From a plasmid, in sequence record OW969666.1: a stretch of DNA of 64,000 nt; one strand, given 5' to 3'. A program made the translations under genes and the position numbers. Under the pieces are notes generated by a model. That model was not told the DNA's origin. It saw only the letters and a list, made by a program, of their open reading frames with translations, and did no database searches. Below are positions 1-64,000 of this stretch, in pieces (position 1 is the first letter of the stretch; every line of letters starts with the position of its first letter).

Positions 1-792
1 GAAGACCGGGTAGCTGAAGAACAGGCGCGTCAGGAACGTGAAAGCAATGTGATCAGACACACCACGCCTGAAATTCCCGCCGACGCTTATCCGGCAACGC
101 TGGTAAAAGCTATGTCAGCCGAACGGACTCTCGCCGTTCAGGCCGAACTGGCGGGTCGTCCCGACGTATCGGTGGCGCTCCTGACGTGGACACTGTGCCT
201 CAGTATGTTTGATCGCAGCTACGGTAAACGCAGCGAACCGCTGAAAGCCTCCGTGTCCTCGAATCAGTATCACCTTGCATCACTGGCTCCATCCGGTGAA
301 GAAGGGAAGGCGCTGACGGCGCTCAAAGCGCAGAAAGAGGCGCTTCAGGCAACGCTGCCCGAAAACTGGCATCTCGATTTCACCTGGCTGCTTTCATGGT
401 CAGCGGAGCAGGTGAACACCCTGCTGGGATTCTGTGCAGCGCACGGTATCAACGGTATTCAGGAACGTATGTACAACCATACGCAGAAAAGCGAACTGGA
501 CGGGCTGGAAGCGGCGCTGGACTTTGACCTGCGCAAATGGTGGCAGCCGGATGCTGAGAGCTACTTCGGCAAGCTCACCATCCCCCAGATTGGCAAAGCC
601 TACGAAGAAGCCGGACTCAGTGCCCGCGCTGGAGAGATTGTGAAGCTCAAGCGCCGCGATGCGGCGAAGGCCGCCGAGCAGGATCTGAATGCTCAGGGCT
701 GGCTGCCTGACTGGATGGTGCGCACATCACCAGCCGCTGAGGCTGAAGAAGCCACCGAAACCGACGCTCACACCACTGACCACGCTGCTTAA
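1..792 (+). CDS. Leading-region ParB/Srx-like nuclease-domain family protein, C-terminal fragment (5' end lies outside window)
   Basis: ORF runs from the window edge to TAA at 790-792. Its position immediately upstream of psiB matches the large ParB-like ORF of IncF leading regions. The acidic Ala/Glu-rich tail is typical. No catalytic motif is visible in this part. Confidence 0.45.
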   Translation, partial: EDRVAEEQARQERESNVIRHTTPEIPADAYPATLVKAMSAERTLAVQAELAGRPDVSVALLTWTLCLSMFDRSYGKRSEPLKASVSSNQYHLASLAPSGEEGKALTALKAQKEALQATLPENWHLDFTWLLSWSAEQVNTLLGFCAAHGINGIQERMYNHTQKSELDGLEAALDFDLRKWWQPDAESYFGKLTIPQIGKAYEEAGLSARAGEIVKLKRRDAAKAAEQDLNAQGWLPDWMVRTSPAAEAEEATETDAHTTDHAA

Positions 793-829
793 TACCGGAG
801 GCCGCCGCCTTCGGGCGGCGGGAACAGAC

Positions 830-1255
830 ATGACTATGCAATATGACCTGAACCAAATCAACAAACTGACCGCCTCCGACCTGGAGTTTATCCGTCAGCA
901 GGGCGAGGACGCGCGCCGCGCTCTCAGCGATACCGTGACCGGCCTCCTGTCCACACCAGAAGGATGGCGCGTCTGCGCCGAATACCGCAGCGAGTTCGGC
1001 GGCTTCTTCCCCGTCCAGTGCCGCTTCAGCGCGGACGGCAGTGATGACTGGCATCTGTGCGTGTGCAGCTCCGGCGAAGTCTCACCGTACTGGCTTCTGG
1101 TGCTGCTCTCCTCCGGCGGGGAAGTGGTGTGTACCCTTTACCAGAGCGACACGCTCCAGCCTGACCGGATACCTGACACGGAAATCGCTTTGCGAAATCC
1201 GGTACAGGGACACGGACAGGGAGGTGGCAGCTTTTATGGCTTACGAATCCGCTAA
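830..1255 (+). CDS. psiB: PsiB (plasmid SOS-inhibition protein B) with a replaced C-terminus from a deletion fusion
   Basis: The sequence MTMQYDL...[16 protein letters not shown]...LCVCSSGEV...[11 protein letters not shown] aligns with F PsiB ([17 protein letters not shown]...LCSPGDV...VLVLVNAGGE). The last ~30 residues ([31 protein letters not shown]) are read from a hok gene in the wrong frame. Confidence 0.75.
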
Positions 1256-1259
1256 GTAG
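1170..1259 (+). pseudogene. hok: hok-family toxin 3' remnant (last 29 codons only)
   Basis: The frame overlapping the psiB 3' end translates to [31 protein letters not shown]. This is nearly identical to the Hok/FlmA C-terminus [28 protein letters not shown]. There is no Hok N-terminus, mok or sok upstream. Confidence 0.7.
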
Positions 1260-1264
1260 CTAAC

Positions 1265-1287
1265 CCCGGCGGGGGGAAACCCCCGCC
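1265..1287. other. GC-rich hairpin (ggcggggg-aaa-cccccgcc) directly after the hok remnant
   Basis: Perfect 8-bp inverted repeat with an AAA loop; it is not followed by a T-tract. It may be part of the hok mRNA 3' fold-back region or an ssDNA structure. Confidence 0.25.
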
Positions 1288-1584
1288 ATTCAGGGGCTGA
1301 GATTGTGTGGACATGCCTGAAGCGCCTTTATGAAGGGGTTGCCGGTTCGCCGGTAGCCCCTTTTTCCTTCCCGACGCGACCGCACGCCTGAACCTCCGGG
1401 AAGGGCTGTTCCCCTGCGGGGAACGGGGGAAGGGGGACGCGCCTTCGGCGCTGCCCCTCTGCTCCCTCTGCCTGATCCTCCCCCCTGCCTGTCCTGCCTG
1501 ATTTTGTTGAATTCGAAACTCTGTGAGCTACCTGCTCATACCGGGCTTCAGCCTGGTGTGCCCGATGTTCTTTATCCCGGGCGT

Positions 1585-2190
1585 CATATCCGGCGTCCTG
1601 CCGGTTAACTTTCGCATCTGCAGCTCCGTGGCTATAACCCGAAAACAGGGCAGGGCGATGGCCCCCTTCGGCTCCCGGCCCGCGTGGCGGTCCGGTCGTC
1701 GAGCCCCACTCCGCCAGGTCGGCTGCTGACGCACCCGCCGGGCTCCGCCGAACCCGCAAGCGGTTTCGGGCTGACGCTAGGGTCTGATGGCTGAGGTCAA
1801 CCCCCTGGCTTGCACCGGCCGGAGGCCGGGCCGCCCTGAGCGCGCCGGCGGAGCCGTCGCTTTAAGGCCGCCACGCCGTTCCGACGTGTCGGGTGCGTGC
1901 ATCCTGTTCACCCGGTGAGGCCATCCCCCGTGCGTCCTCACGCGGAGGGCTGCTTGTAGCACCGTCGGGTCGTCATCCAAGGGGTGAAATGCACTCCGCC
2001 AAAACTTTTTGCGTGCCGCAAAAACTTTTGTCTCCGCCCCTTTCCTTCCGCCCTTCGCCGTTGCTCCTTTTGCCCTTTGCCGCGAGAGAACTCACCAGGG
2101 AGATGGACAACCATCACCACAGGAGAAAACCAGGATGCACACACAAAACGTCAACGTCAAAACCGCCGCTCCCGAATCTTCCAGGAAGAT
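1585..2190 (+). repeat. Leading-region repeat, copy A (~605 bp): GC-rich hairpin-rich region plus palindromic operator-like site, RBS and first ~14 codons of the downstream gene
   Basis: About 95% identical to 4606-5212. It contains the palindrome caaaactttttgcgtgccgcaaaaacttttg, and aggagaaaacc is followed by an ATG. Confidence 0.6.
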
Positions 2191-2449
2191 AGGGGGAAAA
2201 ACCGTGTCGTACACGATCCTCGTCGCTGAGCAGAAAAAAAACTCAGCGGAGGAACCTGATGTTCTGGAGTTCAGCAGCCTGGCTGAGCTGAAGAAACTGC
2301 GCAGACGCTGCCCCGAAACGATGCGCTGCACCTATTTCTACGCCCTCAGCAGCGGCGTCGATAAACAGTTCCGCCATATCCATGTGGCTGAAGCTGACCA
2401 CTTCAAACAGTTTGTGCGCCTGATCGCGCGTGCAGGTATCGACATTTAA
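2135..2449 (+). CDS. Hypothetical leading-region protein (104 aa); N-terminal 14 codons are encoded inside repeat copy A
   Basis: RBS aggagaaaacc precedes ATG 2135, and the ORF reads toward oriT like the other leading genes. Its N-terminus MHTQNVNVKTAAPES is shared with the 5157 gene. Confidence 0.55.
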   Translation: MHTQNVNVKTAAPESSRKIGGKTVSYTILVAEQKKNSAEEPDVLEFSSLAELKKLRRRCPETMRCTYFYALSSGVDKQFRHIHVAEADHFKQFVRLIARAGIDI

Positions 2450-2509
2450 ACACGGTTCACCCCGTGCGGCAGCCGCCGCACGGAACCTCATAAGACAGGA
2501 GCCAGAAAT

Positions 2510-2971
2510 ATGAACGTTAACACCCCGGCCGCTGCACCAATGGCCTTTTTCGTTCCGTCCCATAACGCCGTTTATGACCGCGCAACCCAGCTGGAAGGGC
2601 AGTGGGTGACTCAGCGTGAAGCGATAACGCTGGAATCCCTGCGCCGTCTCTATCCGGATGCGGAGCTGATCCCCGCGACTCTGGTTCAGGAAAAGCAGAA
2701 TGACGGCTATCGCCGTCCCTGGGTGGAAATCACCGGGGCCCGGTACATCGACCAGCTGGAAACGCTGCCGCCAGTGGACTGGTGCAGAGGGTATGGCGGG
2801 GAGTCGTTCAAATCGATGGAGTTTACGGGCGGGGATGTGACCGCAATTTTCGTCCGGTACGGCGCGCGTTTCTTTGAGTGCCATGACCTGCACACCCGCC
2901 ATCACCGGGAGCTGATTGGCGACGTGATCGCCCGTTTCTGTCTCGATGCGCCGCTGAATTCCGCGCATTAA
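2510..2971 (+). CDS. Conserved plasmid leading-region protein (153 aa), possibly YafX/YfjX-like anti-restriction family
   Basis: RBS aggagccagaaat precedes ATG 2510 and the ORF is clean. Its size and neighbourhood resemble the YafX/YfjX class of CP4 prophages and IncF leading regions. The family assignment is not verifiable here. Confidence 0.5.
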   Translation: MNVNTPAAAPMAFFVPSHNAVYDRATQLEGQWVTQREAITLESLRRLYPDAELIPATLVQEKQNDGYRRPWVEITGARYIDQLETLPPVDWCRGYGGESFKSMEFTGGDVTAIFVRYGARFFECHDLHTRHHRELIGDVIARFCLDAPLNSAH

Positions 2972-3058
2972 AAAAGCAGGGTTGCCCCTGCTTTCTCAAC
3001 GCCGGGTAGCCGCAGCAACGGTGAACCGGCAATCACAACCAAAGTAAGGAGATTGATC

Positions 3059-3259
3059 GTGAAATTTGACCCGCAAACTGTCGCACAGGCGAAGGCATTT
3101 GTAAATGCCCTCCGCGCCGGAAAACGCGCTCGCGTACCCGCGCTGCGCTTCTCACAGTGGCAGCCGTTCCTGTCCGTGGTAAATGCCGAAACGGGCTACG
3201 CCACCGATGCTGACTGTGGTCTGGCTGTCAGCGTCTACCCGGCGCTTGGACTGGCTTAA
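3059..3259 (+). CDS. Small hypothetical protein (66 aa; DUF905/YkfF-like size class)
   Basis: aaggag is followed 8 nt later by GTG 3059 (a TTG at 3053 is too close to the SD). Confidence 0.45.
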   Translation: MKFDPQTVAQAKAFVNALRAGKRARVPALRFSQWQPFLSVVNAETGYATDADCGLAVSVYPALGLA

Positions 3260-3299
3260 CAGGAGACGGCCGCCTGCGGGCGGCCGGTAAGGAGAAACC

Positions 3300-4091
3300 A
3301 TGTCACAACTGAGTTTTGAATCCCTGTTCCTGGCAGACCAGGCTGATCTGCAGCCGCGGGCTTCCGCACCGGCCCGGATGCTGTCGCCAGCTGAGGCGCG
3401 TAAACAGTTCGCCAGTGTGTTCCGGCAAACGGCGAAAAATATGCGCCGTTCCGAAGTGTTCAGTGACTTCATCACCCTGGCAGCCAGCGAGCTGGATCTG
3501 GCCCGTATTCGTTCGCCGGAGAACATCGAAAACAGCCGTCGCATCTGCGCACGGTATCAGCCGGACGATTTAGACGCCATGAAGCAGCTGTTCTGCCTGT
3601 TGGTTGAGGGGCTGGCGGGTGACATTCATGATTTCCTCGGCGCTCTGTATATGGAGCAGGAGCTGGGCGCGGACGAAATGGGGCAGTATTTCTCTCCGTC
3701 CTGCATCTCCCGTCTGATGGCCGGACTACTCATGCCCGGCGCTCAGGAGACGATAAAGCGTGAGGGGTGGATGACGCTCGATGAGCCAGCCTGCGGCAGC
3801 GCCGGTATGGTCATTGCCTTTGCATACTGGATGGCTGAAGCGGGATATAACCCGTCTGAACAGCTATATGCCACCTGCACCGACATCGATCCAATGGTGG
3901 CTGATATGGCCTTTATCCAGCTGGCTCTGCTGGGTATTCCCGCGAAAGTCGTGACCGGTAATACGCTGACCCTGAAAGCGAACCGCGTGCGTTACACCCC
4001 CGTGTATTACTTCAATGACTGGCAGGGCCGTCTGGCATTTCGCAGTCGTCTGGATGCAATGAAGAACTTTCTGGCCACCGTGGCCGCCTGA
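3300..4091 (+). CDS. HsdM-like N6-adenine methyltransferase-fold protein (263 aa) without recognisable NPPF/Y catalytic motif
   Basis: GQYFSPSCISRLMAGLL matches the HsdM motif X (GxFYTPxxV). LDEPACGSAGMV matches the SAM motif I (DPACGSGGFL). TDIDPMVADMAFIQLALLGI matches the HsdM (Q/E)EINPTTYRLAKMNLLLHGI block. The ORF ends before an NPPF/Y motif is found. Confidence 0.65.
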   Translation: MSQLSFESLFLADQADLQPRASAPARMLSPAEARKQFASVFRQTAKNMRRSEVFSDFITLAASELDLARIRSPENIENSRRICARYQPDDLDAMKQLFCLLVEGLAGDIHDFLGALYMEQELGADEMGQYFSPSCISRLMAGLLMPGAQETIKREGWMTLDEPACGSAGMVIAFAYWMAEAGYNPSEQLYATCTDIDPMVADMAFIQLALLGIPAKVVTGNTLTLKANRVRYTPVYYFNDWQGRLAFRSRLDAMKNFLATVAA

Positions 4092-4132
4092 CTGACAGAG
4101 CGGCAGGGCAGACCTGCCGCAGGGAGATAAAA

Positions 4133-4468
4133 ATGACAAGCAACACACTGAACGCTGTTCCGGCGACCGTGCTGGAGACCATGGCAGAATGCCTCAACGG
4201 CCAGCCTGAACCGCTAAAAATCCGCAACAACGACGATCACGCTGCACTGGCTGCAGATGTGCTCTGGCAGTTTGCCCGAAAAACCGGGCTGAACAGGGAA
4301 AGCGAGAGCGTGCAAACCGTCATCACTGATTTTCTGGCCAATCTTCTGCACCTGTGCAAACAGTGCGATCCTGACGGGGCAGGTATCGACGGATTTAATG
4401 CCCTGCTGAATATGGCCATGATGCATTATGAGCAGGAAAACGGAGGTGACAGCGAAGAACCAGTTTGA
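4133..4468 (+). CDS. Hypothetical leading-region protein (111 aa)
   Basis: RBS agggagataaaa precedes ATG 4133, and the ORF is co-oriented with the leading genes. Confidence 0.5.
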   Translation: MTSNTLNAVPATVLETMAECLNGQPEPLKIRNNDDHAALAADVLWQFARKTGLNRESESVQTVITDFLANLLHLCKQCDPDGAGIDGFNALLNMAMMHYEQENGGDSEEPV

Positions 4469-4605
4469 TCGGGAGTCTGTGCCCTGGTGGATGCCATCAG
4501 GGCAACCGCAAAAAAACGCTTCCCCTTCGGGGAAACAGGGAGGGCGAAAGCGCCTCCGGCGCTCCTGCCATTCCCCGCTACCGTACTTCTCTCCTTACCT
4601 GCCTT

Positions 4606-5212
4606 CAGAACCGGCGTCCTGCTGGTCAACTTTCTCAGCTGCAGCTTTGTTATGGCCATAACCCGAAAGCAGGGCAGGGCGATGGCCCCCTTCGGCTCCC
4701 GGCCCGCGTGGCGGTCCGGTCGTCGAGCCCCACTCCGCCAGGTCGGCTTCTGACGCACCCGCCGGGCTCCGCCGAACCCGCAAGCGGTTTCGGGCTGACG
4801 CTAGGGTCTGATGGCTGAGGTCAACCCCCTGGCTTGCACCGGCCGGAGGCCGGGCCGCCCTGAGCGCGCCGGCGGAGCCGTCGCTTTAAGGCCGCCACGC
4901 CGTTCCGCCGTGTCGGGTGCGTGCATCCTGTTCACCCGGTGAGGCCATCCCCCGTGCGTCCTCACGCGGAGGGCTGGTCGTAGCACCGTCGGGTCGTCAT
5001 CCGAAGGGTGAAATGCACTCAGACAAAAGTTTTTGCGTGCCGCAAAAACTTTTGTCTGCGCCCTTCTCCTGCCACCCCGCCGTCGCTCCTTTTGCCCTTT
5101 GCCGCGAGAGAACTCACCAGGGAGATGGACAACCATCACCACAGGAGAAAACCAAAATGCACACACGAAACGTCAACGTCAAAACCGCCGCTCAAGAATC
5201 TACCGGAAGATG
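4606..5212 (+). repeat. Leading-region repeat, copy B (~605 bp), upstream of and overlapping the start of the 5157 gene
   Basis: Near-identical to 1585-2190, including the palindromic site, RBS, ATG and first 14 codons. It is preceded by short GC hairpins (ccccttcgggg, gcgcctccggcgc). Confidence 0.6.
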
Positions 5213-5450
5213 TGATTCAAACCTCACCACGTCCCAGTTCACGGATCTGTTCTGCTGGGTCCTGGCAGCATCGGAAGGGGAGCCACAACCGACAATTTTT
5301 ACGCCGCCAGAGAATGCCACTGAGCTGACGTTAATTAATGACGAATGCCCGGATTATATCTCTGTCTGGGTTGTAGATGGTCGCCCGGTGGCAGCTGCAA
5401 TGCCGCTGGATAATTTTCACCGCGTTATTCCTTCATCACTTACTAAATAA
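5157..5450 (+). CDS. Hypothetical leading-region protein (97 aa) sharing its N-terminal 14 residues with the 2135 gene
   Basis: MHTRNVNVKTAAQES is followed by a unique sequence. The ORF starts inside repeat copy B. Confidence 0.55.
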   Translation: MHTRNVNVKTAAQESTGRCDSNLTTSQFTDLFCWVLAASEGEPQPTIFTPPENATELTLINDECPDYISVWVVDGRPVAAAMPLDNFHRVIPSSLTK

Positions 5451-5466
5451 TCAGGAGTAAATAAAA

Positions 5467-6288
5467 ATGGTCAGTTTCGCAAGCCGCTATCGTATGCCTG
5501 TCTCGATCCGTAAAGACCGTCCGCTGACAAATGAGGAATTACAGCTCATCGTTCCGAGCGCGTTCTCATCGGATAAACACGATTCACGCTCTGAACGTTA
5601 TACATATATCCCGACCATAAATATTCTTGACCGTTTACGTGATGAAGGGTTTCAGCCGTATTATGCAACGCAGTCACGCACACGTGACCAGGATAAACGA
5701 GAATTTACAAAACATATGCTTCGCCTGCGTCGTCATGACCAGATTAACGGGAAAGAAGTACCGGAAATTATTCTGCTGAATAGCCATGATGGTTCAAGCA
5801 GCTATAAAATGATCCCCGGTATGTTCCGTCAGGTTTGCAGTAATGGTCTGGTTGCATGGAAGGATTTTGGTGAAATCCGCGTACCCCACAAAGGGGATAT
5901 TGTCGGGCAGGTTATTGAAGGCGCTTACACGGTGCTGAAAACATTTGACGCGGTTGATGAAAATATTGACCTCATGAAAAGCATTCAGCTTACTTTGCCT
6001 GAGCAGCGACTTTTTGGTGCGACCGCTCTGGAACTTAAGTACGATGGAAAACCAGCGCCGATTACGCCGGAGCAAATTATTAACCCACGCCGGGTACTCG
6101 ACAGAGGCCAGGATTTATGGACCACGTTTAACGTAGTACAGGAAAATGTGATCCGTGGGGGGATTCGTGGCAGAACGCAAAAAGGGAAGGTGGCCAGAAC
6201 GCGGGAAGTCACCGGAATTGATGGTGACATCAAATTAAATCAGGTGCTCTGGAAAATGGCGGAGGAGTTTGCAAAACTGAAGGCCTGA
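5467..6288 (+). CDS. DUF932 family protein (YafZ/YfjQ-like, 273 aa)
   Basis: Length and composition match the 273-aa DUF932 proteins of E. coli CP4-6/CP4-57 and plasmid leading regions. RBS caggagtaaataaaa precedes the ATG. Confidence 0.6.
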   Translation: MVSFASRYRMPVSIRKDRPLTNEELQLIVPSAFSSDKHDSRSERYTYIPTINILDRLRDEGFQPYYATQSRTRDQDKREFTKHMLRLRRHDQINGKEVPEIILLNSHDGSSSYKMIPGMFRQVCSNGLVAWKDFGEIRVPHKGDIVGQVIEGAYTVLKTFDAVDENIDLMKSIQLTLPEQRLFGATALELKYDGKPAPITPEQIINPRRVLDRGQDLWTTFNVVQENVIRGGIRGRTQKGKVARTREVTGIDGDIKLNQVLWKMAEEFAKLKA

Positions 6289-6316
6289 AAATTAAGCCGC
6301 TCAACAGAGCGGCTTT

Positions 6317-6856
6317 TTACTGCCCGCTATGTAACGAGGTCGTTTCCGCAATTTGCATTGCATGCTCCTTTCCCGCAGCTGGCGCCAGACGTTCAGAAAG
6401 TAGCTTTTTTCTGGCCAGCAATACACGATATATATTTTTGATATCCTGAGCATACGCCTTGCGCTGCGCAATGAGCTTTTTGCTCGGCCCCGTATTATAC
6501 ATCCCTACGCTGTCCCAGTTTTTTCCGTATGACCTGAAGTTGTGCGCCAGTACCCATGCACCCGTATAAACGCAGATGCATGGATCATTCAACAGTCGCT
6601 CACGGGTAATATTGAAATTTTTAAGTTTACCGTAATGGGAACTGTTCACCTGCATCCCGCAGACATCTTCTGTTCCATTCCTGTTTGATCCATTTATCGC
6701 ACCCGGCTTAAGTCTGCTCTCTTTAATTGAAATTGACATAAGCAGCAGCGGATCAATTTGATAATCTTTCCCGGCCTGATCAAAGCACATCTGGGGAGCT
6801 GCGCCAGCAGACATGGAAAGGGTCAGCAATGCCGCAGGTAGTATCGATATTTTCAT
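6317..6856 (-). CDS. Lytic transglycosylase (F gene X/orf169, R1 P19 family) with signal peptide
   Basis: Signal-peptide N-terminus MKISILPAALLTLSMSAGAA. The catalytic-Glu motif context LMSISIKESRL is present. The gene lies adjacent to oriT, as in F. Confidence 0.8.
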   Translation of the reverse strand: MKISILPAALLTLSMSAGAAPQMCFDQAGKDYQIDPLLLMSISIKESRLKPGAINGSNRNGTEDVCGMQVNSSHYGKLKNFNITRERLLNDPCICVYTGAWVLAHNFRSYGKNWDSVGMYNTGPSKKLIAQRKAYAQDIKNIYRVLLARKKLLSERLAPAAGKEHAMQIAETTSLHSGQ

Positions 6857-6989
6857 GGTTTGGCCTTTTAACGAAATACACGGGCTCTGGAGAGTCGCCT
6901 TAAAAAATACCCCGACGGATCGTCGTAATCAAGTTAATTCACTACAAACGCGCGTGAGCGCTCTCCTGAAGGGATTTAACACCCGTCCG

Positions 6990-7430
6990 AAATAAACATA
7001 TCAGAGCAGTAGACGGTATTAACACGCCGCTCTTTATTAACCCCTTAAAACATCACACCCCACGCAAGACTTTGTCTTGCAGATTTTTCTTTTAATTTCA
7101 GGTGCATATCTGTGATAAATTTGCGCGTTATTGAAGTGTGACCGTCTAATGTCGCACACACCGACACTACACTATCGTATAATCCTGATACCTGTTAGTG
7201 TCGGTATGTCACACATGTATCGTACAATTGTAGATATGCTTTAATTACATTGAATTATATATCGCACAGTGTCACACTGTCGCACATCCTGGTGCTGGAT
7301 TGTACTACTGTACAAAACAGAGATTCGCAGCAGTATCAACCCATTACACCTTTGCACAGCATTTTGATAAACCACCAACAGGCCATATGTAGTGTCGGTT
7401 CCGACACTAACTTAAAACAGGTAAGAAATA
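6990..7430. promoter_or_regulatory. oriT: oriT region; nic motif on the minus strand (cttgcgtggggtgt|gatg, nick ~7054/7055) and TraM-binding palindromes
   Basis: The reverse complement of 7051-7068 matches the F nic consensus GCGTGGGGTGT|GGTG. Several GTCGG/CCGAC-containing palindromes follow (agtgtcggttccgacact at ~7388, cacaccgacactacac, tgtcggtatgtcacaca), typical of TraM sbm sites upstream of traM. Confidence 0.7.
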
Positions 7431-7825
7431 TGGGAAGAGTCGGTATCTACCTTAAAGATAAAATTGAACGCGAGGTTCGCGATATTATTCAACAAGACCT
7501 GCAAAACGGTGCCACCGCAGGAGAAGCAAACATGTCAGCCACCTGCAACGAATTAATCAGGCTTGGGCTTCTGGTTTATAAACGCGATGGCGAGGATGGC
7601 AATCATTTCGATATAGAAGGATACCGAAGGGACCTCATAAGAAAAGCAGCAGGTTCACGCGAAGGTACAGTTCTTATTGCCACACTACTTGCTGAGATGT
7701 ATTTAAAAATGACAGGAAAAGATGGCGAAGGAAGGTTGGAAGATACACTTGATATGATTTTAAACGGCATAAACACAGCCGAGGATGAGGCGGAAACAAG
7801 ACACTTCATCAACGAAAAGAAATAA
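7430..7825 (+). CDS. traM: TraM relaxosome accessory protein (131 aa)
   Basis: MGRVGIYLKDKIEREVRDII...ATCNELIRLGLLVY parallels the F TraM N-terminal DNA-binding region (VNLYISNDAYEKINAIIEKRRQEGA...SFSATASMLLELGL). RBS aggtaagaaat precedes the ATG. Confidence 0.8.
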   Translation: MGRVGIYLKDKIEREVRDIIQQDLQNGATAGEANMSATCNELIRLGLLVYKRDGEDGNHFDIEGYRRDLIRKAAGSREGTVLIATLLAEMYLKMTGKDGEGRLEDTLDMILNGINTAEDEAETRHFINEKK

Positions 7826-7857
7826 ATCCACGAGCCGGAAACCCCGGCTCGAATCGA

Positions 7858-8544
7858 TCACTGGGATGACTTTTCATCCCACGGAAGGTCACTTTTCTCC
7901 ACCTCTCTTATTTTTTCCTTCAGAAACACCTCGAACTCCATACAAAGAACTTTAAGCGCCTGCGCATCCTCGTTCTGGTCAAGTAACCTTTCCGTAAAAT
8001 AACCCAGCGTATTCATCAGACGGGTAAGCATTTCGTCATTAAGACTACGGTTATGAACCTTCGCCATCGCCCTGATTTCATCCGCGAGATTCTCAGGAAT
8101 ACGCATGCTGTAGCCAGTTGTTTTCCCTGGAAGTAAAATTCTTTCACCCTCACGCCACACCCACAACTGCTCCTGTTTGGGCGGGACTTTAACATCTTCC
8201 GCAACATCAACGGATTCACCATCAAGTAATTTCCCCAGCCACTCCTCAAATTTCACCGCCAGTGCAATGAGACGCTCACCCTCCGCATTTTTAATGACAG
8301 GCTTGCCTGGCTGGTAATTCAGCGACAATAAAAGCCTGGCAATAATTTCCTCATTCACGCTTCTGTTGCCAGCTCTGGCACATATTCTCAGCTCCATAAG
8401 CAGATTATCCGGAGCACGCAACCGCCACTCCACCGCTTCACCTGGCTGGAACTTACGTGGACGGCCGCGACCATCCAACAATTTCTCTTTAACTTTCATA
8501 GCTATAGATCCCGGAGGCCATTTCCATACTTTCTGGTCAACCAA
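7858..8544 (-). CDS. Antisense double ribbon-helix-helix protein (TraY-like repeats), 228 aa (start may be the internal Met at ~8499)
   Basis: Two repeats, RAPDNLLMELRICARAGNRSVNEEIIARL and RIPENLADEIRAMAKVHNRSLNDEMLTRL, match the duplicated NRS-containing RHH motif of F TraY. No plus-strand ORF of at least 60 aa exists between traM and traA. Confidence 0.55.
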   Translation of the reverse strand: MVDQKVWKWPPGSIAMKVKEKLLDGRGRPRKFQPGEAVEWRLRAPDNLLMELRICARAGNRSVNEEIIARLLLSLNYQPGKPVIKNAEGERLIALAVKFEEWLGKLLDGESVDVAEDVKVPPKQEQLWVWREGERILLPGKTTGYSMRIPENLADEIRAMAKVHNRSLNDEMLTRLMNTLGYFTERLLDQNEDAQALKVLCMEFEVFLKEKIREVEKSDLPWDEKSSQ

Positions 8545-8695
8545 GCCTACTCACTTACATATTCGGATAAATCTGAATGATTCCAAAAAGTGTGACATGT
8601 GTCACAGTTTTTTTTTTTTAGGGTCATGGGAAAATTGCGCCCGCGTAAACAAGCACTTACGCGAGTCACTTTTGTTTACTTCGGAGAAAACAATC

Positions 8696-9049
8696 ATGTT
8701 AACCAAAGGCAGTGCCCTTAACGTCGGTAAGGGATGGGCGGTAGCGTCTTTATTCCGCAAAGCACGCGAAAATCGCCAGGCTAAATTTTACTTAAAGTCA
8801 GCAGGCGCTTTTTTAATTGCACTTATGGTCACTCACCCGGCATTTGCCGGCGGAACCGACCTTCTTTCCTCACAGAACACCACGGTTAATTCCACCTTCG
8901 GCTCTGGCTCTTCATTGATTAAATGGTTCTATATCGCCGAAATCATCATGGGCCTGTTTATTTACATCAAGGCCCGCTCACCGCTGGTATTCGTCGGTAT
9001 CGTAATGGCAATCATCTTTACCCGTGTCGCCTTCGGCATCGCGAGTTAA
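8696..9049 (+). CDS. traA: TraA propilin
   Basis: TDLLSSQNTTVNSTFGSGSSLIKWFYIAEIIMGLFIYI...IVMAIIFTRVAFGIAS aligns with F pilin DLMASGNTTVKATFGKDSSVVKWVVLAEVLVGAVMYM.... Confidence 0.85.
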   Translation: MLTKGSALNVGKGWAVASLFRKARENRQAKFYLKSAGAFLIALMVTHPAFAGGTDLLSSQNTTVNSTFGSGSSLIKWFYIAEIIMGLFIYIKARSPLVFVGIVMAIIFTRVAFGIAS

Positions 9050-9052
9050 ACG

Positions 9053-9355
9053 ATGAATGGGGAAGAAGATAAATATAACTTCCCGGAAACAATGAACCAG
9101 CAGGACCGCTATTTTGGCTTGCCAGTTGATGAGTTAATTGTTACCGCACCCCTTCTCATTCTGGGGGTGCTTAACAATCTGTCAGTTGAACTTGGCGTTA
9201 TAGCGGGAATCCTCTGGTTCATCGTCAGATATCTGAAAAAAGGGCAGGGGTCGTACTGGTTACTTAATTTCTGTTACTGGCACCTGCCATCACTTTTATT
9301 CAAAGTAACCTTTCGCCAGATACCTGATTCTAGTTTCCGGCACTGGAGGGCATAG
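9053..9355 (+). CDS. traL: TraL
   Basis: YNFPETMNQQDRYFGLPVDELI matches F TraL ([22 protein letters not shown]), and the C-terminal PDSSFRHW matches PDSCFRQW. Confidence 0.85.
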   Translation: MNGEEDKYNFPETMNQQDRYFGLPVDELIVTAPLLILGVLNNLSVELGVIAGILWFIVRYLKKGQGSYWLLNFCYWHLPSLLFKVTFRQIPDSSFRHWRA

Positions 9356-9360
9356 TTTTC

Positions 9361-9942
9361 ATGAAACTGAATATTAAAGGAGAGCGCGATAAACAACTCC
9401 GCTATGCGTTTATTGGTCTTTCAGCTTTAACTTTACTTATGGGGGCAGGCAACGTACTGACAGGTTCGCTTGCATGGTATTTTGCCACCACCCAGAAAAC
9501 CATTACCACACCATTAACATTTAACCGCCCCTTCGCATCAGATTCAAAAGGTGTCGATGCCCCAGGCCTGACACAATTCGCCGCCTCCTTTATTTACTGG
9601 CGACTGAACGTCACCCCGGAAAACATCGACAACAACCAGAAAATGATTCTTGGATTCGTCCCTTCCGACGAACGGGACGAACTCAAGAAAGCTCTGGATA
9701 TTGAAGCTGAACGCATAAGGAAAGCAGGCATCTCCACTCAGTTCGACACGAAAGAAATTCGCGTCATGGATGATGGCTCCGTGCAGTACAGCGGAGTTCT
9801 GAAATCCTCCACCACTAACGGCGTAATCATCACGCCATTAAAAGACCAGGAAAAAACCTACCGCCTGAAACTGAGTTATGAGAACGGTGTGATTAACCTC
9901 CACAGCTTCGAAGAACTCCAGCCGGTATCCACCACCAACTAA
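9361..9942 (+). CDS. traE: TraE
   Basis: Membrane-anchored N-terminus with the AFNAPFA-like motif TFNRPFA and the F-like FIYWRLNVT block; position after traL. Confidence 0.8.
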   Translation: MKLNIKGERDKQLRYAFIGLSALTLLMGAGNVLTGSLAWYFATTQKTITTPLTFNRPFASDSKGVDAPGLTQFAASFIYWRLNVTPENIDNNQKMILGFVPSDERDELKKALDIEAERIRKAGISTQFDTKEIRVMDDGSVQYSGVLKSSTTNGVIITPLKDQEKTYRLKLSYENGVINLHSFEELQPVSTTN

Positions 9943-9953
9943 CAGGACTGCCC

Positions 9954-10694
9954 ATGAAATTTCGTATTTCACCGGCAGCTGCTGCTGTGTTTCTGGCAGC
10001 GGGATTATTTAACAGCGGCCTCCGGGCCGCTTCCGCACCCGCAGCCATTCCGTTTGAGAACGACGCCGCCTTTAACGTCACTCTCAGCAACACCAACCCG
10101 AGCAAGGTTGTTGTCGACGGAGAACTCATTACCAGCATCAGCGGACCAACCGGTGCCTATGACCAGAGCCAGACCGACGACGGAGCACTCATTCTGTCTC
10201 CACTTGTCAGCCAGAACTTCACGCTGTTTATTCAGACCGATCGCGGCTCATCCCTGAGCCTTAACATCAGGCCGCAGCCAGGTAACGGGAAAACACTGCG
10301 CTTCACTCCGATGTCGCCACCACTTCGCAAGAACGACGATGCGAAGACATGGGAAGAAGGGCAGACCTACGAAAAAACACTGGTCGCACTGTCCCGCGCC
10401 GTAGTCAACGGTCAGGTGCCGGACGACTACCAGGAGTATCCGGTCAGCCGCATGCCTGCATACACACCCGCCAGTGATGTACGCCTGACACCGGAACGCC
10501 AGTTTGTTGGTAACCACCTGCGCGTTGTGCGCTACCGGATGAGCAACCCTGGCAGCATCACCCGCAGCCTGCGCGAGCGCGATTTCTGGCACAAGGGCGT
10601 CCGGGCCGTGATGCTGTCGCAGAACCAGCTTTATGCCGGTGGCGAAGGCTACGCCTGGATTGTGTTTTCAGATGACGGAGACACCCGCCCATGA
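9954..10694 (+). CDS. traK: TraK (secretin-like periplasmic protein, signal peptide)
   Basis: 246 aa with a signal peptide, in the F traK position and size. Its stop overlaps the traB start. Confidence 0.75.
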   Translation: MKFRISPAAAAVFLAAGLFNSGLRAASAPAAIPFENDAAFNVTLSNTNPSKVVVDGELITSISGPTGAYDQSQTDDGALILSPLVSQNFTLFIQTDRGSSLSLNIRPQPGNGKTLRFTPMSPPLRKNDDAKTWEEGQTYEKTLVALSRAVVNGQVPDDYQEYPVSRMPAYTPASDVRLTPERQFVGNHLRVVRYRMSNPGSITRSLRERDFWHKGVRAVMLSQNQLYAGGEGYAWIVFSDDGDTRP

Positions 10695-11188
10695 GTCTGA
10701 ATAAAAACCTGAAAACCCGGCGCAAACAGCTGGCCATTCTTGCCGCCGTTATCACGGGAGGCGCCGCCGCCACGAGCGGCGTTATCTGGTACGGGCAACA
10801 TCAGCAGGAACAGAAACAGCCCGCGCCGGTCGCCACCCCAAACATGACCGGTGTGGTCACGGCAGCGTTTAACCAGCAGGTTAATGATGCCGCACTGGCA
10901 CAGCAGCAGGCCAAGACCTCCGCACTTGAGGACAGGCTCGCCACGCTCACCCAGCAGTTTGCACAGAACAAGCTCACCACCGAGCAACAACTGGCCAAAA
11001 AGGATGAAGAAATTCAGCGCCTGAATGACCAGCTAACGAAAGCCCCCGGCAGCAAAACGACCACTGGCCAGCAGACACCACCTGCCGGACAGAACGGAAC
11101 ACCACTCCCCGGTCCCGTTGCTGCCGGTCAGGCCCGGCCAGTGGCTGGATGCGGAGTTCAGCGCCATTTCGGATGCCGTTCTTCGTGA
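10691..11188 (+). pseudogene. traB: traB truncated (N-terminal 165 aa of ~475; VirB10-like C-terminal domain missing)
   Basis: N-terminal TM segment, PNMTGVV (F: PDMTGVV), coiled region and a Pro-rich stretch are present. The ORF then terminates in GCGVQRHFGCRSS and the next gene starts at 11239. Confidence 0.7.
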
Positions 11189-11238
11189 TGGGCGCCAGCC
11201 ACATTCCGGCGACACCATTAACTAAGGAGGCACTGCAT

Positions 11239-11727
11239 ATGTCGTATAAAACCAGGCTGGATGTTATCGAAGAAGACCTGAACAAATGGCGTGCCGGGAA
11301 AAAGATTTACAAGTACCGGCGGTTTTTGATGCCCACAGCGCTCGCACTTCTGCCTTGCAGTATTTTTCTCTACGGTGTTTTTCATAATAAGGCTGTATTT
11401 GTCGTTCTGGGCTTCATGCTCGCCTTCCTCCTGTTCCGGCTCTTTACAGGAAAAGAAGATACCCCGGACACCTGGGAGGATCGAATCAATCAGGCATTGC
11501 TGTCCTACAGCCCAATGAATCAGGACGCGTTCGAAAAACTGTGCCGCACCGTAAATGAGAAGAGGGCAATAGAGCCTGATGATGTTGCTGTATGGCTCAA
11601 GGACGAAAAAGAAGCACGTGCGCTTTTCAGGCGTCAGCGAGATGAACGGCAACGCTACAGTTTCACTAAATGGCTGGATAAACGGGAGTCTGACCAGAAA
11701 GCTGAATGTAATGAGGAGGACAAATGA
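11239..11727 (+). CDS. traP: TraP-like inner-membrane protein (162 aa)
   Basis: Position between traB and traV; TM hairpin followed by a charged C-terminal domain; RBS ctaaggaggcactgcat precedes the ATG. The assignment is by position rather than strong motif. Confidence 0.45.
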   Translation: MSYKTRLDVIEEDLNKWRAGKKIYKYRRFLMPTALALLPCSIFLYGVFHNKAVFVVLGFMLAFLLFRLFTGKEDTPDTWEDRINQALLSYSPMNQDAFEKLCRTVNEKRAIEPDDVAVWLKDEKEARALFRRQRDERQRYSFTKWLDKRESDQKAECNEEDK

Positions 11728-11781
11728 AGCGCACAACCGCAGTTGTGCTGATTCAGTACCCCTCATCTTGCTACCGCCGGG

Positions 11782-12012
11782 ATGGGCAGCGCACTGGACT
11801 CTTTATTTGGGTCTGCGACCGGGCGCGGTGAAGAAAGCTTCCAGGTGGCAAAGAAAAAGGCCCTCGCTGATAAAGACCCCTGGCATGCCTGGCTGGAATT
11901 GTCTGCCAGTGACCCGGGCGATATCTCCAGCGATATCCGAGAACAATACAGCGAGCTGGCAGCTTCACTGGTTCTGAGCGCAACCCGGAAAAATAACGGT
12001 CAACGTAATTAA
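11782..12012 (+). CDS. Small tra-region ORF in the trbD/trbG position (76 aa)
   Basis: Position only. An overlapping 35-aa ORF at 11724 may correspond to trbD. Confidence 0.3.
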   Translation: MGSALDSLFGSATGRGEESFQVAKKKALADKDPWHAWLELSASDPGDISSDIREQYSELAASLVLSATRKNNGQRN

Positions 12013-12077
12013 TTTGTACCAGAACCTTCTCATTCGTTTTTCACCACAACCCTGAAATTCCAACCGGAGTTACCCCC

Positions 12078-12311
12078 ATGAAAAAACTACTGGGTGCTGC
12101 ACTGCTGTGCAGCGCACTGACCGGCTGCGCCGGTCTCAATTCTGATTTCGACTGTAACAAGACCGCGACCGATCAGTGCCTGACCACCGGTGAGGCCAAT
12201 AAGCTGGACACGGACGATAACTTTCATCAGCCGGCTGTGGTCGAGTTCGTGAAAAACAAATCCCACTGGGATGAAGAAAGCTACCGCGTTATCGGGGAGG
12301 GTGGGGAATGA
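12078..12311 (+). CDS. traV: TraV lipoprotein (short form, 77 aa)
   Basis: LTGCAGLNSDFDCNKTATDQCLTTGEAN aligns with F TraV LYGCAGTSTEFECNATTSDTCMTMEQAN. The C-terminal YHQP block is conserved, and the Pro-rich middle is absent. Confidence 0.75.
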   Translation: MKKLLGAALLCSALTGCAGLNSDFDCNKTATDQCLTTGEANKLDTDDNFHQPAVVEFVKNKSHWDEESYRVIGEGGE

Positions 12312-12562
12312 GCAGCCACTACGTTTCCGGCAGGAACGGCATCGATCATCCGGTGAAATCATTCACCCATACACGGAAAGGAACGGCGCAAATCACCGCC
12401 ACACAGTCAGTCGATACCGACGATGAAACGCTGGCCGTTCTGAGCGTGAGCTGTGGTTGGCAGATTAAGACTGCCGGTGATGCAGCGCACACCGGGCAGA
12501 TGAACGAAGAGAAACTGCGTCGCCTGGAATTAATCCGGGCCGCTGCGGAGGGTCGAAAATGA
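12308..12562 (+). CDS. Hypothetical protein in the traR position (84 aa)
   Basis: Its start overlaps the traV stop (ATGA). No DksA-type C4 zinc finger is present, so the traR identity is unsupported. Confidence 0.35.
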   Translation: MSSHYVSGRNGIDHPVKSFTHTRKGTAQITATQSVDTDDETLAVLSVSCGWQIKTAGDAAHTGQMNEEKLRRLELIRAAAEGRK

Positions 12563-12613
12563 GTTTTGTCGACAACCTGATGGATATGCTGAAAAACGGG
12601 AAAGAGGAAGACG

Positions 12614-15600
12614 GTGCCGCTACGGCCCGCGAGAATCTTTCCCAGACAGCCGGTCTGGCTCGACAGCAAAACGCGCCGCATGCCCGGTTCATACCGTCCC
12701 GGCATGGTGCTTGAAGATCGCGCGGACGCAAAAGAGCGTAAGTCCTATGTGATTGACCGGGTGCATGAGGATACGCGAGTCCTCTCGCTCATCGATGGTG
12801 ATGGCGTGCTGACCCGGATGAAAATCGGTGATATCAGCGCTGACTGGCGTCTCTTCAGCCGTGAAACCCTCAGCGTGGCCACCGGCGAAAAACTGCTGTC
12901 CGTGGCGGGCGACCGCGAGCACAGCCTGAAGGCCAAAGATCGTCTTGAGGTGACCGGGATAAGTGAAAAGGGGATTGAGGTGAAACGGGGGGAAGACACC
13001 CTGACGCTGCCAAAAGACCAGCCGCTCTATCTGTCACATGCTTACGTGACCGCGCCGGGTGGACGGGATAACGACACCGGGGTGGTCCTGGCCGCGCTGA
13101 ACAGCCGCGACATATCGACCCAGACCATGAACTCATTGGCACAGAGTGGCCACCGGGCGGAAGTGTTCACAGCCGAAGTACAGGACCGGGCTGAAGCCCG
13201 GCTGCAGCGCATGAAGACAAATGCCTCTCCCGTGCAGCTGGTCAGAAACCTGAGCGGTCACCAGGACATCAGTCAGGCGGTTGATTCACTACATGACAGA
13301 GTCCGGACTGACGCGGGCCTGGCCGTCTGGCGTGCCATTAACGACCAGCGCACCGTGGTGATCAGCGAGCTTAAGCTGGCGACGGAAGCGCAGAAATATC
13401 ATCCCGACCTTGAAGCCATCGGGAATGAAATTGGCGCGATGATTAAAAATGGCGAGCTGTTGTCCGTATCCGCAGGGGGAGAGCCGGTACTGGTTTCCCG
13501 GTCCACCTGGGAGATGGAGAAAGCCATTCTGCGTGTGGTGGAGGAAGGGAAAGGTACGCAGCAGCCGTTGCTGGAACAGGTACCGGAGGCCGTGCTGAAC
13601 GGCCTGACGGATGGACAGAAAAAGGCGACCACCCTGGTGCTGGGTACCACGGATCAGTTTATCGGGATTCAGGGCTATGCTGGCGTGGGGAAAACCACTC
13701 AACTGAAGGCGGTGATATCTGCACTGGAGACCCTACCGGCGGACGTTCGTCCGGTGATGACGGGGCTTGCTCCTACGCACCAGGCGGTGAAAGAAATGAG
13801 CGACGTCGGTGTCCGGGCGCAGACCATCAAATCCTTTGTCGTTGAGCATGACCAGGCGACGGCCGGAGGCGGGAAGCCTGACTATAAAGGACAGGTGTTT
13901 CTTATCGATGAGTCATCAATGGCAGGCAACCAGGATACGGCGGCACTGTTCCAGGCCATTGCCAGCGGCGGCGGACGTGCAGTCTCGATGGGGGATATCG
14001 ACCAGTTTGAAGCGGTCGACGTGGGCGCGCCGTTTAAGCTGATGCAGGAGCGCAGCCCGATGGATGTGGCCATCATGAAGCAAATCGTCCGTCAGAAAGA
14101 CCTGCAGCTGCGCGGCGCCGTTCACGACATCATTGATAACCGGATCGATGCGGCCCTGCAGCGGATTGAAACCCAGCCGGCTGACCGCGTGGCGCGTAGC
14201 GCTTCAGCCGCGCTCCCGGAGAGTGCGATTCAGGAAACGGAAACGCCTGTTAACGACATCGTGGCTGACTGGAAGGACCGGACACCGGAGGCGCGGTCCC
14301 GTACGCTCATCATTGCGCAGCTGAACGCCGACCGTAAGGCGATAAATGCCGGCATCCATGCCACGCTGGCAGCGCGGGGAGAACTGGGGGAGAAGGCCAT
14401 TAAGGTGCCTGTGCTCGATAAAATCACCCATACCCGCCATGCGTTCAATAAAACAGAGGCCTGGGAGCCGGGAATGGTGGTTAAACGCGGTGACCGCTAC
14501 CAGGATGTGGTGGCCGTTGACCGTAACGGCAGCACGGTGACGGTACGTGATGAGGAAGGGAAGATTGCTCTGGTTTCACCGAAGGAGCTGATCACCGGTG
14601 ACGTGCAGCTGTTTCGCCGCAGCGAGATGGAAGTCCGTTCCGGCGATCTGCTTAAGTTCACGGCGACCGATCGCGAACAGGGGCAGATGGCCAACCAGCG
14701 CTATACGGTGGAGTCGGTCAGCGAGGAGGGGAATATCCGTCTGAAGGGGGAGAACGGTCGCGTCACCATCAATCCGGAGAAGGTCCGGGCGCAGCAGCAT
14801 CTCGACTACGGCTGGGCCGTCACCGGCTACGGCGCACAGGGGGCCAGTAGCGATTATGTCATTGCGCTTGAGGGCACGAAAGACGGACGTAAGGCACTGG
14901 CTTCCCGTCGTGCCTTCTACATTTCAGCCTCACGCGTGAAAGAGCACGTCCAGATATACACCGACGGGAAAGCGGACTGGGTTAAGGCGGTAAAAACGCC
15001 GGAGCGTGATATCAAAACGGCGCACGATGCGCTGGCACCAGAAACGCAGCGCAAACAGGCGAAAGCCATCTGGGCAATGGGGCAGCCGGTGAATAAAACG
15101 GCCATCGGTCGCGCCTGGGTGCGCCATCAGGGCATGCAGGATGCGTCACTGACGGCAAAAATCATCCCGGCCACCCGGCGCTTTCCTGAACCGGCGCTGG
15201 CGCTGCCGGTGTATGACAACAATGGCAGGAGTGCGGGCCTGGCCCTGGTTTCCCTGGTTGCCAGCCCGGAAGGACGGATGACGCAGGGTGAGACCCGGAT
15301 GGTCATGACAGAACGCGCCCGTGGCGCCGTGCTGCAGCGGAGTCAGTCCGGAAACACGATAGTGGCCAGCGACCTGACGGCTGCACTCGATGCAGTACGA
15401 AATAATCCAAAGGACGGCGTGGTCTGGCAAACCGGTGATGAACCACCTTCAGCATGGCTGCTTAAGGTAAGCGGTGGGACAAAACAGGATGTGTCACCAG
15501 GTATTGTCTCCACGCTGACGGACGAACAGAGCGTACAGCAGCTGCGTGAGCAAATGCTGGCAGACCTGGTTCGCAATGAAGAAGCCAGTCGGAGCAGGCA

Positions 15601-15949
15601 GCCGGAGTCGTTGCTAGCGGAAGTTCCACAGGAAGAGGTGATCAGACTGAAACCGGAAGACATTAACCCGCGTAAACCGGAACCACTCAACCCAGATGCA
15701 GATGTAATCGCCAGGGTGAGAGGTGAGGAAAACACCGATGGACGGGAAATAAAAGCCGCTGCAGGCGTCAGAAGTGAGCTGGAAGGTGCTGACAAGGCAT
15801 CCGGTGAACAGTCGCGGGCATCGCGTGTGATTGCAGATCTGGCAAACGCGGAACGCGACATGCTCAGGGCGGCAGAAAATACTGAACGCGGCCGCACGCC
15901 GGAGCGTGAAGAACAGACTCTCACCCGAACCATTCAGAAAGAACGTTAA
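12614..15949 (+). pseudogene. traI: traI 3' portion (helicase and C-terminal domains, ~1080 aa homologous) lacking the N-terminal relaxase domain
   Basis: PVWLDSKTRRMPGSYRPGMVLE aligns with F TraI at about residue 640 (SPVWLDSRSRYLRDMYRPGMVME). The helicase motif I GYAGVGKTTQ, FLIDESSM and the C-terminal LDYGWAVTGYGAQGASSDYVIALEG (F: IDLAYAITAHGAQGASETFAIALEG) are present. The first ~30 codons are non-homologous junction sequence. Confidence 0.8.
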
Positions 15950-15976
15950 TCCCCTTTTGACCATGAGAATCAATCT

Positions 15977-16762
15977 ATGAAAGCAAACAAATTAACTGCA
16001 TTAATAGTTACAACATACATTGGCTTTGTTTCAATGGCACACGCTTCGGCCCCTCAGGCGGTATTCAGTCCGGAGCAGGAGGCTCGTATCGGAGAAATCG
16101 CTGCCGACTATCTGATCTCCCACCCGGAGATTCTCGTGACGGTCAGTCAAAAGCTGCAGGAACAGCAGGAGGTACGTAAGCAGAAAATGTTTGCACTCAG
16201 CGTGATGGAGAATCAGGCGAACCTTCTGCATGATCCGGACACACCGGCTTACGGGCCTGAAAATGCAAAAGTCGCGGTGATTGAATTCTTTGATTACCAG
16301 TGCGTGTTCTGCAGCCGCTTTGCGCCGGAGCTGGAGAAGGTTATGAAAGCGCAGCCGGACGTCCGCTACCACTTTAAGGAGTGGCCAATTTTTGGTGGTC
16401 GCTGGGAAGCTTCATTTCAGGCAGCACAGCAGGGGCTGACGGTCTGGCAAAAGAAAGGGCCGCAGGCCTATGTCACCTATCACAATGCCATCTACGCCAC
16501 CGGTCATAATGAAGGCAAACTGACGGCGGAGGATATTCACGGAGCAGCGTCAAAGGCGGGACTGACCACCCCAGCTCCTGGCGACCATACCGCATCCCTG
16601 GAGAAAAACAGTAACCTGGCTGAGGCGCTGGGACTCACCGGAACGCCGGGGATCATCGTCATGCCCGTTAGCGGAGCGACTCCTGATACCATCACGGTTT
16701 TCCCGGAAGCCGTAACCGCTGAAAGACTCCAGGCAGCAATCCTGAAAGCCACGGCCAGATAG
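15977..16762 (+). CDS. Periplasmic thiol:disulfide interchange protein, DsbC/DsbG-like (CxxC = CVFC), signal peptide
   Basis: Signal peptide, N-terminal dimerisation-like region, and a thioredoxin fold with FFDYQCVFC. Confidence 0.7.
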   Translation: MKANKLTALIVTTYIGFVSMAHASAPQAVFSPEQEARIGEIAADYLISHPEILVTVSQKLQEQQEVRKQKMFALSVMENQANLLHDPDTPAYGPENAKVAVIEFFDYQCVFCSRFAPELEKVMKAQPDVRYHFKEWPIFGGRWEASFQAAQQGLTVWQKKGPQAYVTYHNAIYATGHNEGKLTAEDIHGAASKAGLTTPAPGDHTASLEKNSNLAEALGLTGTPGIIVMPVSGATPDTITVFPEAVTAERLQAAILKATAR

Positions 16763-16862
16763 AGGATTTCAATTTCCTGTTTGCTGTGCCAGCCACATAT
16801 GCAACCAACTTTTTTTAGCATATAGTTAAGTTCAGTAGTAAAATGCAGCGCCTCGTCGAGAG

Positions 16863-17414
16863 ATGATGATTATGGAGTCCGTCGTCGTGAAATTTAAAAT
16901 CCAGCACTTGCAGGCCGCAGTGGCACTGGTTCTTGCCAGTTTCCAGCCGCAACCCAAAGCGGTTGCGTGTCAGCCTACGATTGTTGAACGGGTTTACGAA
17001 ATGGGCTCCAGAGTCAACAAAACCGATATCAGCGAGCTCACTGTTGCTCTCAATGACGTAGCTGAAGAATTACGCTCAAGTCGCATTGAGCTGGCCCGGT
17101 ATGCAGACAGCGATTTCTCCGGCGCTATCAAAGTCGCCAGCGACATCAGAAATCATACTATCCATGTCGCAGGTATCGCAGAGTCCTTTGTTCTGATGTT
17201 GCCGGAAAAAAACATCATTCAGTCGTATGACAGGAATTCTGTTGAGTTTGCGTTCTTTAAGGCCATTAAGATGGTCAGTCTTGCGACCAAAAACTACCTT
17301 AGTCTGATTGATCAAATCACGCGAACGACAGAAGTGCGTGACTCTGGAATCAACCTCTCGGCCATGAATCACCTGCTGGATTCAGGCGACAGGGCTGCGG
17401 CCAAATGGCGTTAA
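16863..17414 (+). CDS. Hypothetical protein (183 aa), putative non-canonical antitoxin/partner of the YafO-like toxin
   Basis: Overlaps the downstream YafO-like gene by 10 bp. It has no recognisable YafN/Phd fold at the sequence level. Confidence 0.4.
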   Translation: MMIMESVVVKFKIQHLQAAVALVLASFQPQPKAVACQPTIVERVYEMGSRVNKTDISELTVALNDVAEELRSSRIELARYADSDFSGAIKVASDIRNHTIHVAGIAESFVLMLPEKNIIQSYDRNSVEFAFFKAIKMVSLATKNYLSLIDQITRTTEVRDSGINLSAMNHLLDSGDRAAAKWR

Positions 17415-17821
17415 CGGCTGAGTACAGTCATGTCACGTGGGATTCGTTTTTCCAGCCCACGTTTGCCGTTTACCCTGAGCTGGAGAGTCAGCTACAGGCA
17501 GAGTTCATCACGTATAAATCAACTGGCGCACCGTCGAATCTCCTTGGAAGGGACGCCCCCTTTGATTTCCCGCCATTCGCTGTCGATGCTAACGTCCAGC
17601 ATATTCACGTTAATCTGCATTTCCAGCTCACCTGGAGTGCCAGACAAGAGAATTACAACCGTACCTCAGATCATTATCTCATTTACACAGAACACATGTG
17701 GGATAGCGGCCGCTTTCTGCTGATGGGGCTGATAACACCGGCTCATGAACGTATGCCAGCGAGAGATACCCGGTTACTCAGCTACTTTTCTGAAGTTGCA
17801 GAAGATTTTCACGCTTCATAA
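17405..17821 (+). CDS. YafO-family ribosome-dependent mRNA interferase toxin (138 aa)
   Basis: EFITYKSTGAPSNLLGRDAPFDFPP...HIHVNLHFQ...WSARQENYNRTSDHYLIYTEH...LLMGLITPAHE...ARD parallels E. coli YafO (DFISYKRDGVLPDTFGRDALYDD...HIHLANENN...WSRTNDTAHLVYCQG...LLIAILQPEPHKLARD). Confidence 0.7.
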   Translation: MALTAEYSHVTWDSFFQPTFAVYPELESQLQAEFITYKSTGAPSNLLGRDAPFDFPPFAVDANVQHIHVNLHFQLTWSARQENYNRTSDHYLIYTEHMWDSGRFLLMGLITPAHERMPARDTRLLSYFSEVAEDFHAS

Positions 17822-18033
17822 CCCTCAAAATCACATATGGTACCCGGCGAAAGAACGAAAAGGACCGGCCATCCCGCATATCCAAACCACCCCGGTTCAG
17901 AAGGGGAAGCAGGATAACCGGCAGACCTACTTTAACGGAAGTTCCACTGTTGAACCATTCGAGAAAATCGCGCAGCCTGCGAGCATCTTTGCACACTATC
18001 TTGTTAACTTATCATCTTGGTATGTTATTAAGT

Positions 18034-19053
18034 TCATATCAGATCCAGACGGTCACGAGCCGTGCGCAGGCGCGCTTCGCCGCGGCGATCGTACTGCTGG
18101 GTGGTGGTGACGCTGGCATGCCCCATGGCATCCTTTACAGTGATTAAGTCCTCGCCGTTATCCAGCATGGAGGTCGCAAAGGTTCGCCTTAAATCGTGCG
18201 GTGCGCATTTTGCAATCCCAGCCAGGCGCTGGCGCACCTGCAGGACATGGTACACCGTCTGGTCGGTAAGCCGGTCGTTCGTCAGGGTGTCAAAGCGGCG
18301 GATACGGGTGAATAGCGGCCCGTCTTTTTCTCCCCGCACGTCATCGATCCACTTTCTGAGCCGCTGCCAGGTGCCCGCCGGCATATAGGCCAGCCTTTCC
18401 TTGTTCCCCTTACCCAGTACCCTGAGCGCCCGCTCATCTGTGACAATGTCACACAAATCGAGCCCCACGGCCTCCGAGCGTCGCAGGCCGCAGCCGAGAA
18501 TGACACCCAGCATCGCCGCATCGCGCACCCCAATGCTGGAGTCATCGGCCTCGCAAGCACCGAACAGCGCCCGGATCTCCTCCGGCGGCAGGGCCCGGCC
18601 GCGCGGAAGACGGCTGCCGCGCAGGTTACGGACCGCCCGGATGTGCTGGAAGCTCTCCACGTCCATCAGCCTGAGCATCCAGGCTTCCTTCGCCACGCCC
18701 TTGAGTGCCGAAAGATAGGTGTTGACGGTGGCGGTGGCCCGGCCGGTGTCGCGCAGCAGTTCGGTCACGGCCATCACGTGATGGCGCCGCAGGCTGCCCC
18801 AGCTGCAGGACTCCAGGGAGGCAGCTCCGAGCATAACGGCGACGATGTTCAGGAACGAGGCCATGGTCTGCCGGCTGCGGTGGGAATTGAGTGAAAGCAG
18901 GTAGGCCCGGGCCGGGCTGACCGGGGCATTCTCACCTGACAGCGCCGGCAGGAATTCCTCACTGGCTGCGGGCAGACTCAGCTCCGGTTCGTCATCGGGA
19001 ATCAGGATCATGTCGGGCTCCGTCCGGCGCGCTGCGTAAAAAATCGGGGGCAA
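18034..19053 (-). CDS. Tyrosine site-specific recombinase (XerD/ResD-like), probably plasmid multimer resolution or integration
   Basis: C-terminal HDLRRTFAT...GHASVTTTQQYD corresponds to the XerD box II (HxLRH...GH...TTQIYTHV) with the catalytic Tyr. Confidence 0.75.
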   Translation of the reverse strand: MPPIFYAARRTEPDMILIPDDEPELSLPAASEEFLPALSGENAPVSPARAYLLSLNSHRSRQTMASFLNIVAVMLGAASLESCSWGSLRRHHVMAVTELLRDTGRATATVNTYLSALKGVAKEAWMLRLMDVESFQHIRAVRNLRGSRLPRGRALPPEEIRALFGACEADDSSIGVRDAAMLGVILGCGLRRSEAVGLDLCDIVTDERALRVLGKGNKERLAYMPAGTWQRLRKWIDDVRGEKDGPLFTRIRRFDTLTNDRLTDQTVYHVLQVRQRLAGIAKCAPHDLRRTFATSMLDNGEDLITVKDAMGHASVTTTQQYDRRGEARLRTARDRLDLI

Positions 19054-19234
19054 ACTTACTGTCAGAGCGTACCGCAGAAAGTCTACTTTTTCAAAGGTAC
19101 ATTTTAATAAGCAGAAAAAACTGAAACCATTCTTCGGTCATTGCAGCTCGAACAGCTGTTGACGGTCAGATTCGGGTAGGTGCCTGTACGCTGTAACGCT
19201 GCTAATTTAGCTTAACCACCATAATAAAGAGGGA

Positions 19235-20395
19235 ATGTTAACAATGAATCAAAAATGGAAGACGCTGTTAATTTCGGTATTAACTCCGTCTGGCATCATA
19301 TCAGGGATCGCGCTGACTGTGCTCTGGGGATATTTCAGTCGTCTTGACAGACTCGATGTTTTCTTTGAGGTGATGAGCATCAAGAGTCTATTCGCTATGG
19401 TCTGCTGCGCAGCCGTATTCTCATTAGCGATTCTGTTATTTATCTTTTTTATAATCTCTATATTCATGCCGATTATCATTCCTCTGGACATCAATAATCT
19501 TCCTACATACAATAAAATTCAGAATAACTTTTTATCGATACTGATGCTGTCAGGACTGTTCCCGATGGCGTTTATCTATGTATTTTACTATGCTTTCGAT
19601 TTCAGCCAGGCCGTAAAAAATAATTCAGGCTGGCTGTCTTTGCTAAGTATCGGTGTACTGACCATAATTATTTCCTGCCTGATAAGCCGAAAATATCTAG
19701 AACACGACTTATCAATTAAAAATACGAAGGTGAGATGGATGCGGCGATGCCAGATTTATGTGGCCATCCCGCTCTGTATAGCACTGCTGGCGCATCTTCA
19801 GGTGTTTCCACTGGAAATAGTATTCAGGAATATTTCTGCTTCAACTGAAAAGGTAAGTTTCAGGATCGTGGCCGGAATGGCGTTCATGTCTTATATGGTT
19901 TTTTTTATGACAATTTTGCCTGGCCTCGTTTACCTCAGAATGGATGCCAAGGATAAACTCCCCAAAAAAATTAGCACTTCCCTGATAGTGTCTCTGATGA
20001 TACTGTTATTTATTTCTACAAAAATAACTGTTTTACCTGTTATATTTACTCATTCCGTCATTAAACTTTCAGGTATAAGTGATTTCAGCACCCACAGCTA
20101 TATTATAAAATCTAGCGAGTATCCGGAGGAGTTTTTTTCTAATTCAGTTTGGGATAGGAAAAAAATCAAAGCAGGAGAATATTACTCGGTTCGGGCTGTT
20201 TCTATATTTACCACCAATCAATTCAGTTTTCTTTGCCCTGAAGAAATAATCAAATCCTATAGGGAAAGCTGGAAATTTAATCCGCTGGATTCTGAGTTCG
20301 ATACAGATGTCAGGCTTAAACTCCAGAAAGATGCCGCTTACTGCGTACCGGTTTCAGCGACAGCTGTAAAACGCTGGGATGTTCCACTCCAGTAA
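19235..20395 (+). CDS. Polytopic membrane protein of unknown function (386 aa), AT-rich foreign gene
   Basis: ~30% GC against a ~55% background. At least 8 hydrophobic helices are predicted from the sequence. There are no family hallmarks. Confidence 0.6.
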   Translation: MLTMNQKWKTLLISVLTPSGIISGIALTVLWGYFSRLDRLDVFFEVMSIKSLFAMVCCAAVFSLAILLFIFFIISIFMPIIIPLDINNLPTYNKIQNNFLSILMLSGLFPMAFIYVFYYAFDFSQAVKNNSGWLSLLSIGVLTIIISCLISRKYLEHDLSIKNTKVRWMRRCQIYVAIPLCIALLAHLQVFPLEIVFRNISASTEKVSFRIVAGMAFMSYMVFFMTILPGLVYLRMDAKDKLPKKISTSLIVSLMILLFISTKITVLPVIFTHSVIKLSGISDFSTHSYIIKSSEYPEEFFSNSVWDRKKIKAGEYYSVRAVSIFTTNQFSFLCPEEIIKSYRESWKFNPLDSEFDTDVRLKLQKDAAYCVPVSATAVKRWDVPLQ

Positions 20396-21127
20396 CCGAA
20401 GTTTGCAACTTCGTTCCTAATAAGGGTATAAGTACGAAACTTATACCCTTCATTATCATTTCCCGGTAGATTTACTGGGTTTCAATCCGGGTGTATTACC
20501 GGGCGTATCCTTATTATCGCGACGACGTTGATCTGGCTTTCCTGTTGACTTGGCAATTGGTTTGGGACCTGGTTTTAAACCCATGATACGGATTCCTGAG
20601 TTTCAGAGGGACATCCTCAATATACATATATGGGATCCACTGTACCTTATCAAGTTATAAACGCAAAATGTTCCCGACAGATGACCGGTACGGAAGATTA
20701 TATCTCTGCCGATCAAGGATGCGTCGAAAAAATGGAGTATACCGCTCCAGAACTGGCGACTGGCGATTAGTGGTTTTATTATCGAGTTCGGTGACTGCCT
20801 TAGCGATCACCTTTCATATATTGGAAGTTACACAGAATTTCAGGCTTAAAAAAACAAAAGGAACATCTTGAGAACCTTTAGAGGATAAATCTGATTGTTT
20901 TGCCGGATTAAACTTCACTATTTATTAAAATTCGCATTTTGCAGCTTCGCTCCCACTAGGCCGTAAAGGAGGGCGGCAGGGTAGAGCCACAAAACTATTC
21001 ACTTTTATAAACAACTTGAGCTTTGCGCATTAAACCCTTGCCGCAGGCGGTGAACCGCATATCCGGCACAGACAGTCAGTTTTTCTGGCAGCTTAAATTT
21101 GACACAGCTTAATATAGTGATTCATTA

Positions 21128-22426
<1,299 letters not shown>

Positions 22427-22436
22427 CCACTACACG

Positions 22437-23990
22437 TTAGTTTTCTACTAACTGAACGACGACTAGCCTGCCGCCTTCCTCCTTTGACAGAACAAACTGA
22501 GCGTTATTCGTCAGTTCAATTTTTTCACCAATGGCAATCTGTCGTTTATCCGGTAATGACATAAGCCCATTTATGCCTTCATTTACTAACCACCACTGAT
22601 CGTTATGGAAAACAAAATACCCAACTCGTTTCCTTTGTGCATCGGTTGTGCGCTCATTTGGCGCAATGAGGCGATTCACATGCCACGCATAGATTGACTG
22701 CCCGCTCCACACCATCAACCGGTGATCGTCAGGACGATAACTGCCTTCCTTTCGGGATGAATATAAATTTAGAACCGGTAATTTACCCTTGTATGGCGTA
22801 CCGCAGTAGGGACAAACCGGCTTTGTCTTACCTGAGAAAACGTACCATTTCTGTTCACACGCCTTGTTCTGGCAGGGCTGTATCAGATCGACTGTTTTAA
22901 CCAGGGCACTTTCCCACTCATCGGCGGTCGGGCGTTTAGTGGCATCGTGTAAGCCATCAATAAAGGCGCGTTCAAACAAAGGCGTCAGATAAGGGCCCAT
23001 GATGGTGTAAGGAATTTTCTCCGGGTCAGCCCAGGGCAGTGAAAAGGAGGATAGCTGACTGACTTTGACTGCATTGCTTTTGTCTGTCGGATGTTCAATG
23101 AAGAGTGCCTTCTCACCCATAGATAAGGTCTCATCACGTACTTCATCCGACATGTCATGTATTTTTCCGCCACGTAGCGGATGACGGAAGAACAGATACA
23201 TGTAGATAAGCACCGACAGCGCATGACGGTCAGTAGAAATGCTTGGCAATACGCGGTTCGGATCCTCTTTGGAAAGATGGCTGGTTTTCACCACTTCCGG
23301 AGCGATAAAATCCGGGGTGCCCACGACGTCGGGAGGATACTTTCCAGGGACAACCAGGCCGTCTACGTCAATGATGCAGGCATGTCCCATTTCTGGATCG
23401 ATAAGCACGTTTTTATAGCTTAGATCGCTGTGACAGAGACCTGCCGCATGCATCCTTCTGACGGCTCTTGTTAGCAGCAGACAGACCTTGAGATAGGTAA
23501 GCGTATTGCCTCGTTCACGTGGGTCGAGAAATTTATTCTGGTTGCTGGCGCTGGCAAACCATTTGCCTTCCTTTTCACGGCCTTTTATGCCAAGAAAATC
23601 ATCGTTTTTAGAGCCGTATTTAAAGAAAAAGTAGCTTTTGTAGGTTGGAACCACGATGCCGATTTTATCCCCATGCTCAACAACGTGGGTCGGCCAGCAA
23701 AACAGGTCCTTCCAGTATTCACCTCCGGACTGGCCAAAAATGTTTTGCCTGTAGCGTCCGGTGATCATATCAATCCGATCCCGGGCCTGCTCGTTCTGCG
23801 GTTTATGATAAAAAGCGACGACGTATGATTTATCAGGCGAGAAGTAAACATCCTTCATCGAGCCCGAACCAATTACCTCGTCAACATACTGGACTGTTTC
23901 GCCGTCCTTTGTTTTGCACGTAACAATATTTGCCATATTGATCACCGAAGAAGCGTATCCCTTACCACAACACCGCAATAGTGCGGTCAT
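22437..23990 (-). CDS. Ser/Thr protein kinase (Ter-linked kinase of the TerY-P triad), with Cys-rich zinc-ribbon-like segment
   Basis: Catalytic loop LCHSDLSYKNVLID (HRDLKPxN-like), GTPDFIAPE (APE motif) and CPYCG/CQNKACEQ cysteines. Start uncertain (23990 or the Met at 23937). Confidence 0.8.
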   Translation of the reverse strand: MTALLRCCGKGYASSVINMANIVTCKTKDGETVQYVDEVIGSGSMKDVYFSPDKSYVVAFYHKPQNEQARDRIDMITGRYRQNIFGQSGGEYWKDLFCWPTHVVEHGDKIGIVVPTYKSYFFFKYGSKNDDFLGIKGREKEGKWFASASNQNKFLDPRERGNTLTYLKVCLLLTRAVRRMHAAGLCHSDLSYKNVLIDPEMGHACIIDVDGLVVPGKYPPDVVGTPDFIAPEVVKTSHLSKEDPNRVLPSISTDRHALSVLIYMYLFFRHPLRGGKIHDMSDEVRDETLSMGEKALFIEHPTDKSNAVKVSQLSSFSLPWADPEKIPYTIMGPYLTPLFERAFIDGLHDATKRPTADEWESALVKTVDLIQPCQNKACEQKWYVFSGKTKPVCPYCGTPYKGKLPVLNLYSSRKEGSYRPDDHRLMVWSGQSIYAWHVNRLIAPNERTTDAQRKRVGYFVFHNDQWWLVNEGINGLMSLPDKRQIAIGEKIELTNNAQFVLSKEEGGRLVVVQLVEN

Positions 23991-25602
23991 CGTGGTTCCC
24001 TGTGGAGAAAAAGTTAAGCCAGTCGCCTAACCTCTCAGGCGCAATACTGGCGTCTGTAAGGACAGGGATGAGCTCATCAAGGAGACGGGTCCATTTTTCG
24101 TCACTGCGAAGCCCGTTATCTGTCTCAAACAGAGGGTCTGATACGCCATCTGTCATGAGGATCAAGTGAGATACATCATTCCATTTACCCACGCTGATGC
24201 GGCCGCTAAACGAGGGGTCTGCGATAATGCTCTGGTCAAGAAAGCGGGTTTGTCCTGCGTATTCTCCGCTATCGGGATTTCCCAGTATCCTGACTTTACC
24301 GGAAGGGCTGTATGCACCTATCGCACCATCACCAAGCCAGAATGCAGCCGCAAACAGCTCATTATCAGTTCGTAGCGCTACAGTTGCCAGTAGGGTTGTT
24401 GAATAGGATTTCACAGGTTGTTCTGCACAAATGGCTTCGTTCTGGATACTGTTGACCGCGAGCGTAGCTGCCTGTTTAAAATGATGAAGCATGGCGTTTA
24501 TGGTTGCCTGCTGATCGCTCCCTTCCCACGCCGTGATGTGCTGCTTTAGATGGACGCCTTTCAAACCACTGAGCTGATTGAAAAGGTAATCGCCAGCCGT
24601 TTGGACTGCAATCCGGGAGCCTTCCCGGGAATTTACCGCACTACCGGCCCCGTCTGCGACCAGCATGACAGACCATCCTGTTTCCTGGCAGTGGTTGATA
24701 TAGAAGTCGTCATCTCTGAAGCTCCCGGCATGCTCATGAGATCGTCCCCGGCGACTGGCGGCAGCAATACGTATGTCACCCCTGACCAGGCCAGCAGCGT
24801 CCAGATGGGACTTAGGGTAGGAAGCGCCTGCTGGTGGCTCTACCACCTTCCACAGGCTTCTCGGATCGGGATTGACTATAAAAAGCTGTTTTGTTTCGCA
24901 TTCGTCGTGCGAAGCGCATGACCAGAGTACTGAAAGCTCTATATCGCCGCTTTCGGTGGGTGTACCTGTCAGCAACTTATGCTCTTTGTCAAAGGTCAGG
25001 CCAATGTTCCTGGGAAAGACAACGTCCCTGACAGTAGCCTGCTGGCCCTCATCCAGAACTATAGCAACCGGCGAAGAGAAACGTTCGCCTGCGCGGGCGT
25101 TGGGAATAACTATTTTAGCTCTCGGGGGAACGGCAGGTGGCACAGCTAATCCGGCCCGCTGCTGGCCTGTCGGTATCTGCCCGGGTTTTAATACCAGGGA
25201 AGACAGGTTTTCGTCTTCCCTCTGTGCTGGTTTATCAAATTCGTAATAAGGCATCAGCTTCCAGAACGGAGGATGAGGTTCATTTTCTGGCAGGGGTTGC
25301 AGTAATGGTGTATCGGTAGCGTCAATGCCCGGGTTATCTGCATCACTTACGACCGTTTGTTGCTGATCGGAAAGGCTGGATGCTGACGAGGGGGCGATCT
25401 CTGCGTCGTTATAACCTTCGCTAACCCGCGCAGATAAACCCTGTGCAAGGCTCTCAATCCGCTCTTTAAGCCGCATAATCTCTTCAGTAAGGGAAGGGTC
25501 GTGCGATAGAAGAAAAAGCCGCTCACCTTCTACAGGGTGGCCCAGCTCAGACAGCACTAAGCGGATAATCTTCTCTTCAAGTAAAGCATTTTGCGACATC
25601 AA
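23962..25602 (-). CDS. PP2C-family Ser/Thr phosphatase with ~250-aa N-terminal domain of unknown function
   Basis: LVADGAGSAV, LMTDGVSD and GNHDDRTIAV are the metal-binding Asp motifs of PP2C. The N-terminal half is Pro/Gln-rich and unassigned. Confidence 0.8.
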   Translation of the reverse strand: MMSQNALLEEKIIRLVLSELGHPVEGERLFLLSHDPSLTEEIMRLKERIESLAQGLSARVSEGYNDAEIAPSSASSLSDQQQTVVSDADNPGIDATDTPLLQPLPENEPHPPFWKLMPYYEFDKPAQREDENLSSLVLKPGQIPTGQQRAGLAVPPAVPPRAKIVIPNARAGERFSSPVAIVLDEGQQATVRDVVFPRNIGLTFDKEHKLLTGTPTESGDIELSVLWSCASHDECETKQLFIVNPDPRSLWKVVEPPAGASYPKSHLDAAGLVRGDIRIAAASRRGRSHEHAGSFRDDDFYINHCQETGWSVMLVADGAGSAVNSREGSRIAVQTAGDYLFNQLSGLKGVHLKQHITAWEGSDQQATINAMLHHFKQAATLAVNSIQNEAICAEQPVKSYSTTLLATVALRTDNELFAAAFWLGDGAIGAYSPSGKVRILGNPDSGEYAGQTRFLDQSIIADPSFSGRISVGKWNDVSHLILMTDGVSDPLFETDNGLRSDEKWTRLLDELIPVLTDASIAPERLGDWLNFFSTGNHDDRTIAVLW

Positions 25603-26639
25603 CCTCTCCCTCTGTTTACGTCGAAGTTAGTGTTTCCGCCATCATTGCTGAATGACAGACCTGTTTCACACCACGGGCAGATCACGTCATCCGGGCCGTC
25701 AATGCACAGCAATTTTCCGCATGAGCACAGGGCAAACGCACTGGCATTACCGCAGTGAGGGCAACCCGGTACGCCATGCAGTTCGCTGGTGTTTACCTGC
25801 AAACCGGTAGCGGTGGCATCTGACCATGCAAAATAGTCCTCATCGATGGGATAGCATCCGGCAATATTAAAGCTGTTCAGGTTCAGGCTGAAATCGAGCC
25901 CGGAAATCCTTGCTGGTGGCCGTTCATACTTCATCAGATACGGACGACGGGTCTTGCTGCAACGGCCGGTAAGCGTAACGCAGATTTCGTCGTACGCTTT
26001 TACTGGCTCGTCCTTGGCCAGCCGGACTATGTATTCAGTCTGGCTGAGCTCAGGTTGTTTGTCGTCTCCGACGCTGCGGCTGTGCGCCGTAACCGAGGCT
26101 GTGATCCATTTGATGAAGCGGGTAAAGTCCCCTTCCTGAGACTCGGTGAACAGCATGACATTCTCTGTCAGTTGCCGCAGGGTATTCAGGTCCGCTGACG
26201 GCCCCAGGCCAACGGCAATGAGATTCACTTTACTCGCGTAGTGATCCTTCCAGCGCTTCACTTCTGCGGTTGTGTCGTCAGTCGGACGTCCGTCGGTAAG
26301 GAGATACACGACGGGTTTCCAGTCGCCTTTAGCCTCATGAGTGGTTTTTCTGACCTGGGTATCAATTTGTACGGTCAGCTCACGCAATGCGGCCCCAAGG
26401 CTCGTACCGCCGCCAACGGGAAGGCGGGGAGGGTAGAACGAGGCAATTTCGTGAAGAGGTACAATCGTACGGGCTACACCGGCAAATGCGATTACCGAAA
26501 CCCAGGCTGTTTCAAGTGCGTGTGGATCCTTTCTTAAATCTCCGACGATCATTTGCAGACCATCAGTCATTTTTTTCAGGTTTTCACCAATCATGGACTC
26601 TGAACAGTCCAGGACAAAAAACACGGGAAGGCGTCTCAT
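25599..26639 (-). CDS. vWA-domain protein (TerY-like) fused to a C-terminal Cys-rich zinc-ribbon domain (346 aa from the Met preceding RRLPVFFVLDCSESM)
   Basis: MIDAS motif DCSESM; C-terminal CPHCG...CSCG...CPWCE. A GAGGA Shine-Dalgarno sequence precedes the ATG at 26639. Confidence 0.75.
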   Translation of the reverse strand: MRRLPVFFVLDCSESMIGENLKKMTDGLQMIVGDLRKDPHALETAWVSVIAFAGVARTIVPLHEIASFYPPRLPVGGGTSLGAALRELTVQIDTQVRKTTHEAKGDWKPVVYLLTDGRPTDDTTAEVKRWKDHYASKVNLIAVGLGPSADLNTLRQLTENVMLFTESQEGDFTRFIKWITASVTAHSRSVGDDKQPELSQTEYIVRLAKDEPVKAYDEICVTLTGRCSKTRRPYLMKYERPPARISGLDFSLNLNSFNIAGCYPIDEDYFAWSDATATGLQVNTSELHGVPGCPHCGNASAFALCSCGKLLCIDGPDDVICPWCETGLSFSNDGGNTNFDVNRGRG

Positions 26640-26724
26640 AATTTTCCTCGTACGGCTGGTACGGCCAGCAGAAAACGTTGCTGTACAGAAAGGTGCTGCC
26701 CGGAAAGCAGCACCTTTCTGTCTG

Positions 26725-27366
26725 TCAGAGCACCAGCTGGATTTCTGGTGGAGGAGGGGGAAGGGTATCAGTTCCGTTATTGATCCCCGCGCTTGTGCTG
26801 CCGGAAGACACGCTGGCCGATACCCATTTAAAGAAACCTGCAAACGCGGTTGAATCTAGCGTCTCCAGAGACACAACCTTATCGGTGAGCTGTTTTAAGT
26901 GCTCATGGCCTGCTTTAGGACCAACGGCGCAGGCAATGATGGATCCGAATCCCCGGCCGCGAATCGCTTTTACCGCTTCACCGTACGCCAGGGCATCAGA
27001 AGGGGTTCCATCAGTCATCAGGAATACCAGAGGACGCCAGTCTCCTTTTGTATCACCATCTGAGCGACGTACATCCCGTTCAACACACTGCATCAGACAT
27101 TCAAGGGCAGCACCGGTGAACGTCCCGCCTGCGCTTGGCACAACGATATCAGAAAACTGGAAGTCTTCCAGCGGCGTGAGAGGAATGAACTCACGCGCCC
27201 CATTGTCATAGGTGATAATGGAGATATGAACGCTTTCGAGGGCGTAGGGATCCTGGCGAAGAGCGCTAAGCATCGCCTGAATTCCAACGTTAACGGAATG
27301 GATGGACTCACCGCGCATCGAGCCGGATGTGTCGATAACAAGGTAAACAGGCAGGCGGCGCATCAC
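26725..27366 (-). CDS. terY: vWA-domain TerY paralog (213 aa)
   Basis: MMRRLPVYLVIDTSGSM is a MIDAS motif. Size and position match ter-locus TerY proteins. Confidence 0.8.
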   Translation of the reverse strand: MMRRLPVYLVIDTSGSMRGESIHSVNVGIQAMLSALRQDPYALESVHISIITYDNGAREFIPLTPLEDFQFSDIVVPSAGGTFTGAALECLMQCVERDVRRSDGDTKGDWRPLVFLMTDGTPSDALAYGEAVKAIRGRGFGSIIACAVGPKAGHEHLKQLTDKVVSLETLDSTAFAGFFKWVSASVSSGSTSAGINNGTDTLPPPPPEIQLVL

Positions 27367-28004
27367 ATGTAATTCCTCAGGTGCGAGACAAACGAATCTG
27401 ATTCTGAAGGCTCACCAATTGCCCTGAGTTTCCAGCCTGTAGCCTCGCGTATCAGCTCGGCAAAAACCATGGAGCGCTGGCTGGCGAAGGCGGGTCCGCC
27501 AGAAAGATCGAATCGTGCCATTTCAATATTACGGGCATCTACTGCCCGGATGAAGGCATTCTGAACTTTACCAAAGTGCTGCTGGAGCTTTTCACCATTG
27601 TAGATCTGAACGATGAACACAATTTTCTCGTACTGAGCGTCAAGGGAATTCAGGCGCACAATAATTTGCTCATCGTCACCGTCACCGGCTCCGGTTCGGT
27701 TATCGCCCGTCAGCCAGATATTTCCTGACTTATGGCGAAGGCTGTTGAAAAAGATGATATCGCCATTCACAAGCGTTGGTTTACCATTTTCCACATTGCC
27801 GAGATCGGTCACCTTTCCGGCTGAATTACACAGGAAAGCGATCACATCAAGGTCGTATTCTTCTTCTTTTTTACCAAAGATCCCGCCGAGGAAACCTTTC
27901 TTTTCCTCATTAATATCCCAACCCAGGCCGATAGTAACGGACGAGAGATCGTATTCATTTTTTTTCAGGCTTACGCCCTGGCCTTTGCTCAGACTGACAG
28001 ACAT
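27363..28004 (-). CDS. terX: TerD-family protein TerX (213 aa)
   Basis: GDNRTGAGDGDDEQI is the TerD Ca-binding signature. It lies between the TerY paralogs, as in the R478/pLVPK-type ter loci. Confidence 0.8.
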   Translation of the reverse strand: MSVSLSKGQGVSLKKNEYDLSSVTIGLGWDINEEKKGFLGGIFGKKEEEYDLDVIAFLCNSAGKVTDLGNVENGKPTLVNGDIIFFNSLRHKSGNIWLTGDNRTGAGDGDDEQIIVRLNSLDAQYEKIVFIVQIYNGEKLQQHFGKVQNAFIRAVDARNIEMARFDLSGGPAFASQRSMVFAELIREATGWKLRAIGEPSESDSFVSHLRNYM

Positions 28005-28026
28005 GACATCCCCTTAATTAATAAAA

Positions 28027-28665
28027 TTATAAGACCACGTTTACTTCTGGCGGCGGCGGTGGCAGGTCTTCAAGACCGATCACTTCTTTTTTGCTGGACT
28101 CCACTTTCTGACTGCCTACCGAAATGCTCGCACTGACCCATTTAAAGAAAGCTTTAATCGTCGAACTGTCAGCTGTATCGAGCTGAACCACGATTTCAGT
28201 GATTTCTTTGAGGACGCTGGTATCGGCATCATGCCCGGCTGCACATGCCACAACAACGCCGGTTCTGGCCGCTTTAAAGTCATTCAGGCCTTTACGCCAG
28301 TCATCATTCGGACTTCCATCCGTCATCAGGAATACAAGGGGACGCCAGTCACCTTTAGTGTCAGCCGTCGTTTTCTGTACTTCTTTGGCAATGGAGCTGG
28401 CCGTCAGGGTAAGCGCTTCGCCAAGAGAGGTGGTGCCGCTGGCTGTTAGTGCTGGCATCTGGAAACTCAGGAGGTCTGTCAGGGGGACTGCCTGTCGGGC
28501 TGAAGAATCAAAGGTGATCACTGACACGTAAGCCGTTTCGAGTGCATACGGATCCTGTTTCAGCGTGGTAAGCAGCGTCTGAACGCCATTCTTAACCGCT
28601 TCGATAGGCTCTCCGTGCATAGAGCCGGACGTGTCGAGTAGCAGATATACGGGTAAGCGTCTCAA
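28027..28665 (-). CDS. terY: vWA-domain TerY paralog (213 aa, probable TTG start)
   Basis: (L)RRLPVYLLLDTSGSM. aagga lies 7 nt upstream of the TTG. The longer ORF to 28746 is probably N-terminal over-extension. Confidence 0.7.
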   Translation of the reverse strand: MRRLPVYLLLDTSGSMHGEPIEAVKNGVQTLLTTLKQDPYALETAYVSVITFDSSARQAVPLTDLLSFQMPALTASGTTSLGEALTLTASSIAKEVQKTTADTKGDWRPLVFLMTDGSPNDDWRKGLNDFKAARTGVVVACAAGHDADTSVLKEITEIVVQLDTADSSTIKAFFKWVSASISVGSQKVESSKKEVIGLEDLPPPPPEVNVVL

Positions 28666-29128
28666 ATGTAATTCCTTCTTAAGAGATCGGAAGAGGAGAG
28701 TAGTTTCAGGAAGAGGCCAGAGTTTGTAGATTTGATAAAACGGCACGACATCTGTCGGGTGGAGATTAAATACTCAGAAGCGGCATTAAAGAAATAAGTT
28801 AACCACCATTGAATTACCGACATGTGAATGGCCTCTTATCAGAGAAAAAAATTCAGACCGTACTGGAATATAAGATTTCTGAAAAAAACTCCGGCAAAAA
28901 TAAACTTTCTTATGTATGAAAATCATCATACATCACAGATCTGCATGAATGGAGTGTAAATCGCCCAAAGATTGATGTGTAGCACAAGAGGATGTCAAGA
29001 CACCAGGTTTTGTAGGCAGAAAGGCGCTGCTGACATTGCGGGAGGAGAATAGATCAAAACTCCGTCACGCAGATACAGAGGTGAAATATGACAAAACCGG
29101 GGTTTTCACCCCGGTCTGAGATTTAGCG

Positions 29129-29596
29129 TCAGGACTTTTTAGCGCTGTATTCTTTTATCAGTTCATCAACGGAGTGCAGAGCCAGCTTCTCTACCGCTTC
29201 ACTTCGGGTCGAGCCACTCAGCGCAGCCAGACGGTCAATTTTTCTTAAAATCCGCATGCGTAGCGATAATGACACGGCTGTTTTTTTATCCTTATCGAGT
29301 ACGACCTTCCCTGTGGACTCACCGGTTTTCAGTTCAGCATTCTGTGCGAGCGCTTCATTCATCCGGCGAAGGGTCTTTTTATCCAGCTGGCCCGGATTAA
29401 CGAGATGGTATGAATGACCTGCCTTGCTGTATTTGATCTCCGCAGAATATGACTCGCGTAGCTCTTTGAGTGCCCGGGTTAATGTCGGCTCTGAGCATTC
29501 CAGACTGGTTATAATGTCGGCAGCGGAAACGGGCTTGCCGGTGCCCAGTAAGTTGGCAAGCTTAAAAATCCGGGCCTGTCTGGTATTTAATTGCAT
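29129..29596 (-). CDS. terW: TerW, HTH DNA-binding regulator of the ter locus (155 aa)
   Basis: 155 aa with an N-terminal winged-HTH-like region, positioned between the TerY genes and the biosynthetic module as in known ter loci. Confidence 0.7.
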   Translation of the reverse strand: MQLNTRQARIFKLANLLGTGKPVSAADIITSLECSEPTLTRALKELRESYSAEIKYSKAGHSYHLVNPGQLDKKTLRRMNEALAQNAELKTGESTGKVVLDKDKKTAVSLSLRMRILRKIDRLAALSGSTRSEAVEKLALHSVDELIKEYSAKKS

Positions 29597-29613
29597 CGTA
29601 AGATTTAGCCTGC

Positions 29614-30822
29614 TTAAAGGGTTAGTGGTTCAATAGGCTGAAAAATGAAGGTACTGCTCATCTTTCGAATAACCGGTTGATCGCCTAACGCTTCAACCGG
29701 ATCAATGTGTTCTAAGCCTGCAAAATTTACTGACGACATCTGGCTGCGACTGCATTTGCAGGACAGGATATACTCATCCTCCAGATAGCCGGTCCGCTTA
29801 CTGACCCGTTGCGTAAAGCCTGACACAATCACGTTGTCGAACGGTAGCGTATGTAAAACGATACCGACCAGGCGGAACAAGCAGCCATGGACGTGGCGGG
29901 CATAGTTTTCGCGTACGGCTTTTTGCGTCATGGCTTTTTCCGTCAGCTCCGTGCCCCGGGCATTAACGCCGTAAATCTTATCAGGGAAATCTTCAATCTC
30001 AGCTAAATCAACATCCAGCAGGACTGCTGATAGCTCCGGCTTTACTTCAAATGCAACAAGCGTTTCACGCGGCCATTCAGTTTCTGCCAGCACACCCGCC
30101 AGGTATGATTCGAAAAACGCGGCGTCTGTCCGGAACTGCTGCCGGGCATCTGCCTGAGCCGTGGCGAGCCGTTTTTCATGTTCTTCAGCCTCAAACTTCC
30201 AGTTTGCATACTGTTCGGCCCAGGCCGTCCGTTGTTGCTGGTACCGGTGCTGTCGAAGGGTATTCTCACGCTCCACATCAATCAGCTCCTGCTGCCACCG
30301 GCGAAGATTTTCGGCGTGGCGCTCAGCTTTAGCTGATTCCGATTCAAACCATTTACCCAGAAAACTAATGCCTTCGCTCTCGGCAGGCTTTTCCGGCAAT
30401 GCAAGATAGTCTGGCTTTTCTGGACGCACCGGTGCCGGAACCTGAAAAGGCGACGTTCTGTTATGCAGGTATACTGCTTCCAGCTCTGCCCAGCTGATGC
30501 CTGTTTTGGGATCCGGCGTCAGCTCGTGAATATTACGGATTGCGGTCACCGCTGACATGAGATCAGCGGCTTCCTGCTCAAGCGCCTGTCTGAGCCCCGG
30601 GTCGGTAGCCGTCCGGTTCCCACCTCCGGAACGCGCGGCCCGGTCAAGCCGGGTACGGTAACTCAGCCCGGTACCGGGCAAGCCCAGATTGGCATAGGTC
30701 CCCCGGCTTCCAAAAGAAACGGAAGCACCTCTCGGCCCGACACTCAGGCTCGGTGCACCGTTACTCAGGTTGAGGCGAACACCAGGAATAATGTTGATCG
30801 ACTTTCTGAACCTGAACCCCAT
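29614..30822 (-). CDS. Hypothetical protein (402 aa; DUF4236-like Gly-rich N-terminus, coiled-coil middle)
   Basis: Clean ORF inside the ter locus with no enzymatic motif recognised. Its N-terminus reads MGFRFRKSINIIPGVRLNLS. Confidence 0.5.
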   Translation of the reverse strand: MGFRFRKSINIIPGVRLNLSNGAPSLSVGPRGASVSFGSRGTYANLGLPGTGLSYRTRLDRAARSGGGNRTATDPGLRQALEQEAADLMSAVTAIRNIHELTPDPKTGISWAELEAVYLHNRTSPFQVPAPVRPEKPDYLALPEKPAESEGISFLGKWFESESAKAERHAENLRRWQQELIDVERENTLRQHRYQQQRTAWAEQYANWKFEAEEHEKRLATAQADARQQFRTDAAFFESYLAGVLAETEWPRETLVAFEVKPELSAVLLDVDLAEIEDFPDKIYGVNARGTELTEKAMTQKAVRENYARHVHGCLFRLVGIVLHTLPFDNVIVSGFTQRVSKRTGYLEDEYILSCKCSRSQMSSVNFAGLEHIDPVEALGDQPVIRKMSSTFIFQPIEPLTL

Positions 30823-30832
30823 TATGATTTCC

Positions 30833-31789
30833 TTAATGATGCTGGGTCACGGTAAGTAATCTGATTCCATCAGCGCTTTGCTCGTTCTGTAACCCATAAA
30901 AACGAGCTCTGTCCAGAATGCCAGCCGCCCAGCGGCGATGTGTGGCGGGTTCACACATTGCTCCCTGCGACTTAAACACGGCCTGGGTCGAGTTCAGGAT
31001 CCGCAGAGCGTCAGAATGCTCACCCTGAGTGACCATCAGCGCGTTTTGAATGACCTCTATCTGACCCGGGTGAATGGCCGTTTTCCCAACAAGCCCATGT
31101 GCCATATCAAGAGCCAGCTCTCTGGCCATTACGGCATGATCGTCAATATGCTCACATACGGGCGCGGTCAGGGCAAAATCACGCGGGCCGAAGACCGAAA
31201 CGAGCATTTTGATGACGTAGCCCATCGGGCTGTCATACAGCGTCAGGTCCCGGGGACGGCGAAGCGACACAACGTTCATAAGATCGTTGCCGCCGATTCG
31301 AAGCGCAATAATGCGGTCGTGGCAGGGATGTTCCACCAGACGGGTGGCCAGCTCCCGCATCTGAACCACGTCAAAGACGTCTTCTGTTTCCAGCGTTGGC
31401 ATCATGCACAGGTGAGTCCCGCCCATGATATCCCACCATTCAGCTAACGAACTGAGGGTAAATTTCGGCAACACAAACCCGTCGACAGCGGAAAGATCAT
31501 AATGCGCTTTTAACCATCTGCCCATGTCGGCATGCCGGGGGCGAATGAACACCAGAGGCCAGTCATTTTTACCCAGGCTACGCATGCTGTTACTGAGCTC
31601 GTGCAGCAGGTGCTCCAGATTTTTGAGGGCGATGGGGATGTCTGCTTCACTGACAGCATCCTCAAGGCAAATTACCAGAGAGCGCAAACCCGGGATTTTC
31701 CCATGCAGGACGGCATCAGCAATATCTTCCCGTGTTGCAGGCATGTATAGCGTGGCTCCCAGATTCCAGGGAGAAAGACGATTTTTCAT
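30833..31789 (-). CDS. HpcH/HpaI aldolase/citrate-lyase beta (CitE)-like TIM-barrel C-C lyase
   Basis: Size and the LRIGGNDL segment are typical of the CitE/HpcH family. It is a ter-linked biosynthetic module member. Confidence 0.55.
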   Translation of the reverse strand: MKNRLSPWNLGATLYMPATREDIADAVLHGKIPGLRSLVICLEDAVSEADIPIALKNLEHLLHELSNSMRSLGKNDWPLVFIRPRHADMGRWLKAHYDLSAVDGFVLPKFTLSSLAEWWDIMGGTHLCMMPTLETEDVFDVVQMRELATRLVEHPCHDRIIALRIGGNDLMNVVSLRRPRDLTLYDSPMGYVIKMLVSVFGPRDFALTAPVCEHIDDHAVMARELALDMAHGLVGKTAIHPGQIEVIQNALMVTQGEHSDALRILNSTQAVFKSQGAMCEPATHRRWAAGILDRARFYGLQNEQSADGIRLLTVTQHH

Positions 31790-32868
31790 CAGAGTACCTT
31801 CTTGATAATGGTTACAGCCCGATACTGGCCGAGGGTTCCCCCCATTTCTGTAACAACTATTCCCTTTTCACGAGCAAGCCCTACAAGCAAGGCAACGTCC
31901 GGGTCGTCAATAGAACGCACAAATATATGGTCCGGTACCCGACGCAATACAGCCCGGGTTGCTTCAGCAATACCGGGTTTAATACGATTGACGCTGTCCA
32001 CTTTAAATTCATCGGCCAGGAACGCGATAACGTCGCGACTTGTCTGCCATAAGATCCGGGCTGACTCCGTATTCCAGCTCAGGGGAGCGAGGGATGTCGG
32101 TGTTAACTTCTTACGGAAATGAGCGACGGTATCGACAAGCATCCGGCTGCATTCGAATTCACTGAGATGCTCGCAAACCATGCACCCATGTAATCCTTCA
32201 GAGGACCATACTGACCGGGAGATCAGACCTGATACCGGCGCACCCATGATGCCAAAAGGAATGAGCCAGTCATCATCACTTGCTGCAAGCCAGGAACAGC
32301 CACAGGGATCGGCCAGGACAACCAGTCGCGGCTGCTCAGGATAGCCCGGGCGATCTTTCAGTGCGCGTACAAGCTCTCCGGTAATTGCGCCTTTACCTGT
32401 CCATCCGTCAACAAAGACAATACCGCTGGTACCATGCCGCTCTTCAATGACGTCGAGTGCTGCACCGTCAATTCCACGATCCCGGATGATGCTGATGCCG
32501 TAATGCCATGAGGTTTTCCCCATGTCACGCAGGGCCTGGTGCAGCATAACGCCGAGCGGTACGCCAGCTCTGACAAGACTGGCCAGTACAATGGGCTCAT
32601 CACCGAAGCGTTCGGCCAGAGAAATAGCGAGCTGTGTGACTTCTTTTGCAAGCCTCTCTGCGCCCCGATCCAGCGCCCGGTGAAACAAATCAAGATGCCA
32701 TTGTGTTGGTGCTGGCTCCTGGCTGAGCATGTCTGAATAATGTTTCTTCCCGGACTGAATCAGCTCTTCTTTTTGATCAACCGGCGTCATCTCAATGACA
32801 ACCGGCTTTAGCAGAAATTCCACGTCACCGGGCTGGTATGAGCCGGTAAATGTTTCATGTGGCTGCAT
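31789..32868 (-). CDS. Ter-linked PRTase-like/StiP-family protein (start uncertain: Met at 32868, 32904 or 32934)
   Basis: Conserved ter-locus neighbour with Cys-rich motifs (DPCGCSW, CMVCEH). Assignment is by context. Confidence 0.45.
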   Translation of the reverse strand: MQPHETFTGSYQPGDVEFLLKPVVIEMTPVDQKEELIQSGKKHYSDMLSQEPAPTQWHLDLFHRALDRGAERLAKEVTQLAISLAERFGDEPIVLASLVRAGVPLGVMLHQALRDMGKTSWHYGISIIRDRGIDGAALDVIEERHGTSGIVFVDGWTGKGAITGELVRALKDRPGYPEQPRLVVLADPCGCSWLAASDDDWLIPFGIMGAPVSGLISRSVWSSEGLHGCMVCEHLSEFECSRMLVDTVAHFRKKLTPTSLAPLSWNTESARILWQTSRDVIAFLADEFKVDSVNRIKPGIAEATRAVLRRVPDHIFVRSIDDPDVALLVGLAREKGIVVTEMGGTLGQYRAVTIIKKVL

Positions 32869-32869
32869 T

Positions 32870-33643
32870 TTAATTTTCTCCAAAAATTCGCTGTGAAATG
32901 GCATCTGCAAACTGACTCTGACGCGGGATGCCAAACCAGCTGCACAGTTTCATAAAACGATGATCGCTCAGGCTGTCGCCCAGACCAATTACGGGGAAAA
33001 CGCCGCGTTCAGCCCGAAGTTTTTCAAGCAGCCAGCTGACGGCCAGCCCTTTCTCAACCGGGGTGGGTAGCCAGGCCACGTTATTACTGTTGCGGTGGAT
33101 GTAGAAGCCCTCGGTCGGAAACACCGTTTCTATCTCATCTGCAATGGCATTGAGCTCGTCAAGGCGGGTGCTGTCGCGGTGTTTCATCACCATATAAACC
33201 GCCGTTTCACCGTATTCGAAGTTCAGTCTTGCCCAGGCATTAATCCCTTTTGCGTCCATCATTTCAGTGATCAGTCGCTGCATCGATGTCAGCTTTTCCT
33301 GATAGGGAGCCAGCTGGCCGAGCATATGGGCCTTCCACTCCTCGTCGGGGTTGCCTTCAGGCGTGAGAATGACGGCCCCGTGCGTGGTGATTGCCCAGGA
33401 GTGGAAAGGGATCCGTACGCGGCTGATTTCTTCAGTTCCCCGTGCGGTAACGGGAATGAGTTCAGCCTGCTCCAGAAGCCAGTCCACTAACATGGACTGT
33501 TCTTCCGTCATAAAGCTTCGTGGATTCAGGGTACGATCAACGGCACCGGTACGGAATGGCTCCAGGGCCAGCTCGTCCACCATTTTACGACGGGTCTGAA
33601 AGAGCGTGTCGTCAAGGTCGCTCAGAACAACGGGTTTATTCAT
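32870..33643 (-). CDS. HAD-superfamily phosphatase
   Basis: N-terminal MNKPVVLSDLDDTLF is HAD motif I DxDxT. The ORF extends upstream into non-coding sequence. Confidence 0.7.
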   Translation of the reverse strand: MNKPVVLSDLDDTLFQTRRKMVDELALEPFRTGAVDRTLNPRSFMTEEQSMLVDWLLEQAELIPVTARGTEEISRVRIPFHSWAITTHGAVILTPEGNPDEEWKAHMLGQLAPYQEKLTSMQRLITEMMDAKGINAWARLNFEYGETAVYMVMKHRDSTRLDELNAIADEIETVFPTEGFYIHRNSNNVAWLPTPVEKGLAVSWLLEKLRAERGVFPVIGLGDSLSDHRFMKLCSWFGIPRQSQFADAISQRIFGEN

Positions 33644-34784
33644 AGGTAACAATCTCCACGACGGGCGCAACCTCAGCCAGCGCCTTAAGAAGCTGCGCGT
33701 CAATACTTTCTGCGGGTGTCTCAGTACACACAAGAATGCGGTCAAACTGCTGGTGGGCGACGTTATAGACAAAATTGGGGATGCCCAGCCCGTAGTTATC
33801 CGTAAAGGAAATGGCGGACTCAATGGCATAACCAACGGCGATAGGGGAGCGGGTAGTCGAACCGTAAAATGCCTTTGCCCCGGCAGCTTCGAGCCGTTCT
33901 GCAAGCAGGAACGGCTCCCAGACGAATTCCCCTGTCCCGAGAACCAGAACACGCTCCCCTTTGCGGACGGAAACCTCATGGCCGAGATCGGCCGCAGGTG
34001 CGAGCATCCCCAGTCGACCCCATGACTGTTTCCCCTGGATGTCCCATTCTCCGCGTGAAGTTACGTTGACTTTTGGCATGTCCGGGACCGGTGCATCTGG
34101 TAATGTGGTCCATCCCCACTGACCGCTTACAAGAGAAACAGAAGTGACGGGTAAGGTGCTGCGCTCGGACAAGGCTTTGCCACTCCAGTCGGTAAGCGTA
34201 ACGGCGATAACCTGTTCAATATGTTGAAGCTTGCCGGTATTACGCAGGGCAGAAAGCAGGTTAATAAAGGTATTACCGGTGGTTGCCTCGTCATCAATCA
34301 AAACCAGCGTTCGCGCGTTGGTAACACGACGTCTTTTCTCTTCATCATCTGGCAGATAGATCAGATGATCAGTGGCGTGGCTGTGTTCTTCCTTGAACTC
34401 GCAAAGCAACGTGCCATCAACCGGGTGACGGGTAGAGGTCAGATATACAGATTCACGATGCTGGTGGCGCACTTCATCAAACACACCGGCCCCAAGCCCA
34501 ACGGCGGTTTCAGCCATACCGATAAACAGTACGGGCCCTGTTAGCGTTGAGGGGAACTGGCTGGCAAGCTGTCTGTAGGCCTGCCGCATGACTGAGGGTG
34601 GCACGGGAATGTGCCTGCCGAGTACTTTGCTGACAAACAGAAAGGCGCGTTTCGGGTTACGTCTTTCAGCGATATCAAACAGGTCATCGAGCGAAACTTC
34701 ACCCTGATCGCGGATTACCTGAATCGTACCGCATGAGAGGGTACGGCGATAAATCATATCTTCGAGGTTATCAGACATAAACAC
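33636..34784 (-). CDS. Phosphoribosyltransferase (PRTase) domain protein
   Basis: VLIDDEATTGNT is the PRPP-binding motif. Confidence 0.75.
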   Translation of the reverse strand: MFMSDNLEDMIYRRTLSCGTIQVIRDQGEVSLDDLFDIAERRNPKRAFLFVSKVLGRHIPVPPSVMRQAYRQLASQFPSTLTGPVLFIGMAETAVGLGAGVFDEVRHQHRESVYLTSTRHPVDGTLLCEFKEEHSHATDHLIYLPDDEEKRRRVTNARTLVLIDDEATTGNTFINLLSALRNTGKLQHIEQVIAVTLTDWSGKALSERSTLPVTSVSLVSGQWGWTTLPDAPVPDMPKVNVTSRGEWDIQGKQSWGRLGMLAPAADLGHEVSVRKGERVLVLGTGEFVWEPFLLAERLEAAGAKAFYGSTTRSPIAVGYAIESAISFTDNYGLGIPNFVYNVAHQQFDRILVCTETPAESIDAQLLKALAEVAPVVEIVTYE

Positions 34785-34787
34785 GCC

Positions 34788-35846
34788 TTAATTCAAAAGG
34801 TTAGAGAGTGATTCCGGGTATGCAATTACATCCGTAATGGATCTCACCGCAACCGGAGAAAAGGTGTTTTTAGCGCTCTGGCGCACCATATCTTCAGACA
34901 TCAGACCGAGCTTAAAGGCAGCAAATAACCCAGGAAGGTTCACCCCGCTGTGAAGGGTATAACCCACCCCCCCTGACGGACGCATGTTGGTTTCAAGCAG
35001 CACCGGGTTGCCATTCACATCGTTTCGCGTCTGAACATTCACCAGCCCGTCGGCCTTCATAACCCGGGCGCAGTCACACGCCAGTTCCCAGGCGCTACCT
35101 TCGTTTACCAGATACTGGATAGCCCCTTCCTTACGGCGTCCCACGGCTGCGAGTATTTCGCCCTTATCCGCGAGGATATCGACGGAAAATTCCGGGCCTG
35201 GCAGGTACGGCATCAAAACAAGGGGTTTAAACGACTCAGCAGCTGATGCTGCTGCAATATACTGTTGCGGACTGACCAGACGATGTTCGGGATGATTAAA
35301 GACGGCCATAGGCGAAGCACTGTCATCAAAGCGCCAGAATCCCATGCCATAGATACCCGTCACCGGCTTCACGCATATCGGGCTGTCAGTGAACGGCGGG
35401 GACGCGAGGTGTGTCTTTAATTCTGCCAGCGTATTCACCCGCCAGGATGGTACAACCGGGAGTCCCTTTTGCTCCATAAACTGAGCAAAAGTAACTTTTT
35501 CGTCAGCCAGAGTTAACCAGTCGACGCTCGTTGCACCGGTAGTAAGGGTGGCACCGGTCGATTCAATGTCTGAACGGTGTTCTTCAAACCACTGGCTGTT
35601 ACGGCCAGTATGAATATGGTGGATGCCGTAGGTCTGAATGGTTTCCTGAATAAACTGGAGACGTTTTTGAGGATCTTCAGGTTCAGTCAAAGAATAATCG
35701 GCAACGGAAAGGATTTCATTTCTTTCGTTACGGTGGGAGGCAAAAACGGTAATGGCAAAATTATTTTTTTGTGCAAATGATTTTACCCCCTGAATAATAT
35801 CTCGCTGGGAGGATAAACCTTCCATAAACCAAATTTTCTTGTTCAT
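34788..35846 (-). CDS. ATP-grasp enzyme
   Basis: 352 aa with Gly-rich and ETNMRPSGG-type segments typical of the ATP-grasp fold. It is a ter-linked biosynthetic module member. Confidence 0.65.
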   Translation of the reverse strand: MNKKIWFMEGLSSQRDIIQGVKSFAQKNNFAITVFASHRNERNEILSVADYSLTEPEDPQKRLQFIQETIQTYGIHHIHTGRNSQWFEEHRSDIESTGATLTTGATSVDWLTLADEKVTFAQFMEQKGLPVVPSWRVNTLAELKTHLASPPFTDSPICVKPVTGIYGMGFWRFDDSASPMAVFNHPEHRLVSPQQYIAAASAAESFKPLVLMPYLPGPEFSVDILADKGEILAAVGRRKEGAIQYLVNEGSAWELACDCARVMKADGLVNVQTRNDVNGNPVLLETNMRPSGGVGYTLHSGVNLPGLFAAFKLGLMSEDMVRQSAKNTFSPVAVRSITDVIAYPESLSNLLN

Positions 35847-36167
35847 TTTTTTTAATTATCCGGAACGCCATGCAAATTTATGATTGAGAAGTGAGTCTAT
35901 GAGTGTCTAAGCTACATGTCAATCATAATATGATTAATAACTTCTGTGGTTATGGAGTGAGTCAGTATTTTTTGGATTCCCGATAAAGTATTGATATTTA
36001 AATTAAACATAGAAAATTAACACCCTGAAAAGATTTTCTTTTTGTGTTTTTACAGAAAACTACCAAAATTTCCCTTGTCAGAGAACTTCATCATGATATG
36101 ATTTTCTTCGTCAGTTAATAAACAACCCTTTGATTGTCTCGGTCATTACCATTTTAAGGAATAAAAC
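35847..36167. promoter_or_regulatory. AT-rich divergent intergenic region between the biosynthetic operon and terZ (candidate TerW-controlled promoters)
   Basis: ~320 bp at roughly 30% GC between divergent operons. Confidence 0.4.
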
Positions 36168-36749
36168 ATGGTTTCATTAGTTAAGAACCAGACGGTATCA
36201 CTCAGCAAAGAATCATCTGCATTAAGCCAGCTTCATTTCGGTCTCGGTTGGGATCCGGTTAAGAAAAAAGGTCTTCTTGGAGGATTGTTTGGAGGCAACG
36301 ACTCAATCGATCTCGATGCTGGCTGCGTATTAATGGACAGCACCGGTAAAACAATTGACACCATCTGGTTCCGCAAACTGGAATCCACCTGCGGCGCTGT
36401 TGTGCACAGTGGCGATAACCTGACCGGTGAGGGTGACGGTGACGATGAAGTGATTAAGGTCAACCTCTCCCGACTGCCTGCAAACGTTGAATACCTGGCG
36501 TTTACGGTAAACAGCTTCCGTGGTCAGTCGTTCAATGACGTCGAAAACGCGTTCTGCCGCGTTGTCGATCAAACCGGCAAAGAGCTGGCTCGCTACAAGC
36601 TGACTGAGCAGGGCTCACATACCGGGATCGTTATTTCTTCGCTGCGCCGTAATAACGGCAACTGGGACTTTACCGCCCTTGGCCATGCCTGTCGCGGCCG
36701 CACAATTGACGATATGCACTCCGATATCGTTTCAGCGGTTATCCGCTAA
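36168..36749 (+). CDS. terZ: TerZ (TerD family)
   Basis: [15 protein letters not shown] matches the TerD signature, and the gene is first in the terZABCDE order. Confidence 0.85.
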   Translation: MVSLVKNQTVSLSKESSALSQLHFGLGWDPVKKKGLLGGLFGGNDSIDLDAGCVLMDSTGKTIDTIWFRKLESTCGAVVHSGDNLTGEGDGDDEVIKVNLSRLPANVEYLAFTVNSFRGQSFNDVENAFCRVVDQTGKELARYKLTEQGSHTGIVISSLRRNNGNWDFTALGHACRGRTIDDMHSDIVSAVIR

Positions 36750-37906
36750 TGAACCTGACGCCGGGGGGCAATGCCCCCGTTCCAGCCCAGGAGTTGCGGG
36801 TCCGGATCACCTCGGGCGGCCAGGTGGATGCTTCGGCGTTTCGCCTGTATGCCGACGGGAAGGTGCAGGGTGATGCGGACATGGTGTTCTATGGTCAGCC
36901 ACGTAACGATGATGGTACCGTCAGCCTGGTCAGTGAAGGCCAGTACTCAACCTTTACTGTCGCGCTCAACCGGCTGAAACCTGATGTCCAAAAAATTGCG
37001 TTCACCGTGACCTGTGACGGTGGGCAGACGGTGTCCGGTCTTCGTAATCTTTCCATCGACGTGGAGCAAGGGGCTACCGGCCTGGTTAGCGGCAGTGTCG
37101 AATTGAGCGGCCGTCAGGAAGCAGCCTTAATTCTGGGTGAATTTTACCGTCGTAATAATGACTGGAAATTCCGCTTCGTTGCGCAGGGGTTCAACGGTGG
37201 ACTTAAACCGCTGGCAGAGCATTTCGGCGTAAATATTGCCGACGAACCGGCTCCCGCAGCCCCGACTCCTCCGGTTGTAACCCCTCCGCCAGTTGAGACA
37301 AAAATCAGCCTGAGCAAGGTATCGCTGACAAAAGAGAAGCCTGCAATCAGCCTGACCAAACGGGATAACTTCGGTGAAATCCGGATCAACCTGAACTGGC
37401 ACCGGGGCAGCGGCAAATCAGGCTTTGCAGGCATGTTCGGCTCCAAAGGAATCGACCTGGATCTGGGGGCCTTTGTTGAGCTTCAGGACGGGTATAAATC
37501 GGTCATTCAGGCGCTCGGTAATGCATTCGGTAATTATCGCGATGAACCGTATGTTCAGCTCAAGGGCGATGACCGGACGGGTGATGTATCAGACGGCGAG
37601 TGGCTGCATATCAATGGACGTGAATGGAAGCATATCCGCGAAGTGCTGATTTACGCCTTTATTTATGAAGGTGTTCCCAGCTGGGACAAGACTGATGGTG
37701 TGGTCACCATTCATGTGCCGGATCAACCGCCCATTGAGACCCGCCTGACCGAAGGTGAAAACCGTCGCACATTGTGCGCCATTGCCAGACTCGTAAACGA
37801 AAACGGCGCAATTAAAGTCGAGCGAATTAACCAGTACTTCAAAGGCCAGGACGAAATGGACCGGGCATTTGGCTGGGGATTTCGCTGGAGCGCCGGTTCT
37901 AAATAA
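36749..37906 (+). CDS. terA: TerA (tandem TerD-like domains)
   Basis: 385 aa with two TerD-like halves, in the position of terA. Confidence 0.8.
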   Translation: MNLTPGGNAPVPAQELRVRITSGGQVDASAFRLYADGKVQGDADMVFYGQPRNDDGTVSLVSEGQYSTFTVALNRLKPDVQKIAFTVTCDGGQTVSGLRNLSIDVEQGATGLVSGSVELSGRQEAALILGEFYRRNNDWKFRFVAQGFNGGLKPLAEHFGVNIADEPAPAAPTPPVVTPPPVETKISLSKVSLTKEKPAISLTKRDNFGEIRINLNWHRGSGKSGFAGMFGSKGIDLDLGAFVELQDGYKSVIQALGNAFGNYRDEPYVQLKGDDRTGDVSDGEWLHINGREWKHIREVLIYAFIYEGVPSWDKTDGVVTIHVPDQPPIETRLTEGENRRTLCAIARLVNENGAIKVERINQYFKGQDEMDRAFGWGFRWSAGSK

Positions 37907-37928
37907 CACAGCAACAAAGGAAACAGGT

Positions 37929-38384
37929 ATGAGCTTTTTCGACAAGGTAAAAGGTGCCATTAACTCTGGCCGGGACGAACTGACCCGCCAGGTTGGTCGT
38001 TTCAAAAACAAAAAATTTATGCACGGCACCGTTGCTGTATGTGCCCGTATTGCCGTATCGAGTGACGGCGTGAGTTCGGAAGAAAAGCAGAAAATGATGG
38101 GCTTTCTTCGCTCTTCAGAAGAGCTGAAGGTCTTCGATACCAATGAGGTGATCGAGTTCTTCAATAAACTGGTTTCAAGCTTCGATTTCGATGTTGAAAT
38201 CGGCAAGGGCGAAACCATGAAATACATCCTGGCGCTGAAAGATCAGCCTGAGGCCGCTCAGCTGGCCTTACGTGTTGGTATTGCCGTTGCGAAAAGTGAC
38301 GGTAACTTCGATCAGGACGAGAAACTGGCCTCCCGCGAGATCGCTATCGCGTTGGGCTTCGACCCGGCTGAATTTGGCCTCTGA
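37929..38384 (+). CDS. terB: TerB
   Basis: 151 aa from MSFFDKVKG with RBS aaggaaacaggt; order and size support terB. Confidence 0.8.
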   Translation: MSFFDKVKGAINSGRDELTRQVGRFKNKKFMHGTVAVCARIAVSSDGVSSEEKQKMMGFLRSSEELKVFDTNEVIEFFNKLVSSFDFDVEIGKGETMKYILALKDQPEAAQLALRVGIAVAKSDGNFDQDEKLASREIAIALGFDPAEFGL

Positions 38385-38406
38385 TCCACATCCCTAAGGG
38401 TAAAAT

Positions 38407-39447
38407 ATGGTTTCCACACACATCGGCTTCCCGACTGAAACGGTCATTGTTTTCATTGCGCTTTCAGTCGGTGCCATCTTTATTGACCTGTTTATGCACC
38501 GTGATGACAAGCCCATTTCCCTGAAGAGTGCGGCGCTCTGGTCCGTATTCTGGGTTGTGGTTGCGATGGCATTTGCCGGTTTCCTCTACATCCACCACGG
38601 TGCTGAGGTTGCCAGCCTGTTTGTAACGGGTTATGCGCTGGAGAAAGTGCTGTCGGTCGACAACCTGTTTGTCATGATGGCCATCTTCTCCTGGTTCGCC
38701 GTTCCTGATCGTTACCGCCACCGTGTTCTCTACTGGGGGATCATTGGTGCCATCGTCTTCAGGGGCATCTTTGTCGCCATCGGTACGAGCCTGCTGAGTC
38801 TGGGGCCGTATGTTGAAGTTGTCTTCGCTATCATCGTCGCCTGGACGGCGGTCATGATGCTTAAAAGCGGTGATGACGATGATGAAATTGAGGATTATTC
38901 CCAGCATCTGGCTTACCGCATGGTTAAACGCTTCTTCCCTATCTGGCCGAAGCTCAGAGGTCATGCTTTCCTGCTTAACCAGAAGGAAGTGGATGCCGAA
39001 CTGGCGAAACCAGAAAACAGCGATGTCACCATTGGCCGTGGTAAAAAGGCGGCGCTGTATGCGACCCCTCTGTTCCTGTGTGTGGCCGTGGTTGAACTCT
39101 CGGATGTTATGTTTGCGTTTGACTCGGTACCGGCAATCATTGCCGTCAGTCGTGAACCGCTTATCGTCTATAGTGCCATGATGTTTGCTATCCTGGGCCT
39201 GCGTACTCTGTACTTTGTCCTTGAAGCACTGAAACAGTACCTGGTTCATCTGGAGAAGGCCGTTATCGTGCTGCTGTTCTTCATCGCGGCAAAACTGGGC
39301 CTGAATGCGACCGATCACATTTGGCATCATGGTTACAGCATCGCGGCGACAACCAGCCTGTATGTTGTACTGGGTGTTTTGGCGCTGGGCATTCTCGCAA
39401 GCGTCATGTTCCCGGGCAAACCTGAATCTGAGGAAAAGGGGAGCTGA
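38407..39447 (+). CDS. terC: TerC integral membrane protein
   Basis: 346 aa polytopic membrane protein with conserved acidic residues in its TM segments. Confidence 0.85.
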   Translation: MVSTHIGFPTETVIVFIALSVGAIFIDLFMHRDDKPISLKSAALWSVFWVVVAMAFAGFLYIHHGAEVASLFVTGYALEKVLSVDNLFVMMAIFSWFAVPDRYRHRVLYWGIIGAIVFRGIFVAIGTSLLSLGPYVEVVFAIIVAWTAVMMLKSGDDDDEIEDYSQHLAYRMVKRFFPIWPKLRGHAFLLNQKEVDAELAKPENSDVTIGRGKKAALYATPLFLCVAVVELSDVMFAFDSVPAIIAVSREPLIVYSAMMFAILGLRTLYFVLEALKQYLVHLEKAVIVLLFFIAAKLGLNATDHIWHHGYSIAATTSLYVVLGVLALGILASVMFPGKPESEEKGS

Positions 39448-39495
39448 TCCCCTGAAGTGTTAACCTGAACAATTACTAATCGAAGAGGTTATTTT

Positions 39496-40074
39496 ATGAG
39501 TGTTTCTCTTTCCAAAGGCGGGAACGTCTCCCTGAGTAAAGCAGCTCCGTCAATGAAAAACGTCCTGGTGGGCCTTGGCTGGGATGCGCGTTCAACAGAC
39601 GGTCAGGACTTTGACCTGGATGCTTCAGCATTCCTGCTGGCCGCAAATGGCAAAGTGCGCGGCGATTCAGATTTCATCTTCTATAACAACCTGACGTCAT
39701 CTGACGGTTCCGTAACCCATACCGGTGATAACCGTACCGGTGAAGGTGATGGTGATGATGAATCGCTGAAAATTAAACTGGACGCCGTCCCGTCTGATGT
39801 TGACAAGATCATCTTCGTTGTCACTATCCATGATGCTCAGGCTCGTCGCCAGAGCTTTGGTCAGGTATCCGGTGCGTTTATTCGCCTGGTCAATGACGAT
39901 AACCAGACTGAAGTCGCTCGCTACGATCTGACCGAAGATGCGTCCACTGAGACTGCCATGCTGTTCGGCGAGCTGTATCGCCACAATGGTGAGTGGAAAT
40001 TCCGCGCAGTGGGCCAGGGTTATGCTGGTGGTCTGGCATCTGTATGTGCTCAGTACGGCATTAACGCGTCCTGA
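39496..40074 (+). CDS. terD: TerD
   Basis: [15 protein letters not shown]; 192 aa. Confidence 0.9.
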
Positions 40075-40141
40075 TCGAAAAGTAACTTTTCACCCGGGGC
40101 TGTTAATGCAGCCCTCATTCAACTGTTTGCAGGAGCTAAAA

Positions 40142-40717
40142 ATGGCAGTTTCTCTCGTAAAAGGCGGCAACGTATCTCTGACCAAAGAAGCACCAACCAT
40201 GAATATCGCTATGGTTGGCCTCGGCTGGGATGCCCGTGTAACTGACGGTCAGGCTTTTGACCTGGACGCTTCCGTGTTCGCAGTAGGCGAAGACGGTAAA
40301 GTGCTGTCAGATGCGCATTTCATTTTCTTCAATAACAAAACCAGCCCTGATGGCGCGGTAGAGCACCAGGGCGACAACCGTACCGGTGAAGGCGACGGTG
40401 ACGATGAGCAGGTCAAAATCGATCTGACCAAAGTCTCAGCAGATATCAAAAAACTGGTGTTTGCCGTTACCATCTATGATGCAGAAGCGCGTAAACAAAA
40501 CTTCGGCATGGTGAGCAACAGCTTCATGCGCGTTTACAACAACGACAACGGCACGGAAATTGCCCGTTTCGATCTGTCTGAAGATGCCTCAACCGAAACC
40601 GCTATGGTCTTCGGTGAACTGTATCGTCATGGCGCTGAGTGGAAGTTTAAAGCTGTCGGTCAGGGCTTTGCCGGTGGCCTGGCGGCTCTTGCCTCCCAGC
40701 ACGGCGTTAACATCTAA
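40142..40717 (+). CDS. terE: TerE
   Basis: [15 protein letters not shown]; 191 aa from [11 protein letters not shown] with RBS aggagctaaaa. The longer ORF from 39938 is over-extension. Confidence 0.9.
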
Positions 40718-41145
40718 AACAACGCTGAATCATACCCCGGCAATGCCGGGGTTTTTTTTGGTTGCGATCCGCTTTCAGGAGGGAGTAGTAGAAAGGGGAC
40801 TGGAAATTTCAGAAAGCAGGTCATGTTAATTCAGACCTGAGCCTTTTAAAGGCAGGAAACGGATTTATCTCTGGTTGCTGGTTAAAGCCGGTATTCCGTG
40901 CCTTTTATCAACAGAATGCCCCTCTGATATATGTTACTTTTGCGGTTTATGAAGGAACGGGATCTGGAACATAAGATACCCGGTCAATCAAAATTCCAGT
41001 TCAACAGGTATAGAAACTTCAGCGTGATGAAATATGGTGTCACACCATATATACGCCTCACCAGAAATCCAGCGTCCTGAACTAAGCCTGGGGAACATAT
41101 ATAAGCGCTGCGCTTTAAAAATAATCAAAAATCAGGAGAGTTAAT

Positions 41146-41763
41146 GTGAATCTACAATCCGGACAAAACATACCGCTTCAGCAATCTGCGATCAGGCTGA
41201 ATCTTCAGTACCCTGCCAAATCCGGCTTTAAAGGCGAACCCGATACCTGCCTCTTCCTGCTTAATGCTCAGGGAAAGGTAACCGGCGATTCTGACTTTAT
41301 CTTTTATAATAATCTGTCTTCTCCTGAAGGGGCAGTAAAGCTCGTTACCGGTTCTCAGCAGTCCAGCATTGAGATAGCACTGGATCGTGTTCCGGCGAAC
41401 GTCAGTAAGATTGCGATCACCGTTGTCATTGATGGTGAAGATACTATCAGTGGGCTCAGTTTATTGAGCATTCAGGCTCCTGGTATCGCTGATTTTCAGG
41501 CTGAGACTCAGGGCCGCAGTGAGAAAGCAATCATCCTGGGTGAAGTATATCGGCACAATGGCGCCTGGAAGCTTCGTGCGCTCGGGCAGGGTTTCAACGG
41601 TGGTCTTGAGCCTCTGGCCATTAGCTTTGGCGTTGATGTCGCACAGCCAGCTCCGCAGCCAGCAAAGCCTGCTCGTATCAGTCTGGAAAAGAAACTTGAA
41701 ACCAGATCTCCGCGCCTCGTAAGCCTCGCTAAAAAAGGCACTGTTGCAAATAGTCGGTGGTGA
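41146..41763 (+). pseudogene. terF: terF, 3'-truncated by IS26 (reads into the IS26 inverted repeat)
   Basis: GTG start after aggagag. It has a TerD-like N-terminus, and the final codons and stop lie within the IS26 IR (ggcactgttgcaaatag). Confidence 0.7.
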
Positions 41764-42556
41764 TAAACTTATCATCCCCTTTTGCTGATGGAGCTGCACA
41801 TGAACCCATTCAAAGGCCGGCATTTTCAGCGTGACATCATTCTGTGGGCCGTACGCTGGTACTGCAAATACGGCATCAGTTACCGTGAGCTGCAGGAGAT
41901 GCTGGCTGAACGCGGAGTGAATGTCGATCACTCCACGATTTACCGCTGGGTTCAGCGTTATGCGCCTGAAATGGAAAAACGGCTGCGCTGGTACTGGCGT
42001 AACCCTTCCGATCTTTGCCCGTGGCACATGGATGAAACCTACGTGAAGGTCAATGGCCGCTGGGCGTATCTGTACCGGGCCGTCGACAGCCGGGGCCGCA
42101 CTGTCGATTTTTATCTCTCCTCCCGTCGTAACAGCAAAGCTGCATACCGGTTTCTGGGTAAAATCCTCAACAACGTGAAGAAGTGGCAGATCCCGCGATT
42201 CATCAACACGGATAAAGCGCCCGCCTATGGTCGCGCGCTTGCTCTGCTCAAACGCGAAGGCCGGTGCCCGTCTGACGTTGAACACCGACAGATTAAGTAC
42301 CGGAACAACGTGATTGAATGCGATCATGGCAAACTGAAACGGATAATCGGCGCCACGCTGGGATTTAAATCCATGAAGACGGCTTACGCCACCATCAAAG
42401 GTATTGAGGTGATGCGTGCACTACGCAAAGGCCAGGCCTCAGCATTTTATTATGGTGATCCCCTGGGCGAAATGCGCCTGGTAAGCAGAGTTTTTGAAAT
42501 GTAAGGCCTTTGAATAAGACAAAAGGCTGCCTCATCGCTAACTTTGCAACAGTGCC
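41737..42556 (+). mobile_element. IS26 (820 bp) without flanking 8-bp target duplication
   Basis: 14-bp IRs ggcactgttgcaaa / tttgcaacagtgcc. The flanks ctaaaaaa and ctcgaaaa differ, implying an IS26-mediated deletion or rearrangement. Confidence 0.9.
41800..42504 (+). CDS. tnpA: IS26 transposase Tnp26
   Basis: MNPFKGRHFQRDIILWAVRWYCKYGISYRELQEM... is the canonical Tnp26 sequence. Confidence 0.9.
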   Translation: MNPFKGRHFQRDIILWAVRWYCKYGISYRELQEMLAERGVNVDHSTIYRWVQRYAPEMEKRLRWYWRNPSDLCPWHMDETYVKVNGRWAYLYRAVDSRGRTVDFYLSSRRNSKAAYRFLGKILNNVKKWQIPRFINTDKAPAYGRALALLKREGRCPSDVEHRQIKYRNNVIECDHGKLKRIIGATLGFKSMKTAYATIKGIEVMRALRKGQASAFYYGDPLGEMRLVSRVFEM

Positions 42557-42760
42557 CTCGAAAATAGTTCTTGAAATTCTATTCTTGATTGCATATCATC
42601 TCAACGAGTTTCGATAAGAAAGGATGCGCATGCGACCGTCTGGTTCGCTGGTGGGCAAGGAGGCAGCAGCCGACACGCTCATCGGCAACTGCACGACCGC
42701 ACGACCAGCCTCCCGTTCAAATTCGAGTTAGAACTCATATCCAGCCTGTCTGGGGGCACT

Positions 42761-43135
42761 GTGAAAGAGGGATCTCCGATGACTGTTGAATCGAGAATAT
42801 TTTCTGTAGCCGAGTATGTTCAGCCGTCCGAAGGCGAGCCTATTCGTTCCGTTGTGCTTGAAACCCGAGACTCAATTATCGTGGTTTGGCATGTCCATCC
42901 CGGGCAGGAAATTGCGGCTCACATTCATCCTCACGGCCAAGACACGTGGACTGTTTTGTCGGGAATGGCTGATTACTTTCAGGGCAATGGGATTGTTCGT
43001 GCCCTCAGGGAAGGTGAGATAGCCGTGGCAAGACCGGGCCAAGTGCACGGGGCGCGAAATACAGGTACCGAGCCATTTGTGTTCGTCTCGGTTGTGGCAT
43101 CAGCCAATGCCGGTTTCGTATTGGCTGAGCGATAG
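42761..43135 (+). CDS. Cupin-domain protein
   Basis: Two His-containing cupin motifs (HVHPGQEIAAHIHPHGQD ... GQVHGARN). Confidence 0.6.
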   Translation: MKEGSPMTVESRIFSVAEYVQPSEGEPIRSVVLETRDSIIVVWHVHPGQEIAAHIHPHGQDTWTVLSGMADYFQGNGIVRALREGEIAVARPGQVHGARNTGTEPFVFVSVVASANAGFVLAER

Positions 43136-43389
43136 AGCCCAATCTCTGGAGTTGGTCCAATGAGCGGTCGGGGAGATAGGTAACAGACATGCAGCGGACA
43201 CGGCTGCTAAACCAGGTCGCAAACCTCCTTGCGTCGCAGCGTGCCGCAAGCGACGCGATCAATCGAATGGGGTCGGCATGAGACTGAACACCATCCAGTT
43301 CCCGACCGCGTAGCCGCCTGTCCTGCCGATCAGGTCTTGACCATCGACGCCTGGGATCAGTCCTGAATGTTCTTGGAGACCACTACGTT

Positions 43390-43716
43390 ATGAGCCGCAG
43401 CCGCCGCAAAACACCCATCGTCGGGCACACGACCTGCGGCAGCGAGCGCGAGGACAAGAAGCTCTGGCATCAGCGCTGGCGCACCCGTGAGCGCACGGCG
43501 CTGACCAGCGCGTCGCCCGAAGCCCTGAGCGCCCATCTGCCCCTGCTGGAAAACCAGGCCAGCAGCGTCTGGTCGATGGGCAAGGATGGCCGCTCCTACT
43601 GGCCCGTCAAGCGCCAGGCCGCCACGGCGGATCGCATCGCCAATCACAAGGGACGCAACCCGCAAGAACGCGCCTCCCTGAAAAAGCGCCTGCTGCGCAA
43701 GTGGATGAGCAAATGA
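43390..43716 (+). CDS. Hypothetical basic protein (108 aa)
   Basis: ORF with GTT ATG context. It lies adjacent to the outer end of the transposon IR. Confidence 0.4.
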   Translation: MSRSRRKTPIVGHTTCGSEREDKKLWHQRWRTRERTALTSASPEALSAHLPLLENQASSVWSMGKDGRSYWPVKRQAATADRIANHKGRNPQERASLKKRLLRKWMSK

Positions 43717-43854
43717 AGCTCTCCTTCCATCAGCACATTGCGCTGTTCTGGATGATCGGTGCTCCGGGTGTCACTTTCAGAAGGCGACAGCACGAAATAT
43801 CAAAAGTCGACCGCACGGTCTTTTCTGACGTTGGAGTCGCCTCAGAAAACGGAA

Positions 43855-45181
43855 TCTATGGTCACTCCCGTTTTTGCAACACCGATTTTGACGACAAGTT
43901 GGCTTGCTTGAATCTATCCGGCGTCTGAATGGGATTTTATTCCCGCGCCTTGATGAGTTCCGCGCCTGATGAACCTCCAGAAAATATACGGCTTCAATGA
44001 GCCTTTCCGTTTTACAGGTTCCTCAACAGGCCGGTGGGCCGTTAGTATCATCAATATCAGTATTCGCAAAACCAGATCAGTAATTCTTTAAACCGGTGTA
44101 TTTCTGCCGTTATGCTACATAAGTTTGCTGTCGTGCCGTTAGGGCCCAGGCTATTCTGGCCAGCTTGTTTGCCAGAGCACAAGTGACGACAAAGTTGCTT
44201 TTCCGGCACAGTAAATCCCTGACCCAATCGGCCAATTTGCCAGACTGGTGTTCCAGTTTTTGTATGAATACCCTGGCACATTGAACCAACAAAGTTCGGA
44301 TCTTTTTATTACCTCGCTTACTAATTCCCAGCAATGTCGTCCTACCTCCCGTGCTGTACTGCCGAGGTACAAGCCCTGTTGCCGCCGCAAAGTCACGGCT
44401 GCTGGCGTACTGCTTCCCGTCGCCAATCTCAGTTGAAATAGTACTCGCTGTCAGTGTTCCGACGCAGGGAATGCTCAGCAAGCGCTGTCCAACCTCATCT
44501 TCGTCCAACTTTCGTTTCAACTGGGATTCCAAATCTTTAATCTGCTCAACAAGATAGTGATAATGCTGTTGTAATTTCAGCAATAACTGGCTGAGGTAAA
44601 GAGGCAAACTATTATCCTCAAGAATGGTACTCAGTCGGCTAATAACGGCAGCTCCTCGGGGAACGCTAATGCCAAATTCCAGCAGAAAAGCATGCATTTG
44701 ATTGGTTGTTTTTACCTTATCCTGAACCAGGGATTCACGGACACGATGCAGAGCCCGCATTGCCTGCTGAGATTCCGTTCTGGGCTGCACAAAACGCATA
44801 GACGGACGCGATGCAGCTTCACAAATAGCTTCGGCGTCGACAAAGTCGTTTTTATTGCTTTTAACGAACGGGCGGACAAATTGTGGTGATATCAGCTTTG
44901 GGGAATGCCCCAACTCTTCCAACTTGCGTGCCATAAAGTGAGAACCGCCACAGGCTTCCATTGCGATGGTTGTAGCGGGGCATGTCGCCAAAAATTCGAT
45001 CAACTTTGGCCGGGTAAATTTTTTACGGTAAACAGCCTTCCCGCGACGATCCTGGCAATGAATATGGAAAGAGTTTTTACCCAGATCGATACCAATGAGC
45101 GCAATGTTTTCCATGATAGTTCTCCGAATGAAAGCCTGTCCTCAGCATAGTACCGGGAAGGAGGGAGTGACCATCTCATTA
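43855..45181 (-). mobile_element. IS5075/IS4321-type IS110-family element (1327 bp) inserted in the Tn21-type IR
   Basis: Near-identical inverted copy at 54921-56249. It is inserted at the characteristic position inside the 38-bp IR, with no TSD. Confidence 0.8.
44110..45114 (-). CDS. IS110-family transposase (IS5075/IS4321 type, 334 aa)
   Basis: MENIALIGIDLGKNSFHIH... is the DEDD transposase N-terminus. Identical protein at 54990-55994. Confidence 0.85.
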   Translation of the reverse strand: MENIALIGIDLGKNSFHIHCQDRRGKAVYRKKFTRPKLIEFLATCPATTIAMEACGGSHFMARKLEELGHSPKLISPQFVRPFVKSNKNDFVDAEAICEAASRPSMRFVQPRTESQQAMRALHRVRESLVQDKVKTTNQMHAFLLEFGISVPRGAAVISRLSTILEDNSLPLYLSQLLLKLQQHYHYLVEQIKDLESQLKRKLDEDEVGQRLLSIPCVGTLTASTISTEIGDGKQYASSRDFAAATGLVPRQYSTGGRTTLLGISKRGNKKIRTLLVQCARVFIQKLEHQSGKLADWVRDLLCRKSNFVVTCALANKLARIAWALTARQQTYVA

Positions 45182-45213
45182 AATAAAGCACGCTAAGGCG
45201 TAGTTCCCTCGGG

Positions 45214-45648
45214 CTACACCGCGTCCGCACTGCGCGGTTCTTTCTTCCCTTGCAGTGACGCAATCAGCGGGCAGGAAACGTTCCCCTTCCGCGCATGGCA
45301 GGCGCACACCAAATCAGACAGCACGGCCTCCATGCGCGCCAGGTCAGCCATCCTCTCGCGCACGTCCTTGAGCTTGTGCTCGGCCAGGCTGCTGGCTTCC
45401 TCGCAATGGGTGCCATCCTCCAGCCGCAGCAGCTCGGCGATCTCATCCAGGCTGAAACCCAACCGCTGGGCTGATTTCACGAAGCGCACCCGCGTTACAT
45501 CCGTCTCGCCATAGCGGCGAATGCTGCCGTAAGGCTTGTCCGGTTCCGGGAGCAAGCCCTTGCGCTGATAGAACCGGATGGTCTCCACATTGACCCCGGC
45601 CGTCCTGGCGAAAACGCCAATGGTCAGGTTCTCCAAATTGTTTTCCAT
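45214..45648 (-). CDS. merR: MerR mercuric-responsive regulator
   Basis: Canonical MerR N-terminal HTH ([14 protein letters not shown]...) and C-terminal metal-binding Cys residues (...HCEEASS..., CACH, CPLI). Confidence 0.9.
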
Positions 45649-45719
45649 ATCGCTTGACTCCGTACATAACTACGGAAGTAAGCTTAAGCTATCCAATTCA
45701 GATTCGAAAGGACAAACGT
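45649..45719. promoter_or_regulatory. mer operator/promoter (divergent PmerR/PmerT) with MerR dyad tccgtacataactacgga between TTGACT and TAAGCT, 19-bp spacer
   Basis: The dyad and the long-spacer promoter architecture are characteristic of MerR-regulated promoters. Confidence 0.7.
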
Positions 45720-46070
45720 ATGTCTGAACCTCAAAACGGGCGCGGCGCGCTCTTCACTGGCGGGCTGGCCGCCATCCTCGCCTCGGCTTGCTGCCTCGGG
45801 CCGCTGGTTCTGATCGCCTTGGGGTTCAGCGGCGCTTGGATCGGCAACTTGACGGTGTTGGAACCCTATCGCCCCATCTTTATCGGCGTGGCGCTGGTGG
45901 CGTTGTTCTTCGCCTGGCGGCGCATCTACCGGCCGTCAGCCGCCTGCAAACCGGGTGAGGTTTGCGCGATTCCCCAAGTGCGAGCTACTTACAAGCTCAT
46001 TTTCTGGGGCGTGGCCGTGCTGGTTTTGGTCGCGCTCGGATTTCCCTACGTCGTGCCATTTTTCTATTGA
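45720..46070 (+). CDS. merT: MerT mercury transporter
   Basis: 116 aa; ASACCLGPLV contains the TM1 Cys pair. Confidence 0.9.
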   Translation: MSEPQNGRGALFTGGLAAILASACCLGPLVLIALGFSGAWIGNLTVLEPYRPIFIGVALVALFFAWRRIYRPSAACKPGEVCAIPQVRATYKLIFWGVAVLVLVALGFPYVVPFFY

Positions 46071-46085
46071 TCACAGGAGTTCACC

Positions 46086-48252
<2,167 letters not shown>

Positions 48253-48268
48253 AAAAAGGAGGTTTTCA

Positions 48269-48634
48269 ATGAGCGCCTACACCGTGTCCCGGCTGGCCCT
48301 TGATGCCGGGGTGAGCGTGCATATCGTGCGCGACTACCTGCTGCGCGGATTGCTGCGTCCGGTGGCGTGCACCCCGGGCGGCTATGGCCTGTTCGATGAT
48401 GCCGCCTTGCAACGGCTGTGCTTCGTGCGGGCGGCCTTCGAGGCGGGCATCGGCCTGGACGCGCTGGCGCGGCTGTGCCGGGCGCTGGATGCTGCGGACG
48501 GCGATGAAGCGGCCGCGCAGCTTGCCGTTCTGCGCCAGTTCGTCGAGCGTCGGCGCGAAGCGTTGGCCGATCTGGAGGTGCAGTTGGCCACCATGCCGAC
48601 CGAGCCGGCACAGCACGCGGAGAGTCTGCCATGA
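48269..48634 (+). CDS. merD: MerD co-regulator
   Basis: MerR-like HTH N-terminus [23 protein letters not shown]; 121 aa. Confidence 0.85.
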
Positions 48635-48867
48635 ACAGCCCCGAGCGCTTGCCGTCCGAGACGCACAAACCGATCACCGGCTACCTGTGGGGCGCGCTGG
48701 CCGTGCTCACCTGTCCCTGCCATTTGCCGATTCTCGCCATTGTGCTGGCCGGCACGACGGCCGGCGCGTTCATCGGAGAGTACTGGGGTATCGCAGCCCT
48801 CACGCTGACCGGTTTGTTCGTCCTGTCTGTGACACGACTGCTGCGGGCCTTCAAAGATCGATCATGA
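48631..48867 (+). CDS. merE: MerE
   Basis: 78 aa with a CPC motif ([10 protein letters not shown]). Confidence 0.85.
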
Positions 48868-48919
48868 GCGCTTCCCATTGAGACAAACCACGCTGTCGCT
48901 ACGTTGCCTCATGCCGGCA

Positions 48920-49534
48920 TCAAATTCGGCTGAGTAGCTTCTCGCCATCTGGACGTAGCTCACCCTTGGGTGAAACATGCCGATACAGGGTCTGCCGCGT
49001 GACGCCAAGTTCCTGGCACAGGTCGCCGACCTTGGTCTCTGGCTGACCCATTGCCGCCATCGCCAGCCGCAGCTTGGCGGCGGTCATCTTGAACGGCCGG
49101 CCGCCTTTCCGCCCGCGCGCGCGGGCCGAGGCTAGGCCGGCAATCGTGCGCTCCGCGATCAACTCGCGCTCGAACTCGGCCAGGGCGGCGAAGATGCCAA
49201 AGACCAGCTTGCCGGCGGCGGTCGTGGTGTCGATGGCCGCGCCGTGCCCGGTTAATACCTTCAAGCCGATGCCGCGCCCAGTCAGGTCGTGCACGGTGTT
49301 GATGAGATGTCGCAGGTCGCGTCCGAGCCGATCCAGTTTCCACACGACCAGTGTGTCGCCAGTTCGCAACGCCTTCAGGCAGCTCGTCAAGCCGGGCCGA
49401 TCCTCGCGCATGCCGGATGCCTGGTCCTCGTAAAGATGTACTGGATCGACCCCGGCGGCAATCAGCGCGTCGCGCTGCAAATCGGTAGCCTGGGAGCCGT
49501 CCGCCTTCGATACCCGCATGTAGCCTATCAGCAT
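48920..49534 (-). CDS. tniR: TniR (TniC) serine resolvase of the Tn402/Tn5053 family
   Basis: MLIGYMRVSKADGSQ..., catalytic Ser in RVS, and a C-terminal HTH. Confidence 0.85.
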   Translation of the reverse strand: MLIGYMRVSKADGSQATDLQRDALIAAGVDPVHLYEDQASGMREDRPGLTSCLKALRTGDTLVVWKLDRLGRDLRHLINTVHDLTGRGIGLKVLTGHGAAIDTTTAAGKLVFGIFAALAEFERELIAERTIAGLASARARGRKGGRPFKMTAAKLRLAMAAMGQPETKVGDLCQELGVTRQTLYRHVSPKGELRPDGEKLLSRI

Positions 49535-49594
49535 GTCGTACCTGTCACATATACGTTCGATTATGTGACAGTGTGAGCCAGAAAGCTCTCGCCG

Positions 49595-50812
49595 TCAAAA
49601 ACTGTCACTTAACCCGTCATTTAGTCTAAGACCTGCAAACGGCCATTCAGGCTCGTAATGTGACAAAAACTCCGGCGGGATGCCCTCCTTGGTGAACGTG
49701 GCGCGCAAACGTTCCAGGGATTCGGGGTCGCGTCGCCCGTAGGACGCCAGTGTGAACAGCAAGCGGGCCGTCTCCGGGTTGTGTCGCGCTTCAATGATGG
49801 CCTCATCGATGGCCTGGGCTGCTCGTTGCCAGTGGTTGATGGGTTCCGGCTTCGGCACCTTCGCCGGCAGGCCGTTGGTGAAACCAGTGTACGGCTCCGT
49901 CTGAAACAGCGCGGCCTGTTCCCCGCGCGGGATCAGCGCCTTTGACTCGATCAGCGTGATGGCGGTGGCCGCCGCCTCCAGCATCTGCCACTGCACCGCC
50001 GGGGCCAGAATCTCGTAGGGACGCCACAGACTCTGCCCGGCGCGCAGCGGATGGCCGCAGCGCTCCCAGACATGGCGGATGCTCGCCGAGCAACTGCCGC
50101 AGTGCGAGAGCGGCGTGTTCAGCTCATCAAGCAGGGTGCGCAGCAGCCGGAACCACAAGCCGGCGTGGACACGCCGACGCGGCAGCTCCACAAAACCCGT
50201 CGTCAGCGCCTGCCAGGTGCGCCGGTCCATGCAGGCGATTGCGTCATCGGCAGGGCGCGGCGCAGCATCGGCGATTTCCCACTGAAGATACCGGCCGGGC
50301 ATGCCCCAGTAGGACTCCAGCCAGCAGCCATGCTGCGGGCAGCTCAGCATCAAGGGGAGCTGCCAGACGAGTAGCACAGCTTGATTCGTTGGATCGTTCA
50401 GACACTGCGGACACGCCCGGCGAATCGTCTGGCTCGGTAGCCAGGCACGCCAGCGAGTGATGGACCGCACCTTGCGGGTGCGCTTGGGCAGGAGCACCGC
50501 GCATTGGAATGTATAGGTTTCCAAGGCTGCTGGTACCGAATCGTCGAGACTGTCGAGCAGCCACGGCACCCAGCCTGCAAGACTCATGCTGCGCAACCGC
50601 TCCAGCTCGACGCCACTGCGCTGGCAGAGCGCCGTCAGCAACGACAAGGATGGTGCGGTATCCAGGTCATCAAGTTGGCTGTGACCAAGATCGTGGGCCA
50701 GCAGCTCGTGCACGTCCATCTGGTAGCAGGCGGCGACCCGGTTGAGCCATGAGGACAGGGCTTCGCCTTCCTTGGGTGCCGGATGCAGCGGCCAGCGCGG
50801 CGCGGACTTCAC
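49595..50812 (-). CDS. tniQ: TniQ
   Basis: 405 aa, with the order tniA-tniB-tniQ-tniR on the minus strand. Confidence 0.8.
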   Translation of the reverse strand: MKSAPRWPLHPAPKEGEALSSWLNRVAACYQMDVHELLAHDLGHSQLDDLDTAPSLSLLTALCQRSGVELERLRSMSLAGWVPWLLDSLDDSVPAALETYTFQCAVLLPKRTRKVRSITRWRAWLPSQTIRRACPQCLNDPTNQAVLLVWQLPLMLSCPQHGCWLESYWGMPGRYLQWEIADAAPRPADDAIACMDRRTWQALTTGFVELPRRRVHAGLWFRLLRTLLDELNTPLSHCGSCSASIRHVWERCGHPLRAGQSLWRPYEILAPAVQWQMLEAAATAITLIESKALIPRGEQAALFQTEPYTGFTNGLPAKVPKPEPINHWQRAAQAIDEAIIEARHNPETARLLFTLASYGRRDPESLERLRATFTKEGIPPEFLSHYEPEWPFAGLRLNDGLSDSF

Positions 50813-51726
50813 ATCAGTTCCCGCTCGAACTGTCGCCGCCGCTCACTGGGGCCGATGTAGTCGGCCATGCTGAGCGTGCGGTGGTTGATCGCTTCCTCGC
50901 CACTCTCCACGGCGGCGACGGCCGCCGCCACCAGCAGATGTGCAAGCTCGCCGATGGTGCCTTCGCTCCGGGTGAGCAGGTAGCGGGCCATGTCCAGCGT
51001 GGCAATCGGGGATGGCCGCCGTAGCGGGAGTGACGCCGCGAAGCTGGCCAGCAGCGAGCAGCAGTCCTCATTGGCCTCCCACGGCGGCAGCAGCATCGGC
51101 TCGAAGCGGTTTTCCAACTGATCGTCCGAACGGATGGCCAGGTACGCCTCGCGCGTGCCGACCCCGACCAGGGGGATACGCAGCTCGTTGCCGAGGAAGC
51201 GCAGCAGGTTGAGGAACTCGCGCCGGTTAACGCTGTTGCCAGCCAGTACATTGTGCAGTTCGTCGATCACCAGCATGCGCACGCCGACCTTGCGCAGCAG
51301 GGCCAGCGCCAGTTGCTCCATTTCCGGCAGCCGTGGGCGCGGGCGCAGCGGCGCGCCCATCGCAGCCAGCAGCGCGACATAGAAGCGGATCACCGATGGC
51401 TCTGACGGCATCTGCACGACCAGCACCGGGATATGTTCTTGGTCAGCGTCGGTGCCGACCGGGTGCGCCCGCCGGAATTTCTCGACGATCATCGACTTGC
51501 CGTTGTTGGTGGGGCCGACCAGCAGCAGGTTTGGCATGCGTTGCTTGTTCGGCCACGCATACAGAGTTTCCAGCCGGTTCAGCGCCTCGACCGCGCGCGG
51601 GTAGCCGATCCAGCGGTCGGCGCGAATGCGCTGGATGCGCTCGTCTGCCGGCAGCCTGGCCAAACCCTGTGCCGCTGGCAGCAGGTGGGACAGGTCAATG
51701 ACGGGATATTCGTCCACGGCTACCAC
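50809..51726 (-). CDS. tniB: TniB AAA+ ATPase
   Basis: Walker A motif LLVGPTNNGKSMIV. Confidence 0.85.
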   Translation of the reverse strand: MVAVDEYPVIDLSHLLPAAQGLARLPADERIQRIRADRWIGYPRAVEALNRLETLYAWPNKQRMPNLLLVGPTNNGKSMIVEKFRRAHPVGTDADQEHIPVLVVQMPSEPSVIRFYVALLAAMGAPLRPRPRLPEMEQLALALLRKVGVRMLVIDELHNVLAGNSVNRREFLNLLRFLGNELRIPLVGVGTREAYLAIRSDDQLENRFEPMLLPPWEANEDCCSLLASFAASLPLRRPSPIATLDMARYLLTRSEGTIGELAHLLVAAAVAAVESGEEAINHRTLSMADYIGPSERRRQFERELM

Positions 51727-53399
51727 TCCTCGATCTGATCGAACGGTTTGGCCGGCGGCAGGTTGTCTGCCTGCGGGTCAGCCATGTCCACATCCGGCGG
51801 TATGGGCTTGGCCGGTGGCTCCGACGTCTTGAGGTGCTGGCGGCGATCAGCGTCGCGCCGCGCCTTGCGCGTGGCCTTCTGGGCGGTGGTCACGATCTCG
51901 CGCATCTGCCCGATCATGCGGAACAGCGCCGACTCGTCCACCTGCTCGCGCCCGAGCTGACGCAATTTGGCCAGCGCCTGGCGTTGTTCCCAGAGGGTGA
52001 CGGCCGGATGGGACAAGGTGCGGTAGTGGATCTCCAGATAGTGCTGACCTTCCGGTTCCAGTACCCAGATGCGGCTGATGTCGCGCGGATCGCGCCGGAT
52101 CAGGAAGGCGGGCAAGCGCTCGCGCCGGGCAATCCACGGCTTGAGGGCGTCGGCGTAGTAGTGGATGTGGTCGATGACAAAGCCGGTGCGGGTCAGGGTG
52201 CGGCGGATCACCGGCAGGAAATCGACCAAAAACGCGGTGGGGCGGGTAACGACGGCCGGGACGCCAACGCGCTCCACGGCCTCGGCCCAGCGCGCGGCCG
52301 GCGGCTGGAGCAGGCCGTTGTGCACGGAGCCGTGATAGGTGCCTACCGCCAACGCGAGCCAGCGCTCCAGCTCGCGCAGCGTCAGGGTGGCCATCTTCTC
52401 GGAATCGTACTCGCCGCGCTGGCCGGGATTGGAGAAGGTCGTCCCCGGTAATTCGTCGTGGATCATCTGCATCGCCGTGCCGATGATCCGTTCCACGATG
52501 CCGCCGTAGTGCGGCTGGCCTGGTGGGCGATAGTCCAGCCGGATGCCATGCTGTTCGCAGCCACGGCGCAGCGCTTCGCTTTTGAACTCGGCCGCGTTGT
52601 CCAGATAGAGCAGCCTGGGCTTGCCGCTCATCGGCCAGTCCATTTCCACATTCAGCCCTTCCAGCCAGGGCCGCTTGTCGCAGGCGGCATGCGCGAGGCA
52701 TAGGCCGACCGAGACGGCGGACGGCGCTTCCAGCGTGACCACCATGCCGAGTACGCAGCGCGTGAACACGTCGATGGCGAGGGTCAAATATGGGCGGCCA
52801 ATCGGTTGCCGGTCGCGCTCGTCGACCACGATCAGGTCGATGACGGTGTGGTCGATCTGCACCTGTTCCAGCGGCATGGTGACTTCGGGCGGAATGCCAC
52901 CCGCGCCTTGCAAGGGACGGGCAGCGTCCTGCCCGCCCCGGCTGCGGGCTATTTTCGCCGGATGTAGTCCGGCAATCCGCTGGGCCACGGTGTTGCGCGC
53001 CGGCACCGGCAGCTTCTGGGTTTTGCACGCCTGCGCGACTTCGCGGTGGAACGCCGCCAGGCTGCGTTTCTGCTTGGTCAGGAAGCGCTTTTGCAGCAGC
53101 TCGCGGATGATGCGCTCGACCGGTTCCGGCAAGCGCCCCTTGCCTTTGCCGCCGCCGGATCGGCCGGGCGTCAGGTCTGTTACCAGGCCAGTACCCTGCC
53201 GGGCGCGACGGATCAGGACATATACCTGTCGCCGGGACAGGCCCAGCGCTTGGGCTGCCTCATCGGCGGCTTCATGCCCGACCACCTCAAGCGCTGCCAG
53301 TGGCCCGATGATTTCCGTCCGGTGCCGGGCTTGCGCCCATGCCTCGTCGGGCAGGGTGGCCACGCCTTGCGCGGCAATCGGTGGAGTGTCTGATGTCAT
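51720..53399 (-). CDS. tniA: TniA DDE transposase (559 aa from MTSDTPP)
   Basis: Mu-like DDE transposase. The ORF-finder N-terminal extension into the IR is excluded. Confidence 0.85.
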   Translation of the reverse strand: MTSDTPPIAAQGVATLPDEAWAQARHRTEIIGPLAALEVVGHEAADEAAQALGLSRRQVYVLIRRARQGTGLVTDLTPGRSGGGKGKGRLPEPVERIIRELLQKRFLTKQKRSLAAFHREVAQACKTQKLPVPARNTVAQRIAGLHPAKIARSRGGQDAARPLQGAGGIPPEVTMPLEQVQIDHTVIDLIVVDERDRQPIGRPYLTLAIDVFTRCVLGMVVTLEAPSAVSVGLCLAHAACDKRPWLEGLNVEMDWPMSGKPRLLYLDNAAEFKSEALRRGCEQHGIRLDYRPPGQPHYGGIVERIIGTAMQMIHDELPGTTFSNPGQRGEYDSEKMATLTLRELERWLALAVGTYHGSVHNGLLQPPAARWAEAVERVGVPAVVTRPTAFLVDFLPVIRRTLTRTGFVIDHIHYYADALKPWIARRERLPAFLIRRDPRDISRIWVLEPEGQHYLEIHYRTLSHPAVTLWEQRQALAKLRQLGREQVDESALFRMIGQMREIVTTAQKATRKARRDADRRQHLKTSEPPAKPIPPDVDMADPQADNLPPAKPFDQIEEW

Positions 53400-53505
53400 G
53401 CCCAAACCTCGCTTTGGTGCACACGAGTATTGAGCATAGTCGAGATTGGTGCAGACGACTCCTGATATTGGGCTGTCAGGAGCCGTATGCACACCAGGCG
53501 TTACA

Positions 53506-53530
53506 TCCAGTCAGATGGTGCGGTCGTCTT
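53506..53530. repeat. 25-bp terminal IR of a Tn402/Tn5053-family element (tniA end)
   Basis: The reverse complement reads tgtcgttttcagaagacgaccgcac, matching the Tn402-family IR consensus TGTCGTTTTCAGAAGACGRCTGCAC. Confidence 0.8.
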
Positions 53531-53599
53531 CTGAAAACGACACCGGGCGTCTTCGCGCCCGTGATCGAGAACGCCAAGCGGCCCGATGCCGGCGCCGTC

Positions 53600-53992
53600 A
53601 TGGCGTGGGGTGTCGCGATCGTGGCGGTGATGATCCTCTTCACCCCTTTGCTGCTGCGCTGTCCACCATTCCGGCGCTGGTATGGCCGGACGGATGCGCT
53701 GTCGGAGCGGCAGCGCCAGGCGCTTGCCGAGCGCGGCCTGCGCCGCTACTACCAGACCGCTTTCGATGACGGCTACGTGCCCCGCGTGATGCCCTACGTG
53801 TGGCGCATCATCTGGACGGTCGGCGGGTTGATGGCTGTGACCGCCGTACTGCCTACCAACACCGGACGGCCAGCCTTCGATGCCTTGGTGGTCTTCTCGA
53901 CCTGGTATCCGATAGGCGTGATGCTGCTGGTTTTCGCGTCGAGGCCCCTTGGCCGGTTGATTCGCCAAAGAGCACAGGAGCGGCGGAAATGA
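53600..53992 (+). CDS. Hypothetical membrane protein (130 aa)
   Basis: Two hydrophobic helices. It lies immediately outside the tni IR. Confidence 0.4.
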   Translation: MAWGVAIVAVMILFTPLLLRCPPFRRWYGRTDALSERQRQALAERGLRRYYQTAFDDGYVPRVMPYVWRIIWTVGGLMAVTAVLPTNTGRPAFDALVVFSTWYPIGVMLLVFASRPLGRLIRQRAQERRK

Positions 53993-54360
53993 GCACGTCA
54001 ACCATCGAGGCGCTGGCCAGCGCCTGGGCAAGGATTGCCGAGGAAGCGGAATTCCCCGCTGACTACGAGGGGACTGCCACACCACAAGCGCATCGGGCTA
54101 GCGAAGCTATTCAGGAGCAGATTCGGGAGCGCATCGTCGCCACCAACGACATGCGGCTGTTCAGCCTGCTGCACCTGCTGGGTCAGGCGTCGCTGCGCAT
54201 GGAGCAAGCGCTGTGGCCGGAGGATTACGAGCGGATGACGCGCGAGGTTGAGGAAGCCCTGCGGCAAGCCACCGACGCCAACGCCAGATCGTACACCCAC
54301 GAAGAAGTGATGCAGGCGATGCAGGAACGCATCGACCGGGCGCGAGACAAGCCATGTTGA
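53989..54360 (+). CDS. Hypothetical protein (123 aa)
   Basis: ATGA overlap with the upstream ORF; acidic, helical composition. Confidence 0.4.
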   Translation: MSTSTIEALASAWARIAEEAEFPADYEGTATPQAHRASEAIQEQIRERIVATNDMRLFSLLHLLGQASLRMEQALWPEDYERMTREVEEALRQATDANARSYTHEEVMQAMQERIDRARDKPC

Positions 54361-54911
54361 TTGGCTATGCGCGCGTCTCGACGCAGGATCAGAACCTGGA
54401 GCTGCAACGCGAAGCCTTGAGCAAGGCCGGATGTAAAAAGGTCTTCGAGGACAAGGTGAGTGGCACGCGGGCAGACCGGCCTGGCTTGGCCAAGACGCTC
54501 GAAATGCTGCGCGAAGGCGATACTTTGGTCGTCTGGAAGCTCGACCGGCTGGGCCGGTCGGTCAAGCAACTGGTCGATCTGGTCGGCGATCTGCACAAGC
54601 ACGGTGTCCAGTTCAGGAGCCTCACCGACTCCATCGACACCGGCACACCATCCGGGCGGTTCTTCTTCCACGTCATGGCGAGCCTTGCCGAAATGGAGCG
54701 CGAGCTGACCGTCGAGCGCACCCGCGCCGGGCTGGAAGTCGCCAAGCAGCTCGGCCGCAAAGGCGGCCGCAAGCCGAAGATGACCGACAGCAAGATCGAG
54801 TCGGCCAAGAAGCTGCTGGCCAGCGGGGTGCCGCCCAAGGACGTGGCCAAGAACCTCGGCGTGTCCATTCCGACGCTGTACCGCTGGGTGCCAGCCTCCA
54901 CGCACGCTTAG
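54354..54911 (+). CDS. Serine recombinase/resolvase (185 aa) whose stop codon lies inside the 38-bp Tn21-type IR
   Basis: MLIGYARVSTQDQNLELQ... is the resolvase/invertase catalytic domain with a C-terminal HTH. The TAG stop at ~54909 is within ...gcttagcgtgctttatt. Confidence 0.75.
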   Translation: MLIGYARVSTQDQNLELQREALSKAGCKKVFEDKVSGTRADRPGLAKTLEMLREGDTLVVWKLDRLGRSVKQLVDLVGDLHKHGVQFRSLTDSIDTGTPSGRFFFHVMASLAEMERELTVERTRAGLEVAKQLGRKGGRKPKMTDSKIESAKKLLASGVPPKDVAKNLGVSIPTLYRWVPASTHA

Positions 54912-54920
54912 CGTGCTTTA

Positions 54921-56249
54921 TTTAATGAGATGGTCACTCCCTCCTTCCCGGTACTATGCTGAGGACAGGCTTTCATTCGGAGAACTATCATGGAAAACAT
55001 TGCGCTCATTGGTATCGATCTGGGTAAAAACTCTTTCCATATTCATTGCCAGGATCGTCGCGGGAAGGCTGTTTACCGTAAAAAATTTACCCGGCCAAAG
55101 TTGATCGAATTTTTGGCGACATGCCCCGCTACAACCATCGCAATGGAAGCCTGTGGCGGTTCTCACTTTATGGCACGCAAGTTGGAAGAGTTGGGGCATT
55201 CCCCAAAGCTGATATCACCACAATTTGTCCGCCCGTTCGTTAAAAGCAATAAAAACGACTTTGTCGACGCCGAAGCTATTTGTGAAGCTGCATCGCGTCC
55301 GTCTATGCGTTTTGTGCAGCCCAGAACGGAATCTCAGCAGGCAATGCGGGCTCTGCATCGTGTCCGTGAATCCCTGGTTCAGGATAAGGTAAAAACAACC
55401 AATCAAATGCATGCTTTTCTGCTGGAATTTGGCATTAGCGTTCCCCGAGGAGCTGCCGTTATTAGCCGACTGAGTACCATTCTTGAGGATAATAGTTTGC
55501 CTCTTTACCTCAGCCAGTTATTGCTGAAATTACAACAGCATTATCACTATCTTGTTGAGCAGATTAAAGATTTGGAATCCCAGTTGAAACGAAAGTTGGA
55601 CGAAGATGAGGTTGGACAGCGCTTGCTGAGCATTCCCTGCGTCGGAACACTGACAGCGAGTACTATTTCAACTGAGATTGGCGACGGGAAGCAGTACGCC
55701 AGCAGCCGTGACTTTGCGGCGGCAACAGGGCTTGTACCTCGGCAGTACAGCACGGGAGGTAGGACGACATTGCTGGGAATTAGTAAGCGAGGTAATAAAA
55801 AGATCCGAACTTTGTTGGTTCAATGTGCCAGGGTATTCATACAAAAACTGGAACACCAGTCTGGCAAATTGGCCGATTGGGTCAGGGATTTACTGTGCCG
55901 GAAAAGCAACTTTGTCGTCACTTGTGCTCTGGCAAACAAGCTGGCCAGAATAGCCTGGGCCCTAACGGCACGACAGCAAACTTATGTAGCATAACGGCAG
56001 AAATACACCGGTTTAAAGAATTACTGATCTGGTTTTGCGAATACTGATATTGATGATACTAACGGCCCACCGGCCTGTTGAGGAACCTGTAAAACGGAAA
56101 GGCTCATTGAAGCCGTATATTTTCTGGAGGTTCATCAGGCGCGGAACTCATCAAGGCGCGGGAATAAAATCCCATTCAGACGCCGGATAGATTCAAGCAA
56201 GCCAACTTGTCGTCAAAATCGGTGTTGCAAAAACGGGAGTGACCATAGA
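54921..56249 (+). mobile_element. IS5075/IS4321-type element, second copy (inverted relative to the first)
   Basis: Sequence identity with 43855-45181 in reverse complement. It is inserted in the right 38-bp IR. Confidence 0.8.
54990..55994 (+). CDS. IS110-family transposase (IS5075/IS4321 type)
   Basis: 334-aa product identical to the minus-strand copy. Confidence 0.85.
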   Translation: MENIALIGIDLGKNSFHIHCQDRRGKAVYRKKFTRPKLIEFLATCPATTIAMEACGGSHFMARKLEELGHSPKLISPQFVRPFVKSNKNDFVDAEAICEAASRPSMRFVQPRTESQQAMRALHRVRESLVQDKVKTTNQMHAFLLEFGISVPRGAAVISRLSTILEDNSLPLYLSQLLLKLQQHYHYLVEQIKDLESQLKRKLDEDEVGQRLLSIPCVGTLTASTISTEIGDGKQYASSRDFAAATGLVPRQYSTGGRTTLLGISKRGNKKIRTLLVQCARVFIQKLEHQSGKLADWVRDLLCRKSNFVVTCALANKLARIAWALTARQQTYVA

Positions 56250-56682
56250 TTCCGTTTTCTGAGACGACCCCAACCAGCTACATACGATCATAAGTGACAC
56301 AACATTAATATGAAGCGACATTCACCAAATGAACCTTCGTCATTTCAGATAGTTAGCTTACTTGCATGTCCTCATCCCATGAAGGGGAGGGCCTACCCCT
56401 GGCATCGAGCAAAACTGACCACCCTGCCCTTATTAAGACCCCACATGCGGCAATGGTGCCCTGTCCACGCCGCCCGCGATTTTTGAGGAAATGGGAAGAA
56501 AATAAAAAGAAAACAAAAAGTTATCGGCTGAAGTATCGGCGCAGATCGGGAATCAGGCGAAGCCTGACAGCACGTTGGGGCCTGGCAGGGGGCTTGAGGG
56601 ATGAGGACATGCAACTCTGATAGCCTTCCCGCCACGGGGTCGGTTAAATTCGTATCCGGCCGGTGCAATTCCAACGGCCGCG

Positions 56683-57114
56683 TTACCAGTTCGCCGGGTA
56701 GCATGGCCAGCAAAGCCAGGCATCGAGCACCCGGGTTTCACTAACGGCCGCTGCATAGACGCCGGTATCCGGAAAGAAATAAACCGGGGTGGCGTTGTTC
56801 AGCTGGTCGCCTTCATCGGCCAGAGCGCCGATCACCTCATGAGGCTTCAGCAGCATATCCGTTAAATATTCATCCGGGTGGATGGCATTCAGCGATATGG
56901 CCATCTCCAGAAATTCATCCAGTGTGTGGCGGGTACGATACCCCCGGAAAACCTCGTATGAAGGCGTGACGCATTCACCATCCAGGGAACAGGCATCGTA
57001 CCCGGCCAGCTGCTCTTCGGTGAGTCCGGAGGCATGCTTTGCCACAAGATTCGTAAACTGCTCTTTATCGTCCATCACAATCCTTACGCTGTAGGGGCCT
57101 GTTTGTGTTATCAC
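56683..57114 (-). CDS. Hypothetical acidic protein (143 aa)
   Basis: Clean ORF between IS5075 and IS903B; no motifs recognised. Confidence 0.4.
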   Translation of the reverse strand: MITQTGPYSVRIVMDDKEQFTNLVAKHASGLTEEQLAGYDACSLDGECVTPSYEVFRGYRTRHTLDEFLEMAISLNAIHPDEYLTDMLLKPHEVIGALADEGDQLNNATPVYFFPDTGVYAAAVSETRVLDAWLCWPCYPANW

Positions 57115-57420
57115 TGCTTCCGGATTTTACATCGCACAACCCGGCAGGTATCCGGTCGCCCGGGCGTCCTTTGCGGTCATGTTAGCCTTTGGCCTGTATT
57201 ACGACGAATCCCTTTCACTACACGGGCTCGCAGGGTGACACCTCCCCTTTTCACCGGAAGCGAAAGAGGAAGAACAGTTTAACAGCCCGGATCCTCAATA
57301 ATTTTTGCATAACGGACTAAATGACCGGTTTATGCAGCCCCTGTTACTTACTGTCGCGGTAAGGGGCTTTGTTGAATAAATCAGATTTCGGGTAAGTCTC
57401 CCCCGTAGCGGGTTGTGTTT

Positions 57421-58344
57421 TCAGGTAATACGCACGCTTTCAGGCATACCTGCTTTCGTCATTTTGTTCAGCGCTCGTACCAGGGCCATAGCCTCCGCAA
57501 CCTGACCATCGTAGTCACGCAGCGTCAGTGAACCCCCGAACAGCTGTTTTACCCGGTACATCGCCGTTTCCGCTATCGAGCGACGGTTGTAATCTGTTGT
57601 CCATTTCCACCGCGCATTACTCCCGGTCATTCGCTGATTAGCCACTGCACGGTTACGGTCTGCATATTCACCGGGCCAGTAACCCGCACCTTTTCGGGGA
57701 GGGATAAGCGCGCTGATTTTCTTACGCCGCAGTTCATCGTGACATAGCCGGGTATCGTAAGCGCCATCGGCGGCGGCTGACCTGATTTTCCGGTGGGTTT
57801 GCCGGATAAGACCCGGGAAGGCTTCTGAGTCCGTCACATTGTTCAGCGACAGGTCAGCGCAGATGATTTCATGTGTTTTACTGTCAACGGCGAGATGCAG
57901 CTTACGCCAGATACGGCGGCGTTCCTGGCCATGCTTTTTGACTTTCCACTCGCCTTCACCGAAGACCTTCAGCCCGGTGGAATCAATCACCAGATGCGCG
58001 ATTTCACCCCGGGTGAACGTTTTGAAACTGACATTAACCGACTTTGCGCGCTTGCTGACACTGGTGTAATCCGGGCAGCGCAACGGAACATTCATCAGTG
58101 TAAAAATGGAATCAATAAAACCCTGTGCAGCCCGCAGGGTCAACCTGAACACGCGTTTAATGACCAGCACAGTCGTGATGGCAAGGTCAGAATAGCGCTG
58201 AGGTCTGCCTCGTGAAGAAGGTGTTGCTGACTCATACCAGGCCTGAATAGCTTCATCATCCAGCCAGAAAGTTATGGAGCCACGGTTGATGAGGGCTTTA
58301 TTGTAGGTGGGCCAGTTGGTGATTTTGAACTTTTGCTTTGCCAC
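57421..58344 (-). CDS. IS903 transposase (307 aa)
   Basis: MAKQKFKITNWPTYNKALINRGSITFWLDDEAIQAWY... is the canonical IS903 Tnp. Confidence 0.9.
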   Translation of the reverse strand: MAKQKFKITNWPTYNKALINRGSITFWLDDEAIQAWYESATPSSRGRPQRYSDLAITTVLVIKRVFRLTLRAAQGFIDSIFTLMNVPLRCPDYTSVSKRAKSVNVSFKTFTRGEIAHLVIDSTGLKVFGEGEWKVKKHGQERRRIWRKLHLAVDSKTHEIICADLSLNNVTDSEAFPGLIRQTHRKIRSAAADGAYDTRLCHDELRRKKISALIPPRKGAGYWPGEYADRNRAVANQRMTGSNARWKWTTDYNRRSIAETAMYRVKQLFGGSLTLRDYDGQVAEAMALVRALNKMTKAGMPESVRIT

Positions 58345-58385
58345 GGAACGGTCTGCTGACCTGCCCCCACGATTAGATACAACAC

Positions 58386-59219
58386 TCAGTTAGTAACGTC
58401 GGAATCTTCATTCTCAGAATGACCCTTTCTCCAGCCCGCTGCAAATTCAGACGGTGTCTGATAATTCAGCGTGGAGTGCGGGCGGCATTCGTTATAATCC
58501 TGCCGCCAGTCATTAATAATTTTCCTGGCATGAACGATATCGCTGAACCAGTGCTCATTCAAACATTCATCGCGAAATCGTCCGTTAAAGCTCTCAATAA
58601 ATCCGTTCTGCGTTGGCTTGCCCGGCTGGATTAAGCGCAACTCAACACCATGCTCAAAGGCCCATTGATCCAGTGCACGGCAAGTGAACTCCGGCCCCTG
58701 GTCAGTTCTTATCGTCGCCGGATAGCCTCGAAACAGTGCAATGCTGTCCAGAATACGCGTGACCTGAACGCCTGAAATCCCAAAGGCAACAGTGACCGTC
58801 AGGCATTCCTTTGTGAAATCATCGACGCAGGTAAGACACTTGATCCTGCGACCGGTGGAAAGTGCGTCCATGACGAAATCCATCGACCAGGTCAGATTGG
58901 GCGCCGCCGGACGGAGCAGCGGCAGACGTTCTGTTGCCAGCCCTTTACGACGTCTTCTGCGTTTTACGCCCAGGCCACTGAGGTGATAAAGCCGGTACAC
59001 GCGCTTATGATTAACATGAAGCCCTTCACGGCGCAGCAACTGCCAAATACGACGGTAGCCAAAACGCCTGCGCTCCAGTGCCAGCTCAGTGATGCGCCCT
59101 GATAAATGCGCATCAGCAGCCGGACGGTGAGCCTCATAGCGGCAGGTCGACAGGGATAAACCTGTAAGCCTGCAGGCACGACGTTGCGACAGACCGGTCG
59201 CATCACACATCAACATCAC
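58386..59219 (-). CDS. IS3-family (IS407 group) transposase OrfB (DDE)
   Basis: WSMDFV...TDQGPEFT...[16 protein letters not shown] is the DDE integrase core. Confidence 0.85.
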
Positions 59220-59242
59220 GGCTTCCCGCTTCTGGTCTGTCG

Positions 59243-59506
59243 TCAGTACTTTCGCCCAAGAGCCACCTGAAGCGCCTCTTTATCCAGCATGGCTTCGGCA
59301 AGCAGCTTCTTGAGTCTGGCGTTCTCTTCCTCAAGCGACTTCAGGCGCTTAACTTCAGGCACCTCCATACCGCCATACTTCTTACGCCAGGTGTAAAACG
59401 TGGCATCGGAAATGGCATGCTTGCGGCAGAGTTCACGGGCGGGTACCCCAGCTTCGGCTTCGCGGAGAATACTGATGATCTGTTCGTCGGAAAAACGCTT
59501 CTTCAT
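59243..59506 (-). CDS. IS3-family transposase OrfA (HTH)
   Basis: [46 protein letters not shown] is typical of IS407-group OrfA. Confidence 0.85.
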
Positions 59507-59708
59507 GGGGATGTCCTCATGTGGCTTATGAAGACATTACTAACATCGGGGTGTACTAATCAACGGGGAGCAGGTCACTGCGTTGTCGGGAAGATACGTG
59601 ATCTGATCCTTCAACTCAGCAAAAGTTCGATTTATTCAACAAAGCCGCGGTAAGGATAAAACCCTGGTTATGAAACAGAGTTTGTATCGACGTTTAGGTT
59701 TTGGTTGA

Positions 59709-60080
59709 ATGAGTAACTCTAAGCAACCGGAATATGACATGGCCAAAGTACAAGGGCTCTTTGTTGGATACCGAAAATTTGCTGTTGATCGCGAGTGGCT
59801 TCGGCAGCAGGAAGAACAACGTTATCGGGATCGCCAGCGACAATTTGATGAATGGTCCAGAAAATGGGTCACTGTAACTAGGCTAAAAGAGACTCGTTTA
59901 TGGACTGACGGAGCCATCAGGCGATGGCTGGGTGAACCTCAGCAACAGGGTAAATATAAAGTTTTCCCCGTTGAAGCGGTTTTGGCTGCTGAGAAGTTGA
60001 ATGAGTTTCAGCTCTGGCTTAAACCCCGGCTGGAAAAGAAACGTGCCCAGCATCACCACTTTTTAATTCCATTTCTGTAA
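59709..60080 (+). CDS. Hypothetical protein (123 aa)
   Basis: ORF with basic, helical composition; no family recognised. Confidence 0.35.
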   Translation: MSNSKQPEYDMAKVQGLFVGYRKFAVDREWLRQQEEQRYRDRQRQFDEWSRKWVTVTRLKETRLWTDGAIRRWLGEPQQQGKYKVFPVEAVLAAEKLNEFQLWLKPRLEKKRAQHHHFLIPFL

Positions 60081-60171
60081 AGTAGAAACAACGACAGTTC
60101 CGGCTGCATTCAAGGCTTCGGCATCTGGTCAGAAGTAAAGCGCCATTTTTCATTATAAGGGAGGTTAGATA

Positions 60172-60363
60172 GTGGAAGGTATTGAGACACTGAGTTTGCG
60201 GCTTGATGAGAACGAAACTATGGCCCTTGCTCAATTTGTTAAACGTCTGAGCTGGAGCGATCTACGTGGTTGTGCTGTGAGTGACGAAGAAGCCTGGGTA
60301 ATGAAAAGCGCAGTTGATAAATTACAACAGGCGTTAAGGGAAGAAGGTTATGCGCCTCGATGA
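60172..60363 (+). CDS. Hypothetical small protein (63 aa)
   Basis: RBS gggaggttagatagtg lies upstream; the ATG at 60172 is close to a GTG. Confidence 0.3.
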   Translation: MEGIETLSLRLDENETMALAQFVKRLSWSDLRGCAVSDEEAWVMKSAVDKLQQALREEGYAPR

Positions 60364-60412
60364 TGCAGGCTTCGTGTTATTTTCCGATGACAAATTTTCT
60401 TAAGGACTAAGT

Positions 60413-60694
60413 ATGAGCCAGCACTGGTATGAGGTGAAAAGCAATCAGGGAATTGTTCAGGTGATGTTAGGCTGGGATCCACCTTTGCAGTGGTTTCATA
60501 TGTGCATTGATTATGACATTAATGCAGCAGAAGACCCACTCTATACTAATCTGGCTGAACCTGATCCCTACTACGTTACTCCGGAATATCTGCAATTTGT
60601 ACTTGAACGCTTCGAAATAACGGATATTGTAATAAAGCCCGATACCTCTGGGCTTTACGAAGAATTATTAATGGATCAGCTTTTAGACCGATAG
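60413..60694 (+). CDS. Hypothetical protein (93 aa)
   Basis: RBS aaggactaagt precedes the ATG. It follows the 63-aa ORF with a 49-bp gap. Confidence 0.4.
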   Translation: MSQHWYEVKSNQGIVQVMLGWDPPLQWFHMCIDYDINAAEDPLYTNLAEPDPYYVTPEYLQFVLERFEITDIVIKPDTSGLYEELLMDQLLDR

Positions 60695-60977
60695 CTAAGC
60701 TGCCAGCAACAGACGTGCTGGCATAATCGTCACTTAACTGTAATGTCAGATACTTCAGGTACAAATGTCCGGACTCGTTTGAAACCTATCCAAAACTGTA
60801 AATATATTTTCGTTATAATATAACCTTAATTGAATTGCTTTCTAACAGTTCCCACTCTTCTTTTCTAAGTACATTTTTAATTATTGTTCCATTGGCAAGC
60901 GTCAGCTCATACTCCCTGTCTGAATCGCCACGCGTTTAACAGACACCTCAGAGTCATTTAAGATGACTTAAAGAGAG

Positions 60978-61262
60978 GTGCCCATGAGCGGTAAGCGTTA
61001 TCCTGAAGAGTTTAAAACTGAAGCAGTCAAACAGGTTGTTGATCGCGGTTATTCTGTTGCCAGCGTTGCAACACGTCTCGATATCACCACCCACAGCCTT
61101 TATGCCTGGATAAAGAAGTACGGTCCGGATTCTTCCACTAATAAAGAACAGTCAGATGCTCAGGCCGAGATCCGCCGTCTCCAGAAAGAGCTGAAACGGG
61201 TTACCGACGAACGGGACATATTAAAAAAAGCCGCGGCGTACTTCGCAAAGCTGTCCGACTGA
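60978..61262 (+). CDS. IS3-family transposase OrfA
   Basis: MSGKRYPEEFKTEAVKQVVDRGYSVASVATRLDITTHSLYAWIKKYG is the HTH, and the leucine zipper ends in KKAAAYFAK. Confidence 0.85.
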   Translation: MPMSGKRYPEEFKTEAVKQVVDRGYSVASVATRLDITTHSLYAWIKKYGPDSSTNKEQSDAQAEIRRLQKELKRVTDERDILKKAAAYFAKLSD

Positions 61263-62131
61263 GGTACGCCTTTATCCGTGACAACTCCTGTTGCTGGCCT
61301 GTTCGCCTGCTCTGTCGGGTGCTGGATGTTCATCCCAGTGGTTTTTACGCCTGGCTTCAGCAGCCGCATTCACAACGCCATCAGGCAGACCTGAGACTGA
61401 CAGGACAGATTAAACAGTTCTGGCTGGAATCGGGATGCGTCTATGGTTATCGCAAAATCCATCTGGATCTGCGTGACAGCGGGCAACAGTGCGGAGTAAA
61501 CAGAGTCTGGAGACTGATGAAACGTGTCGGAATAAAGGCTCAGGTCGGATACCGAAGCCCGCGGGCACGTAAAGGCGAGGCCAGTATCGTGTCACCCAAC
61601 AGGCTCCAGCGACAGTTCAATCCGGATGCTCCTGATGAGCGTTGGGTAACGGACATAACCTACATCAGGACCCACGAAGGCTGGCTGTATCTTGCCGTTG
61701 TTGTTGATCTGTTCTCACGCAAAATTATCGGCTGGTCCATGCAATCCCGGATGACAAAGGACATTGTCCTGAACGCACTGCTGATGGCTGTATGGCGGCG
61801 TAATCCCGAAAAACAGGTGCTGGTTCATTCGGATCAGGGCAGTCAGTACACAAGCCATGAGTGGCAGTCGTTCCTGAAATCACACGGCCTGGAGGGTAGC
61901 ATGAGCCGTCGCGGTAACTGCCATGATAATGCGGTTGCAGAAAGTTTTTTCCAGTTGTTGAAACGTGAACGGATAAAGAAAAAGATCTACGGAACGCGGG
62001 AAGAAGCCCGCAGTGATATTTTTGATTACATCGAAATGTTTTATAACAGTAAGCGTCGGCATGGTTCTAGCGAACAGATGTCACCGACAGAATATGAAAA
62101 CCAGTATTATCAACGGCTCGGAAGTGTCTAG
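61259..62131 (+). CDS. IS3-family transposase OrfB (DDE), via -1 frameshift
   Basis: DITYIRTHEGWLYLAVVVDLFSRK...[10 protein letters not shown]...NCHDNAVAESFF. Confidence 0.85.
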   Translation: MRYAFIRDNSCCWPVRLLCRVLDVHPSGFYAWLQQPHSQRHQADLRLTGQIKQFWLESGCVYGYRKIHLDLRDSGQQCGVNRVWRLMKRVGIKAQVGYRSPRARKGEASIVSPNRLQRQFNPDAPDERWVTDITYIRTHEGWLYLAVVVDLFSRKIIGWSMQSRMTKDIVLNALLMAVWRRNPEKQVLVHSDQGSQYTSHEWQSFLKSHGLEGSMSRRGNCHDNAVAESFFQLLKRERIKKKIYGTREEARSDIFDYIEMFYNSKRRHGSSEQMSPTEYENQYYQRLGSV

Positions 62132-62608
62132 ATTATCCGTGGCGATTCACAGATAGTAGTTGCCGAAGCTAGACTCGCAGTTAATGCATCTCATACTTTA
62201 GTTGTATTTATAATGGATGTTATCCATGCGAGTAAATTTTAATCATACTGGCACTTAGATTAACAATGGCCGGATTCATTGCTCTTAAATTTTAGTGTAC
62301 CCAGTTCTTTGTAGCACTGATGGTCGATTCTACCGCTTTGAACTTGCCTCAAACAAACCAGGGTCTGCGACCGGGATTTATGTTCTGGACGTGTGCCTGA
62401 GCCTTATGGCTGGGCTATTTTATTAGGTTTTAGGTGCCTTCCTGCAATCACTCAAAACGCATTCATTAGTGCGTATTTCATGTAAAAATGAGCAACTTAC
62501 CCTTATAAATCAATAACTTCGCATAACAAAGATTATGTTAAATTCAATGGTAAAGTCATTATAAATCAATATCTTAAATATCGAACAAGCCCCTTTCTTC
62601 CTCAAACC

Positions 62609-63348
<740 letters not shown>

Positions 63349-64000
63349 GAGTGCGCTCCTTGTATAGCGATTGCTTTACAAGCATACCATATGGATTCTG
63401 TATAGCAAAAGCTATACGGTTTTTTAAGTGCAGTGAACATACGAAAGAGTCAACTTGCAACTATTAGGTAAAGCTCTTCCTCTAAATTATTTTCCTTGCT
63501 CTGGCCTACCAAATCAAACCCAACGCCCTGAATTTACTGCGTGCGATGCTTGCTAGCAGTCTCATCCGGACAATTAGCATGAAAACTATGGATTGTTATC
63601 TGGTCTAACATCTGGAAAAGTTACTGATGAGAAGGTAGTATTCGGATCGTCAGCGATCGTCTTGTGGTGGGACAGATTGTTGATTCAGATTACTTTTGTG
63701 TCCTAACTCAAACTGACGGTTTGACTGCTTTGTGGTGAGGCAGGCGGGTGGCAAAAGATGGTTTTACGGAAGAAATGCGGACTTCCGGAAACAGACAGGG
63801 ACAGGACGTGTCCAGTAAAACGTTCAGGAGCAGGTAACGGGATTTCCCGGAGCCTGAATGCACAACCCCCCCGACATCTGTCATCATCTTGGCGGAAGAC
63901 ACAGATATCAGGGGGTCCAAAAGCAGGCGCGTGGCCTGTGAAGGATTATAACGCATGCACCACATAACACAACACCCGGCCGCCATAAGAACAGGCCGCC

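Follow-up and report, generated by a model that had tools for sequence, protein, structure and literature searches.

Which plasmid genes act during the first minutes in a newly entered cell, while host defences are operating, is set by ssDNA promoters. In the F plasmid, the class 1 promoters Frpo1 and Frpo2 (ssiD, ssp1a/ssp1b) are required for early expression in transconjugants (PMC9849209), and class 1 ssDNA promoters in pESBL were confirmed by 5' RACE (PMC12672017). The ssDNA promoters of classes 2 and 3 (ardA/klcA, M.EcoGIX; F ssp2/"Frpo3") are unrelated in sequence to those of class 1 (PMC12672017). Samuel et al. graded the Salmonella "Frpo*" elements as low-certainty, on the ground of their divergent -35/-10 (PMC11541004).

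The window analysed here, a stretch of 64,000 nucleotides (64 kb) of OW969666.1, represents a pECL_A-like IncF plasmid and matches pECL_A and related IncFIB/FII MOBF plasmids at 100% identity over 4.1 kb. Its leading region carries two copies of a module of ~530-610 bp, which pairwise alignment places at 1577-2190 (copy A) and 4598-5212 (copy B). The copies are 92-99% identical, both end within unrelated ORFs, and their similarity is gone beyond ~2190 and 5212. A repeat search of the window resolves three collinear direct-repeat blocks, 1629-1928/4653-4952 (300 nt, 99%), 2056-2182/5078-5204 (127 nt, 94%) and 1577-1625/4598-4646 (49 nt, 82%), and a 42-mer from the repeat has exactly two occurrences in the window against none expected from shuffles. 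The pair of near-identical modules described in an earlier note on this DNA, at a claimed identity of ~95%, is therefore real. The repeat does cover the starts given there (1585 and 4606), but the core kept in other plasmids begins only at ~1659 in copy A (to 2190) and ~4683 in copy B (to 5212); the 80 bp of extra similarity at 1577-1658 is specific to the plasmid lineage of the window. Tandem duplication of whole genes, which the same note had set against its own reading, is ruled out by the five different ORFs in the 3 kb between the copies.

The position of the modules relative to the origin of transfer is that of the F elements. The oriT nic-region motif TTGCGTGGGGTGTGATG was located by motif match at 7050-7066 on the minus strand; its strand and position are as in F, where the counterpart (L002 18154-18170, minus) likewise lies between the SLT gene and traM. 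Because the motif is on the minus strand, that strand is the transferred (T) strand, and the genes downstream of the modules, which lie on the plus strand, have the T strand as their template by orientation. The modules are thus in the leading region with the strand and orientation that had been proposed. A Hok-family toxin gene (1101-1259, plus) is situated just 5' of module A, mirroring flmA/hok before Frpo1 in F. Both plasmids have hok, module, ygeA/DUF932, SLT gene, oriT and traM in this order, so that the modules of the window are placed like Frpo1 (between hok and ygeA/DUF932, with oriT beyond). In a Klebsiella plasmid, a module of the same subfamily also stands ahead of ParB-psiB-psiA, in the place of Frpo2.

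The comparison with F Frpo/ssi sequences that the earlier note had suggested reveals homology: pairwise blastn to F Frpo1 gives 64% identity over 239 nt (E = 7e-17), accompanied by conserved blocks and the shared place in the gene order. The homology to F ssiD is distant, since standard blastn aligns only patches of 27-34 nt and nothing longer; a block-wise alignment of 51 modules, comprising F-type and window-type classes, nevertheless holds together.

DNA folding gives each module a ~250-nt imperfect hairpin on the minus strand, at 1893-2144 in copy A and 4917-5166 in copy B. The minus-strand folds reach -154.9 kcal/mol for copy A (z = -5.4) and -158.5 kcal/mol for copy B (z = -7.1), and over 1840-2200 the minus strand folds at -97.5 (z = -6.6) versus -71.8 (z = -2.55) for the plus strand. 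Across the family, the T strand folds more stably than its complement in 51 of 51 members, with a mean difference (T strand minus complement) of -18 kcal/mol in the class of the window modules (p = 5e-10). The consensus hairpin comprises 62 pairs, in which 98% of cells are paired as compared with 38-51% when the partners are slid, and 13 pairs have changed on both sides; the observed values were reached in 0 of 500 shuffles. The basal stem of hairpin A contains the complement of the Shine-Dalgarno (SD) flank and the ATG, and codon 2 of the translated leader (CAC/AAC) covaries with its partner in the opposite arm. The long T-strand hairpin anticipated by the earlier note is accordingly present in both copies. 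Its apex is the AT-rich palindrome CAAAACTTTTTGCG/CGCAAAAACTTTTG (A 2000-2030; B 5024-5054), identified by repeat search and folding. The palindrome had been taken for an operator-like site; it is genuine as a palindrome, but it is simply the tip of the hairpin and is replaced by other sequence in about one third of the family members.

A sigma-70 consensus scan found no canonical -35/-10 pair in the modules and no canonical duplex promoter on the plus strand before the module-linked genes. Candidate elements may be recognised at 1980-1953 on the minus strand of copy A, as TTGGAT (1980-1975), N16 and TGc-TACAAG (1961-1953), and at the equivalent place in copy B (5005-4977, minus), where the putative -10 reads TACGAC. 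The arrangement TTGGAT-N16-TGcTACAAG is located on the 3' arm of the T-strand hairpin; the candidate -10 has no T at -7 and the candidate -35 matches the consensus at 3/6 positions. Around these elements, the family members share an invariant GGTGCTAC and a conserved CCCTTG, and in the predicted fold the bases ACAAG of the -10 candidate fall in an internal loop that faces AAAAG. For F Frpo, Masai and Arai reportedly found in 1997 that mismatches or a bubble near the -10 and the start site are important. Of the -35 and -10 elements that the hairpin was expected to recreate, the modules show a weak TTG-N16-TGcTAC arrangement and no canonical pair.

Taken on its sequence, each repeat is probably a Frpo/ssi-type class 1 ssDNA promoter module of the IncF leading region. 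The earlier note had read the repeats as Frpo-type; location, strand, hairpin, homology and gene order agree with it, while canonical -35/-10 elements do not form part of the picture. During conjugation, the minus strand would be led into the recipient by its 5' end, starting at the nick near 7052, so that module B and then module A would arrive single-stranded and could fold into the ~250-nt imperfect hairpin, which would resemble a duplex promoter. Host sigma-70 RNA polymerase would bind the hairpin and transcribe rightwards with the T strand as template, and unit A (ygeA, three small ORFs and the methylase gene) and unit B (orf97 and DUF932) would be expressed before complementary-strand synthesis. 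Second-strand synthesis would remove the hairpin and turn the promoter off; as has been reported of F Frpo, the transcript may double as a primer for this synthesis. Transcription from ssDNA, the positions of the -35/-10 and +1, and the timing of expression are what we infer.

The identity of the two copies continues in pairwise alignment through the SD, the ATG and a leader, MHT(Q/R)NVNVKTAA(P/Q)ES. Alignment places the SD AGGAG at 2121-2125 in copy A, 9 nt before the ATG, and at 5143-5147 in copy B; the translated leaders are MHTQNVNVKTAAPESSRKI at 2135-2191 (ATG at 2135) and MHTRNVNVKTAAQESTGRC at 5157-5213 (ATG at 5157), all on the plus strand. Past the leader, the ORFs at 2135 and 5157 diverge into unrelated proteins, as had been claimed, with no BLASTP match between them at E<=100. 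The shared ribosome-binding site, ATG and first codons likewise stand, at 15-19 codons instead of 14, and the leader contributes these first ~15-19 codons in frame to a wide range of unrelated small genes. Of the 40 complete instances drawn from species-representative genomes, 38 have an ATG frame that remains open over 69-167 codons, and 37 of these 38 lead into recognisable cargo; at least nine unrelated cargo families follow. Inclusion of database proteins raises this to at least 12-14 unrelated families, confirming the suggestion that the leader would be found on different genes elsewhere, and the leader is at the extreme N-terminus in 120 of 120 database proteins among the matches listed. 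One-nucleotide indels near the leader end are accompanied by cargo in the matching new frame. Nested leader remnants are seen inside some ORFs.

An SD, an ATG and 15-19 codons, carried by the basal stem and its 5' flank and read into the next gene, would make the module a complete transcription-plus-translation start unit, with the leader ATG as the putative start of the cargo genes. Copies within one plasmid homogenise each other through homologous recombination or gene conversion. Translation of the leader may not be obligatory, because the cargo of one instance (L044) is out of frame with it; a possible second start is present near the junction in some cargo genes, e.g., GTG at 2204 after GGGGG. 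Conservation of the leader is mainly a DNA-level constraint, since the same 19-nt box, AACGTCAAAACCGCSGCTC, is invariant yet non-coding in F-type modules. A shared translated leader of ssDNA-promoter modules was not found in the literature searched; in their main text and their supplementary table of Frpo elements, Samuel et al. 2024 describe neither the leader nor the strand-specific covariation or the upstream domain.

This upstream domain, a conserved multi-hairpin region on the minus strand (A 1659-1860; B 4683-4884), forms the upstream half of the module and lies 3' of the main hairpin on the T strand. The motifs GCCATCAGACCCTAGC, GCCCGAAACC, TTCGGCGGAG and GGAGCCGAAGG are invariant in it. 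It is kept in F-like modules too (~78% over 190 nt) and is the best-conserved part of the module between the F-type and window-type classes; its T strand folds more stably than the opposite strand in 24 of 24 cases, and compensatory pair types occur at 16 of 36 predicted pairs. Its role is not explained by the ssDNA promoter model. These T-strand-biased, covarying hairpins, with no obvious promoter role, favour a reading partly compatible with the promoter one, in which the modules serve first of all for single-strand initiation or replication control, with the hairpin and the upstream domain as priming sites or roadblocks for complementary-strand synthesis, and mRNA is secondary or absent. 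The F Frpo element was originally isolated under the name ssiD, and RNA made from it primes DNA synthesis in vitro (PMC7690428, citing Masai and Arai 1997), and F ssp2, a different ssDNA promoter, stalls conversion at its stem (10.64898/2026.01.09.698686). The SD, ATG and in-frame ORF directly after every module are, however, hard to explain without mRNA, and the consensus scan detects no other promoter for the module-linked genes, which leaves an initiation element as the primary function unlikely.

The same structure could in principle be that of a minus-sense antisense or small RNA, transcribed leftwards from the duplex and regulating translation of all leader-bearing mRNAs through pairing with their common SD/ATG. 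The bias in G-T (G-U) wobbles is in favour of the minus-sense strand for RNA and ssDNA alike, the minus strand has -35-like TTGACG and TTGACC at 2160-2149 and near 1800, and a weak terminator-like site is present on it at 1665-1652. Nevertheless, the consensus scan yields no acceptable -10 at the correct spacing, and the 6-nt in-frame indel that the leader carries among family members alters the spacing to the nearest candidate -10. A search with the covariance models of Rfam 15 gave no match within either module on either strand at E<=1, and the homologous F elements have been shown experimentally to have ssDNA promoter activity; we regard such an RNA as very unlikely. Still a little less probable is an ordinary duplex promoter and 5'-UTR spread by a recent segmental duplication, with the hairpin incidental. 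Copies A and B are indeed each other's closest relatives in the family comparison (92.3%, the 300-nt tract at 99%). Against a recent origin, the module is ancient, homologous to F Frpo and widespread, its hairpin-plus-leader segment occurring in 1533 PLSDB records from many genera, mostly Klebsiella, Enterobacter and Citrobacter; the structure is moreover strand-specific and kept via compensatory changes, and the plus strand is devoid of a sigma-70 consensus promoter.

The genes behind the two modules, all on the plus strand, are mostly small. The first cargo of module A (2135-2449) is a YgeA homologue, whose residues 15-104 are 67% identical to residues 2-91 of F YgeA; it is followed in unit A by a 153-aa ORF with a weak DUF1419 match (2510-2971), a small ORF (3059-3259), an orphan protein with an N6-methylase domain match (3300-4091) and a 111-aa ORF (4133-4468). 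Unit B consists of the 97-aa orf97 (5157-5450), which matches no family and has no other in-frame start from the leader to its conserved core, and a DUF932 protein (5467-6288) that is the counterpart of F ygeB. The anti-defence role assigned to this cargo is unproven, as the orphan N6-methylase domain and the YgeA homologue are all that is recognisable. The earlier note had also suggested a recombination cassette system for swapping cargo, and the many different cargo genes behind one module, its fairly sharp end ~55 nt past the ATG and the nested remnants might suggest recombination sites (integron-like, attC-like) or a miniature mobile element, but this is the least credible of the readings: the annotation of the 40 kb surrounding the identical stretch of pECL_A includes no integrase or recombinase, with only IS transposases further upstream; no terminal inverted repeats, target duplications or defined recombination sites were seen; the junctions vary by cargo family from codon 15 to 21 and look illegitimate; and the module is upstream of its cargo only, all copies having the same orientation and lying in leading regions only.

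The subfamily to which the modules belong is very common in clinically important plasmids and has so far been listed solely as a low-certainty candidate. If the ssDNA promoter reading is confirmed, the experimentally grounded biology of Frpo would reach resistance plasmids of the IncF(K) type, no fewer than 14 orphan protein families would become candidates for early-expressed establishment or anti-defence functions, and a promoter module would be shown able to standardise translation initiation too. The leader tag M-x-T-x-N-V-(N-V)-K-T-A-A offers a simple sequence handle for finding such genes, and the upstream domain, present in F as well, is a testable lead outside current models of Frpo function. 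A more far-reaching version, rather unlikely as a whole, would make the subfamily a portable first-minutes expression cassette with in-frame recruitment, the leader peptide functional in itself (e.g., as a degron or targeting signal through which all early proteins become transient) and the upstream domain a second, previously undescribed ssDNA element controlling priming or conversion.

Comparison of the window modules with F Frpo1 and Frpo2 reveals that both are leading-region, T-strand-oriented, dispersed direct repeats of ~600 nt (L002 10016-10622 and 15404-16012 in F) with a long imperfect hairpin and an AT-rich apex. The blocks GTGCATTTCACCC, TCGC(G/C)GCAA(A)GGGCA and the 19-nt box are common to the two types, along with the upstream domain, and the identity in the hairpin is ~62-66%, whereas the TTGAGA and CTGGAC blocks of the F type are replaced by GGTGAGT and CTTGGAT in the window modules. 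F-type modules have no ATG before the 19-nt box, and their downstream genes use their own SD/ATG 30-60 nt further; the window modules, in contrast, supply SD, ATG and 15-19 codons. Related candidates from a Salmonella enterica conjugative element are listed in Supplementary Table 2 of Samuel et al. 2024: "Frpo* 5" is 77% identical over 396 nt (E = 1e-74) and "Frpo* 7" is 76% identical over 277 nt to a window module. "Frpo* 5/6/7" belong to the same subfamily, and the extracted candidates stop exactly at the homologous ATG. The class 1 elements ssi1-3 of ColIb-P9/pESBL (IncI1) are also dispersed leading-region repeats with hairpins, each before an early-expressed operon, but they are far more distant, with weak similarity at the apex (74% over 66-74 nt). 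In the integron platform, one upstream unit gives expression signals to interchangeable promoterless cassettes. The window modules differ in having no integrase or attC, in that the fusion is translational, and in that the promoter would act on ssDNA. With the promoters of classes 2 and 3, they share the concept of a stem-loop promoter active on the entering strand only (PMC12672017).

The repeats that form module A (1577-2190) and module B (4598-5212) are direct, and each lies ahead of plus-strand genes. A repeat search of the window resolved them into three collinear blocks, 1629-1928/4653-4952 (300 nt, 99%), 2056-2182/5078-5204 (127 nt, 94%) and 1577-1625/4598-4646 (49 nt, 82%), and a 42-mer derived from them occurs exactly twice in the window, where zero occurrences are expected. 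In the pairwise alignment, identity extends across AGGAG (2121-2125/5143-5147), the ATG (2135/5157) and the codons MHT(Q/R)NVNVKTAA(P/Q)ES, and ends near 2190/5212. Past these shared codons, here termed the leader, the first ORFs of the two modules give no BLASTP match to each other at E ≤ 100. The repeat blocks, the alignment and the BLASTP result confirm the earlier note, which described near-identical modules with a common RBS, ATG and first codons followed by unrelated ORFs. Its alternative, a tandem duplication including whole genes, is excluded by the five differing ORFs in the 3 kb between the copies.

pECL_A of Enterobacter cloacae ATCC 13047, like many IncFIB/FII MOBF plasmids of Enterobacter, matches 1400-5500 at 100% identity. 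In the annotation of this identical DNA, a gene for a Hok-family toxin (1101-1259) precedes module A, and five ORFs stand between module A and module B, one of them encoding a protein with an N6-methylase domain (N6_Mtase, 3300-4091). Module B is followed by a small ORF, a gene for a DUF932 protein (5467-6288), an opposite-strand lytic transglycosylase gene (6317-6856), a gene in the TraM position and the tra genes. The minus-strand motif TTGCGTGGGGTGTGATG at 7050-7066 is, going by established knowledge of F oriT, what we take to be the nic region; its counterpart in F, TTGCGTGGGGTGTGGTG, shares this strand and lies between traM and the SLT gene. This identifies the minus strand as the transferred (T) strand. 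It would enter 5'-first toward lower coordinates and would be the template for the plus-strand genes. The proposal that the modules are Frpo-type elements (ssDNA promoters of IncF leading regions), oriented ahead of genes transcribed toward oriT, is thus well supported by position and strand. At the 5' side of module A, psiB (830-1259) seems truncated, with Pfam PsiB matching ORF residues 6-114 over profile positions 3-111 of 139. The same ORF continues directly into the hok/mok region (DUF5431 match; Hok CDS 1101-1259), and psiA is absent between psiB and hok, in contrast to F and to a Klebsiella plasmid (L068).

Folding of the minus strand as ssDNA, the check proposed in the earlier note, yields a long imperfect hairpin in each copy (1893-2144 and 4917-5166), and its energy is far lower than shuffling would give (z = -5.4, -7.1, -6.6). 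Over an identical segment the plus strand is much less stable (-71.8 vs -97.5 kcal/mol; plus z = -2.55). The T strand is the stabler one in 51/51 distinct family members, by a mean of -18 kcal/mol in the window-type class and -11 kcal/mol in the F-like class (p = 5e-10). Among 22 diverse members, the consensus hairpin comprises 62 pairs, of which 98% of cells are paired, vs 38-51% with partners slid; both-side changes are found in 13 pairs, and 0/500 shuffles match the observed values. The complement of the start codon sits in the basal helix, and codon 2 (CAC or AAC) covaries with its partner in the opposite arm. The palindrome previously read as an operator-like site is the hairpin tip. Because several members have another sequence at the tip, this AT-rich apex is not universal and does not qualify as a conserved operator. 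Another small palindrome, ATCTTCCAGGAAGAT at 2172-2186, was dropped, its palindromic form not being retained in other members. The modules have no match in Rfam (scan of 1-9000, both strands, E ≤ 1).

The hairpin had been expected to recreate -35/-10 elements. Its stability is borne out, but a strict consensus scan of both strands turned up no sigma-70 promoter within the modules or ahead of them, and the boxes present are non-canonical. The absence agrees with Samuel et al. (PMC11541004), who remark that the boxes of the Frpo* candidates diverge. The best conserved candidate is located in the 3' arm of the T-strand hairpin: TTGGAT (1980-1975), a 16-nt spacer and TGc-TACAAG (1961-1953). Across the family, GGTGCTAC is invariant and CCCTTG is conserved, and the final bases of the -10-like hexamer fall within a predicted internal loop. 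Alternatively, the promoter could lie on the 5' arm, at the place homologous to an invariant F-type block (TTGAGA-N17-19), although in the window modules TTGAGA is replaced by GGTGAGT. The TTGACG of the conserved 19-nt box, as a -35 element, was rejected: no -10 lies at a fixed distance from it, and a 6-nt indel shifts the spacing. If the 3'-arm candidate is the promoter, RNA would start near 2075-2095, with a ~50-nt 5' UTR that includes the SD. A plus-strand site at 1590-1604 and 4611-4625 could terminate transcription arriving from the preceding unit.

The segment best conserved between the two classes of modules is an upstream domain at 1659-1860/4683-4884, ~78% identical over 190 nt to F-like copies. 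The T strand is favoured in 24/24 cases, and several small hairpins are predicted, with compensatory pair types in 16/36 pairs (own script) and invariant single-stranded motifs between them. This domain lies outside the F ssiD sequence given as known Frpo in Supplementary Table 2 of Samuel et al. A lone partial copy, consisting of the upstream domain only (81% over 192 nt), is found ahead of a DUF3560 gene at L068:850-1036, which suggests that the domain can exist without the main hairpin.

Similarity to F Frpo is supported as well, the window modules aligning with Frpo1 at 64% over 239 nt (E = 7e-17, alignment and blastn). A scan of species-representative genomes returned 65 loci with the 19-nt box AACGTCAAAACCGCSGCTC, which form two classes alignable block by block. 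Among the low-certainty candidates that Samuel et al. 2024 (PMC11541004) tabulate in their supplement are Frpo* 5-7, from Salmonella, and Frpo* 5 is 77% identical to module A over 396 nt (E = 1e-74). The hairpin-plus-leader segment is present in 1533 PLSDB plasmids, mainly of Klebsiella, Enterobacter, Citrobacter and Serratia, often in 2-4 copies per plasmid. F-type Frpo sequences, some almost identical to F, also occur on short contigs (L011, L017, L018, L023, L024, L005, L008, L041, L060, L062) of assemblies labelled Streptomyces, Brachybacterium, Collinsella, Acinetobacter, Oscillibacter, Lachnospiraceae and Erysipelotrichaceae; the likeliest source is enterobacterial plasmid DNA that contaminated these public assemblies or was mis-binned into them.

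The two classes differ in the start of translation. F-type modules lack an ATG ahead of the box, and each downstream gene has its own SD and ATG 30-60 nt later, whereas in the window-type class an SD and ATG precede the box by 12 or 18 nt. The frame from the leader ATG is open for 69-167 codons in 38/40 complete instances and reaches a recognisable cargo protein in 37 of those 38; independent junctions would be in frame once in three by chance. Three instances depart from this (L020, L064, L044): two have apparent frameshifts, and in the third the cargo is out of frame and has a GTG of its own. A 6-nt indel within the leader preserves the frame, and where 1-nt indels near its end give SRKMG, GRC or ERWG versions of the same DNA, the cargo is in the matching frame each time. 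In orf97, the first cargo of module B, no further in-frame start lies between leader and conserved core. These features make translation of the leader very probable. A constraint on the DNA best accounts for its conservation: the same 19 nt are invariant in F-type modules, where they do not code, and the variable codons (2, 4, 13, 15-19) swap amino acids freely. RefSeq start calls are inconsistent: the module A cargo begins at the leader ATG, and the module B cargo (5013-5450, pECL_A CDS ECL_RS26360) at an ATG in the hairpin apex, probably a longest-ORF artefact.

The expectation that the leader would be attached to different genes elsewhere is borne out by at least 9 BLASTP-unrelated cargo families among the genome loci, and at least 14 with the addition of 120 database proteins found by a leader-dominated profile (leader plus unrelated cargo). 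All 120 are small, unnamed and without Pfam domains, and each begins with the leader. Module A has a YgeA homologue as its first cargo (residues 15-104 vs F YgeA 2-91, 67% identity). F YgeA itself starts with MSTRNIHVNTA, which resembles the leader, and from this likeness the leader looks like a duplicated YgeA N-terminus. A 144-aa leader-tagged Klebsiella ORF (L068:16499-16933) contains a second, internal leader-like stretch, QNVNINTAARESAGQW, apparently the relic of a previous module fusion. In F (L002 ~15990-16036, 10600-10646), the conserved module tail GATGATGGGGGCTGAAAAC begins a short ORF; before ygeA it reads MMGAENQREEKAG, its TGA overlapping the ygeA ATG (ATGA), and ahead of ssb it shares the reading frame of the ssb ATG, which may reflect translational coupling or chance.

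Copies A and B are 92.3% alike, with the 300-nt tract at 99%, vs 85-90% to modules preceding orthologous cargo in other plasmids, and the four copies of the Klebsiella plasmid are 92-97% alike. This pattern indicates gene conversion or recent within-plasmid copying. It does not indicate dedicated machinery, such as the recombination cassette system for cargo swapping suggested earlier: the annotation of the identical pECL_A region places no recombinase near the modules, and leader/cargo junction positions differ. Integron and MITE readings were rejected.

What can be recognised in the cargo is limited to N6_Mtase, DUF932, the YgeA homology and, weakly, DUF1419 (2510-2971). Neither Pfam nor NCBIfam nor PHROGs assigned a function to YgeA, orf97, orf111 or orf68. 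In F, deletion of ygeA strongly lowers transfer, and YgeA is made early from Frpo1 (PMC9849209). A putative anti-defence role of the window cargo is plausible. Between a 153-aa ORF and the small ORF after it, the minus strand at 2971-3060 weakly matches the Rfam family AS-pc01, 'Antisense to pHK01_035' (31.4 bits vs a gathering score of 79, E = 0.021).

In the searched literature we did not find described an in-frame translated leader common to many cargo families, covariation reaching into a coding leader, or the conserved upstream domain. The family itself is already known, the window-type subfamily having previously been a low-certainty candidate. Position, strand, homology and a strand-specific conserved structure make the proposed assignment of the modules as putative Frpo-type elements well supported, but their promoter boxes are non-canonical. 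The F plasmid also carries two ~600-nt repeats, and its order hok, Frpo1, ygeA, DUF932 (ygeB), SLT gene, oriT, traM is that of the window. Likewise, one of the four module copies in the Klebsiella plasmid precedes the ParB-psiB-psiA genes, the position of Frpo2 in F.

What the first reader, a model, noticed from the sequence alone, without database searches (positions are those of the whole stretch)
2135..6288. Candidate anti-defence island in the leading region
Seven co-directional small ORFs (104, 153, 66, 263, 111, 97 and 273 aa) lie between psiB and the oriT-proximal transglycosylase. None of them codes for transfer or replication functions. They include an MTase-fold protein, a DUF932 protein and a possible YafX/YfjX-like protein. 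Leading regions are known to concentrate anti-restriction, anti-SOS and anti-CRISPR functions, so several of these orphans are plausible uncharacterised anti-defence genes.
Basis: inference. Interest (0 to 1): 0.7.

Follow-up and report, generated by a model that had tools for sequence, protein, structure and literature searches.

The report
Leading-region early genes behind ssDNA promoters
This is the first stretch of an IncF-type Enterobacter plasmid to enter a recipient cell: two small operons, each probably switched on by a hairpin promoter in the incoming single strand, and it is a well-catalogued kind of region whose gene functions are still unproven.

Summary
The seven co-directional ORFs are real and conserved. 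The DNA from 1170 onward is 100% identical to Enterobacter cloacae pECL_A, and Klebsiella IncFII(K) plasmids share the synteny.

They are related to Frpo/ssi single-strand promoters and fold into ~220-nt hairpins on the transferred (minus) strand. They split the island into two units:
- Unit A: orf104, orf153, orf66, the 263-aa MTase-like protein and orf111.
- Unit B: orf97 and the DUF932 protein.

orf104 and the DUF932 protein are orthologues of F plasmid YgeA and YgeB/YubP. In F these two sit behind Frpo1 and matter for conjugation even in isogenic matings.

The "MTase" is only the first half of an HsdM-type methyltransferase. The SAM-binding motifs are kept, the catalytic NPPF is replaced by a conserved T-P-x-(H/Y), and motifs V-VIII are absent. 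Some relatives are fused to ArdC anti-restriction domains.

No ORF resembles YafX/YfjX.

The DUF932, HsdM-like and DUF1419 families are already listed as leading-region-enriched by Samuel et al. 2024.

Verdict: a known kind of region. An anti-defence role is plausible but unproven. The half-HsdM protein is the one lead worth testing.

The parts
827..1255 (+). Context: chimeric psiB. About 114 codons of PsiB are fused to 28 codons in the mok/DUF5431 frame.
   Evidence: Pfam gives PsiB on residues 7-115 and DUF5431 on residues 115-142. The protein is 45% identical to F PsiB over 98 aa. The breakpoint at ~1170 was mapped against pACYC.E9L, where 1586 bp are missing in the window.
1170..1259 (+). 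Context: hok remnant (3' part only, first 23 codons deleted), followed by the hok downstream region.
   Evidence: From 1170 the window is 100% identical to pECL_A, starting 69 nt into the annotated hok gene.
1577..2182 (-). Frpo/ssi-like repeat, copy A. The predicted ssDNA-promoter hairpin on the transferred strand spans 1902-2124. The repeat also carries the RBS and the first ~15 codons of orf104.
   Evidence: Direct repeat with 4598-5204. blastn: 77% over 396 nt to 'Frpo*5' of Samuel et al., 91% over 34 nt to F ssiD, 74% over 74 nt to ColIb Frpo1, all in T-strand orientation. Minus-strand DNA fold z = -4.0, against -1.8 for the plus strand.
2135..2449 (+). orf104: orthologue of F plasmid YgeA, with an extra repeat-encoded N-terminal leader.
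   Evidence: 67% identity over 90 aa to the F 95-aa ORF that follows Frpo1. Found in 3024 plasmid records. No Pfam, NCBIfam, PHROG, PADLOC or PDB match.
2510..2971 (+). orf153: DUF1419-related protein, function unknown.
   Evidence: Pfam DUF1419 at E 0.002, 18.6 bits, below the 23-bit cutoff. Found in 346 plasmid records, some annotated DUF1419. 33% identical to the syntenic ORF in a K. pneumoniae IncFII(K) plasmid. No similarity to ArdB/KlcA.
3059..3259 (+). orf66: small conserved ORF, function unknown.
   Evidence: Annotated in pECL_A and pACYC.E9L. Found in 760 plasmid records, mostly Klebsiella. No family match.
3300..4091 (+). Half-HsdM protein (263 aa): an N-terminal helical domain plus strands b1-b4 of an HsdM-type SAM-binding fold. 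The catalytic motif IV and motifs V-VIII are absent.
4133..4468 (+). orf111: conserved small protein, function unknown.
   Evidence: phrog_3963 at E 1e-11, function unknown. Found in 146 plasmid records. No PDB or Pfam match.
4598..5204 (-). Frpo/ssi-like repeat, copy B. The predicted hairpin on the transferred strand spans 4926-5146. The repeat carries the RBS and the first ~15 codons of orf97.
   Evidence: Minus-strand DNA fold z = -7.4.
5157..5450 (+). orf97: leader-ORF downstream of copy B. It shares only the repeat-encoded N-terminus with orf104.
   Evidence: the similarity lies mainly in the N-terminal leader; only the leader matches F YgeA. Found in 228 plasmid records.
5467..6288 (+). 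DUF932 protein: orthologue of F YgeB/YubP (ORF273).
6317..6856 (-). Context: SLT lytic transglycosylase, encoded on the strand that cannot be read from the transferred strand.
   Evidence: Pfam SLT at E 3e-19. Same position and orientation as in F.
7053..7063 (-). Context: nic-like sequence of oriT. It defines the minus strand as the T-strand.
   Evidence: GTGGGGTGTGA has one mismatch to the F nic sequence as I recall it. It lies in the SLT-traM intergenic region, within CTTGCGTGGGGTGTGATG.

Best explanation
The interval is the oriT-proximal part of an IncF-type leading region, built as two early ('zygotic') transcription units. Each unit is headed by a ~600-nt repeat related to class-1 Frpo/ssi single-strand promoters.

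Proposed mechanism:
1. The minus strand enters the recipient starting from nic at ~7054.
2. Each repeat folds into a ~220-nt imperfect hairpin that mimics a duplex promoter.
3. Host RNA polymerase then transcribes the downstream + sense genes directly from the incoming strand.
4. Expression stops when the complementary strand is synthesised.

Unit B (hairpin 4926-5146, orf97, DUF932) corresponds to F's Frpo1-ygeA-ygeB locus. Unit A (hairpin 1902-2124, orf104 = YgeA orthologue, DUF1419-like orf153, orf66, half-HsdM, orf111) is an extra cargo module. It is also found in Klebsiella IncFII(K) plasmids.

The products act in the new host during establishment. The YgeA and YgeB orthologues most likely serve a general establishment function rather than a purely anti-defence one. 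The half-HsdM protein is most likely a non-catalytic SAM-binding module that interferes with type I (or other SAM-dependent) restriction.

Shown here: gene content, orthology, repeat structure, strand logic, hairpin potential, and the truncated and altered MTase fold.
Inferred: ssDNA promoter activity, timing of expression, and every protein function.
For: - Identity and context: the window from 1170 is 100% identical to pECL_A (IncFII/FIB, MOBF, MPF_F).
- The nic-like site on the minus strand sets the T-strand.
- The two repeats have a 300-nt core that is 99% identical.
- The repeats are related to published Frpo/ssi sequences, in T-strand orientation only.
- Minus-strand folding gives z = -4.0 and -7.4, against -1.8 for the plus strand.
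- No consensus dsDNA sigma-70 promoter lies upstream of either unit.
- The F plasmid has the layout hok / Frpo1 / ygeA / DUF932 / SLT(-) / oriT, and orthology is shown.
- In F, Frpo1 and Frpo2 drive ssDNA-stage expression, and deleting ygeA or Frpo1 lowers conjugation (PMC9849209).
- The same synteny occurs in a K. pneumoniae plasmid.
- Half-HsdM anatomy.
- Fusions to ArdC-N and MPTase.
- The families are catalogued as leading-region-enriched and T-strand-encoded, with median positions 1, 2 and 4 ORFs from oriT.
Against: - The repeats match experimentally proven Frpo/ssi elements only over the hairpin tip (34-74 nt). Their full-length match is to 'Frpo*' candidates, which Samuel et al. themselves rate as low certainty.
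- The candidate -35/-10 boxes are poor: TTGGAT-16-TACAAG in copy A and TCGGAT-16-TACGAC in copy B.
- No expression data exist for this plasmid type.
- No ORF matches any known anti-defence protein family in Pfam, NCBIfam or PHROGs, and the sequence searches of the PDB were also negative. PADLOC was also run, but it models defence systems, not anti-defence proteins.
- Domain fusion to ArdC is only guilt by association.
- The conserved T-P at the motif IV position could mean an unusual catalytic activity rather than none.
Confidence: 0.6

Rival explanations
1. The island is a pure anti-defence island. Most of the seven proteins would be dedicated inhibitors of restriction, CRISPR, BREX or similar systems, and would be dispensable where the recipient has no defences.
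For: Anti-defence genes are enriched in this location, and many uncharacterised families there are suspected anti-defence genes (PMC11541004). The half-HsdM domain is fused to ArdC anti-restriction domains in some proteins. The small ORFs evolve faster; for example orf153 shows 24 non-synonymous against 15 synonymous codon changes.
Against: The F orthologues of two of the seven (ygeA, ygeB) affect conjugation in standard K-12 matings where no defence barrier is expected. Another leading-region protein, YfjB/HerB, reprograms host transcription instead. None of the seven matches a known anti-defence family, and the claimed YafX/YfjX-like ORF is absent.
Confidence: 0.25
2. The 263-aa protein is a genuine orphan N6-adenine DNA methyltransferase that protects the incoming plasmid by methylating it. 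This is what the RefSeq name 'N-6 DNA methylase' implies, and it is how the leading-region catalogue groups the family.
For: The Pfam N6_Mtase match is above its threshold. Motifs X, I, II and III are strongly conserved. Leading-region MTases that methylate ssDNA exist, for example M.EcoGIX (PMC7736820, cited). The residues at the motif IV position (T233, P234) are almost invariant, which suggests a working site.
Against: None of 149 diverse family representatives contains (D/N/S)PP(Y/F/W). The match ends at profile position ~118 of 311 in every member tested. The model has only four strands and then a terminal helix, with no motifs V-VIII and no target-recognition domain. No hsdS-like partner is nearby. 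The short length (median 265 aa) is the rule for the family.
Confidence: 0.12
3. The YgeA-like and DUF932 proteins form an addiction or toxin-antidote-like pair that stabilises the leading region, rather than acting on recipient defences.
For: In F, ygeB could not be deleted alone, and deleting ygeA was worse than deleting ygeA and ygeB together with Frpo1. Toxin-antitoxin genes are over-represented in leading regions.
Against: Here the two genes are 3 kb apart in different transcription units. Most Klebsiella plasmids carry DUF932 without a detectable YgeA homologue: 268 Klebsiella records hold a YgeA match, while 2929 match the region as a whole, and L009 carries DUF932 while its first ORF shares only the N-terminal leader with orf104. 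DUF932 is under strong purifying selection and has many invariant polar residues, which looks more like an enzyme or a specific binder.
Confidence: 0.1
4. The repeats are not promoters. They would be recombination or primosome-assembly (ssi) sites, or simply selfish repeated DNA, and the genes would be transcribed from ordinary double-strand promoters after conversion.
For: F Frpo/ssiD also primes complementary-strand synthesis. The -35/-10 candidates here are weak. The 99%-identical core points to ongoing gene conversion.
Against: No consensus dsDNA promoter was found upstream of either unit. The structure is strand-specific. Each repeat sits immediately upstream of, and overlaps, the first ORF of a unit in three different plasmids. 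The repeats are related to elements whose ssDNA promoter activity has been shown in vivo.
Confidence: 0.1

Closest known systems
F plasmid Frpo1-ygeA-ygeB(yubP) locus next to oriT (Masai and Arai 1997; Couturier et al. 2023, PMC9849209)
   Same: The order is the same: hok, ssDNA-promoter repeat, leader/YgeA ORF, 273-aa DUF932 protein, SLT on the opposite strand, oriT, traM. YgeA is 67% identical and DUF932 64% identical. The hairpin tip is 91% identical to F ssiD over 34 nt.
   Different: Here ygeA and ygeB are separated by four extra genes and a second copy of the repeat. Outside the hairpin tip, the repeats are too diverged from F Frpo1 to align at E below 1e-10. orf104 carries a duplicated leader.
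Leading-region anti-defence islands with Frpo promoters (Samuel et al. 2024, Nature 635:186, PMC11541004)
   Same: Location within the first ORFs after oriT, T-strand coding, and Frpo-like elements upstream of operons all agree. Families 3 (YubP/DUF932), 53 (HsdM-like 'DNA methylase') and 71 (DUF1419) are in their enrichment table. The repeats match their 'Frpo*5-7' candidates at 72-77% identity.
   Different: Within the finding's coordinates there is no recognised anti-defence gene. The only nearby known one, psiB, is truncated, and psiA is deleted.
Type I R-M methyltransferase subunit HsdM (gamma-class N6-adenine MTase, PF02384), e.g. EcoKI HsdM
   Different: The protein is 263 aa against ~490-530 aa for HsdM. 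NPPF is replaced by TPVY, with family consensus T-P-(A/V/M)-(H/Y/F). Strands b5-b7 and the C-terminal HsdS-binding region are missing, and there is no hsdS or hsdR partner.
ArdC anti-restriction protein of R388 and ArdC-centred polyvalent proteins (PMC7213743; Iyer et al. 2017, PMC5512222)
   Same: The half-HsdM domain forms the C-terminus of ~650-aa proteins that contain ArdC-N, the MPTase-PolyVal zincin and a CbtA-like segment. In a Flavobacterium phage the gene directly follows an ORF annotated as an ArdC-N-type (PF08401) ssDNA-binding protein.
   Different: In the window the domain is a stand-alone protein. No ArdC-N or peptidase domain is present in the island.
ssDNA-specific leading-region methyltransferase M.EcoGIX of pESBL (Fomenkov et al. 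2020, PMC7736820)
   Same: It is a leading-region gene that is induced early and carries an MTase-type domain.
   Different: M.EcoGIX is an active methyltransferase driven by a class-3 ssDNA promoter. The protein here lacks the catalytic motif and half of the fold.

Membership tests
Class-1 ssDNA promoter (Frpo/ssi) | Lies in the leading region, directly upstream of genes templated by the transferred strand | tested here: met
   The nic-like site on the minus strand places both repeats upstream of + sense ORFs.
Class-1 ssDNA promoter (Frpo/ssi) | Sequence homology to experimentally characterised Frpo/ssi elements | tested here: inconclusive
   Only the hairpin tip matches: 91% over 34 nt to F ssiD and 74% over 74 nt to ColIb Frpo1. 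The full-length match (77% over 396 nt) is to an untested 'Frpo*' candidate.
Class-1 ssDNA promoter (Frpo/ssi) | The transferred strand folds into a long, stable, imperfect stem-loop | tested here: met
   Hairpins of 223 nt and 221 nt; z = -4.0 and -7.4 on the minus strand against -1.8 on the plus strand.
Class-1 ssDNA promoter (Frpo/ssi) | The stem rebuilds -35 and -10 boxes | tested here: inconclusive
   The best candidates are TTGGAT-16-TACAAG (copy A) and TCGGAT-16-TACGAC (copy B). The -10 candidate sits in a mostly unpaired internal loop. The match to consensus is weak.
Class-1 ssDNA promoter (Frpo/ssi) | RNA polymerase initiates on ssDNA; expression comes early and is shut off by ds conversion | not testable with these tools
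   This needs 5'RACE or reporter assays in transconjugants.
N6-adenine DNA methyltransferase (PF02384, HsdM type) | SAM-binding motifs X, I, II and III | tested here: met
   GQ(F/Y)FTP, (E/D)PxCGxG, D195 and G-(N/D)-(T/S)-L are conserved in 108-136 of 138 diverse members, and sit at the ends of b1-b3 in the model.
N6-adenine DNA methyltransferase (PF02384, HsdM type) | Catalytic motif IV, (D/N/S)PP(Y/F/W) | tested here: not met
   The window protein has TPVY. None of 149 representatives has the motif, and distant members show YTLA, CSLM, YMPF or FYIN.
N6-adenine DNA methyltransferase (PF02384, HsdM type) | Complete seven-stranded class I MTase fold (motifs V-VIII) plus a target-recognition partner | tested here: not met
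   The Pfam match stops at profile position ~118 of 311. The model has four strands and then a C-terminal helix. No hsdS is nearby.
DUF932 (PF06067) / UPF0380 YubP-YgeB | Pfam match above the gathering score and orthology to F ORF273 at the same position | tested here: met
   167 bits against a cutoff of 23. 64% identity over 271 aa, and the last + strand gene before SLT and oriT.
YgeA (F 95-aa leading protein) | Sequence orthology and position as the first ORF after an Frpo element | tested here: met
   orf104 is 67% identical over 90 aa and follows repeat copy A.
ArdB/KlcA antirestriction family (YafX/YfjX, PF03230) | Detectable similarity to the Antirestrict domain | tested here: not met
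   No Pfam, NCBIfam or PHROG hit for any of the seven ORFs. BLASTP of orf153 and orf111 against the F antirestriction protein gives E of 10 or more.
DUF1419 (PF07215) | Pfam match above the gathering score | tested here: inconclusive
   orf153 scores 18.6 bits against a cutoff of 23. Some close homologues are annotated DUF1419 by RefSeq.
Leading-region anti-defence island (sensu Samuel et al. 2024) | Cluster of T-strand-encoded genes near oriT that contains recognised anti-defence genes | tested here: inconclusive
   Position and strand criteria are met. Inside 2135-6288 no recognised anti-defence gene was found. The flanking psiB is truncated.
Leading-region anti-defence island (sensu Samuel et al. 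2024) | Demonstrated protection against a defence system | not testable with these tools
   This requires conjugation, transformation or phage assays.

The most novel reading that the evidence does not exclude
The widespread leading-region 'N-6 DNA methylase' may not be a methyltransferase at all. The family occurs in 2171 PLSDB plasmids, including Klebsiella IncFII(K) plasmids, has 944 clusters (at 50% identity) at E of 1e-30 or better, and is also found in phages of Vibrio, Faecalibacterium and Flavobacterium. On this reading it is a conserved, non-catalytic, SAM-binding half of HsdM with a family-specific T-P-x-(H/Y) loop. It would act as an anti-restriction effector, either by docking into type I R-M complexes as an HsdM mimic or by binding or processing SAM. 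In ArdC-type polyvalent proteins it would serve as the targeting module.
Probability: 0.3. Interest if true: 0.65.

Novelty: already known. Interest (0 to 1): 0.3.

Why it matters
Leading regions decide whether a resistance plasmid survives its first minutes in a new host. The same arrangement occurs in Enterobacter IncFII(pECLA)-type and Klebsiella IncFII(K) plasmids, which are clinically important resistance carriers.

The island itself adds nothing new in kind. Two points are useful, though.

1. A family that is counted as an 'orphan protective methylase' in annotation and in the leading-region catalogue lacks the catalytic motif and half of the fold. Its assumed mechanism is therefore probably wrong, and a simple biochemical test can settle it.
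2. Two of the seven genes are orthologues of the F genes with the strongest known establishment phenotype (ygeA and ygeB). Here they sit in separate ssDNA-promoter units, a natural arrangement that could help separate their roles.

Tried and rejected
- Rfam scan of 1-9000: only a sub-threshold AS-pc01 hit (31 bits against a gathering score of 79) and one spurious hit. No sok or other RNA family was found.
- PADLOC: only weak type I MTase matches to the 263-aa ORF and nothing for the other six.
- NCBIfam: nothing useful for the seven ORFs.
- PHROGs: matches only to families of unknown function.
- PDB sequence searches for five ORFs: no significant hits apart from a marginal HsdM match.
- YafX/YfjX (ArdB/KlcA) idea: rejected.
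- Split-methyltransferase idea, in which a neighbouring ORF supplies motifs IV-VIII: rejected. No neighbour has any MTase signal, and the neighbours differ in the Pseudomonas and Acinetobacter plasmids and in the phages.
- Truncation by recent mutation: rejected, because the short length is the norm for the family.
- Consensus dsDNA promoter scan: nothing upstream of either unit.
- Literature searches for the protein accessions, and for 'YubP' with word-start matching, gave nothing useful.
- I did not use the third homologue search or predict structures for the four small ORFs.

Full report
**Observation.** From position 1170 the window is 100% identical to Enterobacter cloacae ATCC 13047 plasmid pECL_A and to many E. 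hormaechei plasmids typed IncFII/IncFIB, MOBF and MPF_F. RefSeq annotates the same ORFs there. A relative about 92% identical, pACYC.E9L from E. mori, has the same seven genes.

Each ORF recurs in many PLSDB plasmids:

| ORF | Plasmid records |
|---|---|
| orf104 | 3024 |
| 263-aa ORF | 2171 |
| orf66 | 760 |
| orf153 | 346 |
| orf97 | 228 |
| orf111 | 146 |

The DUF932 protein has 5088 clusters in the protein database. Against pACYC.E9L the two large ORFs change mostly at synonymous sites: 28 synonymous against 6 non-synonymous codons, and 21 against 8. orf153 changes faster (15 against 24), and the other small ORFs have too few differences to judge. These are genuine genes.

**Orientation.** The SLT-traM intergenic region holds CTTGCGTGGGGTGTGATG on the minus strand (7053-7063 and flanks). 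It differs by one base from the F nic core as I recall it. The minus strand is therefore the transferred strand. Everything below ~7054 is leading region, and all seven ORFs are templated by the incoming strand.

The interval is not a plain row of ORFs. Two direct repeats of about 600 nt (1577-2182 and 4598-5204) share a 300-nt core that is 99% identical, and each precedes a group of genes. I compared them with the Frpo/ssi sequences listed in Supplementary Table 2 of Samuel et al. 2024. Both copies match only in the T-strand orientation:
- 77% over 396 nt and 75% over 390 nt to the Salmonella candidate 'Frpo*5';
- for copy A only, 91% over 34 nt to F ssiD (Frpo) and 74% over 74 nt to ColIb-P9 Frpo1.

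Folded as DNA, the minus strand gives long imperfect hairpins:
- 223 nt at 1902-2124 (z = -4.0);
- 221 nt at 4926-5146 (z = -7.4).

The plus strand folds no better than shuffled sequence would suggest (z = -1.8). No consensus double-strand promoter lies upstream of either gene group. Candidate -35/-10 boxes on the 3' arm are weak: TTGGAT-16-TACAAG in copy A and TCGGAT-16-TACGAC in copy B. The -10 candidate lies in an internal loop. If these boxes are used, transcription would start near 2075 and 5097. I rate that placement as low confidence.

**Comparison with F.** The F plasmid has the order hok, a ~900-nt gap holding Frpo1, a 95-aa ORF (ygeA), a 273-aa DUF932 ORF (ygeB/yubP), SLT on the opposite strand, oriT and traM.
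- orf104 is the YgeA orthologue (67% identity).
- The 273-aa ORF is the YgeB orthologue (64% identity).
- orf97 shares only its first ~15 residues with them.

Relative to F, the window therefore carries an insertion between ygeA and ygeB, made up of orf153, orf66, the 263-aa ORF, orf111, a second repeat copy and orf97. A K. pneumoniae IncFII(K) plasmid shows the same plan: a leader-ORF, a DUF1419-like ORF (33% identical to orf153), a small ORF, a 277-aa homologue of the 263-aa ORF, an ~820-nt gap, DUF932 and SLT.

**What is known for F.**
- Frpo1 and Frpo2 are needed for expression of the downstream genes while the plasmid is still single-stranded.
- Deleting Frpo1 lowers the transconjugant frequency to 25%, and deleting ygeA lowers it to 3.9%.
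- ygeB could not be deleted on its own (PMC9849209).
- Those matings were standard K-12 crosses, where no strong establishment barrier is expected (see also the isogenic K-12 transfers in the 2026 preprint). These two genes are therefore not simply anti-defence genes.
- A further leading-region protein, YfjB/HerB, reprograms host transcription (PMC13370423). Its homologue's C-terminus is the first ORF of this window.

**The 'MTase-fold' protein.** The Pfam N6_Mtase match covers only profile positions 7-118 of 311. The family is uniformly short. The close homologues run 205-323 aa, mostly 263-281 aa. The 149 new representatives listed by the search of clusters at 50% identity have a median length of 265 aa, and 944 clusters score E of 1e-30 or better.

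A profile alignment to EcoKI HsdM lines up GQYFSP with GQYFTP and EPACGSAGM with DPAAGTAGF (E 6e-6). Across 138 diverse representatives:
- motifs X, I, II (D195) and III (G-N/D-T/S-L) are conserved;
- the position of the catalytic NPPF carries T (132 of 138), P (118 of 138), then A/V/M, then H/Y/F;
- none of 149 sequences contains (D/N/S)PP(Y/F/W).

Distant plasmid and phage members are also short and lack the motif. The protein therefore keeps the SAM-binding half of HsdM and lacks the catalytic motif, strands 5-7 and any specificity partner. Membership of the active N6-adenine methyltransferases fails on two defining features.

Three ~650-aa relatives carry this domain at the C-terminus, behind ArdC-N, the ArdC-type zincin peptidase (detected in two of the three) and a CbtA-like segment (in two of the three). 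In a Flavobacterium phage the gene directly follows an ORF annotated as an ArdC-N-type (PF08401) ssDNA-binding protein. ArdC is a proven anti-type-I-restriction factor (PMC7213743). This association is the only positive evidence I found for an anti-defence role for any of the seven ORFs, and it is indirect.

**The remaining ORFs.**
- orf153 is weakly DUF1419-like, below the Pfam threshold.
- orf111 matches an unannotated PHROG family.
- orf66 and orf97 match nothing.
- No ORF resembles ArdB/KlcA (YafX/YfjX).

**Relation to published work.** In Samuel et al. 2024, Supplementary Table 1 lists:
- YubP/DUF932 as family 3 (4661 members, median position 1 from oriT, T-strand);
- DUF1419 as family 71.

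I could not confirm that family 53 is exactly the half-HsdM family, but its name, position and strand all fit. The concept, the families and this very sequence are therefore already in the literature and databases. What is not in the papers I could read is that the HsdM-like family lacks the catalytic apparatus. Iyer et al. 2017 treat the N6A methylase as a hub domain of polyvalent proteins and do not mention a truncated form.

**Verdict.**
The location logic is sound and already published, but no anti-defence function is shown, one claimed similarity is absent, the 'MTase' is not a credible methylase, and two genes are orthologues of F establishment genes.
- The best-supported description is a pair of Frpo-type, single-strand-promoter-driven early operons of an IncF-like leading region.
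- Interest is low to moderate. The half-HsdM protein is the one specific, testable lead.

Noticed in passing
window 827-1259 (junction at ~1168-1171): Relative to pACYC.E9L, a 1586-bp deletion joins psiB codon ~114 to hok nucleotide ~70. PsiB therefore ends in 28 residues read in the mok/DUF5431 frame, psiA and two small ORFs are missing, and hok lacks its first 23 codons. Only 1-2 nt of microhomology lie at the junction. No record among the 72,556 PLSDB plasmids contains the junction contiguously.
   Followed up: yes
window 2135-2185 and 5157-5205; L002 1979-2035; L009 4952-5000: Each repeat carries an RBS and the first ~15 codons. Unrelated proteins therefore share the N-terminal leader MHT(Q/R)NVNVKTAA (orf104, orf97, and a 90-aa ORF in pACYC.E9L), and the Klebsiella plasmid ORF starts MSIQNVNVK. 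F YgeA starts with the same leader (MSTRNIHVNTAS), and orf104 seems to contain it twice in tandem. I do not know whether the leader has a function, such as translation efficiency or an export signal.
   Followed up: partly
window 1629-1928 and 4653-4952: The central 300 nt of the two repeats are 99% identical, while their flanks are 82-94% identical. This suggests recent gene conversion. Recombination between the copies would delete the 3-kb unit A.
   Followed up: no
window 2971-3060, minus strand: Weak Rfam hit to AS-pc01 (an antisense RNA of the IncFII plasmid pHK01) in the orf153-orf66 spacer: 31 bits against a gathering score of 79, E 0.02. It is probably chance.
   Followed up: no
window 5013-5450 (pECL_A locus L001 7844-8281): RefSeq calls this gene as 145 aa in pECL_A, with a start codon inside the predicted hairpin, and as 97 aa in pACYC.E9L. 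The 97-aa start has the repeat-encoded RBS and matches orf104, so the longer call is probably an annotation artefact.
   Followed up: partly
window 49-792: The first ORF of the window is the C-terminal part of a ParB-like YfjB/HerB homologue (48% identical to the F protein over 221 aa). A 2026 preprint reports that HerB reprograms host transcription after plasmid entry.
   Followed up: partly
proteins P0262, P0263, P0301: These ~650-aa polyvalent-type proteins combine ArdC-N and the half-HsdM domain, plus the MPTase-PolyVal zincin (in two of them) and a CbtA-toxin-like segment (in two of them). Their genomic context was not examined.
   Followed up: partly
window 7430-8544: Downstream of oriT there is a TraM-like gene (7430-7825, a weak TraM NCBIfam match). 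After it comes a 228-aa Arc-family DNA-binding gene on the opposite strand (7858-8544), where F has traJ and traY. This points to a different regulatory arrangement of the tra operon.
   Followed up: no
window 6317-6856: The SLT transglycosylase gene is the DNA closest to nic, but it is encoded on the strand that cannot be transcribed from the incoming single strand. F has the same arrangement.
   Followed up: no
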